This document shows, piece by piece, positions 1 through 64,000 of a stretch of DNA of 64,000 bases; positions within the stretch are counted from its first letter, which is position 1; each line of letters opens with the position of its first letter. The position numbers were made by a program, and so were the translations under genes. The notes under the pieces are model-generated. The model saw only the letters and a list, made by a program, of their open reading frames with translations. It was not told where the DNA came from and searched no databases. Where the stretch lies: the NCBI GenBank assembly GCA_964016885.1, contig OZ024741.1, positions 98,580,001 to 98,644,000 on the forward strand, given 5' to 3'. The stretch comes from Eledone cirrhosa (lineage: Eukaryota).

Positions 1-40
1 GAAATAAATCTAAATTCAGAGTGTCCGTGGAATGGAATAG

Positions 41-43
<3 letters not shown>

Positions 44-135
<92 letters not shown>
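44..135. repeat. (GA)n microsatellite
   Basis: Uninterrupted gaga run. Confidence 0.95.
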
Positions 136-137
<2 letters not shown>

Positions 138-711
138 CAAAGAGACAAATGGAAAAGTCAAATTTAGTGTGTATATCTGCAGCAAAATTGTATAGACAGA
201 GTCGGAAGAGATAAGGAACAATATAAAGACCAGCGTATAGGGTAAAGAGAAAAGGAATAAAGAAAAGATATGATTATTGAGTAACTTTAGTTGAAACAAT
301 TCTGTTGCAGGCATTCTTTCAGGATTTCTGGCGACGAGAATAACGTATAAGACCTGGTTTCTTCTTACCTCCTCCCACTACCAACGCCTCTATGGGCCAA
401 TCAAAATGCCTCTATTTGGTTGATTCTCATAATATAAATAAGCACAAAATCATCTCAAATCATTGCCTACCATGTTACAAAACCGAATGGCACATTGCAT
501 GTTGTAACCCTAAAAACACTATCATTTTATTAAACTGCGGCCATGCTGGGGTATCACTATAAATGAATTTTAGTCGATCATATTAATCTACTGGACATAT
601 TCTTTCTTGTTGTTCTTTTTCACGCCTGGTACTAATTTTGTTGATATGTTTCAGCAGAACTATTAAGTTAGAGGACATAAACAAAAAATTAAACCTAAGC
701 GTAGCCCCTTT

Positions 712-759
<48 letters not shown>

Positions 760-959
760 CTGAATATTCTTTACAGGAGAGGGCCATCTCTTCAATGCTG
801 TGCTGAACAGCCATGAGCCCACGCCTCGCTCTTGCATGCTGTTTTACAGATGTGACACACTCGGTGCTCTGGGACAGTCCTGAACGTAACTTCCTCCTTA
901 TGCACTCTCATGTGCCGCTTGAGTCCAGCAGCAGACCTACAGGCTTTGGTGTAAAACTG

Positions 960-1420
960 ACACAAATACTTCGAAGGCCTTTCAAGGAGGACACCACAAT
1001 AATTGGCCCAGACTGCTGATTGCTGTGAGTGCTTAAATGACTAGCAAGCCTGGCACGAGAAAGGATAACTTTTCCGTCTACATCGCCTTTCCTGAGTGCT
1101 CTTTTAAACACCAAATGTTGCATCCTTTTGACTTCAAAATGATCACAACCATTATAAACCAGACTACTCCAATCGGATCTACTCTCTGCCTCTTCTTCCC
1201 AATTCTCATCACTAATACCAAGTTTCTTCAGTTTGCCTTTGACAACATCCCAGAAACGTTGTCAAGTGTAAATGTTGCCACTTAATGTTTAAAATGCACC
1301 TTAGCCAGTTCTGGTGGAATGTTTCCAATGTCTTGTAATGATGTCGGTATGTGGTCCAATTCTCAGAAAGCAGTCAGGACACAGGATTGGTAGACACTTA
1401 TATTAGTGCCAAACGTCCGA
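960..1420 (-). pseudogene. Decayed 3' ORF fragment of an RTE/BovB-like LINE with an internal deletion
   Basis: Manual minus-strand translation gives SENWTTYRHHYKTLETFHQNWLRCILNIKWQ, then RFWDVVKGKLKKLGISDENWEEEAESRSDW...KRALRKG, which resembles the post-RT region of RTE-clade ORFs. Confidence 0.7.
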
Positions 1421-1871
1421 TTATTTTATAGTTTAGTCATAGTATATTATAATATGTAGAATGGGCTTTGGCAGCTAAGGTTTTCCCCCGTGTAAGAACA
1501 AAAAGAGGAAGAGAGTGGAAAAACGAGAAGAAAGAAAATATAAATCAGAATGTGACAAAAATAGATAGAATATAATTATTGGAGTAAACAGCTTCACGGA
1601 CTGTGACTATTGTTGCTTATTCAAAGGCTAGCTCTCATTCCGCAAGCCTATAATCAAAGGCATTACTGCTGTATTCATACCGGATGTTTAAAGCATAGTT
1701 TCCGCTCAGGTGTTGCTGCAACGTTAACGTGGTCACTCTGCAACCCTGCAGTTATGAGTTCAGTCCAACTGCACCACAACTCGTACAAGCACCTATGGTT
1801 GATCAATGGGATTGTGAGCAATTTTGGTTGGCGGAATCCGTATCGAAATCCGTCGTATGTATGTATGGGTG

Positions 1872-1914
<43 letters not shown>

Positions 1915-2863
1915 CTGTGTGTGCTGTGCGAGAGTACGACGATCCCCTGGCGAGAATAGGATAGACGACTACACATAAATAGTAGTGACCTGAATGGTAC
2001 TAGTTCCACAGTTCGTGTGTTGATAGTCGAAGTTGGAGTTCAAGCTCACAGTTCGTGTTAGCGTGTTGGATTGTTGGTTCTTAAAAGATTGTTGTTCCGT
2101 TCCGTTACGTGTAGTTATTGCTGTGTGTTTCGATTATATTGTTATTACAATGCTGCAGTTATTCGTTTATCCATAAGGACATAACAATATATATATACCA
2201 TTATGCCAAATAAATGATCATGTTAACGTAAGACTTGATGTAATGACAAACGGCACCAACTGAATACATATATTTCTACGATATATGATATGTAGATTCT
2301 CCAGTTGTGTCGAGGGGTAACCACACCACAACTATAAATAACAAGAACTAACCCACTTCATCTGACTTTTATTGGTAATTTTAAATACATGAAACAGTTC
2401 TAGCCATGTAGAAGTCATTTCTATATAAAATAATATATATATATATATATGTGTGTGTGTCTATTTGTGAGTGTGTGTTTGTGTGTTTGTGTGCGTGTGT
2501 GTGTGTATGTGTTTTTCTAGGTTCGTATTTAAATCCATCTCCACCCATTATTACGGCCTCTTTTTTCACCACAACCTACACTGCCTGCTATCTGTCTGCC
2601 AGTATCCGATCAGCCTCTTTCGCAGCCGATCACCGTCCATCAACATTTACTATCAACGTATACTCTCTATTGCCCACCATCGCCTACCATATCGCTCGTT
2701 AATAAACATTCCTAGCTTGAAAACGATCGTCATTGATCCTTATTTTCCGGCACCCCATGATATAACATTGTCATCGCTGTTGGCTACCACCGCAGCACAC
2801 AATCTACGGTCTAATTACTTATATATGTATCAGAAAATGAAAAGGCTGAAGAATGTGTCTGAA

Positions 2864-2927
<64 letters not shown>

Positions 2928-3279
2928 TATGTGTGTGTTTGTGAGTGTGTGTGTGTTTGTGCGTGTCTGTGTGTGTCTGTGTAGGTGTGTTGGCGCACGT
3001 GTGTATGAGAATCTAAGAGAAATAGTAAGGAGCGGATGAGTGTAATTTTATATATTATAGAAGACAAGTAGAAATAAAGAGCGGGTTGTGGTTGTGGTTG
3101 TGAAAAAACAAATGAGTGAATTGGTTATATAAGTTCATGAATTACAAAGAGTAGACTGGGTAATGCTCATAATGACAAATAGAAGGAAACGAGAGGAAAT
3201 GAATGGTTTATATATATATATATATTATTATTATTAAAAATATTAATAATTGAAGACATTCATATAATCAAAATATATG

Positions 3280-3341
3280 TTTTATTATATATATTTCGGA
3301 GGTACTGTGCTGTTTTTTCAGTACGTCCTCATCAGATAAAA
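3280..3341 (-). ncRNA. Type I hammerhead ribozyme (family A1)
   Basis: Minus strand reads TTTTAT CTGATGA GGAcGTACTG-loop-CAGTACcTCC GAAA TATATA TA ATAAAA. Canonical core, stems I and II pair, palindromic stem III. Confidence 0.8.
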
Positions 3342-3921
3342 TACATGAATTGATGTATGACAAACGTCAACTGTCATGATGGTTCACTTCCAGTATTGGC
3401 AGTGATTTATTACAACAAATCTCAACATTTATATACCACAAATAATAACATGATAAACTTAAATATAATGAAGAAGAGGATATGGAGCGAGATATAAGTA
3501 TAAGGAGGGGGTGAGTATGAGAAAATGCAAGAAGAAATAAATAAACACATACATACATAAATATTTAAATGCGTAAATATACGTGTTAGGGAAGAAAAAG
3601 AGAGAGAGAGAGAGATAGAAGAGAAGAAAGAAGAGAGAAGAAAAAAGAAAAGATAGAAGGAGAGAGAGAGAGAGAGAGATAGAAGAGAGAAAAAGAAGGA
3701 AGGAAGAAAGAGATATGATGCGTTATTTTCAAATATTAAGTCAAATAGAAGCGAACAATTAAATACCATGAAATTTGTTTAATATCTTTTGTATTTGGTT
3801 ATGTTTAAGCTAATTATACTAATATATTATATCAAAATTAAACAATATAAACTGTAGAGTGCTTTTAATCTATTGTAAAACTATATTCATTGAGTTATCA
3901 ATGAACCATATTAATCTTTGG

Positions 3922-3958
<37 letters not shown>

Positions 3959-3960
<2 letters not shown>

Positions 3961-4540
3961 TCAAGATTAACTGAGACAAACATAGAGATACAATGTCTGT
4001 ACACTAATATATGTGTGTGAATTTTGTATATCTAATTATATATGCTATGTTTATGAATAACATTTTCAAAGCATTTTAGCTATGAATTTTGAAAGCTGAC
4101 GGCTAGCGCTATCTAGCGGATCCCGACAGAAGCACTAGAGCATAACTGTCAATGCGTTTCTGGCTTACGGCAATCATCAGGAGAGTGCTTCCTCCGCCCT
4201 GCTCTCAGCTTGAAATATAGGCAAAAATATATCATTTTTTTTCCGCCTATATATATGGGCTGATTAGCCTCATCTGCAAAATTCTATTTTCAGGCTGAGC
4301 CGGCCTGACAGCTCCACATACAAATGGGCATAATTAGCCTATTTACATAGGCGAAAAACTATATATCAAATTCCAGCAGAGAGCAGGGTGGGAGAAGCAC
4401 TTTCCTGATGACGGCCTTAAGCCAGAAACACTTTGTTATCCTCTACTGCTTCTGCTGGAATCCACTACATGGCACTAGCTGTCAGTTTACCAAATATTTA
4501 TTCGTAAACATACCTTATACCATTAGATATACAAATTCAT
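3959..4540. mobile_element. Old foldback element (imperfect ~500-bp palindrome) with a decayed HHR in each arm
   Basis: Arms pair (gtatatctaat/attagatatac, aagctgacggctag/ctagctgtcagttt, gagagtgctt/aagcactttc). CTGATGA..GAAA cores at 4146-4185 (-) and ~4400-4438 (+). (TA)n on both sides. Confidence 0.65.
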
Positions 4541-4712
4541 ATATATATATATACGTGTGTATGTGTATGTTTGTGAGTGCATATATATATCGACAGCTAG
4601 ATCTAGCTGTCGAAACGACCGGAGATCAGCCGTCGGGGTCCTGACTCTTTTCCTATTACCCACTCTGCTACCCTAAGTATGTATGTATGTATGTATATAT
4701 ATATATTTATAC

Positions 4713-4826
<114 letters not shown>

Positions 4827-4869
4827 CAATATATTAATAAATGGAAACTATATTTATAAAACCATAATT

Positions 4870-4931
4870 ATTTTATTATATATATTTCAAGGGCAACAAG
4901 GTAATTTTGGTGCGCTTTCATCAGATAAAAT
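4870..4931 (-). ncRNA. Type I hammerhead ribozyme (family A2, inverted copy)
   Basis: Reverse-complement copy of 4948-5010 with minor stem II differences. Confidence 0.7.
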
Positions 4932-4947
4932 ACAAAATATTATATAT

Positions 4948-5010
4948 ATTTTATCTGATGAAAGCGCACCAAAATTACCTTGGTTGCTCTTGAAATATAT
5001 ATAATAAAAT
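4948..5010 (+). ncRNA. Type I hammerhead ribozyme (family A2)
   Basis: ATTTTAT CTGATGA AAGCGCACCA-aaattacct-TGGTTGCTCTT GAAA TATATA TA ATAAAAT. Confidence 0.8.
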
Positions 5011-5141
5011 AATTATGGTTTTATAAATATAGTTTCCATTTATTAATATATTGAATATTTACTCCAGTAACTTATTGAGTGCTTTATATCAGTTATAAAA
5101 CTTTTAAGCTTGTTGAATCCCAACAAATTAAATATAACTTC

Positions 5142-5203
<62 letters not shown>

Positions 5204-6599
5204 AACACACATATGTAACGAACATTGCGAGAGAGGGAGAGTGAGATAAAGAGACTAAATGTAGAAAAGAGAGATCAAGTGGAAATAGTGAAATAAATAT
5301 ATATGATAAAACTGTACAGCTGTATTTAAAAACAACGGCACGAACAAACTCGCATGCGAAACAAAAAAAATTAAAGAAGAATAAAAGAAAGAAAGAAAAA
5401 GGAAAGAGATGGGATGAATCAGAAAAATGAAAAAAAATAGGAGACTATAAAATAAAAGGAAAATATGTCATGAAAATGTTGACTTCAGAAAGAAATACGA
5501 GATGGTGTCAGGCATTTTGAGACACTTGGCGATAATTTGGAAGGTGTGTCAAGAATTCTTTACAAGGAATCACTGAATGACACGGCAAACAGCTAAAACA
5601 TATAATAATGTTCATTGGTGGAAATATAAAGAGTAGTAAAAGATTTATTTCTAAAAATGTATAAAGAAATTGTTTAATCCAAGAAATGCTATAAAGATAG
5701 CTTATAAAACAGAGTGAAAGCCCCCCCCCCCCCAAAAAAAAAAGACAGAAAAAAAGTTACCATCGATATATGTATGCATAAGTTATTCTTTGAAATTTAT
5801 ATAATGTTTCTTCCTAGTATTCAGGCTGTTAACTAACAAAGTGAGAAAATATGTTGCCTTTGTGTCAGAACATTTAAAGTAATTATACATAAGTGGTTGT
5901 ATGTACTTGCCCCCATGTTTATATATCTTTTGAACATGAACATACGAGTGTGTATGTGTGTGTATGTGGGTGGATAACATATGCCCTCGTGTAGTTATAT
6001 GCTTATATCCATTATAAGCAATATATATTAATTCTAGAAGACTGGCATCACGGTTAAACTTACGTGCTGTTTAAAAAAAAAAAGCCTGACTGTCGGCGAC
6101 CATTTTTAGCAAATACTCTGAACATAACTTCATGATTAATGGCTTTGGTGAAGCCAAAATCAAAATCGTATATAAAAGTATGTGTTTATCTTCGCAATTC
6201 GTCTGTAGCTGGATTATCGTTTAATCCGGTTATATGGTGTGTTTTTTTAGGAATGTATTTTTAGAAATGTATAAGTGGATTGGTGCATCGATAGATTTAG
6301 TGCGATGTTATTCAGAGATATTTGACTGCACAATCATGTTTAAGAAATTAATTCAAATATTTCCCTACCAGTAGTTGATATCTGCTTGCTCCTTTGTACA
6401 TTTTTAGCGTTATTAGATATAGCAGGTTTTGATCCTGTTATACTAAAATCGTAGAATACGTTAGTTATACTGAACGAACAACTTATGTCACGCATATGAA
6501 CCAATTTCTGGATTCAGGCATGTTTTTAAATTCGTTCAATCGTTCCTTGTTTTGGACTGAAGACTTTGTTTTCTTAAAAAAGCTTTTGTGTGTATAATC

Positions 6600-7030
6600 C
6601 TTGATATTTCAGTAGCAAAGAAATTTTGTTCATTTTCTGCCCGTCCTCTCCTCTAAATGGGTTTCTTTTGTCAAACCATATTTGGAGATTTCTTGTGATG
6701 AAGCGTAAATATTCCTGAGAAGATAAAGATGTACCTTTTTTTAGGGTGAACCATGTGTTTATATGGCGCCGTAATATTTCGGAGCACAACACCATTTTAA
6801 TTAATCTTTCGATGCTTTCATTTCGAATTGGGCCAATCCACAGATTGCATTCCTAACCTTTCCTCATATTGAGGTCGCCAATCCCGATAATTCTGTCTCC
6901 ATTTGTTATTATAAATAGGTCACATTCTAAGGTAGCTGAAAATTCCGATTTAATTTCCACGTCAATCGTGGGCATATATATATCGATGACAGTTGTATAT
7001 TTGTTAAACCCAGGAAGCTTTGAGCTAAGA
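6600..7030 (-). pseudogene. Decayed LINE apurinic-type (APE) endonuclease fragment
   Basis: Minus-strand translation TTVIDIYMPT...RIIGIGDLN...ERLIKMVLC...HINTWF matches the YAPT / GDFN / NTWF motif order. A stop codon is present. Confidence 0.55.
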
Positions 7031-7238
7031 CGTTAATTTTTCACGAAAGGCAGAGTACATACATATAATTTCGTGTATGTGTCTACATATGCATGTAAGG
7101 TTCTATATATGCATGTATGTAAGTTGATTTGCATTATATACATATTCACACATTATATACATTAAATATGTATTTAAATTACTTGGCATTATAACAATAT
7201 TTTCTCAAGTGAAAACGTGGACAAATATATTCCCTGTC

Positions 7239-7288
<50 letters not shown>

Positions 7289-7828
7289 TATGTGTGTATG
7301 TGTATGCATATATGCTTGTATACATGTATGTATGTAAGTGTATTTGTTTGTGTTTATATATGTATGTGTGAGTGAGGTTCTGAGTGTTGGTTTGTGTTTT
7401 TACGTTTAAGTTATGAGATTGATTGTGTGTACGAATGTTTGTGCCTGCGCAGATGATTTCCATGTTTTGTTATGTGCAGTGTCTGTATCGAAGTATGAGT
7501 TAAGAGTACACCAATGCATGTTGTGAAGCACTAAGATACATTTGTTAATTAATACTCTGAATATAACCTCTACGACATCTTATAAATACTTGTTGAAATT
7601 ATTTCTTCACATTCCAATTCCTATCACAACAGAACCATTCCTGTTTTAACTGTTTATCTCTCCCCTCTCACTCTCACTCTCTCTCATTCTCACCCTCACC
7701 CTCCACTCTCTCTCTCTCCCCATCTCGTTCTCTGTAAATACATATATGTGTGTGTGCATGTGTGTGCATGCGTGTGTGTGTATGTGGGTGTGAGTATGTG
7801 TTTGTGTGTGAGTATGTGTATGTGTGTG

Positions 7829-7901
<73 letters not shown>

Positions 7902-9278
7902 ATTTCAATGCCCTCTCTACCTTTCTATATTTTCTCACACGTACATTTTATTTTTAATAGAGTTAGTAGTGAAGAACTGGCAACGCACGGAAACCTTTAC
8001 AGCGGGAATATTTCTATTAAGAAAAATGTCCGAAAACGACTTTTTCATTGACGAATATAACGCCTGCTTTCCACCACTCATAAATACAAGGCAAAACGCC
8101 GCCGCCACCAGTACTACCTCAGTCTCAACAGGGTAAATTTTATTAGCAGAGAAAAGTACCTCCGCTGCTCTGATCAATGCTACCATCATTTTCTCATTCA
8201 CTACAACTGTAAGTTTGAAACCTACAGTAGAATATACAGCATAGCTGGAGCAAAAGCTTGTTCTGGGAGAAATTCATCCCAAATGATGAGGATTTGAATG
8301 ATGCCAGAAATGTTATAAAGAGAGATGAGTGAAGGGAAAACTTCAGCAATCCATGGAGGGGGAAGAAACGTACGCAACATTGTAGAATCATTTTTTTCTG
8401 CAATGAAGTAATATCACGCCAGATTAAAGGAAAAGTAAGGTGCACATTTGAGAGTGCATAGAGTGTGTATTGGATATATAATCAAAAACACATCACCAGA
8501 AGAATACGGCTTGGTAGTGGTGAGATTCGGGACTGAGTCAAAAGCAAAATAGCTTTCTTTATCACCTCTATGGAGTGAGTCATTAATCTTAGTCCCAAAA
8601 TATCGCGGACAGCGCCTGACTAAAATGGGGTTCTCCCAAGTACAACCCAAAATATCTATTCTCAAGTTAGTTGCATCTTACCCAACATGATCGGGAATAA
8701 GTACAAGCCTTACCTAAATGATCCATCAATGCATAGAAGCTATCGCGACTTCTTGAGAGCACCTCTCCGTATGTGGCAATAGAAAACAACAGTTCACGTG
8801 CCCCACATATGACGGTGTTTTCCATAAAATTGGACATTCTGCCCACAGATAGCATTGAGAGAGGAATAGCAGCCAGACTTGTTAATGCCGCAAATGAAGC
8901 GACGACATCGCCAACATTGGGCAACCGCACTAGCAGAATGGCCACAGAGTCTGAAGAATCAACAGCAGCAGTACCTACAAATACATATTAGCGGCGAAAG
9001 TGATGTAAAAACAACAGCAGCAGTGGCAACACCAGCAGCAGCAACGAAAACAATAGCAACAAAACGAGCAATTTCAGAAACAATTGTACCAATACCTATA
9101 GTAACCACATACAACACATGCAACAAAAATAAGCAGTAGCTACAACAATCACAAGAACGACAGGAATAACTGGGTGTTTCAAAAGCCGATAAGAATCACT
9201 GAAATACAGTAATGGATGGCCGGCTGAAAGAGAATTAATTCGCCCTGTTCTTATGGTCTATTCTACGAGCATTATGTT

Positions 9279-9462
9279 TGGATTGGCAGTATTGGTAGCG
9301 GATCTGACGCCATGCGTTGCAGCACAGAGTTATGCCCCTTTACGGTCTGAGTTCAAATCTCGCCGAGGTTAACTTTGCCTTTCAACCTTACGGGGTCGAT
9401 AAAATAAAGTACCAGTAATGCTCTGGGATAACTGCTGGCCTTGTGCCAAAAGTAGAAACAAT
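9279..9462 (+). mobile_element. tRNA-derived SINE (family S1)
   Basis: A-box-like tggcagtattggtag, B box gagttcaaatc, shared body gcctttca..ggggtcgataaaataaagtaccag. Many copies in the window. Confidence 0.85.
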
Positions 9463-10079
9463 TATGTTTATATGCCAAACGTGTTCAAAAAATTCCTCTC
9501 ATGCGCTTCCACAAAGATTCTATCTACCATATTTCACTGCCAATGCATTTATAGAGTTAGCATGCCAAAGGGGACAGATCAAACCCGAAATCAGATCAAA
9601 CCCACAGTCAGATCAACTCGAAATCACATTGTTGCGAAACAAATATCTTAATCACACAGTCTTACTTCAATGAAGTAGCTTACGGTTCGAGCCATATTCA
9701 AGATCTTACCCGATTGGGAGTAAAATAGTTAATACATAATATATACAGTTCACCCTGCAACAAATCTGTTTTCAGGTTTGGCTAATATTAATCTTGTGTA
9801 GCATGACATGAAGGTGGTAAATTCTTTTGCTAACATCCGTGTTTAAATGTAAATTTAAAAAATACATGAATTGCCTGCATTCGTAAGCTCCATTATTTCG
9901 CGACTGAGAGGATTAAAAGGTGTTTATAGCGCATTTATAATAGAATATCCATTATAGGATGTCATTGTAAAGTGAAAACCACTCAAGATTATACAACTCT
10001 ATTGTTCAACTCAATTTGTTATGCAATCAGTCAGAATCTGCTGAAATTATTTTGCCTATTCTCATTTTAGTAAACAAAT

Positions 10080-11480
10080 CCCGCAGCGACTCCAATGATA
10101 TTTATTTTGTCTGTTTGTCTGTCCGTTCTTTGGAATATGAAAGTATAGCCCGAGAATTTAATCACTTGTATAACATTCTTAACTATAAGTTATGTCTTGA
10201 TTTGTTTTGCGAGAGAACGTGTTCGTTCAGCCGTGTAGGATCTAAAGGTTGATAAATTGTAGAAATTGCTTGCCATCTGCAGTTCTTTGTTCCTCTCAGA
10301 TTGACTTCAATGTTAACAACATAACAGAGGTCTCTCGTATAAATTTTAAATCCTGGAACCTGAGCAATCGAAAAAATTATGTCAAGGTTATCGGCCTACT
10401 TTACCTTAATAACATTGATTTCTGATGAGTTGTTCTCTTTGTGTGTCGCCTTTAGAAGAATATCACTGGCTTTAAATAAGAATTGTTACTCCTGTTCTTC
10501 AATGCAAGGGATTATTGTTACAAACCCTAAATATACATGCAAGGAAAAAGTAGCTTACCCAATTCCTATTTCGATTTTTCTATGGACCTTTTGCTTCCAT
10601 CATAATATAGGTTCTGATAGTGAACGATTCGAGTGATTTCCACACAGTATAATAGAGAATATCAAACGAATCTTCCTTATAACTTTCAAACTTGTTTGGT
10701 AATTTCAGCCTTTCATTGACCATTTGCTGACAGCATTTTAGCAGTGATTTTGATCAATTGTCTGTATGCCAATACAGAAACTCTTTGATATTAAATCGCA
10801 AGAAGAAAGTAATCATGTCCATTTGAGCTTGACATTCTAATTATATGGTCTTGAAGAAGAGCACGAACTTCTGACACACCCATTCTTACAAAACTCAAAC
10901 AGGAATGAATAATTGTCAAGAACTTGTTGAAAATAAGCAGCTCGTACTACACATCAAGTTACATTAAAATTTAAGATACCACTAGACGTCAATTTGCATT
11001 CAAAATTTTCCTGGCTTTCTCTTTCAGCTCAAGTAAATTATTTCTCTTCGGTGAATCCTTGATTAGAATAACAATCTAGTTTTAAAGTTTCTCATCACAT
11101 CAGATAGTAGCTTGCCGTTGCCCTGAAATTTCCTTCATATTCGCATGTAAAGAATATAATTGACAGAGTATTGCTAAGGCCTTTGGTTGAAGTTCTTCCA
11201 AACGCTTGACCACTCAATTTTTGCCAAGTCATACACTCCCGCATTTGCATAAATGCAGTTACAATCATGTGTGTGCATCTAGGATAACTGAAAATGTTAA
11301 CGATATTATATCCGGCAAACAATATAACCACCGAGAACATTCATTGGTCAGCCAGCATTTAACGATTCAACGAATACATAAACTAAATTGTTCATTGTTA
11401 GATGCACCGGTTTACTCATCGGCAAATACAATTCTCATAAAAGAATCAGTCATTATAAAACAGAATTAATTTTGATAAAA
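10080..11480 (-). pseudogene. Heavily decayed hAT transposase (Ac/ZMYM1-like)
   Basis: Minus-strand motifs in the correct order: ADE..SNNEQFSLCIR (~11370-11425), IKDSPKR (~11050), and a dimerisation-domain remnant ER.FS..KQIKT*L..M...LNS.AIL (~10140-10240). Many stops and frameshifts. Confidence 0.65.
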
Positions 11481-13666
11481 CTAAAATGAAAGAAAGTAGC
11501 GTAGTTTGTTGCTTTCTTTGTTTAGAAGTCCATGAAACACCTTATTAAACAAAGTTTTGAATCAAAACAAGAAATATTTTCAGTGTACCATTTGTCATTT
11601 TATTTAACTATATTAGCCAGGAAAATCATTTTAACATTTTCAGACCAACATCATTTATAAAAACTTAAATAAATTAACTTCAAAAACGCTTTGTAATATT
11701 TTGTGCATTTAATCCATTGAGTCTGTTGAGTCTAGTGAATTAACACAGCTTTTAATATATAAATTATTAAATTGTTAAACTATGTTTAAACATAAGCAAC
11801 ATGTTTAGATGGATCTCTCAAATTTCAAGCCAGGCCTGAAAGTTTACAAATTTTATCTGGGACTGCATGGTACAATATCGGTGATAATGTGCAATTTTCT
11901 ATTTAGTTATACTACAATGTAAACGAAAGCATACACAATTAAATACAAAGTTAACACGGCTAGGTTTTGATGAGAAAAGTTTGCTAGTTTACACTGCACT
12001 ATCAGTTCAAATCACACCAAGATCAACTTTGTTTTTCGTCCGTTTGGAACTGAACTTATAAAATAAAGTACTTGAAAGGGGTTATTGACTGGTAGAATAC
12101 ACAGAGAGTTGGATGAGATGCCTTGTGTTATTTGTTTTGGCTCTTTCCGTTCTGAGTTCTAATCTTGTTATTGGCCTCTTGAGTGTTCAACATGCTCCGT
12201 TGTTTAGTTTAACGCCATAGCCTGGCTTTTGGAGGATTATAGTGGAATCCATTCTATCGCAGATATTCCTGTAAGGCATCCGGTTTCAGGATGCTTTCCT
12301 TCTTCCCTCTGAAAATTTCCAATGACCTAAAAAGAACCCAGTGCACTACTCTCCCCTCCTTGACTAAGCAGTAAATAGAAATCGACTGTAAACAGAGTAA
12401 GCTCTGAAATCAGTATTCTAGTTTCTGTTGACTTACATATAAGAGCATATCGATATTACAATCTAAGTCGGCGTAAGTCATGTGAAAACCTATACAATTT
12501 ATTTTTTTAATTCTGACCATAACCTGTTTATTTTTGCACGTGATACATTATGCTCCTGTTATCGACCATAAACATATTTTTCCATATAATGATATCATCC
12601 AGGCATAAAAAGGTTAATTGATAAACTAATACAACTAACAATTCTCATTAGAAATTTAAAAAAACAACCAACTCATAAAACAGAATAATTACCAGCTTAG
12701 TTTTCACAACCATTTGTAATACGTGAAGATTGAATGTAAAACGATCGTGGCATTCTATCTGCCCCGTCATTTACCCTCTGTAGACAAATAACAGTAAATC
12801 GATATGATATATATATACAGTAATAATTTTCCACTTCATTTACCTGTATGTACTTCATTATTCCTCAACTATAAGTCGCTAATTCATCTAGTATGTTAAA
12901 ACAGACATAAAATATTTTAGACTACTTTGTTTTTTCTTATATGATTTTTATTCTCACATTCCATTCACCCGACACCACAGTCCCTCTTTAGAATACATCA
13001 ATCTCTATGTTATTTTACAAATATATTATATTCATTCATATGTTTGAAAGCCTTTACAGTCTTGCTGCTGACAGTTACTTGTTAAATATAGCTCAATTTC
13101 TCCGACGTTTTACCGATGTAACGAATTGAGTGCTGCTTAAAATTTGTGATGGTTCGTCTAACTCGGGTAGCCTGATTCTGAGAAGAAAGTAACTCAAACA
13201 CACAAAGAAAATGCATTTTAGTTTACACGAAAATAAGTTAATTTGTATACTATTCGTTGGAAACCACCGAATATGGCAATACATTACATATTAACATAAA
13301 ACAGCGGGTAAACCGAGGCATATTTATAAATATTTATATGATTAAAACAAATCATAGCAAGCCAGAATAAATTATTTTTATGACAAAAACTTGATTTTCT
13401 TTTCTTTACTTTTATAAATTTGCCACAGTGCTGCAAATATTCATTGTTCAGCTTTGCAATATTTCAGGATATCTACAGTGGATTCTAATTTCCGTACAAA
13501 GCCAGAAAATTTAAGATTGAGTTAAACGCAATTAAATCCACCCCACTTATTTTATTTGCCCGTCCCTAGAGAATACAGAAAGGACAAAGGTGGAATTTGA
13601 GCTCATATTGCCGAAAGCATTTCTGTCCAAGGCTCCACCGTTCTTAATTATTCCTCAAAATATCAC

Positions 13667-13698
<32 letters not shown>

Positions 13699-14964
13699 GG
13701 GATAGAAAAAAATATAGAATTGTAACAGAGAGAGAGACGTAAACAAACAAACAACGATAATCAAATAGTTTGGCTATTCTACGATACACAGTGTAGCTGT
13801 GGACTGAAACATAGAGGATATTCGTTCATCTTAATAGGAATGATACACCTTGTAGGGTTAGAGCTAAGATTTCACCAAAGGGGTTTTCGGGAACAATTTC
13901 TAATTTTTTCGGTGAATTGTATTTGATTTAAGGCATCAAAGCGTCTAAAATGTTGGCGAACATCAAATTATTCTATTTATTAAACTCAGCCCGAAACACC
14001 TCAACACACACACATTCTTCCATAAAAATATTAAGTCATTGATCTTAGTTGGAAATAAGCTACACCATATGTTTAAAGTAAGTGTTATAATCAATAAAAT
14101 CGGCCTACCTGAAAGTGAAATTGCAATGTATCAATAGTTTCAATGCTAAACTTTGTTTATTGTGTTCTTCTTTCTTTAAGTAATTTATGCAGTTAAGGAG
14201 GAAGTAGTATTCTATTAAAATATTGTAACTATTTTCTAAACTGAAGAATAACCGAAATGCCTAAAAAAGGGGTTGAACGTGTTAGAGAAATTAGTCTAGT
14301 CTCACTATGTTTCTAAGTATGCAAGTTTACAGCTGCTTATCATTCCATTCTCCTTTTAAAAAGAGTTATATAAAAGGTGAATTTTTCTGAAGCATTTTCA
14401 AAATTTCTTTTGCGTCGATATATACAGCTTTGCTACAAATATTCGAGGGTTAGTATGCCAGAAAACCCATTGCTGTATTTTGTTACACATCATAAAGTTC
14501 TGAGATCAATCAATGCCTGATGTAACTTGTTCGTCTTTAAGGAAGATGAGGTAAAGTATGTATCAATCATATCCTGGATGTTCTATCGATTATAATTTGC
14601 TCTTAGGCGTCTGTGAGTTTGGGTCACTAATTTCATCAATCTCAAACACGGAGAACTAATTCCTGAAACAGTCGCCGCTCTGCAACTTTTCATTTTTTCA
14701 TTTGCCCATGTAACTGTATTTCATGTTACAAGCGATCTAAAGTTTAAATTTCTCTTCAATCAACTCCATTTCATTTCAATTGCTTGCTTTCTTAAATTTC
14801 ACTAGTGCAGTAATAGCAGCTTTCTCAACCCGCCCGCTCAAGTTTATCACCAGCTTTCACCACCTTCATCAACAACAACAAAACTATCATCCCTACGTCG
14901 ACAGACTATATATCAACCCAAGCACACCTTTCTCAAATCTAGTTTATCATCTCGTACTATAGAC

Positions 14965-15052
<88 letters not shown>

Positions 15053-15070
15053 CCATATATATATATACAT

Positions 15071-15132
<62 letters not shown>

Positions 15133-15369
15133 CGGGTCCGGGTGAGTTTTTTACATTCATTTAATCTATTAATTTATAAATTTTTTATTTGAGTGACCCG
15201 AATTTTCCTGGTCGTTTTTGTCGGCTCTGCGATTGATTCTAAGCATCGTCTTTATGTGTTGGTATTTTAACGATAGTTATAGCTCTGGTTCATCCAAACT
15301 ATTGAGCCCTCTGCTACACATGTCGAAGTTTGTTTATCGTGGGCCGAAATTCTGATTCTCGGTTATTTA

Positions 15370-15412
<43 letters not shown>

Positions 15413-15539
15413 GAATGTATATATAGTGTATTTTTCAATACACTGTATGCTAAATTAAAAGCATTTTGAAGACCTTACGCTATTGTTTTAAAGTAGTGAC
15501 TATGTCACTTACTTGTATTTTCAGGTAACAAGGGGAGAT

Positions 15540-15585
15540 AAGCTGACAGAGCTCTGTTTCGTACTGTTGGTACTTATCAAAACCT
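15540..15585 (-). ncRNA. Type I hammerhead with U3-A8 core (family C)
   Basis: AGGTT TTGATAA GTAC-caaca-GTAC GAAA CAGAGCTCTG TC AGCTT, with a GUC cleavage triplet. Confidence 0.75.
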
Positions 15586-16005
15586 ACCACTCCTCCTGTC
15601 CGCTGAAATTATGAATGTTGGATTCTTATAGAATTCCAGTAATATTCAGGAAGTGATTATACAGAGCGGTTGCAGGTCCAGCAAAAATTGAAAATTACAA
15701 TTAGTGCTCTGAAATAGCGATATATATATATATATGAATGTATATATAGTGTATTTTGCAATACACTGTATGCTTAATTAAAAGCATTTTGAAGACCTTA
15801 CGCTATTGTTTTAAAGTAGTGACTCTTGTCACTTACTACTATTTTCAGCAAACAAGGGGAGATAAGCAGACAGAGCTCTGTTTCGTACTGTTTTTCGTAC
15901 AATGTTTGCTGGACCCGCAACCGCTCTGTATAATCAGTTCCTGATTATTACTGGAATTCTATAAGAATCCAACATTCATAATGTTCAGCGGACATGAGGA
16001 GTACT

Positions 16006-16051
16006 AGGCTTTGATAAGTACCAACAGTACGAAACAGATCTCTGGCAGCTT
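16006..16051 (+). ncRNA. Type I hammerhead with U3-A8 core (family C), cleavage triplet mutated
   Basis: AGGCT TTGATAA GTAC-caaca-GTAC GAAA CAGATCTCTG GC AGCTT. Confidence 0.6.
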
Positions 16052-16859
16052 ATCTCACATTGTTTGCTGAAAATAGAAATAAGTGACATAGTCACTACTT
16101 TAAAACAATTGCGTAAGGTTTTCAAATGCTTTTAATTAAGCATACAGTGTATTGCAAAATACACTATATATACATTCATATATATCGCTATTTCAGAGCA
16201 CCAATTCTAATATATATATATATATATATAAACCTTAGCTGTTGGGTAATGTTTCGAAACATCCTACATCCACCCTGACAATTTTAACTAAGGTTATTCG
16301 TGTCATAGAATTTGCTGCAAGAGGAAGGGTGTGACTATACCTAGTGGGGGGCACCGGACATTGAAGGTGAGAGTAAAGACAGAAACGCATCAAATAATAT
16401 ATTACTCAAAATACCAGACAGACACCAATTGGCGTTTTTTTATTATCATCATCATCATCATTATCATCATCATCATCATTCAATTGCCTTAGTTATTTTG
16501 CGTGTTGTCATTGCACTACCGAACGAAGCTCTATGCGTCTTGGGGACGTGCAACATTATTAGTGTTGTTTCTATTGTATTAAATATACTCTACGTGATAT
16601 GCGTATAGTGCCTAGTAGTGCTATTTTCTGTATATTGTATATATTATTAACTCAAGGTCTTTTTGACTGTTTGTGTGTGTATGCGTGTATTTGTACGTGT
16701 CTGTGCGTGTGTTTGTGTGTGTGTCTGTATGTGTGAGCATTTGTGAGCATGTGTGTGTGTCTGTCTGTGCGCGTTGTGTGTGTGCACCTGTATGTCTTAT
16801 AATTCCGAAAGCATTATGAATAGAGTGTATTGTTTCCCTCGCCCTCATTCAGTGTATAT

Positions 16860-17400
16860 ACATTTTCAATTCTTTTTATTTGGATAATTTTTATTTCCTT
16901 GAGACATATTTATGAGGGTTAATAAATCGATTAAAAATCGTTTTCTATACTTTAACCTTTGACTACAATATCTGGTCGGTTGTCATTGCTTTCCCTGTCT
17001 GCGTGAGTTTATATATCCTTGAGGATCGTTGTTTATCATAATCTAATGCCTTTTCTGGTTTAGTCCTATACCATCTATTTTTCGTTGGTATCTCATAATG
17101 CTAACATAAATTCTAGTGTATATAAATCCCAACTTTTATTTATGTGGACATATTCTAATACTGGGCAGCCAGAGAGAGGATGGTTAATAGTTTCTCCTCC
17201 ATCTTCATGAATATTGCAATACAATTGTCTATGGACTTCAGTGTGTACTGTTTGTGGTTTCTGGTGGAAAGAATGGATATTGTGCTGTATATTTAAGAAT
17301 CTTTCAAGCTCAGCTTTGAGTCCTTCATATTCAGTGTTGTGACTTTTCCTAGAGTACTTCATTCAGGTATATAATTACGTTCATTTCCATTTTGTATTTG
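16860..17400 (-). pseudogene. Decayed C-terminal fragment of an R4/Dong-like non-LTR retrotransposon (zinc knuckle plus restriction-like endonuclease)
   Basis: GLKAE..., ETINHPLSGCPVL.EY, KWY..KPEK and NRPDIVVK motifs occur in order on the minus strand. Confidence 0.7.
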
Positions 17401-18002
17401 AATCCTGTCAATGTATTTTTTCTTATTTCATGTTTCCGGTGTCTATAAAATATGTACGAGTCAATTACAGCAGTACATGTAGTCTATGGTCACGTGCCTA
17501 TGTATGAAAATGATATTCCTGTACCTTCTACCAACGCCCTCAGTTTCGCCAGCACAGCTAACGCTACCAGTTACAACACCAACACAAACAATACCCCAGT
17601 CAACTACCACTTCCCTTCTGACAATTTATTAATTCTTTTCACTCTAAGAAGTACTTCGTCCCATGCACATCTACTAAAGTTTCTTTTTACTACCGATAAA
17701 TTCATTACACAGTTCATTTGAGATACACCGACACACTCTATCTCTACCTTTGACTTGCATGTCTGTATTTTTATTTTCCCCTCCCACAAGTCTCTAATTA
17801 TCCCCGGAGAGTTCTGTTACACGTCTAGCAATTTCAGACACCCACACACACCCACGCATATATATATATATATAAACAGGCACACACAAACAAACGCAGA
17901 CATATTCTATATATGTAGATGTTTTTACATGTAAAAGTAATACATCGGTACATGAGCATATGGTGTGAATACATATATACACGAAGTACCAGCAAATTAA
18001 GT

Positions 18003-18060
<58 letters not shown>

Positions 18061-18537
18061 TAGATATAGATAGACACACACACACACATATATATATATA
18101 TTACATAAATACACCATGCATTGCGGGACATTTCCATCATCAGCCGTCGACAGAGGATCACATCGTTTTTACTAATATCCGACTGTATCACTCGTTCAAA
18201 GGGTGAAAAACAGCATTGCATCTACCAGAGAATTTGCGGGATATTTTGATAAACATCGTAACACGCTGTATACATATGCATGAGTGCGTGTTGGGGGTGT
18301 GACATATGTAATATTCTTGCGTGTGTAAATATATACTATATCTATCTATCTCCCTACTTTTCGGCGTACCTACTTGTCTATCTATAGCAAGCTCTGAGAC
18401 TATTTTAGCTCAGCCATCAGGGGACCTGACTCTTTTCAAATTATTTCATATTTCATATTACCCTAAGTATTGAGTATTTTGGTGCGTTATGGTCCACCTG
18501 GCATCTGACCACACCCTTTTTGTCATATATATATACA

Positions 18538-18806
18538 CACCAAGATTGGTATTTTATTTATCGACCACAATATAGTGGGTATAATTACCAAAAATAATTT
18601 TGACCGTTGCCCTAATGCTTCTGCTATTCACCACCAGCATTACATAGGAGAAATATTAGCCAAGGCACAAATAGAGACGGATAGAATTTCCGCCTTCAAA
18701 CTCCACATCATTCACCACACAATGTAATATTATATGTATAAATGACTACGTGTGTTTGTCTGACTATATATATCTACAAATGTATGTATCTCTTTCTCTG
18801 TCACAT

Positions 18807-18847
<41 letters not shown>

Positions 18848-18890
18848 ACATCCGAAGCTATGTCCGTTCTATTCCACTTGCCTCCACACC

Positions 18891-18959
<69 letters not shown>

Positions 18960-18961
18960 AC

Positions 18962-18993
<32 letters not shown>

Positions 18994-19388
18994 ATGTGAC
19001 AGAGAAAGAGATACATACATTTGTATATATATATAATTAGGTGACGAGGCAAGTGGAGGCAAGTGGAATAGAACGGACATAGCTTCGGATGTTATATATA
19101 TATATATGTGTGTGTGGGGGGGGGGGGGGTGATAGAGAAACAGAGAAAGAGATAAATACATTTGTACAAACACACGTAGTCATTTATACATATAAGATTA
19201 CAATGTGTGGTGAATGATGTGGAGTTTGAAGGCGGAAATTCTATCCGTCTCTATTTGTGCCTTGGCTAATATTTCTCCTATGTAATGCTGGTGGTGAATA
19301 GCAGAAGCGTTAGGGCAACGGTCAAAATTATTTTTGGTAATTATACCCACTATATTGTGGTCGATAAATAAAATACCAATCTTGGTGT
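18538..19388. repeat. Inverted duplication centred on a (TA)n tract
   Basis: 18538-18760 is nearly the reverse complement of 19165-19388. Inner arms 18844-18900 and 19034-19098. Confidence 0.9.
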
Positions 19389-20379
19389 GTATTCCTGGAA
19401 TCGTTGGAGTATCAGGTGAGATTGCTTGCGTTATTTACTGCGCCACACTGTATTCCCATTTCAAATCCCATAGCGGCATGACAGAAACCAGTGAAGAGAA
19501 TAGAGGCCCACTATGTATTTATCTGTAGTATAGATAGCATTAGAGCGATCCATGACACTCAAACTACCGAGGAAGGAGATGAGAGAACTTATGTTACTTT
19601 TTCTTCTTTTGTTTTCCGGTTTTCAGTTTATATTCCAAACATTGTTCGAAAGTTCAGTGATGTTCTCCGAGAATTTATTGATTGGACAAGATATTATGCC
19701 AGTAAAGGATACTTTTGAATAAGTCTATGTAAATCCTATAAATCGTATATGTGTATTGTTAGTGGAGCGAACAACAGTTCAATCTAAGCAAGATAGCTAA
19801 TTTTGAACGACGACAAATTTTTTATTAAATACCTAGTGATGCCCGTTTAAAATACGTAAAAGATTACTGGTAAATATAGTGATGTATCATATCTTACATC
19901 ACTACGTCGTTAATAGTATTTTCTCTGAAATCACTGATGTCAACAGATGACTCAAACACCAACAAAATGAAACCGATACAGGTAAATATAATCCCTCCCA
20001 CATAAATTATATTTTTGTGCGTAGAATACACTGGCGATTCACTACATCTGTTCTCAGTGATGTCCGTATGTTCGCTTCATCAAGCAATAATAACGTGTTG
20101 CATGAGGAATCGGACACAAAGAAACTCTGAGTAGCGACGGAATGAATTGTCTGGTTGAAAAATATATGAGTAAGTGTATATATTTTTTGCGAATATCCTG
20201 TATAAGATAAAAGCAGAAATTCTTTACTTAAACTTTAATCTGTACTAATGATAAATATTTGCACTACGGGTTTATATATACTTATATATATATACAATCC
20301 TTATCGAGCTCTCTTCGGATTTTGGTCTTTGTATTTATCATTACTATAGATGTGTGTGTGTGCGCTTGCGAATATGTAC

Positions 20380-20412
<33 letters not shown>

Positions 20413-20416
<4 letters not shown>

Positions 20417-20598
20417 AACCAGTAAGACCCCGACAGCTGAGCTCAAGCTGTTTCGACGGCTAATTCTGAATTAGCCGTCGAAACGGCTTGAGCTCAGCTG
20501 TCGGGGTCTTACTGGTTCCTATTACCCACTCTACTACCTCAAGTATTGAGTACTTTGGTGCGTTATGGTCCACCTGGTTCCTTACCACATTTCCTTCG

Positions 20599-20600
<2 letters not shown>
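20413..20600. mobile_element. Family B foldback element, short 5'-truncated copy
   Basis: ~55-bp inverted arms centred near 20467 plus an ~80-nt tail ending cttcgtt. (TA)n on both sides. Confidence 0.85.
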
Positions 20601-20660
<60 letters not shown>

Positions 20661-21140
20661 TTAGTGCATGTATATCACAGAATATCTCAATGGAGTCTTG
20701 AATAAACAGACGCATGTAGTTTCATTAATGTGAGAGTACACACATACTTACATGGGCACACACAGTTTGATAAATGGGTAAATGTACCTAATACATGAAT
20801 GACTGTTGAGAAAATACATTTATCTACACTGTTGGTGATTTCGCACCGCTATAGATAAAAACATGTAAATGTTCACACGCAAATATGCATGAACATACAG
20901 AATGGCACACACATGCACGCACACATATGTACATAAAAAATAAATAAATGTATACATTCAAATACAGACAGACACATAGGTGTGTGTGTGTGTGTGTTTA
21001 TATATATGTGTGTGTGTATGTATATATATATGTATATGTATATATATATAGTATATATATATATATGTATATGTATATGTATATATGTATATGTATATGT
21101 ATATATATATAGTATATATATATATGTATATGTATATATG

Positions 21141-21212
<72 letters not shown>

Positions 21213-21343
21213 ACTATTTATACACAAATAAATAAATACATATATACACATACAGTCATATATTTATATATATGCGTGTGTCTGTTTATGTGTTTATGCA
21301 TGTATATCTATATATATATATATAAATACACACATACACACAT

Positions 21344-21394
<51 letters not shown>

Positions 21395-24045
21395 AACGTA
21401 TCATATTATGCGTAACTATATACACAGATACAACTACAACACGACCTCTAACCCCAACCCCTTTGTCTCTATCTTCTGCCTGTCTGTATACATTTTTCAA
21501 ACTTTAATGCTTCTCACTCTCATACACAAACCCTCTTTCTCTAACTATTTATCTATGTGTATGTGGGTAGTGGCGTATTTGTATGTGTTTGTGTGTGTCT
21601 GTATGTGAGTTTTTGTGTGTGTTTGTTTCAGTAGCCCAGATGTTATTTATATCAATTATCCCTCTTCAGGCAAGGTATTCTACTTATGGAGAGTTATATC
21701 TCCGACAAAAGTATTAACCTGGTTGATCAGAGATCTCTTATAAGCAGCGATATAATGACATACTAAGACTCAAAACAAAATAATCATTGATCATTTCTCT
21801 AATGCTACTAAGGCCCATAGAATAGAAATAATTTTTTAAAAACCGTGATCATGGACACATTAGCTTTTAACCAACAAATTAAGTCCTCTATAATTCGTCA
21901 ATGAAAAGACAGTACAAGTATTTCAATCATTTGTGTACCTTGGGAGTTCATTTTGACTCGAAAAGTGTAACAACCTTCACAATTACGACTGTTTTTAATG
22001 AAGAGTCAAAATACTCCTTAAACATTGAGAAGTAGAAATGGTTTAAATGTGGCATTAAAATGGTAAACAAAACCTTTATATATAAAGTGACGCTTTGACA
22101 ATTCTTCTCTGTTCACTTACGAAACCTCTAATAACTATAATCACCAGTGCAAATTACTGGAGCGTCTTCATCAAAGATAGCTTTCAACATTTCCTTTGCA
22201 TTGAGTAAAAATCAAATATTCAGAAAAAATAAAATATTCCTGGAAGATCTTAAAAGAGCAGGCAGAGAAACTTTACGCATAGCAATATTGTCTCCGTTGG
22301 TTTGGTCTTCTTGTTCATATAGATGATTCTCGTTTTCTGAAAAAATATTCTTTTACAAGATGGCATTTCCATGGATGGTTGAGAAAGTATTGCATAAAAT
22401 ACAGAAAGTGAGTGCAACCGTAGAGGCTCAAAGATTAGACAGATTTCTGGGAAAAACTGAATTCCCCAGATAAAAAGATCGAACGTGTTGAGCAGATGTA
22501 CGCATAGCAGATTGCTGGGATGATCTACACTCCGTACCTTGTAGTTACATTTGAGATTTGTTCGCTATGTTCTTGACAGCTGATGTATCCCAAGATACAT
22601 CATTCAAAGACTGGTGACGGTGACCTAGAAGGGTTCGAATTACATAGCCATAAGTCTTCTCAACACAATTTTAAACAATTATACTGATCTTCAATAGGTG
22701 CGAACTATTCCTTGATATTATAATCAAGGAAGCACCAACTTGTACGGTAGCCAGCATATCTAATCAGGAAACCTCCACAACATTCGAACCAGTTAGGGGC
22801 AGTTAGTCGTTAGAGGATACTCTCGAAGATATAGAGAAATTTAAATCAGTCTAAAGCATACGATAATGTCAGCCATCGCAATCGCGTTGTTGCCATGATC
22901 ATAACCGGTTTTGTTCCCTTCTACAGAGGTTGGATCATCACATTGCATAACAGTATCTGTTAGATAAACATTGGAAAGGGGCGTCAAAAGGTTAAGCAAA
23001 TTTACTTAAACATTGTCTGAGAGAAAGCTAATCAGGTTGGAATTTGTGCATTTAATTTCCTATGGAAGAGACAGTTTCTGTTGCTCGCTTACAACCACTT
23101 CAGGGGAGTTTCGGGGTATACAGACTGGTGGTGCACAATTACGCCATGTGGATGATATATATACTGAGATTTCTGTATTACGATAACGCTGAATAAATTT
23201 GATCACCGTTCGGACATCACGCATTTCTATAGCTTATCTTTTCTTGTTGCAAGCCTATATCAAGCGCACACGCGTGTTTGGTATCTGGAAAGTTGCCTGA
23301 GGCTCATTGCACTCAAAGTATTAATAACACGGTCAGTTTAAACTTAATCCTTGAATTCTCTGGGGGGTTAGTGAAGAGAATGAATGGCGTATGGGGGCTG
23401 CTTTTTGGCGTCATGTGAGCAATTTAAGATCGAGGACAGTGGGGAGAATTTTAAAATCGAGCGCTATTATCAAAGATTCCTGGCCAGGTAGAACTATAGA
23501 CGAAGCTTGCACATTCGGGACAAACACTACAAGCTTGATTGCGACTGCAAACGAATTTTTCCGAGATGCACTCAGGCCGATGAAACTGTAGTGCAAATAA
23601 TCATTCAGTGACAATGCAATTATTCGCCGTCCATGTTTACCACAAATGTAGGACGCCGACTTTCTTTGGCTTGACTTCCTCTGTCTAGTAGCTATGGCGA
23701 AATAATTTATATAGTGACTACGGATGAAAGCTTTGGAGAAGATTGAACCAACGAGTAAGATATCTACGTGATTGCTTGACTTGACAGAAATAACAGATCA
23801 AAATCGCTTAATCATAAAATGTCTTGAAGAAAGGATAAAAAGGATAACTTAGACCTAGATACATTGCCCGATATAAAGACGGGATAATCACATGTGGAAT
23901 ATCTTTCATCTTACTCTTTCAGAATAAACATCGGACTAAATAGCATCATCTTCCATATTGCTCATTTCTGTGAGTCATTGTTATACTATTTACTATTCTG
24001 TAAAGTCAAATAGAAGATTAATGTTGTATATAGACCATCATGTCG

Positions 24046-24160
<115 letters not shown>

Positions 24161-24378
24161 GTCTCTCTTTATTTCTTGTTTTCTCTCTCCACCTCTTCCT
24201 TTCTTTATCTATCTCAATAATTTCTCTCTCGCTCTCTCTCTCTCTGTATATATATATATACACACACACACACACATATATATACAGTATATATATATAT
24301 ATATATGAGTTTCAGGAGATCCCGTTAAGGGTCAAAACAGCGATTCTTTGCTTAAACTTTAATCTGTTATTTTAATAA

Positions 24379-24429
<51 letters not shown>

Positions 24430-25564
24430 CCTATCATCTATATGTCTATTTACCTATCCATGCGTGGTGGTGGTAGTGGTGGTAGTGCGGTTATTAAAAA
24501 TGTGGTGCTACCGAAATTACAACAGAACTTATTTAGCTGAAATAAATGTGTGTCGCAAATTTCTGGTTCGCATTATATAGTAAATTGCATGATCACCGAT
24601 CAACGTATGGAGAAAATCCTGGGGTCAACCATACAGTGTCGGGGATAGATGTTTACCAGTGTAGCTAACTGACCTTCCTTTTCTCACAGCCAATGCTAAA
24701 TGGCATTGGGTTTCTTGAAATACAGCTTTATATGTTTGTGACAAATTTGTAGTTAGGATTGTTTAATCTGTTAAACAAAAGAAGCTATAAATGTACTTAA
24801 CTGGTGTAATGTGCTGGATATTGTAGACAGTTTGTAAGTCATATGCATAACGAGTCGCATAGGATAAGCAGTGAGGTAGGGAGAGCGAGGGAAATGAAGG
24901 AAAAGGTGAGTTGGGTAAATAAGAGGAAGAGGGGGCAGAGATATGGCAGATAATTTTATGGGATGTTCATAGAGCTTTTGCTTAGATTTGATCCTTAGAA
25001 TTTACATTGACACCAGGTGTATGTAAAAATAAAAATGTGTTTGTATATACATTTATTTATTTATGTGTGTGTGTGTGTGCTTAAGTGTGTGTATGCGTAC
25101 GTGTGTGTGTGTGTTCGTTGTATATGTCATAGAGTATCTGGTGGGAGAGCCATAAACAGAGACTTTTAAAGGATGAAGAGATTGACCGGTTCGGCACAGC
25201 TTGTGTCTGGTGATCAGTAAGGATTAGTGAAACAGGGCAGATTAGGGAGACAGGGGTTGAGAAGTCTGTCTTTGGGATGCCAAGACATAGAATAGGGTGG
25301 GAGTGAACAAAGATATACAGTGCTAAAAAGAGGCAAAGAGAGTGAAAATAGTGAGAGCGAGGGGAATGAGAAAGTGAGAGAGGGAGAGAGATAAAGAATG
25401 AGAGTGTGATGAATATGGATTTATGTTGGAAGGTAAGTTACACGATGGAGCTCTAAGTATGGATAGATGTTGAGTTAAAGAGAACGGAAGAAATAAAGTG
25501 AAAGAGGGCGATTAAAGAGAGATATAGACAGTGAAAGTGTGTGACAATAAAGAATGAGAGAGAG

Positions 25565-25626
<62 letters not shown>

Positions 25627-26032
25627 CGAGAGAGAGAGAAAGAAGGATAGAGATAGAGAGAGACGAGAGGGAGAGACTGTGTATGTTTTGTGTACAACTG
25701 CGTGTATGTGTTTTTTAATATGCCTATGTGTATGTAAAGAGGTTCCGTGCGATGTGCTGAAAACGAATAGAATGACAGAGTTGATATATGGCAAATTAAA
25801 GGAAGAAGAAGAAGGAGAAGAAGAAGAAGAAGAAGAAGAAGAAGAAGAAGAAGAAGAAGAAGAAGAGAGCAGCAGCAGCAGCAGCTAAAACATCAAAAAC
25901 AACTACCACATCAACAAACATAACAGTACCTACAACAACTAAATGAGAGTATATGTGAAGGAGGACAGAAGTGACAAAGATTGCCACAGGAAGTATAAAT
26001 CCAACAGCGGCAGTAACAATATAATGATAATG

Positions 26033-26627
26033 ATTTCTTATATAGGCACAAGGCCAGCAATTTTGGGAGAGGGGAAACTCGATTAAAATCGACCCCAGTA
26101 CGTTACTGGTGCTTTATTTTATCGAACCCGTAAGAATGAAAGGCAAAGTTAACCTCGGCGGTATTTGAACTCAGATCATATAGGGCCGAAACTCTATGCT
26201 GCAAAGGATAGTGTCCGACTCTCTACCGATACTGCCAATCCACTGCCCTTAATAACAATATTAATAATAACAAGAGGGCGGTGGATTGGCAAGTATCGGT
26301 AGAGAGTTACAGCCCTTTATGGTCTTAGTTCAAATCCCGCCGAGGTTAACTTTGCCTTTCATCCTTACGGAGTCGATAAAATAAAGTACCAGTAATGCAC
26401 TGGGATAATTGCTGGCCTTGTGCCAAAAGTAGAAACAATATTAATAATTGTTTCTACGTTTGGCACAAGGCCAGCAAAATACCCAGTGCATTACTGGTAC
26501 TTTATTTTATCGACCCCGTAAGGATGAAAGGCAAAGTTAACCTCGGCGGGATTTGAACTCAGAATGGCAAGAGCCGTAACTCTATGCGTCAAACATGGCG
26601 TCCGACCCTCTACCGATACTGCCAATT
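26033..26627. mobile_element. Cluster of three S1 SINEs in -/+/- orientation (26033-26250, 26275-26439, 26446-26627)
   Basis: Each matches the 9279-9462 SINE. Confidence 0.85.
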
Positions 26628-26710
26628 AATAATAACAGCAATATCACCAATAATAGGAAATGTTGAATAAGGTGGTACTGGATACTCTGCCTATAGGAAA
26701 AGCGCAGGTT

Positions 26711-26776
26711 GATTATAGTGTACTCTGATTATAGTGTACTCTGATTATAGTGTACTCTGATTATAGTGTACTCTGA
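26711..26776. repeat. 16-bp tandem repeat x4 (gattatagtgtactct)
   Basis: Read directly. Confidence 0.95.
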
Positions 26777-26984
26777 GCCGGTATGTGGCTACAGAATAAC
26801 AGCAGCTGTCCTCCAATGATTTCGATAATATTGCTTTAAAATATAATTGACAGGTACTCATTTTACCGACCCAAAGAGAACACATTAGCGATGACAGGAT
26901 ATGAACTCTCAACGCAAATGTTCGCAATGTATACTTGTTTCTACTTTTGCCACAAGGCCAGCAATTACTCCAGTGCATTACTGT

Positions 26985-27152
26985 GAAGGCGTGTGGCTGA
27001 GTGGTTAGAGAGTTGTGAGTTCGATTCCCGGACCTGGCCATGCGCAAGATACTTTATTTCAGGTTGCTACTCCTACCCCCTGAGTTGCGACCGAGAGATA
27101 GTATTAGCAACTGGAAAGACCAATGGAAACATTGTTTCCTCGGTCCGATTTG
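26985..27152 (+). mobile_element. tRNA-derived SINE (family S2)
   Basis: tggctgagtggttag and gagttcgattccc boxes. Homologous minus copy at 52757-52948. Confidence 0.7.
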
Positions 27153-27729
27153 AGGAAAGTCGATCGTTCCTTTATTTATTATTAGTGCTTTATTTCATCG
27201 ACCCCCATAAGTATTAAAAGCAAAGCTAACCTCGACGGGATTTGAACTCATAACGTATTGTATAATGTGTTGTGCTCTGCTATTTCTACTGTTCAACAAT
27301 TTTTTTCCTATATTGATTATACTAATACTGGTAATATACTAAGGTGAATTTACTATTTCATGCAAAATCCTTCCATGATAATATTTGTCTATGTCTAAGT
27401 TCACGTGTTTCTTCCAAGGATGAAATTAACCACAGTATACTACCGGTCCGGTATTTATCATAGTAATTTAGCTTGAGGTTACATATGATTGGAAATATTT
27501 CTAACCAAGACCATCGTGATTGAAACGTACTATGAGAAATAATATTGCAGCTATGATCATCCACCGTAACAACAATTGCATTATACAGTGTATCTATCTT
27601 GATTGTGAAAAATAAACCTATAAGATGTTTTGACTTGAGGGATATCTGGTTACTATATCTAGCAGGTCTACAGATGAATTTGTCGCTTCCCCATTGGCTT
27701 GCTTTAACTACTATCTTCGTTGTGTTTTT

Positions 27730-28006
27730 GATGATGATGATAATGATGATGATGATGATGCTGATGATATTGATGATGTTGATGATGACAGTCTTTATGT
27801 TGACGATGATGATGATGATATTGATGATGATAGTCTTTATGTTGACAATGATGATGATGATAATTATGATGATGATGATATTGATGATGATGATGAAGAT
27901 AATGATGATTATGATGATGATGTTGACAATGATAATGTTGATGATGATGATAATGATGATGGTGATGATGATGATGATGATGAGGTGGATGATGATGATG
28001 ATGAGG

Positions 28007-28046
<40 letters not shown>

Positions 28047-28332
28047 GGTGGATGATGATGATGATGATAATGATGATGATGATGATGAGGTGGATGATGA
28101 TGATGATGATGATGATGATAGTGACGACCAAAACGACAAAGACAAAGACGAAAATGACAAACACAATGATGACGTGGATGATGACGTTGTTGATGATGAT
28201 GATGACGATGATGACGACGACGATGACGATGATGACGATGACGATGATGATATCGAAGATGACGATCACAGGGATGATGACAATGATGATCATGATCACC
28301 ATTGTTATCATCATCATCATCATCATCACCGT
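27730..28332. repeat. Imperfect (GAT)n microsatellite ending in (CAT)n
   Basis: Explains the poly-D/M/H/I ORFs in all frames. Confidence 0.95.
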
Positions 28333-28819
28333 CATTAAATGATTTATTCGACAAGCACATGTTGGGGACCGGAAGACGATACAAACACTAAATCATGTTG
28401 TCAATCTCCCTCTATCCCCTGCTCTCTATTATCTCCTTTTCTTTCACACATTCTCTTTTTGACATGTTCGCAGCGACATTTGTTGGCCATGCTGTTGCAG
28501 CTGATAAGGAATGTTGATCAGCCTGATATTCACTATGTTGATGATGAAGATGATGATGATAATTGTAATTATCATCATCATCGCGATAACAACGATGATC
28601 ATCTGACAGTTCTAAATGTTTAATTCCACACCCAACACCGATCGTCCTTCACCTTTCAGAAAACCACCAAACTAATGTACAGAGCCTGGAAAACAAAATG
28701 CATTATATATTAACTTTTCAATTGCATTTGTGATATTATTTTACACGTTTTTATTGTATGTAAACTGCCCCCTTTGTATTTGTCCCCTTCTTGTGTGCCC
28801 CTGTGGCTAATAAAGAAAC

Positions 28820-29335
<516 letters not shown>

Positions 29336-29496
29336 AAAAGTTAGTACAGCATAATCGACGCTCTGGCTGCAGCTAAGCTAACGAATGCAATCTGGATGTG
29401 CAGCTAAGCACTCAATAAGGTATATTACCTTAGAATTATAACATTACGTTTAGACAGCTTTGTAGATTCAAGACATCGACCGATAAGCGAGCCGCA

Positions 29497-29553
<57 letters not shown>

Positions 29554-30871
29554 CCAAGCCGTCTACCACTTCATCAACTCACACACATAAGCACAAAAAT
29601 CTATAAGATTCTAGCCTATTTTAATCTCAGTAGAAGTAGGGAGATATGTAGTCTTGTATTTGCTGAGATTAAGTTTGTGACGGGGAATGGATTACAACCT
29701 TAACGATTTATAACGAAAGGCTTTCAAATGTTGTTCATAAACATCCCGTATATTATTCAATATACAATACATATATATATACATATATATATATATATGT
29801 GTGTGTGTGTCTGTGTGTGCGTGTGTTGGAACACAAATACAAATGTGTACGTTTGAATATATATATATATATGTGTGTGTGTATGTTTGTATGTATCTAT
29901 CTATCTATCTATCCATGTATCTATATATGTACGCATGTATGTATCTGAGTGTGTATGTGTGTTTGTATGATGTATGTGTGTGTGCATGTGTATGTTCCAA
30001 GCTGAAGGTGACATTCTTGCCTATAGGATGATGAAATTCTGTATGGGAGTATACTATTCAAGGAACTTTTCTGGGGTGTTTCGTACCTAATTTCATTTGC
30101 GCTATGGTGACACAAGACTGAAACATAGTATATAGAGAAGAAAATACAAAAAGGTATGTATTCACTTACAAGGGGTAAAGGACCACTAGAGTGAAAAACA
30201 TAAAGTCTAAGAAAGGATAGGAAAATACATATTAATTAAAAGATTAAATCAAAATTCATAGACCAACCTTTTATAACTATACAAACCTGAACAAACTCTA
30301 ATAATAGAAGGCGTCGCCATAAAAAATGTCGATTCCATGACTCTTAGGGCTTCTGAACAGGTGTAAAGACAACATGGTCAACACTTCTAAAAATATTTCA
30401 GACAACTGAAATATCGCACACGGTGAAAAAGACGAAAACATGCGCGCTACACAGTACATAGTGGCTTAAATGGATCAAAAGACCGCTAGAAATAGCAGCC
30501 TACAACCATTCAACTTAAGAAGCTCAACTTACATAAGGAAATGAGTTATGAGCCCAAATATCAAATGAAAAAAACGGAGTTTAAAATTCACGCGAATCCC
30601 CTGTAATTACTGGGGATTTAACGAGTTTTTAACACCATTATTTTCATTATATATATATATATATATTATAAGTAAGTATACGTACATACATATATGTATA
30701 CAGACGTACAGTAGTATGTATATATACATACATGCACACATATATATATGTACGTATGGATTCATCGAACATTTATTATAATGCTCGGTGTGTTTGTAAA
30801 CAACATCCCGAATTAAGCCGTACAATGTCTAGCAACCATCGTTGCTCATCTGTTCAACACTGACAAAGGAA

Positions 30872-30912
30872 CGCTGTACTAGTTTCAAGCTCATTAGCTA
30901 TCGTCAGCAACG
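30872..30912 (-). ncRNA. Minimal type I hammerhead ribozyme (family D)
   Basis: CGTTG CTGACGA tAGCT-aatg-AGCTt GAAA CTAG TA CAGCG. Confidence 0.85.
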
Positions 30913-31302
30913 TATACCTTCCTGCCAGATGATTGAACGTCTGAAAGTATATACTTTCCTTATGCATATTAACGGCTGAGCAGCCTAATTTGCATATAGA
31001 GTGAGTTATTCGGCCGGGGTACCGAAAACGATAAACGGAAAAAATGAAACGAAATTTCATTTCTCACTCTTAGTACGGCTGTTACTTAAATATAAGTATG
31101 TATACGTACATACATATATGTATACAGACGTACAGTAGTATGTATATATATATATACATGCATGCACACATATATATATGTACGTATGGATTCACCGAAC
31201 ATTTATTATAATGCTCGGTGTGTTTGTAAACAAACATCCCGAATTAAGCCGTACAGTGTCTAGCAACCATCGTTGCTCATCTGTTCAACACTGACAAAGG
31301 AA

Positions 31303-31343
31303 CGCTGTACTAGTGTCAAGCTTATTAGCTATCGTCAGCAACG
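31303..31343 (-). ncRNA. Minimal hammerhead (family D), core mutated GAAA>GACA
   Basis: Same fold as 30872-30912 with one core substitution. Confidence 0.65.
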
Positions 31344-31764
31344 TATACCTTCCTGCCAGATGATTGAACGTCTGAAAGTATATACTTTCCTTATGCATAT
31401 TAACGGCGGAGCTAGACACTGTACGGCTTAATTCGGGATGTTTGTTTACAAACACACCGAGCATTATAATAAATGTTCGGTGAATCCATACGTGCATATA
31501 TATATACATGTGTGCATGTATGTATATATATATACATACTACTGTACGTCTGTATACATATATGTATGTACGTATACATACTTATATTTAAGTAACAGCC
31601 GTACTAAGAGGGCGAAATGAAATTTCGTTTCATTTTTTCCGTTTATCGTTTTCGGTACCCCGGCCGATTAACTCACTCGCTATGCAAATTAGGCTGCTCA
31701 GCCGTTAATATACATAAGGAAAGTATATACTTTCAGACGTTCAATCATCTGGCAAGAAGTTATA

Positions 31765-31805
31765 CGTTGCTGACGATAGCTAATAAGCTTGAAACTAGTA
31801 CAGCA
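31765..31805 (+). ncRNA. Minimal type I hammerhead ribozyme (family D)
   Basis: CGTTG CTGACGA tAGCT-aata-AGCTt GAAA CTAG TA CAGCA. Confidence 0.82.
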
Positions 31806-32192
31806 TTCCTTTGTCAGTGTTGAATAGATGAGCAACGATGGTTGCTAGATACTGTAAGGCTTAATTGGGGATGTTTGTTTACAAACACACCGAGCATTAT
31901 AATAAATGTCCGGTAAATCCATACGTACATATATATATGTGTGCATGTATGTATATATATATACATACTACTGTACGTCTGTATACATATATGTATGTAC
32001 GTATACATACTTATATTTAAGTAACAGCCGTACTAAGAGTGAGAAATGAAATTTCGTCTCAGTTTTTCCGTTTATATATATATTATATATATATATATAC
32101 ACGTAGAAATAGCCGTCGAATATATATATGTATAGTCCAGAAATAGCCCTCGAGACGGCTTGAGCTCTGCCGTCGGGGTCATACTTTTTCCA

Positions 32193-32290
<98 letters not shown>

Positions 32291-32319
32291 AGAGAGAGAA
32301 ATATATATATATATACATA

Positions 32320-32355
<36 letters not shown>

Positions 32356-33763
32356 GCATAGTCACGATTTCATCAGAAATGATGGTCGTACGCTTTTGCA
32401 GATAGAACGTTGTTTATTCTAGCAGAAGCTACACTTTATACAGATGTTTGTCAGTGTTGAGAAATGTTAAAACTCGTGAGTGCTCGAGAGATGAAAGTAA
32501 TCAAATCCAGGTGATTGGTGATGTATATATTTCTGTAGTGTAAATTATCGGCAACAACGAACCGAAATAAAAGTTGTTACAGATTAAAGAGCCAACGTCG
32601 AAATATCTCACTAGAACAACAAGCGTTTAGCAAATCTGTATTCCATATAGGATTCATACTAGCAATATTTCTAATGAGTTCAAATCCTGTCGAGGTTAGC
32701 TTTGCCTTTCATCTTTACAAGGTCGATAAAATAAATATCCAGTAATGCACTGGGGTCGGTTTAATCGACTTTCTCCTCCCCCAAATTGTTGGCCGTGTGC
32801 CCTAATCAGAAACCAATATTTTTAGTGAGTTGCAGATGTGAATACATATGCTGTTGATTGTGCGTGAGTTATCTAAAGATGTTCCAAAGAGTAAGAAACT
32901 GACAGATGTCCACTAGCCTTTATGACCACTGACCAGAGAAATAGTGTGTTTTGTTATATGGTGCGCCAGACCGACTGAAAGAAAGCCAACTGGCTGCCCT
33001 GTCATGTATATCACAGGATGTCCCGCAGGGTAGTCAAACAGCGAGAATTTTGTGCGGCAAGCTGCAAAATAAATTATATTTATGAAAGAAGAGAAGTTGT
33101 ATGTGTGGATGGTGTATATGAAAACAAAATAATGAAATTAGCAATTCTTCTACGTTTGCATGTTTAACAAAGAAAGAAAAAGAGAAACAATTAAATAACA
33201 AAAATAGGAAGACGAGATAGTTTGCGACAGACACTACACTCCTGTCTATGTGATATGTATTAGCTGCGCCCCACGGACAAAATGTTGATAGCATTACCAC
33301 AGAGAAGAGTGTGTGATACTTGATGCATCAGCCATTTCTTCTCACGAGGCATCTTCAATCAGGATGCACTTTTTTCCAATTTCGCGGAAACAGGCACGAA
33401 AAGCAAGCAGTCAGTCAAGTCCCGGTGTTTAGCTATCACATATTCCTCTGCCTTACATGTGAATATGCTCGGGTTTGTAGCCGAAGAGAAGCATACAATA
33501 ATGAACGCATTAAATGGGGTAGCCTCGACAACTAGTTTCCTCAAGTCATCTTCTGATAATATCGTTCAAGGGAGCGTGCCGAGGAATCCGACCTGCACGG
33601 TGGTCATATAAGTGCGGGTGAAGTTCAAACTGTTGAATATGAAGAAACAAGATGGTAATATGTCGGCGTCATAGATTCGTTACAGATATCATTAATTCTC
33701 TCTCTCTCTCTCCCTATATATATATATATGCATTGCTTTATTGTGCTACAATAAAACTCACCT

Positions 33764-33805
<42 letters not shown>

Positions 33806-33809
33806 TTAT

Positions 33810-34203
33810 TATTTCTACTTTTGGCACAAGGCCAGCAATTATCGCAGTGCATTACTGGTACTTTATTTCATCGACCCCGTAAGGATGAAAGGCAAAGTTA
33901 ACTTCGGCGGGATTTGAACTCAGACCATAAAGGGCCGTAACTATTTGCGTCAAAGCATTGCGTCCGACCCTCTACTGATACTGCCAATCCACCGCCCTTA
34001 ATAATAAAAATAATAATTGTTTCTACTTTTGGCACAAGGCCAGCGATTACCAGTATATTACTGGTACTTTATTTTATCGACCCCCGTAAGGATGAAAGGC
34101 AAAGTTAACCTCGGCGGGATTTGAACTCAGAACGTAAAGGGACGTATCTATACTGGAAAGCATGGCATCCAACCCGCCACCGATACTGCCAATTCACCGC
34201 CCT
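33810..34203 (-). mobile_element. Two tandem S1 SINEs (33810-34000, 34016-34203)
   Basis: Reverse-complement matches to the S1 body and boxes. Confidence 0.85.
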
Positions 34204-34352
34204 AATAATAATAATAATAATGATACTATTTATAGTTATGTATATACTAAAAACAACTATAAACATTGATAATGTTCCGATGATTCAAACGTAAGTTTGG
34301 AAGAAACGATTGTCAGCAATTAAATAATTTGAACATAACTTTGACAAATGTG

Positions 34353-34446
<94 letters not shown>

Positions 34447-35023
34447 ATGTGCGTCTGTGTATATATATATATGTGTGTGTGTGAGTGTGTGTATGTGTCT
34501 GTGTATATGTGTGTATGTGTGTATGTGTGTCTGTCTGCACGTGCGTGTATGTGTAACAAGTTAACAGAAATAACAAAGCAAACTACGCACTGCAATAAAA
34601 GATATATTAGTTTAATGCTTGAGGAGAAAAAGGATGGAGGAAGTATACATATATATATATATATACATGTATGTGTATATATGCATATATATATGCATGT
34701 ATGTGTATATATGCATGTATGTGTATATATGCATATATGTGTATAAGTGTTTATATGTATGCATTTACGTATATATCTTTTCGTTATTTGCCTTTCATTT
34801 GCTAGTGAATTTTATCGTCGTTATTGCTATTATTGTTGTTGTTGTTTTCTACGGATTCATAAGTAACCGAGAAATGTAAGGCCAAAGGTCATGTGAAGGC
34901 TTATATATTACTTTTATTGTTCCTACAGTTGCGACGATATGCTTGTAGTACTTGGTTAAATTTGAAACTCTTTCCTCCGTTACCCCTATCCATACGTTAT
35001 TTTGTGTTTCACCCGCCCTTCTT

Positions 35024-35141
<118 letters not shown>

Positions 35142-35439
35142 GCGTGAGTGTATGTGCGTATGTGTTTGTGTCTATGTATATGTGTATATATATATATATC
35201 TATGCGTGCGTGTGTACATGTTTTGTTTGTGCTATTTCCAATATCTCTCATTCCTTTTCTTTTTCCTACAATTCTTTCTATCTATCTCTCCAACAACCAC
35301 CAACACTATCCCCGCCACCATAGCCACATCCACCATCAACACCACAACTACCACTATAACTCTAACAACAACCACAACCACCACCACCACCACGAACCAC
35401 ACTTTCACTATTATCATCTTTAATCTCGTTTTACGACCT

Positions 35440-35504
<65 letters not shown>

Positions 35505-35567
35505 GTAGTAGTAGTAGTAGTAGTAGTAGTTCTACTGTTACTACTGCTAGTAGTACTACTGCTGCTG

Positions 35568-35620
<53 letters not shown>

Positions 35621-35727
35621 GCTACTACTGCCGCCACCACCACTCGTACCACCACCACCACCACTACCACCGCCACTATTACTACTACTACTACTGTTGC
35701 TGCTGCTACTACTACTACTACTATTAC

Positions 35728-35762
<35 letters not shown>
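35440..35762. repeat. Compound trinucleotide microsatellite (TAC)n/(TAG)n/(TAT)n
   Basis: Read directly. Confidence 0.9.
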
Positions 35763-35763
<1 letters not shown>

Positions 35764-36114
35764 CGACATTCCCAACCCCGTGTCGTCCTAAAATATATTT
35801 ATACGTACTTTTCTCACTATTGTTCTTGCGTCATTTGTGTGCTAGGAGCGTGAGAATGGTCGACAAACAAACGTTAAGATAGATTAACTGTATGGGGTTA
35901 CAGATAATTCCACTACTCTGACAATGTAATCTCAAAATGCAGGAAACCTGGCAACATTACTATCCTTCAGGCCAATCAAACAATAAAAAAATAATAAAAA
36001 ATAAATGACTACCTTAATAACACACATCCTCTTACCACCACTTCTATCAACGCTTTAAGCACAGACGACATTGTCGATACTGCCACCTGTCATAAGATAT
36101 ACAAGTGAATATGC

Positions 36115-36220
<106 letters not shown>

Positions 36221-36302
36221 GTATGTATATTTGTATATATATATATACATATACATATATATATATATATATATATATCTATATATTTGTATGTATATTT
36301 GT

Positions 36303-36336
<34 letters not shown>

Positions 36337-36347
36337 ATATATATATC

Positions 36348-36390
<43 letters not shown>

Positions 36391-36393
36391 AGG

Positions 36394-36469
<76 letters not shown>

Positions 36470-36471
36470 GG

Positions 36472-36502
<31 letters not shown>

Positions 36503-36634
36503 TATATATATACATATATATATGTATATATATATGTATGTATATATATATATATGTATATATATCCACACACAAATATATGTAAACACACATACTCACA
36601 TACACACGCACACACAGACACACAGACACACACA

Positions 36635-36685
<51 letters not shown>

Positions 36686-36990
36686 CTATAGTAAAATCCA
36701 TCACATGACAACCACTTTGTGATAAACTTTTGGGAATTGGTAATTCGAGAATGCATGTGGTGTATGTAATATCTTCCTCACTACCTCTCACTGTCACACA
36801 CATCGTTGACAAGACACATCCCCCCTCTGCTCTGTGGTATGGCAACAACTATCATGAGCTATTTACCTATATCTTATAATAAATGCTTGCATTTATCCAT
36901 TAGAATCTTTCTTTGAGCTTCTTCTATAGAGATTTTCTCAAACATGACATGTAGGTTTTTTAATGTAATATATATATATGTATGTATATA

Positions 36991-37061
<71 letters not shown>

Positions 37062-37065
<4 letters not shown>

Positions 37066-37278
37066 AACGAGTAGGACCCCGACGGCTGAGCTGAAGCCGT
37101 TTCGATGGCTAATTCTCGACTAAATGTGCCTTGAGTCCTTTAGTCCAGAATTAGCCGTCGAAACGGCTTGAGCTCAGCCGTTGGGGTCCTACTCGTTCCT
37201 ATTACCCACTCTACTACCCTAAGTATTGAGTACTTTGGTGCGTTATGCTCCATCTGGCTCCTTACCACATTTCCTTCG

Positions 37279-37280
<2 letters not shown>
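37062..37280. mobile_element. Family B foldback element, short copy
   Basis: Same termini as 20413-20600, with ~62-bp arms. Confidence 0.85.
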
Positions 37281-37346
<66 letters not shown>

Positions 37347-37497
37347 TGTGTGTGTGTGTTAAATATATATAGTGTGAGTGTGCATGTGTGTTTGTACACA
37401 GAGGGAGACGTGTTGGCCAATGGCTCTCTACTTATATATCTATCTTCTGACAATAAATGCATGTATCTGTCTGGCTATCTGTCAACCTCTCTGTGTA

Positions 37498-37554
<57 letters not shown>

Positions 37555-37719
37555 GTCTGTCTGTCTGTCTCTTTGTGTGTCTTTTTGTGTGTATGTCTAT
37601 CTATTTTCCTATCTATACAGTGGTTGCCACAGTGACAAGAGGTAGATGGTCAACGTTGCAGGCATTTTTACATAGAATGTTGTAATGAAGGAATTATTAA
37701 ATTAACACTTTTTACTATG

Positions 37720-37960
37720 AACCCCATATTTATATTTCACTGGAGGCAATGCCCCCCGTCCTTGGTCCCTCAGTTTCCAGAGGCTAACGATTTACTTGTT
37801 ACTCATGCTGCGGCATCCTACGTTCATGTAATGTCTGAGCCTAGGCGTTGGGGCTGGTCTTACGATATTGACGTATGTCTTCAACAGCTTCAGAACCATA
37901 GCGTAGAAGCACTGTATTTTTAAAGTCATGGCAGAAGGTCGCTCAATAGGTGGTCATACT
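37720..37960 (-). pseudogene. Decayed RTE-like LINE fragment
   Basis: Minus-strand VLLRYGSEA followed by a W...R.GR-like remnant. Confidence 0.4.
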
Positions 37961-38376
37961 TGTCAGTGTTCACATATATATGTCTGTGTATTGCAGGACA
38001 TCTTTGTATAATTAAGTAAGCACCATGTTTATTTCAGCCTTGAGAATATGTAATATATCCATTTTTGGGGTTTAGTTTATTTTTTAGTTTTTTTTTTTTT
38101 GCATTGTCTCTCTTTTGTTGTTTCATTGGAAATATTTACCGATGCAAGTTTACTTCGAAACTTATCAATCTCTATATGTTAATGTATATCACAGAGAGAC
38201 CCAGAGAGAAAGAAAGAGGATGAGTTTGTCTAAATATAAAGGACAACAACAGAGCCTTTAACAGAACGAAATGACAAGTGTATTGGGCAGAAAACCAACA
38301 GCCAATCGACCACTGGAGATTTGAGAATGGTGAAATGTAGCATGACGATTGACAGAAGAAGAAGAAGAAGAAGAAG

Positions 38377-38407
<31 letters not shown>

Positions 38408-39100
38408 GATGACAAAGATGTAGAGTTTGAGCTGGAGAATGGAGTAGAGAAAGTAAGATGAAGAGGATATTGCCTGTAATGCAACACACTAGAAGTAAAC
38501 AATAAAGCTGTTTACATGCAATGCATGTCTTTATGTGGATTTTGTGTGGTGTATTGACATTATGTCTTTATTTACAACACCTGCTCCTTGACTTGGACTT
38601 TACCTACTTTACTGTTCTTCTTTCTCTTTCTATTGTTAATAACCTCATCATTATTGTCATTGGCATCAAGACGTTTTATTTAATTAGTTTTTACCATATA
38701 ATCTATTATTATATCTATACATTTTTATATATATTTAAATGATGACAATGTTATTATTGTCATGTATTGACGTCTTTTTCGTAGCTCTTCCGCCAGCTAT
38801 AGAAAATGTCATTGTTGCTGTTATTGTTGTTACTATTTTACTTTGAATTCTGCGTTACTGTGCGTGTTGATGGTGTTCTTGGTGTTACTCTCTCCCTCTC
38901 TCTCTCTCGCGATCTCTCTTTCAGTCACCCATCCCACACATCGTCTCCCACATCACTCTCCCTTTCTCTCTAACCCTTTCCCTCTTACTCCCTGACTCAA
39001 TGTATTGACATTATAAGCTTCCTCTTTATCCACTTATGTCTAAAACGAAATAAATATTTACAAGGACACGCACGCACCCGCCCCCACTCACACACACACA

Positions 39101-39140
<40 letters not shown>

Positions 39141-39938
39141 CGTACAGTTACATGCACCTAAGTATACACCTGCATACGCTTACACGCACCGACACACACA
39201 AACACAAAAGGAACATATTTTCGTGTCCACAGTTTTCCTCTAGGACGTGTTCCCTTCTTTACAAAATGCGTGCAACATCGAAGACAACTACTTATGCTCT
39301 AATGTAAATCTGTGTACATTTGTACTGGTTCAATTCAATCGTATCGCTGAAAAGAAGCAAAGAGAAAATGTATGACAAAAAAATAATAGATAGAAAGAAT
39401 ACATGTCCTTACTTTATGTTTTGTATTTAGATTAACTGGAAAATTAATAATCGTTCCTGCTTTAAACATTATGCATCTTAACTCTATCAGTATTTATTTA
39501 TACAATGCCATCAGGTTTTCGTGTGCTGGAAGTCCTTCAAACCAGCCAAACCGAGCTGAAATTTCGTTATTTAAATACAACTTAGGTAAGGTGTAGACAA
39601 GGGAGAGAGAGAGAGAAAGAGAGAGAGAGAAGATGAAGAAGAAATCAAGAGAGAGATGGGAGAGACAGAGACGAGTGGCATATTAACAAAAATTGGGAGA
39701 AAATCGTCTTACAGAATAAACATGCACTGTACACATATTTGCACATACATAGAAAGAGAGAAAAGGAGAGGGAATGACACAGTCAGAGAGGGAGAGAGAG
39801 AATACACAAATACTGTTAACGGTAAATTAAAGACACAGAAGAAATCCATTTTAATTATTGGGTAGTTAGCACTTTGGTAGATTGCTTTCGCTTCCACTCC
39901 CTTAGTTTCTCTCCCAATTTATTTACCTACCTACTCGC

Positions 39939-40011
<73 letters not shown>

Positions 40012-40058
40012 TATATATATATAAATATATAAATATATATAAATATATATATATATAA

Positions 40059-40126
<68 letters not shown>

Positions 40127-40194
40127 GCGGGTAGCTAGGTAAATAGATTGAGCAAGAGACATATATATATATTATTTTTTTTAAATATATATAC

Positions 40195-40232
<38 letters not shown>

Positions 40233-40662
40233 GTGTATATATATATAAATATACCCGGGAGAGATGACCCCTTAGCCTTTGTCAAGGCAGAATTCTAGGA
40301 GAAGGAAAACTCTGATATAACACCTGCAACCCTGATGGTATCCAATGATGTTGACTTGTTCTTCTTTTTGGTAAATATCATCTTGGTTAAGAGAGTGGGA
40401 CTGGCTTTGTGCAGTGCCTTTGCTCACTATAAAAGCTTCACGGCACAGGCATTGCTTTATATCTGGAGATCTCTCTGCACTTGTCGTCACATGGTAGCAT
40501 GGGCCCAGCACTATGTGTCAATAATTGTCACAAGTGTAATGTTTGTACCAGAGTTTTCAAGTCGCTGGCTGGACTAAAAAGTCACACTCGTTCAGCGCAT
40601 CGGTAGGGTTCTCCTACATGCATGTAATGTAGTGGCCGTACTTGAAAACGATTTGGAAGTCA

Positions 40663-40712
<50 letters not shown>

Positions 40713-40724
40713 GGAACACGTAAG

Positions 40725-40818
40725 ACCCCGACGGCTGAGCTCAAGCCGTTTCGACGGCTAATTCTGGACTGAATGAAAATTTATTCTGGTATTTAAATAG
40801 CCGAGCTTATCAAGGGGT
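40725..40818 (-). ncRNA. Type I hammerhead with U3-A8 core (family B, inverted copy)
   Basis: Reverse complement of 41121-41214. Confidence 0.78.
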
Positions 40819-41120
40819 AATTCCATATATGGTCAAAGAGACAATCACCAGGATTGGTCACATCACAAGTTAGTAGTAAATCGGTGATGGCAAATTGGTG
40901 GGGGAAGGGGTAGCTAAACCTGCCGGTAGGAGAAAAAAGGGAGAGGTGGTGGAGTAGACCCATTCATGCGTTGGTAGTGCCGGCTACAGGTAGCCGGCAC
41001 TACCAACGCATGAATGGGTCTACTCCACCCCCCCCCCCCACCAATTTGCCATCACCGATTTACTACTAACTTGTGATGTGACCAATCCTGGTGATTGTCT
41101 CTTTGACCATATATGGAATT

Positions 41121-41214
41121 ACCCCTTGATAAGCTCGGCTATTTAAATACCAGAATAAATTTTCATTTAGTCCAGAATTAGCCGTCGAAACGGCTTGAGC
41201 TCAGCCGTCGGGGT
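41121..41214 (+). ncRNA. Type I hammerhead with U3-A8 core and extended stem II (family B)
   Basis: ACCCC TTGATAA GctCGGCTA-[~37 nt]-TAGCCGtC GAAA CGGCT-tgagctc-AGCCG TC GGGGT. Confidence 0.8.
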
Positions 41215-41305
41215 CTTACTTGTTCCTATTACCCACTCTACTACCCTAAGTATTGAGTACTTTGGTGCGTTATGGTCCACCTGGTTCCTTACCACATTTC
41301 CTTCG

Positions 41306-41352
<47 letters not shown>

Positions 41353-41360
41353 TAAGCACA

Positions 41361-42273
41361 CAGTATTATTGATTTAGGTGTTGCAGAAACCCAATTTCGG
41401 AGTATTCCATCTTCCCCAAGGGTCCGGGTAACTATTTCAATCATATCTCATTTTGTTTGACCCGTTTAGCTTGTTCGCTTTTTTGGCTATGGTGGTTAAT
41501 GGCTTCTTAACCATCGTCTCAGCGTGTATGACCATTATAACTTATGTTTATAGCTCTGGTATCTTCTTCATATCCATGGAGCGCTTGTCTGCACAATATG
41601 GAAGTTGCGTTTCACTAATTTCGACTCACCGAAATGCGATTCTCGCTAAATTTATATTTGTATTAATCTCCCAAGTCAAGCGATTAACAAGTTAATTTTT
41701 TTTGAGGGGGTTTAGTTAATTCTATTGACTGATTAATCGCTTAAGTTTATTTTAAAAACAAGTCGGTCGAGAGCTTAATTATTTTTGTGCGGTTTTTGCA
41801 AATTTTTGCCATAACTACACATGCTGAATTCACTAGCCAAAATAGGGGTTTTCTCCCCTTAGAATCTCACATGTGCTTTCATAACCTGCGAGATTCTGGC
41901 GCAAGAACAAAAACCTGTTGTGAAAGCGATGCCTTGTTCGATCATTATACCAACAGCTTATTTTTTATAAGCAGACAGTATTATTGATTTAGGTGTTGCA
42001 GAAACCCAATTTCGGAGTATTCCATCTTCCCCGAAGGTCCGGGTAACTATTTCAATCATATCTCATTTTGTTTGACCCGTTTAGCTTGTTCGCTTTTTTG
42101 GATATGGTGATTAATGGCTTCTTAACCATCGTCTCAGCGTGTATGACCATTTTAACTTATGTTTATAGCTCTGGTATCTTTTTCATATCCATGGAGCGCT
42201 TCTCTGCACAATATGGAAGTTGCGTTTCGCTAATTTCTACTCGCCGAAATGCGATTCTCGCTAAATTTATATT

Positions 42274-42280
<7 letters not shown>
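41361..42280 (+). repeat. Partial tandem element (~300-bp direct repeats, 615-bp period) between (TA)n tracts
   Basis: cagtattattgatttagg occurs at 41361 and 41976. A diverged relative lies at 15131-15372. Confidence 0.8.
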
Positions 42281-42307
<27 letters not shown>

Positions 42308-43135
42308 CCTGGTTTGTGCAAATTCTTTCAGTGACTGATGTTGGTGTTTGACAGAAATAAAAAAAGATTTGAAGATATATTAAGTAGGTATTTTGAAAGT
42401 ATTGATTTGCTTGTGTATAAAACAGATTATTGGTTTGGTTAGTTAACGAGCTTTCGCTATGTGTGATCATTTAGCTATTGAACATCATTTACAAGCATCA
42501 AATTCAGAGCAACATCATTAGAAATAAAAATGGGTTCCTGTTTAAATATTTGTGTTGAGAGTATAAGTGGTAACAATGCATCAGTTTTGTTGAATTAAAA
42601 AAAAAAAGATAACTGACACGTAAATGAAGGCCAGAAAGCCTTCAATACTTGCAAATAAAAAAAAAATGTTTTTGTTTTTGCTGTTCTTGTTGTTGAGTGG
42701 GTGGGATTAGTGTGATTGTTTAGTCGCAAGCAAGCTCCGATGAAGTGAATCTTTGATCAAAGATATTCTATATTTTTCCGTTCAGTATTTTGTTTATATA
42801 TCGATGATCATGTGGTCAAGGTGTCTGCTTTGCAATACCGTGGTCCTGGATTCAATCCCACTGCATGGTACCTCGAGAAAGTGGTTTGACCATAACCTCG
42901 ATCTGTGCCATGCCTGCTGAATTGAATTTACTAGAGAGAAAGTTTAGCAGTCTGCCTCATATATATATGAAAAATTTGGGACCCCGATGGCTGAACTCCT
43001 GCCGTTCAACAGCTAGATAACGATAGGAGCTCAGCCATGGGAGTCGCAAATTGTTCATATTACCCACTCTACTACCCCAATTATCGAGTACTCTGGTGAG
43101 TAATTGTCTAACTGGTTTTTACTGCATCCATTCCG

Positions 43136-43172
<37 letters not shown>

Positions 43173-43186
43173 TACAGATTAAAGTT

Positions 43187-43305
43187 TAAGCAAAGAATCG
43201 CTGCTTTCACCCTTAACGGGATAAGCAAAGAATCGCTGCTTTCACCCTTAACGGGATAAGCAAAGAATCGCTGCTTTCACCCTTAACGGGAAGTAAAGAA
43301 TCGCT
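43187..43305. repeat. 35-bp tandem repeat x3+ inside a TA-flanked element related to 20205-20348 and 24308-24378
   Basis: taagcaaagaatcgctgctttcacccttaacggga at 43187, 43222 and 43257. Confidence 0.9.
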
Positions 43306-43383
43306 CTACGGTTCTTATATATTTGATATATATTTATCCTTATCGAGCCCTCTTTGGATTTTAGTCTTCAAATTTATTATTAT

Positions 43384-43470
<87 letters not shown>

Positions 43471-43870
43471 GACAGACATACAGACAGAGACGGGGACAGA
43501 GATGTGTGTGTGCACGTGTATGTGTTTGTGTGTATACCTGTTTTATGTGTGTTACAGTCTTAAGGTCATGCAAACTAGGGGTTCGACAAAGGAGATCGAT
43601 AAATTAAATACCAGATAAGATACCAGATAGACGATCTGATCAGCTAAAGATCACTTTGTGGTGTTGCTCCAGCATGATTGCAATCTAATGGCTGAAACTA
43701 ATAAAAGGATGACATCACATTATCATGTTCTCAAACATGCCATTACAGGCGGCAAACAATATAACATATAACTAACATTGCAAGGCAGTTTCAAGACCTA
43801 GAATAACCTTTTCCATTTCACTTGCACTTGTCAACACCATTAAAATTATCTTCATACATGAAATAGAATA

Positions 43871-44215
43871 CAGTGTATCCCCGACATTCGCGACCCCCGC
43901 ATTCGCGATCCCGGTTATTCGCGGAATTTTCCTTAGTACCTAACTAATCACGGAATCGTAAATATCTTCCGCGATTTTTTTAATAGCATTTTTCATGGCA
44001 ATATATGTTTTGTTAAATTATTACTAACAATATACCGTATTTGCCGGCCTATTGGACGCTTCTTCTCATAAGACTCTCCCTCTTTTTTTTATAATATTTT
44101 ACGTTATATTTTGACGTTTATAGGCATTTTTATGGACCATGTTCAATATTCGCGGCTTTTCACTCTTCGTGGGTGCTCTAGGAACCTAATTCCCGCGAAT
44201 ACCGAGGGACAACTG
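43871..44215. mobile_element. Tigger/pogo-like MITE, with a possible nested Tc1/mariner-type terminus near 44033
   Basis: Imperfect TIRs cagtgtatccccgacattcgcg and cgcgaataccgagggacaactg, TA on the left, repeated ttcgcg subterminal motifs, and an internal taccgtatttgccggcctatt. Confidence 0.6.
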
Positions 44216-45769
44216 AATATTTAAATCCTCATTTTGTTCTAACCCTTTAATTTCTTTGAAAAAATAGGATACGATGCCTAGTATTGAATGTTTATTTAGG
44301 GATTTACTTGGGTTTTGTAGGACGGGATATATAATGTTTCCGAACGCTTCCATTTAATCTGGATTTTTTTCTGTGAGCGTTATGTATACATTTCTACATT
44401 TTCTGTAGTAGTTTATTCAGTGTAGCTTTAGTGGCGAGATCATAAAACCGTTTGTACACACTGTCCAAAGCAGGCGATTTTCTCCTCGTACACATAATGG
44501 TTTATATCACAAGATACTCATTTTGGGCATAGGTATAATCGATTGGATTAACACCAGTACTTGGCTGGGTCTTATATTTTCGATCCCAAATAACGATGAA
44601 AATCAAAGTTAAACTCAGTGAAACATAAACTCAGAAAGTAAAGGGAGGTAACTAAATACTAAAGTCTATCATGTTCACCACATTAACGATTCTAACATCC
44701 ACTGCCCTAATAATCATAAGGTAAACTTTTGTATCATGGACGCAAGACGATATATTTGCCATTGTTAACCTTTCATAAATAAATGGCCAATCTGACAGTA
44801 ACAGTTAGTAAAGTGGACTAATGTAATAAAAATATCGTTTTGTCTGGTGTGTTATTTATTGAATTGTTATGTATTTATTCCAGTCAGATCTGATTGAACA
44901 GACCTATGGTCAATGTCGTCCCAACAATGACCATCCCGTCTATTTGTATATTAACATCTTCATTGTCCAAAGTTTTGTTTTATTTTTAAAACGCTAAGTC
45001 ACAGTTTGAAACACATTTATGCTCGTATTTTCGACAAATCGGGCGACTGAACAGAAACTTCCTCGATAACACGGTATGTGGTGCATCGGTGGAAATGGTG
45101 GTGGTGGTGGTGGTAGTGGTGGTGGTGGTGGTAGTGGTGGTGGTGGTGGTGATGGCGGTGTGGTGGAGCTGTTGGTGGTGGTGGTGGTGGTGGTGCTGCT
45201 GCTGCTGCTGCTGCTGGTAGTGGTGGTGGTGGTGGTGGTGGTGGTGGTGGTATTGATTCTGTTCTTGTTGCTGTTGATGATGGTGGGGATAGCACAGGTG
45301 GAGGAGGCGTTTCTTCGTAGGGATATTAATCTGAAGGGTTTCATCTTTATTTCTGTAAGCTAATCATTAAGGTCGGAAATTGCAGATACGAGAAGTAAGC
45401 GGAGTGAAATGAGGCAAGACTCAAGAATCAAACCTGCATGTGGAACACAGCTTGCGGGGGAATTTACTACAAAACTGTGGCATTCACAAGTCCTTGAAGA
45501 TATATAGTTTATTATCATTCACTACCATCCTGAAGTATTTGTGATATTTGTTTAATTTAGTCCTGTGTCATAATTTCCGAATCTAAGCATCGTGTATGTA
45601 TGTATGTATGTTTGTTTGTTTGTGTGTGTGTGTATATATATATGTTCGTATGTGAATGTTTGCATGTATATATATATATATATATATGTGTTTGTATGAT
45701 TGTATATGAGTATGTACATGTATATACATACCCATTTACGTACGTATATACGTACGAACGTACGAATAT

Positions 45770-47230
<1,461 letters not shown>

Positions 47231-47400
47231 ATAGATAGGTAAATATACACGGGTGTGTATGATTGTGTATAGAAGATTATATTAATAAGAGGAATTCCAA
47301 CTTTGTCTGATTTACTCGTTTTATTTACAATCCTTTAAAATATATATAATGGTATTATAATGAAATAGTATGATAGAATATTAAATTCTAAGTGTTAATT

Positions 47401-47437
47401 GAACAAGTACTTTCATGCTTTCGCAATCTTCAGGTTC
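47401..47437 (-). ncRNA. Minimal type I hammerhead in the PLE terminal region (inverted arm)
   Basis: Reverse complement of 50077-50113. Confidence 0.8.
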
Positions 47438-47816
47438 ATGATATGTGGTGACAGTCGAGTTTGCAATTTTCAACTGTAATGAGATGGGTAAATTTCCTAC
47501 CTTTTATACATTTTATACAGAGAAAAGTGGCTCCAGAATGCAAAGCCCTGTAAACTGTATTTCGACCAATCAGTATGTAGTTTCACTGAATTACTACAGC
47601 TGATTGGTTTAAGCGTCACGGCTGGTTGAGCATGCTAACGACCAATAGTCATATCCAACGTATCAATTGTTTTGCTTTTTTGAAATGATGAAAATAGCAT
47701 TTTCTATTAATCATCACCATCAACATCACTTTTATTATTATTATTATTGTTGTTGTTGTTGTTGTTGTTAGTGGTCGTGGTCATAGTGGTAGTAGAAGTA
47801 ATACCTCTAGGCGTTA

Positions 47817-48561
47817 TTATTGTTCATTTAGCTTGGGTTTGAATTTATCAATAAAATTCTTTTCTTTGATTTTTCTCTTGATTTCACTTGGGCTGTGTAA
47901 TTTGTAGAATGGGAATATTATAAATATTCCCTGACCACATGTTGCCAGGTGGCCGCTTAGGGGTATCTGACGGACATTTGGGTCTCTGATTTGTTGACGG
48001 TGTACCCGTGCACGTTCCGATAGTGCATTTCCAGTTTGACCGACATATAGTTCTTCACAATTCGGGCATTTAATGCAGTAAATTAGATTTCTGCTTTTGC
48101 AGTTCATATTTGCATTTGTGAATATTTTTCCAGTTTTTGTTTTCATATATTGACCGGCGTGTATGGATTGACATGTGCCGCATCGATTATCATTGCATTT
48201 AGATACAGTGAATGATTGGTCTTTGTTGTTAAGGTCAAACTTTGCTTTTGTTAGCAATTGCTTCAAATTTTTTGGCTGTCTTTTACTAAGAGTCAAAGAT
48301 CGATCTGTGATTAAGCCTTTTAATTCATTACTTTGAGCAATGATCGGTAGGTTTGCTTTGGCAGTGTTGAAGATATTCTGGTGACATGGGTTGTGTGTCA
48401 TTATAAATGGTATGACCAGTTCTTGGTTTCTTCTTCTTTGGGTTGTTCTAAGTTGTTGTATAGGTATTTTTATAGCCCGCTGTATGCCATTTTCTATAAG
48501 TAGAGATGGGTATTTTTGTTTGAGCAAAAATTCTCTTAGTTCTGTTAGGCGTTTGTACCTG
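47817..48561 (-). pseudogene. Inverted truncated copy of the PLE ORF C-terminus (linker plus GIY-YIG)
   Basis: Its translation matches the C-terminal part of 48564-49700. Confidence 0.9.
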
Positions 48562-48563
48562 TA

Positions 48564-49700
48564 ATGGGATACTTAGAACAACAACTCTACCAAGAAATAG
48601 AGGAAAAATATAGTACTGACTTTAGAAAGTACATTGAAAAATCTTGGAAGAGATACCTTGACGACTGTTTCATCATCTGGACAGAATCTCTAGATACTCT
48701 GGATGAGTTCAATATCCTCCTGAATAACCTACACCCATCTCTCCAATTCACAAAAGAGATGAGTAGGACCAAATTACCATTCCTAGATATAATGATAATC
48801 AAAAACGACACCACCATTACCACGGATATATATTATAAACACACAGACACCCATCAATATCTGAATTTTAAGTCGTGCCATCCACCTCATACAAAACGCA
48901 ACATCCCATACTGCCTAGCCAGAAGAATTTGTACCATTGTAGAAGATACGAATACCAGGTACAAACGCCTAACAGAACTAAGAGAATTTTTGCTCAAACA
49001 AAAATACCCATCTCTACTTATAGAAAATGGCATACAGCGGGCTATAAAAATACCTATACAACAACTTAGAACAACCCAAAGAAGAAGAAACCAAGAACTG
49101 GTCATACCATTTATAATGACACACAACCCATGTCACCAGAATATCTTCAACACTGCCAAAGCAAACCTACCGATCATTGCTCAAAGTAATGAATTAAAAG
49201 GCTTAATCACAGATCGATCTTTGACTCTTAGTAAAAGACAGCCAAAAAATTTGAAGCAATTGCTAACAAAAGCAAAGTTTGACCTTAACAACAAAGACCA
49301 ATCATTCACTGTATCTAAATGCAATGATAATCGATGCGGCACATGTCAATCCATACACGCCGGTCAATATATGAAAACAAAAACTGGAAAAATATTCACA
49401 AATGCAAATATGAACTGCAAAAGCAGAAATCTAATTTACTGCATTAAATGTCCGAATTGTGAAGAACTATATGTCGGTCAAACTGGAAATGCACTATCGG
49501 AACGTGCACGGGTACACCGTCAACAAATCAGAGACCCAAATGTCCGTCAGATACCCCTAAGCGGCCACCTGGCAACATGTGGTCAGGGAATATTTATAAT
49601 ATTCCCATTCTACAAATTACACAGCCCAAGTGAAATCAAGAGAAAAATCAAAGAAAAGAATTTTATTGATAAATTCAAACCCAAGCTAAATGAACAATAA
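48564..49700 (+). CDS. PLE polyprotein C-terminal part (RT YLDD and thumb, Cys-rich linker, GIY-YIG endonuclease); 5'-truncated, so the Met is probably not the native start
   Basis: WKRYLDDCF, LPFLD, YYKHTDTHQYLNFKSCHP, CNDNRCGTC, NLIYCIKCPNCEELYVGQTG and terminal FIDKFKPKLN. The frame is uninterrupted. Confidence 0.92.
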   Translation: MGYLEQQLYQEIEEKYSTDFRKYIEKSWKRYLDDCFIIWTESLDTLDEFNILLNNLHPSLQFTKEMSRTKLPFLDIMIIKNDTTITTDIYYKHTDTHQYLNFKSCHPPHTKRNIPYCLARRICTIVEDTNTRYKRLTELREFLLKQKYPSLLIENGIQRAIKIPIQQLRTTQRRRNQELVIPFIMTHNPCHQNIFNTAKANLPIIAQSNELKGLITDRSLTLSKRQPKNLKQLLTKAKFDLNNKDQSFTVSKCNDNRCGTCQSIHAGQYMKTKTGKIFTNANMNCKSRNLIYCIKCPNCEELYVGQTGNALSERARVHRQQIRDPNVRQIPLSGHLATCGQGIFIIFPFYKLHSPSEIKRKIKEKNFIDKFKPKLNEQ

Positions 49701-50076
49701 TAACGCCTAGGGGTATTACTTCTACTACCACTATGACCACGACCACTAACAACAACAACAACAACAATAATAATAATAATAAAAGTGATGTTGATGGTGA
49801 TGATTAATAGAAAATGCTATTTTCATCATTTCAAAAAAGCAAAACAATTGATACGTTGGATATGACTATTGGTCGTTAGCATGCTCAACCAGCCGTGACG
49901 CTTAAACCAATCAGCTGTAGTAATTCAGTGAAACTACACACTGATTGGTCGAAATACAGTTTACAGGGCTTTGCATTCTGGAGCCACTTTTCTCTGTATA
50001 AAATGTATAAAAGGTAGGAAATTTACCCATCTCATTACAGTTGAAAATTGCAAACTCGACTGTCACCACATATCAT

Positions 50077-50113
50077 GAACCTGAAGATTGCGAAAGCATG
50101 AAAGTACTTGTTC
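50077..50113 (+). ncRNA. Minimal type I hammerhead in the PLE terminal region
   Basis: GAAC CTGAAGA tTGC-gaaa-GCAt GAAA GTAC TT GTTC, with palindromic GTAC stem III. Confidence 0.82.
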
Positions 50114-50335
50114 AATTAACACTTAGAATTTAATATTCTATCATACTATTTCATTATAATACCATTATATATATTTTAAAGGATTGTAAATAAAACGAGT
50201 AAATCAGACAAAGTTGGAATTCCTCTTATTAATATATATATATATATATGTATATATATATGTATATATATATGGATATATATATGTATATATATATGTA
50301 TATATATATGGATATATATATGTATATATATATGG

Positions 50336-50369
<34 letters not shown>

Positions 50370-50383
50370 GTATATATATATGG

Positions 50384-50637
<254 letters not shown>

Positions 50638-50703
50638 ATACATATATATATACAAATACATATATATATACATATACATATATATACATATACATATATA
50701 TAT

Positions 50704-50789
<86 letters not shown>

Positions 50790-51781
50790 ATACATATATA
50801 TATATACATATGTATGTACGTATATATACACATGTATGTACGTATTTATGTACCTACACACATACATGCGTATTTATGTATATATCTATGTACGTATGTA
50901 TATATGTGCTAATAGTTAAGAAGCCTGCATAACAAATTTGAGTTCCATGTTCGGTCTCACTGCGTAGCATTCTTGGGGAAGGTTTTATATCATATTCAAG
51001 GTGAACCTATGTTTTGTTCACAAAATTAGTTTGACATTTTGAGGTCTGCCGAACTGAACTTACAATAAAAAGGTCCAGACCTGGTAAGTATTGTGTCCAG
51101 TTTAATTTTCGTCAATGGAGTACTCAGTCGGATAAACCTCAATTTAACGATTTGACTGCTCGGTTGACCATAAAATTGGACGTCTTTATCGAAACCGCCG
51201 TGAGTCTATGTATGTATGTATGCATTTACGTCAGGTCGTTGTTGAGTGCTACTGCTAACATGTAACACAGTACAACCTGCCTCATAGTCGAGTGGTCGGC
51301 GACTAAACCGACAACCCCACTAAGCTTGCATGGTGAAGAGCGTTATATTTGGACACCGTGTGGGATGAAATACAAGACACGGCAAAGGGCGGAGGAACTC
51401 GGCAGAGTCAACGGCCATCCAAATAGTACTTTTCTTTTTGTTTTTTACCTGGGAGTGAAAGACCCCCAGTTGTTGTCACAACACTTTTCTAAAATAGGGA
51501 AACTCTGAAAAAACCTGCGGCTTCGGAAGCATCCGATGATGCTGACCAGTTCTCCTTTTCGGGTAGTGTTTTCGATGCTCAGAGAGGGGTATTGGTCGAG
51601 TGCAAGGCCTCTCCCCACTTAAAAAAACTTTCAAAGCACAGGCATTGCTTGTTCAGGATGTTACAGGTTCGTGTGGTTGGCCGTAGCCTAAAAGTGCACC
51701 AAATTCTATAATCTAGCAAGCGATTGCAGTACTCTTAGCAGAGTTTGCAGCCATCATGTATGTATGTATGTGTATATGTAT

Positions 51782-51821
<40 letters not shown>

Positions 51822-51848
51822 ATACATATACACATACATGCATACATG

Positions 51849-51954
51849 CATACAGATTCTTGGACGCATATATACATGCATCAACACATCCGTATATGCA
51901 ATCTATCTATCTGTCTATTTATCTGACCCTGTCTCTCCCTCTCTCCCTCTCTCT

Positions 51955-52016
<62 letters not shown>

Positions 52017-52114
52017 AGAGAGAGGGAGAGACAGGGTCAGATAAATAGACAGATAGATAGATTGCATATACGGATGTGTTGATGCATGTATATATGCGTC
52101 CAAGAATCTGTATG
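51849..52114. repeat. Inverted duplication (~100-bp arms) centred on (TA)n
   Basis: catacagattcttggacgc... pairs with ...gcgtccaagaatctgtatg. Confidence 0.92.
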
Positions 52115-52423
52115 TCTGAATATAAATACGAATGTAAGGAAGCAGAATGAGAGCGGAAAAACATAGGATAGAGGAGATAAAGAGAGACAGAGAGACAAAG
52201 ACAGAGAGAGATTTATGCATATACACGTAAGAATAAGTAGAGAAATATGCAAATATTAAATATACACGTTGCACATTGATATTGTAATATATGTAAATTT
52301 GAATATACATATGTGGTATACATACATGTATGCATGTAACTTTCTATTTAAGCATGTCTATCCGTATATATATATACATATGTACATATATATATATACA
52401 TACAAACACGGATACACACACAT

Positions 52424-52524
<101 letters not shown>

Positions 52525-52756
52525 TATTTATAATTTGTATGCATCTATCTATGTCTATATGAATACACATTTTCTAGCATCGTATTGTTGGCTGATATAA
52601 ACAAACTTATAGATATATTGATATTTCTTAGTATAAGTGCCTGTGTATAATAGCAGTTCGACAAAATGAGATCGATAAATTAAGTACCAGACTTGAAAAA
52701 TACGTACGGGTATCGATATATATATATATATATATGAAGTATCGATTGACTATCGT

Positions 52757-52948
52757 CAAATCGGACCGAGGAACCAATGTTTCCGTTGCTCGTTCCAGTT
52801 GCTAATACTATCTATCGGTCGCAACTCCAGGTAGAAGGAGCAACGTAAAATAAAGTGTCTTGCTCAACGACATAACACATCACCCGGTCCAGGAATTGAA
52901 CTGACAATCTCAAGATTTTGAATCCAATTCTCTAACCACTCAACCACG
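52757..52948 (-). mobile_element. tRNA-derived SINE (family S2)
   Basis: Homologous to 26985-27152. Confidence 0.7.
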
Positions 52949-52995
52949 ATGAAATTTGACACCGCACGAAAACTTGTAATGATAGTGAATTTGGC

Positions 52996-53032
<37 letters not shown>

Positions 53033-53470
53033 GGGAGGGGGTGATTTAGTTTTGGTCCTAGTGGCAGAGGGGGCACTTTACAGAAAATGGTTATATATAT
53101 GTGGTTATATATATATGGTTATATATATGTGTATGTGTGTATGAATATATATAGGCATGTATGTGTGCGTGTGTGCCTATTAGTATGTGTAATCATTTAT
53201 ATATGTATGAATATATGTTGTATATAAATGAATGTTCTTCCATTTGAAAGAGTAGATGTTGTGTGACGTAAAATTTAACTTATATAACTATATTTCAAAA
53301 TGGCTGTTGTGCTTTTGTTTTTTCGAGAAAGATTTCATAATGTTTCATCCTCCATGCTGCAGTGAGCAATTTGGGTCTATATGAAACTGTATTGCCACAC
53401 ATCTCCACTCAGTTTATTTCCTTAAACAGATACGCACACACATATACACAAACATACATTCACACACACA

Positions 53471-53520
<50 letters not shown>

Positions 53521-53618
53521 TGTATGTATGTATAAATATATAAACGCACACATACAAATAAGGTATACATCAGTCGTCTGTATATATATATACATGCACA
53601 AACACACATACGCACACA

Positions 53619-53742
<124 letters not shown>

Positions 53743-54350
53743 ATGTATGTATGTATGTATGTATGTATGTATGTATGTATGTATGTATGTATGTATCTAT
53801 GTATGTATGAATATGTATACGTACACACACAACCAAAACATACTTAGTTTTTTCTACTTTGTGGTTTCTCGTTTTCTGTGCTGTTGTTTTTGTTTTTGTT
53901 CATTTATTTATATTTATTTCTGTTTTTTTATTTTTCTGATACTTTAATGAAAGGTTACCTTTATTTCTGAATAGAATCGCCCACATTCCCGACAATTTTC
54001 TGTACAATATAGGTTATGACATTTCCATATTCTCTTCAGACGAGTGTATATATATATTTATATATATATCCGTTCTCTTGGAGAATATTTTCTACCTTCT
54101 ATGACATGTATACGGCAATAAATACTGGAAAGGAGAACCGTTCTTTTGAATGCGCCAAATGGGGAAAATATTGCTTTTGAAGGAAAAAAATGGTGTTTGT
54201 GGGTGTGGAGATGTTTGACTTGTTTGTGTCACTGTATATATGTATTCGTATGACTGTGTGTATACGTGTGAGCACATATGTCTTTGAAATAGAGATTATG
54301 TGTGCACATATATCTGTAGTTACTTTACCGTTTGTCTGACTTAGAATGTT

Positions 54351-54397
<47 letters not shown>

Positions 54398-56738
54398 ATA
54401 TATATATGTGTGTGTATAGAGTGTGCATGTGCATTTATAGCTACTTTTTTCTTGTTTGAAGTGTACAGGTTGTTGCACAGCAGAAAAGTCTGTGTTCGCT
54501 TATGTGGGTATATGGGTGTGTATGCGGATATAAGGGTGTAATGCATTATTTTCAGAGTATGTGTGTATTTATAGTTATTTTCGTCGTTTGATGTGTACAG
54601 GTTATCAAGCAGCATGGAATTATGAATGGGTCTATGTGTGATAGCATGGGGCTGTGTATGGCTGTTTATGTGCGTGTTTGTTTGTGTATGTAGTTATAAG
54701 AAAGGTGTTACCTTGCATGCCTATTTTTCTTTCCTGCTTTTAATATCAGGTTGTCTGACAATATATATGTGTATGAATGTGTATGTGTACTTATTACTGC
54801 GTCTGTATGTTTATCACTGCATGTGTGATTAAGAATTGAAATGTAATGTTTTTTTTTAGTATGTGTGTGTGAGTATGTATTACTTGTGTGTGCTGTGCGG
54901 GAATATGTGCTGAGTGTACTGTTGTACATGGGCTCAAGCATAGCAAAATAGTTAATCAGTTTGTGTTGCAATCAAGTGGTTCCTAATTTGGAATCTCATG
55001 ATTGTGAATGAAATTAGGTAAATGAAAACTGTGTTGAAACCCATCTGTAAACTGTAACTTTAATTCAAATGACCAGCCTTATCACATACTATGAGGCGCT
55101 GCTGTTAATGGATTATCTTAAGTGTACAAGTGTCTATATGATATTCAGGTCCTTTTAATATAATTGAATTGTTAGGCAGTTCAGTTGATTGAAATCTGGA
55201 ATACTCATTGTTGAAACAGACGGTGAAATCATGTGGCCGAGTGGTTAGGATGTTGCGCTTAAGATCACAATGTCGTGAGTTCGATGCCTTGACCGGATGG
55301 CACGTTGTAGTCTTGAGCAAAACATTTTATTTCACACTACTCTAGTCAACTCCTCTGAAAATGAGTAGTAGCAACGATCTAGCGTCTTGTTTGGAAGAGT
55401 ACATTATATTCTCATTCCCTTAATACCAACGGATCTAGGAAAATTGTTGCAATGAATATTAATACCTCTATCTGTATAACATTTTTAATGAATTTTTAAT
55501 CATAGCAGTTTTGCCTTGTGAGAATTTAAAATAAAAACCAGCAATATATTGAGGCATAGAATGCTACAAGTCTATTTTTCAATCAATAATGCTGTCTTCT
55601 CGACAAATGCAGCCTTTCATTTGAAACTTGAATTGGAATTTGCAGCTCACACTTACACAGATTTAGCTGGTTGCATACGAAGTATCGAGCTCATAACCTT
55701 ATAAATATGAATCGAACAGCCTAAATACTAGACCACTTGCATCTAGTTTAGTGATGACAAAATAAAAATCCATATAGGTTGATGTTATTATGATTGCTGC
55801 TTAGTCATGGCTAGAGTAAACCTATGTTCATTGGCGTTCCTGCCGTAATCAAATTGTGTTTTCATACATTGTCTAACGTCGACTTTCACTTTCTTTTAAA
55901 GGTTTGTGAGATTTTTCAGAGAATATTGTCTACTACTTGTAGCAGACCACTTACAGGCAACCATCTTGCTTGTGTGGTGACGGTGGTGCGAAGGGTGTAA
56001 TAATGCTCAAAATTGTATCGTTGTTGTTTTGCCTCCTAACTCTAGTCAGTGCTGGTCGAACAGACCACGATCATCCCGAATTCTTTTTTGCAGCTATAAG
56101 GCATATTTTCCAGCGTCTGTACTTTGAGGGAGATATTGCTGCTATTTTTATCTGCCAAGTCGAGCAACAACCTAGACGTTCCATCGTTGGCTCGAAAATC
56201 AATATATTGATATGAAATGTACGATGCCAGTCTGAATGTATTAGTGTGTTAATATATGCATATATAAGCAGTGGCATTGTTCCTAATCAAAAGGAATAAA
56301 TATATGCATGAAGGTGATGGTGTTAGTCGAGATGATACACCTAACTAAATGCAATGCAGTATTTCTTTTCTTTCTAATATGAATGGCTGAATGGTGAAAA
56401 CGTTAATCACATGGTGCTACGTTCGATCTTACAGCATGGTACATTGAGAAAAATACCCTTTACTACTGCTTTTGTAATTACCCGGTCCTTGTGAACGAAA
56501 GTATGTAGGTGAGCCTCAGTTGCACTATACTTGCAATTCAATTGTCCAGCCTTGTTGCACACAGTGGTATACTTGGCTACATAAAGTATGTAGTTCCATT
56601 GAGTGTGAAACTACTTTCAGACAGTAGCAGTAGAGCTGTTGACTTGTGATGTTGAGTTCAATTCTTCCCATGGGAGAAGCTACCTCCAAAATTCCACAGT
56701 CCTATCAAATAAGAGTTTTATTTCTCGGTCACCTAGAG

Positions 56739-58287
56739 CAGGGGTCACCAAACTACCGCCCGCGGGCCGGATCAGGCCCGCGACGTCAGTTCATCAGGCC
56801 CGCCGATGGTACTTGCATTTGCGTGATAAAACGGATGGAACAAGAGATATTTCTAATTCAATGTCTTTTTCATTTTCAGATCCCGTTTTCTTCATCCTTT
56901 ATTATTGCTACTAAGAAAAGAAAAGTGAACGCCGAGAAAAGTGAACGCCGCGTTTTCAATGAAGAATGGGGAGTAAAGTACTTCTTTGTGGAAACAAAGG
57001 ACCAGAAAGCTAGTTGCGTGGTATGCAGCGAAAGTGTTGCCGTTTTGAAAGAGTACAATCTTCAGCGTCACTATGAAACAAAACATCTATCAACATATTC
57101 AAAGTTTTCTGGAAAGTTACGCTCTGAGAAATATGAGTCCATGAAACGTGGTTTAGAAACTCAAAGAAATCGCTTTACGAGAAAGTTTGCTGAAAATGAA
57201 TCTGTCACTCGTACAAGTTACAAAATAGTGCATAAGTTGGCAGAGCGAGGAAAACCGTTTACTGATGGCAACTTCATCAAAGAGTGTATGATGGAAGCAA
57301 CAAATGACTTGTGTCCTGAGAAAGCCGATTTGTTTGGAAGTATCAGCCTTTCGGCAAGTTCAGTTGTGCGTAGAACAGAAGAACTTGGAGAGAACATAGT
57401 GCTACAGATACGCGAGAAAGCTAGGAACTTGTTGTGCTGTCATTGTTTGAAGCACAAATGGAAGGAGAAAACTTCTCTCATTTTCACTGTTTCAAAGAGT
57501 TTTGCGCTAAAATTGCTGAAGATGTCAACCTCGATTTTCCTAAAAAGATTATTCGTGACTTGAAGAAGCATTTTTTGGAGAGATTTTCAGATCTCGACAG
57601 AAATGAAAGTGACATTCTTCTGTTCCAGAATCCGTTTGATTGTAATCTTGATGATGTGCCAGTTGAACTACAGTTGGAGCTCATTGATTTGCAAGCAAAT
57701 GACTTGTTGAAAGAGAAGCACAGAGAAGGAAAACTTGTTGAATTTTACCGCTTCTTCCCTGATGTTGAGTTTCCGAAATTGAAGAAATTTGCCGCTGGTA
57801 TGGCATCATTGTTTGGAACAACTTATGTCTGTGAGCAAATATTTTTAAAAATGAAGTCAACACATCGAACGAGATTGACTGATGAACATTTGAAAGCAAT
57901 TCTCTTGATTGAATGCAGCAATTCCAAACCAAACATTGATGATATCTTGAAAGCCAAACGTCAGTTTCACAAATCTCATTAATCTTTTTTGCTGCTTAGT
58001 TTGTAAGATTAGGATATGTGCACACTAGGTCTGATGTAACTATATTTTTGCTAACGCCGCCTTCTTTGATAACGTTTTAGTAAATAAATATGTTGGTTGT
58101 CTTTGCTTTGTGTGCATTGCACGCCACTCACCCATGATTAACATGGAATGCTAAACGTAGTGTTTCGTCTTTTTTCCCAAAGCTTTCGTTCTGGCTTGCA
58201 AGTATTGAACAGAATGATTATGCGGCCCGCGCTCGTCATTCTTTCAGTTATCCGGCCCACTGTGAAAAAAGTTTGGTGACCCCCCTG
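56739..58287 (+). mobile_element. hAT DNA transposon (Charlie/Buster-type), internally deleted
   Basis: TIRs caggggtcaccaaact and agtttggtgacccc..ctg, with a perfect 8-bp TSD acctagag at 56731-56738 and 58288-58295. Confidence 0.95.
56903..57982 (+). pseudogene. hAT transposase remnant (GTF2IRD2/Charlie-like): N-terminus fused out of frame to the C-terminus, catalytic middle missing
   Basis: KRKV..RVFNEEW..KYFF..CVVC..LKEYNLQRHYETKH and KPFTDGNFIKECM, then a frame change near 57437 to LFQNPF..LQLELIDLQ..FGTTYVCEQIF..RTRLTDEHL. Confidence 0.88.
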
Positions 58288-58631
58288 ACCTAGAGTAATG
58301 AAAAAGTGGAGAGGAGGGGTAAGAGCTATTCCCAGAGATGAGTCAAGTGAAAGTTAGCTACAGGGTTACTTAAATAATAGTAATATGTAAAAGATGAAGG
58401 CATGCAGCTTAGAGGTTAGGGTATTAGGTTCACGGTCATAAAGTCGTGAGTTCAATTCGCTGCCGCGCGTTGTGTCTTTGAGCATGACACTTTATTTATG
58501 TATATATATATTTGTTAAGAAGTACTTAATGATGTGTGCAGTGCGAAAAACATATTGATGTATATATGTATATATATGTGTGTATGTGTGTATACATACA
58601 TACATACATACATACATACATACATACATAC

Positions 58632-58662
<31 letters not shown>

Positions 58663-58904
58663 CATACATCAATCAATTTGTGTTTTTCGCACTATAAGGG
58701 GTCGATTCTTCCTCTCTCTAGAAAATATCTGCTGTACTCAGACCTGGAGAGGATGGGCTCCGCCAGGCTTAAAATGCCCAAGGAACGCCGCATGCCAATA
58801 CGGCACCCCTACAGCTCTATCAGAGGTTACGGGACCATAACATACCATATATATATATATATTCTTTTAATATAAGATCGTTATAACAAAAGGACTTATA
58901 TATA

Positions 58905-59466
58905 TATGAAAGTTGGAAAATCACTGACGAAGGACTATTTTTATCATATGTAACCCATGTGCAACCACGCAGTATTCTTTCTTCTCATGTTTTTTATATA
59001 TATTTACCTCGGCTGCGTTTGTCTGTTTCTCTCTTACTGCTTCCCCGCTCTCTCTGTTTCTCTCACCTTCTTTCGCCCCCTCTGTCAGTTACACCTCCTC
59101 TCGACTGACCTCTTCCTCGCACTTCCACTCACTCACTCTCTGTTTCTCCCCTTCTCACTTCCTCCCGTTTGGCTTGTAGTGGGTTCTCTTCCTGCTCACA
59201 TCTCACTCACGTCGGATGGTCTGTATATCTCTCTCGCTCATGAAATCCACCCAGCTTCGGCTGACCGGATAACCATGTTGCTTGTTTTTTCCTATCTTTG
59301 CGTTGCTTTCATCCTTCTATGTTGTTTACTTGTCTCACTCGCTTTACGCGATTTACTTGTCCCAATAGCTTTATTTAGCTATTGCTCGGAGGTATATGAT
59401 TTTTAATGCGATGTAATACCAATGAAGGTTGGAAAATCACTGACGAAGGACTATTTTTATCATATA
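58905..59466 (+). repeat. TA-flanked element with a ~45-bp terminal direct repeat (516-bp period) containing CTGACGA
   Basis: gttggaaaatcactgacgaaggactatttttatcatat occurs twice (core at 58924 and 59440). Confidence 0.7.
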
Positions 59467-59476
59467 TATCATATTT

Positions 59477-59525
<49 letters not shown>

Positions 59526-60203
59526 GTTGACTGAATAAGCACGAGTATGATTTTTCTAGTTATTTTTCCATTCCAATCTCTTCTCAGTTTTTATCTTTCT
59601 ATTTCATCTTTTATTTCTCATTCTATCGTCTGACGAAAGACGAGTATCCAAAACAATAAGAACCTTTTCCTGTTATTTCAAGCGTTAAACTAATATATTT
59701 CGTCATTGTACCGTGTTGTTTTCTTTGTTATTTCTGTTTACATTTTACACACGCACACTCACACACATAATATATATATATATATAGTTGTGGATGCTTA
59801 TACTTGTATATATATGTGTACATAAAGAGGAAATGCTTCGCATATTTTCACAGTAATATAAGGTTTGTTACTGCAATTTCTTAATTAGCCGTGCCCTTTC
59901 AGATTTTGTGAAGCGCAGTTTCTCAAAATTGGTGCTGCGATAGTTAATGGCATAACGAAATTATGTCAGTATGTATGTATGTATTTATGTATGTATGTAT
60001 GTTAGTATTTATGTATGTATGTATGTATGTATGTATGTATATATGTTTGTATGTTTGTATGTATGTTTGCATATATGTATTCGTATATGTATGTGTGGAC
60101 AAGTCATGCATTTGTGAATCTCTATGCTTTGATTTATGTATGCCTACTTGTATATATGCATATCGGTTTACGTGTGTATATGTTATATATATATATATAT
60201 ATA

Positions 60204-60274
<71 letters not shown>

Positions 60275-60509
60275 GTGTGTGTGTGTGTGTGTCTCTGTCT
60301 ATGTCTATGTCTGTGTCTGGGTCTGTCTATGTGTGTGTTTATACAACAGACTAAAATTCTGGAATGTGTTACATATTTTCACAATTCCATTAATAGCGTG
60401 TAATTGATATTTCCTAATAAGCTGTTTCCTCTCTCGTTTTCTGAAGCGCAGCTTCTCTCGACTGGTGCTGACGTAGCTAGTTACATAACCAAGTATCCAA
60501 ATAATTAGT

Positions 60510-60541
<32 letters not shown>

Positions 60542-60720
60542 TGTATGTATGTATGTATGTATGTATGTATGTATGTATGTATTCTGGGTTTATCCTTTAA
60601 AATGTTTCACCTATAGAAAAAGTATAGGCAATTATGCATGTAGGGAGATATGTACCTCTTCATCTCTAATATTTATGTGAAAAGTTTCAAATGTAATGGT
60701 ATATTAGATGGATGTATTGT

Positions 60721-60766
60721 AACTGCAAATTTAAACCAGGCAGATGCCTGGTTTAAATTTGCAGTT
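60721..60766. repeat. Perfect 22-bp hairpin palindrome
   Basis: aactgcaaatttaaaccaggca-ga-tgcctggtttaaatttgcagtt. Confidence 0.95.
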
Positions 60767-62123
60767 GTCAGAATAATAATTTGAGAATTAAAGTTTGCTT
60801 CTATAAGCCATTGTTTAGTCGATTTCTCCCATAATAAATCAAGAATTTGGACTGAAATTGCAGTGGAATGTATCTTCACGTGCTGATATATTTTGTGCAA
60901 CACTAATCCTTTTCTGTTAATTGCCCAGCCTTATTTTTTAAACTCGAAATGAGGCCAAATTTTAGAAAGGACCATACGTGCATTGTGATCACTAATAATA
61001 TCAGTTTATTACTGGTACTTTTTAATTTAATGTTTACTACTTAAAGCTGTGCTCTTGCATATCATTAGCCAATTCTTTTAAAAAAGAGAGAAAAAGAGAG
61101 AGCGATGTGGAGGATAAAATAAAAAGGAAATTTCCCCTGGTGGAATTAGAAATCAAAAAGACAAATTTACACTGCTATGAAATTAGTGACATGTGAAAAA
61201 TAAAAACACAGTTGGTTTGTGCAGATGTGTGTTAGAGAGATAAGTGAACTGTCATGTATTTGAAACAGTAAAACAGAAGAATATATAAAAGAGAGCAGTA
61301 GTAAAGGCAAAAGATATTCTACGGGGTAATTAGAACGTGACGTGTCCCGTCCCTAAACAATACGCCTTCTTCAAGCTGTTCTGCTAAATCTTTCATCTTT
61401 CACAGATGAAAAAATCATGGGAACATAAATTAACACCTAGACGCCACCCTAATCGAATAGTTGCCAACCCTCTCAGCAACAGTAAATGATTCTACGGAAT
61501 AGAAACACTATTGGTGTAACTAGTGACCTTATCTTACATGTTATACCAACACAGATGGTCCTAATGCGTTAACGAAATTAAGACAGTAAACTGTGACATC
61601 AGTTCCGCCTCTGTTTCACTTTATTTTGTCTTCGTCATCAGATAGCAACACCTCTGTCGCCATCAGATAACAGTGCCTCCTTCGCCATAAAATAGTCACA
61701 CCATCGTCACCGCCTTCAGGATATTCGGTTTCTCTTCACCAGTTGCTCGATGTCAACAATGTGATAACGTTACCACCCAACACCACTACCACACATAAAC
61801 GTTTTGTATGGCTTGTTTTAAATGTCTGTGCTCATGGCATTCACACACCCAACAAGATGTCGATAGAGCAGCTAGAAATAATAACCAAATCTTTCTCTTC
61901 ATAAAATCACAATCTGAAAAAAAAAATGTATTAGTTTCTGTAGTCCGGTGCGTAACAATGCATAAAATAGGTGGGATTGTAAGTTCTACAAGATATAATC
62001 ATAAGACTGCTAATGCTTGACTACCGTGGGTTAAACAACAGCAACAACTACCTTAATAATATTAGAAAAGGGCCAGTAATTTGTGAGGGGAAAGTAACTA
62101 AAACATTATTTCGTCGACAATGT

Positions 62124-62320
62124 AGGGCGGTGAATTAGCAGTACAGTATCGGTAGAGCGTCGGACACCATGCTTTGTGGCATTGAGTTACGACCCTTTAC
62201 GGTCTGAGTTCAAATCCCGCTGAGGTTAACTTTACCTTTCATTCATACAGGATCGATAAAATAAAGCACCAGTAACGTACTGGGGTCGATTTAATCGACT
62301 TTCCCCTCCCTACAAAGTTA
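62124..62320 (+). mobile_element. S1 SINE
   Basis: gggcggtgaattagcag start, B box and shared body. Confidence 0.85.
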
Positions 62321-62896
62321 TCGTCGGTGGTATTTGAACTCAGAAGGTAGAGGATCGTAACGAAATACTATAAAACATTTCGTCCGAGGTTCTGACGACT
62401 CTGTCTTTCTAATATTAGTAGCTGTCATTAGTTAGTCATTCTAATAAATATTTAATACTTTTTTGGTCGACTCCCTATTTCGCTTTACTTCACCAAATTC
62501 TTAATAAAATCGATGCATGGTACCTCCAGCATAGCTAAGCTTTGGGGTGAGTGTTAATTAGAATTTCTAACTTTAGTATCAAGCTACAAGTTTCTAGGGG
62601 AATATGTAAAATCGATAAATCAATACTATTATATGAACGTTGCAAGTTATTATTTTTTTAATCTAGTACGGAGAGATGAAAGGCAAAGTGAAAGCCGGTG
62701 GGAATTGAACTCTGAATTTATAGAGATGGAAGTAAATACAACGCACAAAGCGTTTCGATTGTCACTCTGCCATTTCTGTTACTCCGCCGCTTCAATCTAT
62801 AGATATAATGTTAGTAATGGACCTCAAATAGACAAAGCTTATGGACTACTTAACCCCTCTATTTCTTTCTTTCTGTACACATGCATACATACACAA

Positions 62897-62952
<56 letters not shown>

Positions 62953-62953
<1 letters not shown>

Positions 62954-63711
62954 AATACAATATCAGAGAAAGCTTTTTAGCGATACTCCGGCCAAATTCC
63001 AACTCACTCAACAAACATTAGGAAATAAGTGATTATATTCCTAATTATGCGTTCGGGGTGTTAACTAAAAGTATTGCGTGGAAAATTGGCTGTATTATTT
63101 CATATGAGACATATCGAATATATCTCTTCCCAGACGGACGTCTCGTTTCATTATAGGATTCCTACAATTTGGGTGAAATTATACCAATTTATGCAGGAGC
63201 TTGTATACCATCAATAGATATATATTCAAGTGGGCTCCTATAATTCATCAGTGGGTGCCCCAATAATACTAATATTGATAATCTAACCAACATTTAGCGA
63301 TAATCATCATCAGTGCCTGAGGTATCTGTCAGGTTGCTAGTCCAGCAGTTCTAAAGAAATGCTCAAACTGATTCAAAAATGAGGAAGTAAATTACCGCGA
63401 AAATAAACAATACATGCGCATGACAATGAACTCTAAAAGAAATTCAGGCCACGTGCTAGAACTCAATTGGAAATTGAAAAAATATCTATGTGTGTACGAC
63501 ATTTGATGACACACACAGATATTTTCTCGGGCAAAATAACAGAATGAGATATAAGGAACAATCAATATTCATATATAAAAAAATAAACAAAGAAAGCCTA
63601 ACCTTATACCGGGAATTTCAAATTTGCTGCACAAGAGTAAATAAATAAATACAATATCGGAGAAAGCTTTTTAGCGATACTCCAGTCAAATTCCAACTCA
63701 CTCAACAAACA
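62953..63711 (-). mobile_element. HHR-bearing element (family E) with 65-bp terminal direct repeats (~694-bp period), TA-flanked
   Basis: aaatacaatatc.gagaaagctttttagcgatactcc...caacaaaca occurs at 62953 and 63647, with an internal HHR. Confidence 0.75.
63129..63255 (-). ncRNA. Type I hammerhead with a 77-nt insertion in stem II (family E)
   Basis: CCCA CTGATGA ATTATAGGA-[77 nt]-TCCTATAAT GAAA CGaGACGTCCG TC TGGG. Confidence 0.78.
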
Positions 63712-63809
63712 ATATATACATATATATATATTGGAAAATGTGTGAAATCCTTGGTACAGTTATGTATATTTAGAAAAAAAGAAAATGACTTCACTTGTAG
63801 TTCTAAATA

Positions 63810-63990
63810 ATTGTTTCTACTTTTGGTACAAGGCCATCAATTACCCCAGAGCATTACTGGTACTTTATTTTATCGACTCCGTAAGGATGAAAGGCAAAGT
63901 TATCCACGGCGGGATTTGAACTCAGACCATAAAGGACGTAATTCTATGCTGCAAAGCATAGCATCCGACCCTCTACTGATACTGCCATTC
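63810..63990 (-). mobile_element. S1 SINE
   Basis: Reverse-complement match to S1. Confidence 0.85.
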
Positions 63991-64000
63991 CAAAATAATG

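What the first reader, a model, noticed from the sequence alone, without database searches (positions are those of the whole stretch)
15405..16210. Family C: 323-bp tandem monomer with a compensated U3-A8 hammerhead
Seen: both full HHR copies read TTGATAA where CTGANGA is expected, flanked by stems I-III and (in the minus copy) a GUC triplet. Established: C3 and G8 form a tertiary Watson-Crick pair in the active HHR, and U3-A8 is a known compensatory variant that CUGANGA-only searches miss. Inference: a retrozyme-like monomer invisible to standard scans.
Basis: partly seen in the sequence, partly recalled or inferred. Interest (0 to 1): 0.75.

Follow-up and report, generated by a model that had tools for sequence, protein, structure and literature searches.

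The report
Variant-core hammerhead ribozyme mini-retroelement
This is an aged copy of an abundant, roughly 320-base non-coding jumping element whose self-cutting RNA motif (hammerhead) has a swapped core base pair already known from other organisms, and whose insertion pattern points to Penelope-type retrotransposons as the machinery that moves it.

Summary
The motif is real. Two copies read UUGAUAA (U3-A8) inside a type I hammerhead, but only the minus-strand copy keeps an intact core; the plus-strand copy has a GGC cleavage triplet. The locus is not a simple tandem. It holds 1.5 units pointing left and one inverted unit pointing right, between (TA)n runs, with a ~30-nt tail on one end only. 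That is the published Penelope-like element (PLE) insertion pattern, and a coding PLE in the same window shows it too. In two raw-read runs, C3 occurs in only 114 of 608 and 113 of 455 reads, so U3 is the family majority. The unit-to-unit junction recurs in contigs under two species labels. The ribozyme has canonical, retrozyme-type architecture rather than the minimal PLE form. Best reading: a non-coding, PLE-mobilised retrozyme-type family, of which this copy is probably unable to release a monomer. U3-A8 itself is published, including about 1,300 Schistosoma PLE motifs, so the novelty is limited to the combination. Folding suggests a testable reason for the swap: C3 would stabilise an inactive hairpin by about 2.6 kcal/mol. 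Cleavage, expression and any coding parent remain untested.

The parts
15372..15404 (.). Left (TA)n target microsatellite
15405..15727 (-). Copy c1: full 323-bp unit, RNA sense on the minus strand, 3' end pointing left; non-coding (longest stop-free run 46 aa on the doubled unit), GC 34%
15540..15585 (-). Intact type I hammerhead: U3=15580, A8=15575; helix II 15573-15570/15564-15561; GAAA 15560-15557; palindromic helix III 15556-15547; GUC 15547-15545, predicted cut between 15545 and 15544
15519..15608 (-). Extended helix I: internal loop, then a 19-pair distal helix (15590-15608 with 15537-15519)
   Evidence: read variants
15423..15443 (-). 8-bp hairpin near the 3' end of the unit, stem identical in all three copies; role unknown
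15728..15892 (-). Copy c2: 5'-truncated half unit upstream of c1 in RNA sense; starts in loop 2 of the ribozyme, keeps GAAA, helix III and GUC (15871-15869), lacks the UUGAUAA half
15893..15900 (.). Inversion junction; these 8 nt repeat 15881-15888 of the left arm
   Evidence: sequence
15900..16185 (+). Copy c3: inverted, nearly full unit, RNA sense on the plus strand, 3' end pointing right; 92% identical to c1
16006..16051 (+). Damaged hammerhead: U3=16011, A8=16016, but the triplet is GGC (16044-16046) and helix III is no longer palindromic
16186..16210 (+). Tail: 25 nt (about 31 with the preceding AT repeats) of the next unit's start, present on this arm only
   Evidence: tail definition in PMC8557442 and PMC11167929
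16211..16230 (.). Right (TA)n target microsatellite

Best explanation
The locus is one aged insertion of an abundant, non-coding, ~320-nt retrozyme-type family that is copied by Penelope-like element (PLE) proteins supplied in trans. SHOWN: head-to-tail unit with no ORF, U3-A8 type I hammerhead of canonical architecture, inverted 5'-truncated arm, one-sided tail, (TA)n flanks, U3 majority across reads. INFERRED: (1) multimeric transcripts self-cleave after GUC, most favourably as double hammerheads in which the palindromic helix III pairs between neighbouring units; (2) unit-length RNA may be circularised by a host ligase, as published for other retrozymes; (3) a PLE protein cuts both strands of a (TA)n site and reverse-transcribes an RNA template at each end, starting at either of two sites about 30 nt apart, which gives two outward-pointing arms, one more than a unit long and one with the tail; (4) U3-A8 keeps the core pair while weakening a competing hairpin between the helix I 5' strand plus positions 3-5 and the helix III palindrome. 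This copy probably cannot release a monomer by itself, because only c1 has a whole core.
For: Architecture matches the PLE pattern described in PMC8557442 and that of a coding GIY-YIG PLE in the same window, whose arms also point outward and carry a tail on one side. PAc protein cuts and extends both strands and starts at two sites that define the tail (PMC11167929). 6 of 15 joints shown are opposite-strand joints at different positions. The loose end at 15689 continues co-linearly into the unit end in 42 contigs of X1 (agreement 0.71) and 1 contig of X4, so the ORF-less period is not peculiar to this locus. C3 is read in 114 of 608 (X7) and 113 of 455 (X8) reads and in 1 of 2 X4 contigs. Of 10 helix I pairs touched by the read variants entered, 8 are paired with the variant letter. 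Circular fold: -78.1 kcal/mol, z -5.1, 0 of 100 shuffles as stable. Self-dimer MFE is the double hammerhead, -33.3 against 2 x -11.3 for monomers. With C3 the inactive hairpin gains about 2.6 kcal/mol.
Against: Only 1 of 3 copies has an intact core. The predicted monomer fold of c1 is inactive by 3.2 kcal/mol. In the left-arm transcript, helix III pairs between c2 and c1 but helix I is out of register. No sequence similarity to the coding PLE in the window (local scores within the shuffle range in 10 of 10 comparisons), so no helper is identified. The antisense strand folds almost as well (-75.9), so part of the structure may be DNA-level inverted repeat. Most helix repairs only show that c1 has decayed; no two-sided compensation was demonstrated. 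About a fifth to a quarter of reads carry C3, and no row for position 8 was among the 40 of 170 rows shown, so they may be unpaired C3-A8 cores. In PAc, ribozyme cleavage is not needed for insertion in vitro. In the Xenopus preprint 8 of 9 tested retrozyme dimers did not cleave. No long array or circle was seen.
Confidence: 0.62

Rival explanations
1. The unit is the terminal repeat (pLTR) or an internally deleted derivative of an autonomous PLE that carries the same U3-A8 ribozyme. The short copies are 5'-truncated or gutted by-products made from linear transcripts, not from a self-propagating RNA circle.
For: All PLE insertion marks are present. U3-A8 was first seen in animals in a PLE. Dual motifs 100-700 bp apart on opposite strands are described as PLE remnants; here the spacing is 431 bp. 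Depth is higher on the 3' part than on the 5' part of the unit. 437 of 461 loose ends were not shown, so an ORF-bearing continuation could be hidden.
Against: Unit follows unit with no ORF between. The same co-linear junction is in X1 and X4. Raw-read depth 5' of the ribozyme is about equal to depth at the core. The ribozyme lacks the min-HHR traits (extra base after A9, long helix II) typical of metazoan PLEs. No match to 7 family motifs in the PLE consensus files of PMC8557442, apart from one 13-mer inside an unrelated coding stretch.
Confidence: 0.22
2. The family is a PLE-dependent non-autonomous element, but its hammerhead is a vestigial passenger. U3-A8 was fixed by drift in a master copy and cleavage plays no part in its spread.
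For: Ribozyme mutants do not reduce PAc insertion in vitro. Naiad PLEs thrive without hammerheads. A C3 minority of 19-25% may lack G8, and the one X4 contig with C3 also has a change at the helix II closing pair. 2 of 3 local copies are damaged.
Against: A double change that keeps the 3-8 pair is unlikely under drift. Position 3 is the only one of the core positions among the 40 rows shown. Natural U3-A8 ribozymes are reported, and the pair was active in vitro according to PMC3088659.
Confidence: 0.13
3. A plain repeat or foldback satellite whose resemblance to a hammerhead is chance.
For: Rfam has no hammerhead match at E up to 10. The isolated motif does not fold better than shuffles (z -1.33 and -0.12).
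Against: 0 descriptor hits in 60 of 60 shuffled windows. Rfam also misses C3-G8 motifs in the window. Helix I is repaired by majority letters.
Confidence: 0.03

Closest known systems
Non-LTR retrozymes of animals (Cervera & de la Pena 2020, PMC7229834; Li, Clavereau & Pollet 2026, 10.64898/2026.07.22.740005)
   Same: Non-coding 150-450-bp head-to-tail unit, low GC, self-paired, one type I hammerhead per unit with 4-bp helix II and short palindrome-capped helix III; coexists with PLEs. The mussel family is 350-390 bp.
   Different: Core pair is U3-A8. This locus has an inverted arm and a one-sided tail and only one intact ribozyme. Arrays, expression, circles and cleavage are not shown.
U3-A8 minimal hammerheads of Schistosoma mansoni Cercyon-type PLEs (PMC4209133)
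   Same: Same core covariation; one printed example has the same UUGAUAA heptamer; dual motifs on opposite strands 100-700 bp apart.
   Different: Those are min-HHRs with an extra base after A9 and no helix III stem, mostly single motifs. Here there is no extra base, a 3-bp helix III and a long distal helix I, in an ORF-less tandem unit.
Endonuclease-bearing PLE insertions and their non-autonomous derivatives (PMC8557442, e.g. MRC1 of Chlamydomonas; PAc mechanism, PMC11167929)
   Same: Partial tandem, inverted 5'-truncated copy, 30-40-bp tail at one end, (TA)n target.
   Different: No RT or GIY-YIG ORF; no autonomous partner with a shared 3' end identified.
Natural U3-A8 hammerheads (Perreault et al. 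2011, PMC3088659)
   Same: C3-G8 covaries to U3-A8 in several natural ribozymes.
   Different: The section read does not describe a multicopy animal repeat family with this core.

Membership tests
Type I hammerhead ribozyme | Conserved core with a Watson-Crick 3-8 pair, GAAA and an NUH triplet | tested here: met
   c1 only; c3 fails at position 16.1, c2 lacks half the core
Type I hammerhead ribozyme | Helices I, II and III around the core, helix I open-ended | tested here: met
   majority read letters improve helix I
Type I hammerhead ribozyme | Match to the Rfam model | tested here: not met
   C3-G8 motifs in the window are missed as well, so the test has little power here
Type I hammerhead ribozyme | Loop 1-loop 2 tertiary contacts | not tested
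   An internal loop in helix I and a 5-6-nt loop 2 exist; no contact model was tested
Type I hammerhead ribozyme | Self-cleavage | not testable with these tools
   needs an assay
Minimal hammerhead (min-HHR) of metazoan PLEs | Unpaired base between A9 and 10.1, long helix II, little or no helix III | tested here: not met
   no extra base, 4-bp helix II, 3-bp helix III
Non-LTR retrozyme | Head-to-tail unit of 150-450 bp | tested here: met
   323-bp period, 1.5 units here; same junction in X1 and X4
Non-LTR retrozyme | Non-coding, GC below 45-50%, highly self-paired | tested here: met
   longest stop-free run 46 aa; GC 34%; 63% paired, z -5.1
Non-LTR retrozyme | [quoted passage not shown] | tested here: not met
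   one complete ribozyme at this locus; other loci could not be examined
Non-LTR retrozyme | Multi-unit genomic arrays elsewhere in the genome | not testable with these tools
   no genome held; reads were cut at the AT repeat of the junction
Non-LTR retrozyme | Expressed as unit-length linear and circular RNA | not testable with these tools
   no RNA run was available to lay
PLE-type insertion | Partial tandem with 5' truncation plus adjacent inverted 5'-truncated copy | tested here: met
   further opposite-strand joints
PLE-type insertion | 30-40-bp tail at one end; (TA)n target | tested here: met
   25 nt plus AT repeats (about 31) on the right arm only; (TA)n on both sides
Autonomous PLE | RT plus GIY-YIG ORF | tested here: not met
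Autonomous PLE | 3' end shared with a coding parent | tested here: inconclusive
   no similarity to the window's coding PLE; no hits; most loose ends not shown

The most novel reading that the evidence does not exclude
An abundant retrozyme family, shared by at least two species, uses U3-A8 as negative design. Its helix I strand plus a canonical CUG would be identical to half of the helix III palindrome and would lock the RNA in an inactive hairpin, so here the textbook C3-G8 core would cleave worse than the 'variant'. C3 would be tolerated only together with a loop-3 change that breaks the trap, as in the one linked contig seen. The one-sided tail and inverted arm would then be a direct mechanical footprint of PLE proteins copying a ribozyme RNA circle, a link so far argued mainly from co-occurrence and homology.
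Probability: 0.22. Interest if true: 0.62.

Novelty: new variant of a known kind. Interest (0 to 1): 0.4.

Why it matters
Retrozyme surveys that require CUGANGA would miss this whole family, so counts in such genomes may be low. The locus carries PLE insertion marks on an element with no ORF, which bears on the open question of what mobilises animal retrozymes. It also offers a clean bench test of why a natural ribozyme would swap its 3-8 pair. Each ingredient (U3-A8, mollusc retrozymes, non-autonomous PLE derivatives) is already published, which caps the surprise.

Tried and rejected
No whole genome is held, so copies could not be counted. No RNA holder listed. Exact-pattern scans found nothing in metagenome contigs, viral contigs or prokaryote genomes; these collections are not expected to hold an animal repeat. 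Earlier-finding look-ups by sequence and by place were empty. Rfam gave only microRNA-type matches caused by inverted repeats and microsatellites. Read ends and low-agreement loose ends at 15453, 15632 and 15689 in X7 and X8 sit on AATT sites and were rejected as element boundaries; they fit restriction ends and ligation products of the RAD libraries. The deep dip in X1 contig depth over 15581-15606 was not taken as loss of the ribozyme: c1 differs from the majority at many places there, and raw reads dip far less. The repeat finder was swamped by microsatellites. The coding PLE at 47.3-50.2 kb was tested as parent and showed no similarity. The paper on dimer-cleaving PLE hammerhead variants (Lunse et al., recalled) is not held and may bear on novelty. 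Supplements not seen: those of the bioRxiv preprint (closed), file 1 of PMC4209133 (not searched), those of PMC7229834 (not opened) and the PMC13282606 file (listed only).

Full report
OBSERVATION. The window is AT-rich, microsatellite-dense eukaryotic DNA. A SINE-like dimer at 33801-34221 resembles octopus SINEs as I recall them; the host was not established by any search. The finding is a three-part repeat between two (TA)n runs. Copy c1 (15405-15727) is a full unit and c2 (15728-15892) is a half unit in the same orientation. Copy c3 (15900-16210) is inverted. The period is 323 bp and the two GUC sites are 324 nt apart. Identities are c1-c2 149 of 157, c1-c3 143 of 155 and c2-c3 145 of 155 over the shared part. 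No further copy lies in the window.

THE RIBOZYME. On the minus strand c1 reads: helix I strand, UUGAUAA (U3=15580, A8=15575), 4-bp helix II with loop CAACA, GAAA, a 10-nt palindrome, GUC, helix I partner. A strict descriptor finds this once in the window and never in 60 shuffled windows. Copy c3 has the same heptamer but G at position 16.1 and a broken palindrome; from established hammerhead rules (NUH triplet) it should be dead. Copy c2 starts in loop 2 and lacks the first half of the core. There is no extra base after A9, helix III has 3 pairs under a palindromic tetraloop, and helix I continues past an internal loop as a 19-pair distal helix (14 Watson-Crick, 2 G-U, 3 mismatches in c1). 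This fits the canonical metazoan type I form, which PMC4209133 and PMC7229834 contrast with the minimal form of PLEs. Rfam does not detect it and does not detect the C3-G8 motifs at 4924/4955 or 47433 either.

THE FAMILY. 9 runs were listed, none on record as RNA; 4 were laid on 15412-15790 at 82% likeness. 3106 contigs (X1), 35 contigs (X4, another species label), 4499 reads (X7) and 3655 reads (X8) were laid, so the family is multicopy; no copy number can be taken from these data. At position 3 the C allele is read in 114 of 608 (X7) and 113 of 455 (X8) reads, in 8 X1 contigs (about a quarter of the depth there) and in 1 of 2 X4 contigs. The table shows 40 of 170 rows and none for position 8. 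A majority change there would very probably have been shown, so I infer that A8 is the majority; whether the C3 minority has G8 cannot be read. I entered 16 of the 40 rows, one letter per place and no indels, into a pairing table. They touch 10 helix I pairs: 8 are paired with the variant letter, 1 is broken (15585, at the edge of the internal loop) and 1 stays unpaired. Much of this only shows that c1 has decayed from a better-paired majority. The loose end at 15689 runs on, at the same length as c1, into the end of the unit in 42 X1 contigs and 1 X4 contig, so the ORF-less period is a family trait. 6 of 15 joints shown (18 in all) join opposite strands at different places. Limits: copies under 82% alike are excluded, RAD data sample the genome unevenly, and only 24 of 461 loose ends are shown.

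INSERTION PATTERN. In ribozyme sense both arms point outward and meet at truncated 5' ends, with an 8-nt duplication at the junction. The right arm runs about 30 nt further into the next unit than the left arm. PMC8557442 describes this for PLEs: partial tandems, an adjacent inverted 5'-truncated copy, a 30-40-bp tail often at one end only, and microsatellite targets; it also reports non-autonomous head-to-tail derivatives. PMC11167929 shows that a PLE protein cuts and extends both strands of AT-rich DNA and starts at two sites that define the tail. The window offers an internal control. A coding element at about 47300-50230 has a GIY-YIG domain, arms 1266 of 1269 identical, a C3-G8 hammerhead in ORF sense at 47433 and 50081, and an extension on one arm only. 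It shares the architecture but no sequence with the family, so it is a model for a helper, not an identified one.

MECHANISM. Shown by computation only: the unit folds as a circle at -78.1 kcal/mol (z -5.1; 0 of 100 shuffles), with the antisense strand at -75.9. Two c1 ribozymes co-fold into the double hammerhead (-33.3), while a single one prefers a hairpin that buries positions 3-5. This suggests cleavage in multimers and a quiet monomer, the regulation described in PMC4209133. The hairpin arises because the helix I strand plus positions 3-5 can pair with the palindrome. With majority letters in helix I, the hammerhead fold is within 0.4 kcal/mol of that trap for U3-A8 but 3.1 kcal/mol behind for C3-G8; a loop-3 change read in about 30% of reads cuts the gap to 0.6 or less. 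The single X4 contig with C3 also carries that loop-3 change (rows with depth 6.85). This is one contig, the sequences are c1 with a few letters changed, many reads have a shorter helix I than modelled, and tertiary contacts are not in the energy model, so it is a hypothesis. At this locus c1's core could at best act on c2's site, in a poor register, and nothing complements c1's own site, so monomer release is unlikely.

COMPARISON AND NOVELTY. U3-A8 is published for natural hammerheads (PMC3088659) and for about 1,300 S. mansoni minimal motifs (PMC4209133). Mollusc retrozymes of 350-390 bp are published (PMC7229834). A 2026 preprint argues that retrozymes are non-autonomous PLE derivatives. 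Searches for 'U3-A8' and five other spellings returned only those two papers. A search combining hammerhead, retrozyme, Penelope, octopus and cephalopod listed 20 of 63 papers, none on this family by title. So the element works like a non-LTR retrozyme and was inserted like a PLE. It meets the structural features of the retrozyme class, fails the active-copy criterion at this locus, and is untested for expression. What I did not find in print is a canonical-architecture, family-wide U3-A8 ribozyme in a tandem non-coding animal unit. The library lacks most subscription papers.

PAPERS SEEN. 10.64898/2026.07.22.740005: parts 1-3 of 5. PMC4209133: parts 1-2 of 4 and supplement file 2, parts 1-2 of 3. 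PMC11167929: parts 1-2 of 4. PMC7229834: passages and section 14. PMC8557442: passages and supplement searches. PMC3088659: passages and section 8. PMC3884650, PMC5680766, PMC13282606: passages. Others: search listings only.

VERDICT. A real feature and a new variant of a known kind; interest 0.40. Confidence 0.62 for a PLE-mobilised retrozyme-type family, 0.22 for a pLTR or gutted PLE, 0.13 for a vestigial ribozyme and 0.03 for chance.

Noticed in passing
window 47300-50230: Young coding Penelope-like insertion: two outward-pointing arms 1266 of 1269 identical, partial RT plus GIY-YIG with a CX4CxxC linker (Neptune-type by the motif described in PMC8557442), C3-G8 hammerhead at 47433 (-) and 50081 (+), about 40-nt extension on the left arm only, long (TA)n flanks.
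   Followed up: partly
window 4835-5145 and 3280-3340: Another hammerhead family with CUGAUGA core and AUA triplet: an inverted pair at 4924 (-) and 4955 (+) between (TA)n runs and a related copy at 3335 (-). The inverted pair scores above the Rfam threshold for plant MIR171_1, probably a false match caused by the palindrome.
   Followed up: partly
window 33801-34221: Two head-to-tail copies of a 207-bp SINE-like unit next to (TA)n; resembles octopus SINEs as recalled, not tested.
   Followed up: no
window 56643-57982: Two overlapping ORFs of a frameshifted DNA-transposase-like gene; the first has a Spin-doc zinc finger (PF18658).
   Followed up: partly
window 908-1261 (-): 117-aa stretch that reads like the C-terminal end of a LINE ORF; no Pfam hit.
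   Followed up: partly
loose end behind 15581 in X7 and X8: One locus (291 reads in each run) breaks immediately 5' of position 3 of the ribozyme and continues into sequence resembling a Tc1/mariner terminal repeat (recalled).
   Followed up: no
window 51870-52093: Near-perfect palindrome centred on a (TA)n run, with mirrored (TC)/(GA) and other simple repeats; source of the top Rfam microRNA-type scores.
   Followed up: no

Follow-up and report, generated by a model that had tools for sequence, protein, structure and literature searches.

What kind of element is a short hammerhead-bearing repeat that lies in tandem on both sides of an inversion, and what inserted it? This question is raised by the locus at 30667-32075 of the window analysed here, i.e. 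the whole stretch of 64,000 nucleotides of Eledone cirrhosa DNA, which is animal DNA rich in microsatellites. We suggest, with a probability of roughly one half, that the locus holds a non-autonomous element of the non-LTR retrozyme type, inserted by the machinery of Penelope-like elements (PLEs) from a 431-nt circle cut out at GUA sites. The two parts of this reading are graded separately: a non-autonomous element driven by a PLE is likely and, given such an element, a circle is somewhat favoured as its template, which brings the whole to about 0.5.

Self-comparison of the window resolved 30667-32075 as one element made of two arms of a single unit (Table 1). The repeat period is 431 nt, counted from cleavage site to cleavage site on the minus strand (30877-31307); the left arm comprises 746 nt and runs, in the ribozyme sense, from 31412 to 30667, and the right arm has 665 nt. 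The arms are 94-96% alike, with substitution differences of 2-5%, and both the tandem and the inversion lie far above chance expectation (E 1e-69 or better), which bears out the more-than-unit-length, inverted arrays on each strand that the first-pass annotation had described. At the junction the right arm starts at unit position 44, and at the other extreme the 3' end of each arm enters (TA)n, flanks in which a target duplication is unreadable; the right arm reaches 60 nt further along the unit than the left arm. As had also been claimed, the unit of about 431 bp is without an ORF: when circularised (GC 36.9%) its longest ATG-initiated frame encodes 68 aa in the sense and 38 aa in the antisense direction, and 30667-32075 carries no ORF with reverse transcriptase (RT) plus GIY-YIG as in an autonomous PLE.

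Table 1. Positions of the features of the hammerhead element, and of the coding Penelope-like element, in the window
Feature	Position	Strand	Basis
(TA)n target microsatellite, left side	30648..30666	.	sequence
Left arm, 1.73 units; 5' end = junction, 3' end near unit position 216	30667..31412	-	
Sole complete 431-nt unit, flanked by cleavage sites	30877..31307	-	
Type I hammerhead, intact; GUA cleavage predicted after 30877; core at 30907-30877	30866..30922	-	
Second hammerhead, core GAAA changed to GACA at 31315, likely inactive	31297..31353	-	
Octamer ATGCAAAT, lying 88 nt before the core and 119 nt before the predicted cut	30988..30995	-	
5'-to-5' inversion junction, 2-nt (GC) microhomology	31411..31412	.	
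Right arm, 1.54 units; 3' end near unit position 277	31411..32075	+	
Octamer ATGCAAAT	31682..31689	+	
Hammerhead, core 31770-31800 intact, helix I weakened	31755..31811	+	
60-nt one-sided tail past left-arm end point; end recurrent in 66 X1 contigs	32016..32075	+	
(TA)n target microsatellite, right side	32076..32099	.	
Penelope-like element, two 5'-truncated arms joined 5'-to-5' in very long (TA)n	47237-50236		

The surroundings of the element are themselves repetitive. The left flank (30050-30640) is a decayed low-copy repeat to which contigs of the public sequencing run X1 are about 85-90% alike, and on the right the element is adjoined by a fragment (32133-32185) of a short dispersed repeat headed by a palindrome, other copies of which are present at 20412-20650, 37061-37315 and 40708-41350, always beside (TA)n. 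Moreover, a SINE-like family of 190-207 nt was found at 9270-9473, 26027-26635, 33797-34221, 62123-62310 and 63806-64000, with a tandem arrangement at 33.8-34.2 kb and an inverted one at 26.3-26.6 kb, and 56643-57982 contains disrupted reading frames and a Spin-doc zinc finger (PF18658), probably the remnant of a hAT-type transposase.

Hammerhead ribozyme (HHR) cores were located with a purpose-made descriptor, which gave three in total: one on the plus arm and two, spaced by 431 nt, on the minus strand, of which the upstream one (31338-31308) has one mismatch. The ribozyme has a helix I of 6 bp with an internal loop and an extension of 4-5 bp, a helix II of 4 bp over a U.U pair, a helix III of 1-2 bp capped by a palindromic loop, and GUA as its site. 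The minimal HHRs of PLEs are described as having 7-8 bp in helix II, 4-5 bp in helix I and no helix III (PMC4209133), a pattern from which the motif of the 431-nt unit departs, and judged by its sequence it is of the canonical animal type I and not of the minimal PLE type. The proposal of one minimal HHR per monomer consequently stands in part: the HHRs are in tandem on the minus strand, but there are three and not four, and their type is canonical. The Rfam search of the window returned no hammerhead at the gathering score or among the 150 of 171 E-value matches listed; its microRNA matches were set aside as TA hairpins below their gathering scores. When folds of 66 nt around the HHRs were compared with shuffles their stability was not above these (z 0.05 to 0.85). 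No variant falls in the catalytic core among the 40 listed of the 180 found in the comparison with public runs.

Efficient cutting by canonical metazoan type I HHRs requires a dimer (PMC4209133). In a cofold of two HHR copies the double hammerhead was not the minimum-energy form, so cleavage as a dimer is argued from precedent. In a constrained fold the plus HHR reaches -4.1 kcal/mol versus -12.8 kcal/mol for the minus copies, and because the upstream minus HHR has a GACA core and helix I of the plus HHR is weakened, the locus itself is probably unable to release a monomer. Two consecutive intact HHRs, by which Li et al. 2026 recognise an 'active' copy, are absent from the locus; this concerns the activity of the 30667-32075 copy and not that of the family.

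The unit as a whole is predicted to pair strongly with itself. Folded as a circle it reaches -146 kcal/mol with 70% of its nucleotides paired (z -9.0 relative to shuffles), and the corresponding z values are -8.9 for the linear unit and -7.6 for the circle without its TA hairpin; helices I and II of the HHR are present in the predicted circular minimum-energy fold. Upstream of the HHR, the octamer which had been placed about 85 nt before the plus HHR was found 88 nt ahead of the core, at +31682, and a second time at -30995, such that both segments covering that place carry it (2/2). It occurs in 2.9% of shuffles of the unit and 0.04 times per 431 nt by expectation from the rest of the window, and was not seen by eye at the matching place in two other elements of the window (c and e). 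Taken alone the octamer is weak evidence, and a role as promoter element is speculative. The promoter of newt satellite 2 is said to include an octamer. A promoter of snRNA type has been reported for that satellite (PMC2220036), in the available text of PMC2837043 nothing was found on an octamer promoter of it, and metazoan retrozymes are seemingly without promoters (PMC7761336). A fuller reading, in which a retrozyme with its own snRNA-type promoter gives a circle that is copied for more than one turn, from two fixed sites, by a Penelope enzyme that targets microsatellites, is rather unlikely in our estimation.

The geometry of the insertion is that of PLEs, for which partial tandems, an inverted 5'-truncated copy, a tail of 30-40 nt at one end and a bias for (TA)n have been described (PMC8557442), the tail arising because reverse transcription starts at two internal sites (PMC11167929). 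Each of these features has its counterpart at 30667-32075, i.e. partial tandem, inverted 5'-truncated copy, one-sided tail and microsatellite target, the tail being longer, at 60 nt, than the range given for PLEs. Classical twin priming fits poorly, since the 3' end of the inverted arm (216) does not adjoin the 5' start of the forward arm (44). In all five HHR-bearing inverted elements examined in the window (5/5) the arms meet 5'-to-5', (TA)n lies on both flanks and one end carries a tail; the tails, counted from the printed ends, are about 57 nt at 3.95-4.56 kb, about 85 nt at 4.82-5.15 kb, about 25 nt at 15.37-16.24 kb, 60 nt at 30667-32075 and about 41 nt at 47.24-50.24 kb.

The last of these is a coding PLE with an RT motif, a CX4CxxC linker and a GIY-YIG domain (PF01541), arms that are 99.5% alike, the tail on its left arm, and a minimal HHR at -47433 and at +50081; linkers of this kind are tied in the PLE literature to Neptune elements and a microsatellite bias. 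The 431-nt unit shows no homology to it (best E 0.046 over 19 nt), and tblastn with its protein gave matches confined to 47.8-49.7 kb of the window. This PLE, being unlike the 431-nt unit in sequence, is evidence that the machinery is present and not evidence of a partner. At 15374-16230 lies an ORF-free partial tandem of a unit of about 322 nt, with an inversion, (TA)n flanks and degenerate HHR cores at -15580 and +16011. A diverged inverted pair at 3960-4560 is 67% alike, with (TA)n flanks, an HHR-like core per arm and its tail on the left arm, and the short inverted pair at 4821-5145 has HHR-like cores at -4924 and +4955; a single motif at -3335 (3286-3335) is related to this last pair, and the Rfam match to MIR171 within the pair is spurious, coming from the central hairpin. 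Large inverted repeats at 18533-19392, 40708-41231 and 51849-52114, around or beside (TA)n, gave no match in the HHR scan.

Public sequencing runs place this copy within a family. Eleven runs contain part of 30100-31100, of which none (0/11) is on record as RNA, and four of 14 (X1, X4, X6 and X12), one of three RAD runs among them, were compared with the element. For X1, whose library type is not on record, 10,853 contigs were placed in a comparison that skipped the TA-rich part of the unit as repeat and covers the right-arm type of end. Summed depth in X1 is 0.3-2.9 million over the unit versus 111-1229 over the flank, which is not a copy number; its use as copy number or as a profile of 5' truncation was rejected, as the depth is shaped by subfamily divergence. 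Relatives of the unit are present also in X4 and X6, which have other organism labels than X1 (three labels altogether), and on a plain reading of these sequences the 431-nt family appears to be very large. Patterns scanned against metagenome contigs and viral contigs gave 0 matches.

In total 66 X1 contigs stop within (TA)n at 31031, the map position of the right-arm end, and the recurrence of this 3' end speaks against array ends that are freely permuted, as had been supposed. The strand changes at 8 of the 15 joints listed (46 in all), each at a different place; in five of these eight the lengths of the sides leave a 5'-to-5' join as the sole arrangement, and in the other three they are compatible with it. 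Each such joint is backed by 1-3 starts, and in a RAD library some of the joints may be PCR switches. Record 8 of X1 and records 12 and 14 of X4 are contigs that cross 31031 toward the octamer, and units that wrap around the recurrent end thus exist beyond 30667-32075. In X12, the 27,504 loose ends at 31051-31053 and the begin and end positions were rejected as boundaries of elements or cleavage because they lie on AATT/CATG sites and look like effects of a restriction library. The combination of a retrozyme-type unit and a PLE-style inversion proposed earlier is accordingly supported, and strengthened by the tail, the fixed 3' end, the (TA)n target and the 5'-to-5' joins across the family, as well as by the matching geometry of the coding PLE in the window.

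These data bear on two explanations that do without a retrozyme. One is an origin at the DNA level, as a satellite or foldback product of unequal exchange or palindrome formation, or an assembly artefact, for which it may be said that the genome is TA-rich and palindromic and that the locus is confirmed by no read set among the four runs compared. The arms are, however, unlike a read foldback in their substitution differences, and the differing junctions in other copies, the fixed 3' end and the tails in five unrelated elements point to target-primed insertion; we therefore consider this origin very improbable. The other sees debris of the ordinary pLTR of an autonomous PLE that lost its ORF by 5' truncation and had its terminal region locally duplicated in tandem. 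The geometry is as in truncated PLEs, pairs of minimal HHRs on opposite strands and 100-700 bp apart have been interpreted as such (PMC4209133), and 18 of 570 loose ends are listed, which leaves room for copies attached to an ORF. Yet in either arm the sequence continues over the 3' end and reaches the HHR region of the next unit in no more than 154 nt, so that an ORF has no room, the same wrap-around continuity recurs in the X1 and X4 contigs, and the HHR type is unlike that of the PLE in the window. Debris of this kind is improbable, though less so than an origin at the DNA level. A non-autonomous element inserted by PLE machinery is the reading that we carry forward.

Whether its template was a circle depends on how the segments relate to one another. 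The five segments differ at 26 variable columns, of which three two-segment columns were left out, and all of the remaining 23 are singletons: none of the ten four-segment columns is split by arm (0/10), and the 13 three-segment columns cannot separate a singleton from an arm-specific change, such that 5 of the 13 could be arm-specific. Change rates do not differ (p 0.14), with about 1.8% private changes in each segment. Moreover, all three segments covering 30850 (3/3) share an allele that accounts for <0.1% of the X1 depth and <2% of the X12 reads; the exact flank of the locus was not recovered in X1, and X1 may therefore stem from a different species, with the shared allele then perhaps a species trait. 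From the star-like singletons and the shared allele, both arms look copied from one sequence.

Such star-like segments fit a circle read repeatedly and likewise the transcript of a young homogeneous array. The earlier step from permuted multimers to reverse transcription around a circle does not follow, since a linear multimer that stays uncleaved would also account for the data. Here, the element would still be PLE-driven and non-autonomous, the template would be a linear transcript, left uncleaved, from a source copy with homogeneous tandem units, the hammerhead would be inherited from a parent pLTR, and circles would be by-products or absent. PLEs normally yield partial tandems, as do non-autonomous Chlamys elements that have no HHR (PMC8557442), insertion of the PLE PAc in vitro works without HHR cleavage, its HHR mutants still inserting (PMC11167929), and the 3' end is fixed. 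Against a linear template, the HHR is canonical and not minimal, the self-pairing of the whole unit is far above shuffles, and circles have been demonstrated in coral, mussel and axolotl families of similar build (PMC7229834). A linear template is accordingly possible, at something under one chance in three, and we continue with the circle.

A circle-based route would begin with intact tandem copies elsewhere, which would be transcribed and then cut at their GUA sites, probably as a double hammerhead formed through the palindromic helix III, after which a host ligase would close the monomer to a 431-nt circle. The RT-endonuclease of a PLE would nick both strands of a (TA)n tract, and synthesis would be primed at two fixed sites within the unit, some 60 nt from one another. 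Every cDNA would pass one full turn before stopping at a position that varies, and microhomology would join the two ends that are thereby 5'-truncated. The 30667-32075 copy would later have gathered its private changes, and its broken core would leave it unable to yield monomers.

The class of the element is already known, and it is the full PLE insertion footprint that appears to be new for retrozymes. Among the papers listed by a literature search, with subscription papers mostly outside its scope, neither this footprint nor inversions were found described for retrozymes, and none treats cephalopod retrozymes. The enzyme that mobilises animal retrozymes has been called an open question (PMC7761336, PMC7229834). 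If the fuller reading outlined above, with its own promoter and a circle copied by a Penelope enzyme, is true, inversion, tail and (TA)n together would be a direct insertion footprint that links retrozyme circles to PLEs, and the Penelope route would be shared by several small, mutually unrelated HHR families of this genome. That a coding PLE and an HHR unit lacking an ORF show one footprint within 64 kb is a separate line of evidence, and it makes testable the two predicted priming sites on a 431-nt template, the (TA)n target and the choice between a circular and a linear template.

Among known systems, the metazoan non-LTR retrozymes (Cervera and de la Pena 2020, PMC7229834) have in common with the 431-nt unit a size of 150-450 bp (350-390 bp in mussel; Rtz_331 and Rtz_353 in axolotl), the absence of an ORF, a GC content <50%, one type I HHR per unit and strong self-pairing; HHR_Amex1 likewise has a weak palindromic helix III, and HHR_Amex2 the basal U.U pair of helix II. 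The locus presents short tandem type I HHR units without coding capacity, no LTR build (on the basis of ORF length and GC), a self-paired monomer with an HHR predicted to fold, and a multi-copy dispersed family, and at the level of sequence the unit fits all the features of non-LTR retrozymes that were examined. It is unlike them in its arms of 1.5-1.7 units, 5'-to-5' inversion, tail and (TA)n target, circle and cleavage being predictions here; the words 'inverted' and 'microsatellite' are absent from the available main text of PMC7229834. Endonuclease-bearing (EN+) PLEs (Penelope/Poseidon, Neptune and Naiad; PMC8557442, PMC11167929, PMC4209133) are like the element in the partial tandem, the inverted 5'-truncated copy, the one-sided tail, the microsatellite target and an HHR upstream of the 3' end, and differ from it in that the element is without an RT-EN ORF, has a canonical HHR and a tail of 60 versus 30-40 nt.

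Non-autonomous Chlamys elements, e.g. MRC1 (PMC8557442), are similar in being non-coding and in having PLE-made insertions of the pLTR type and head-to-tail, but they are algal, mostly without a canonical HHR, and have a 3' end like that of their autonomous partner. Newt satellite 2 shares a tandem HHR unit with a weak helix III, and the reported snRNA-type promoter is internal to it (PMC2220036). Finally, animal retrozymes have been argued to be non-autonomous PLE derivatives from co-occurrence and pLTR homology (10.64898/2026.07.22.740005). The Xenopus families treated there, of whose dimers one of nine was cleaved in vitro and eight of nine were not, a result that counts against the reading preferred here, are tandem HHR units and proposed PLE derivatives, as is the element described here; in its available text the Xenopus case is built on co-occurrence and homology and not on insertion structure, which is where the footprint at 30667-32075 differs.
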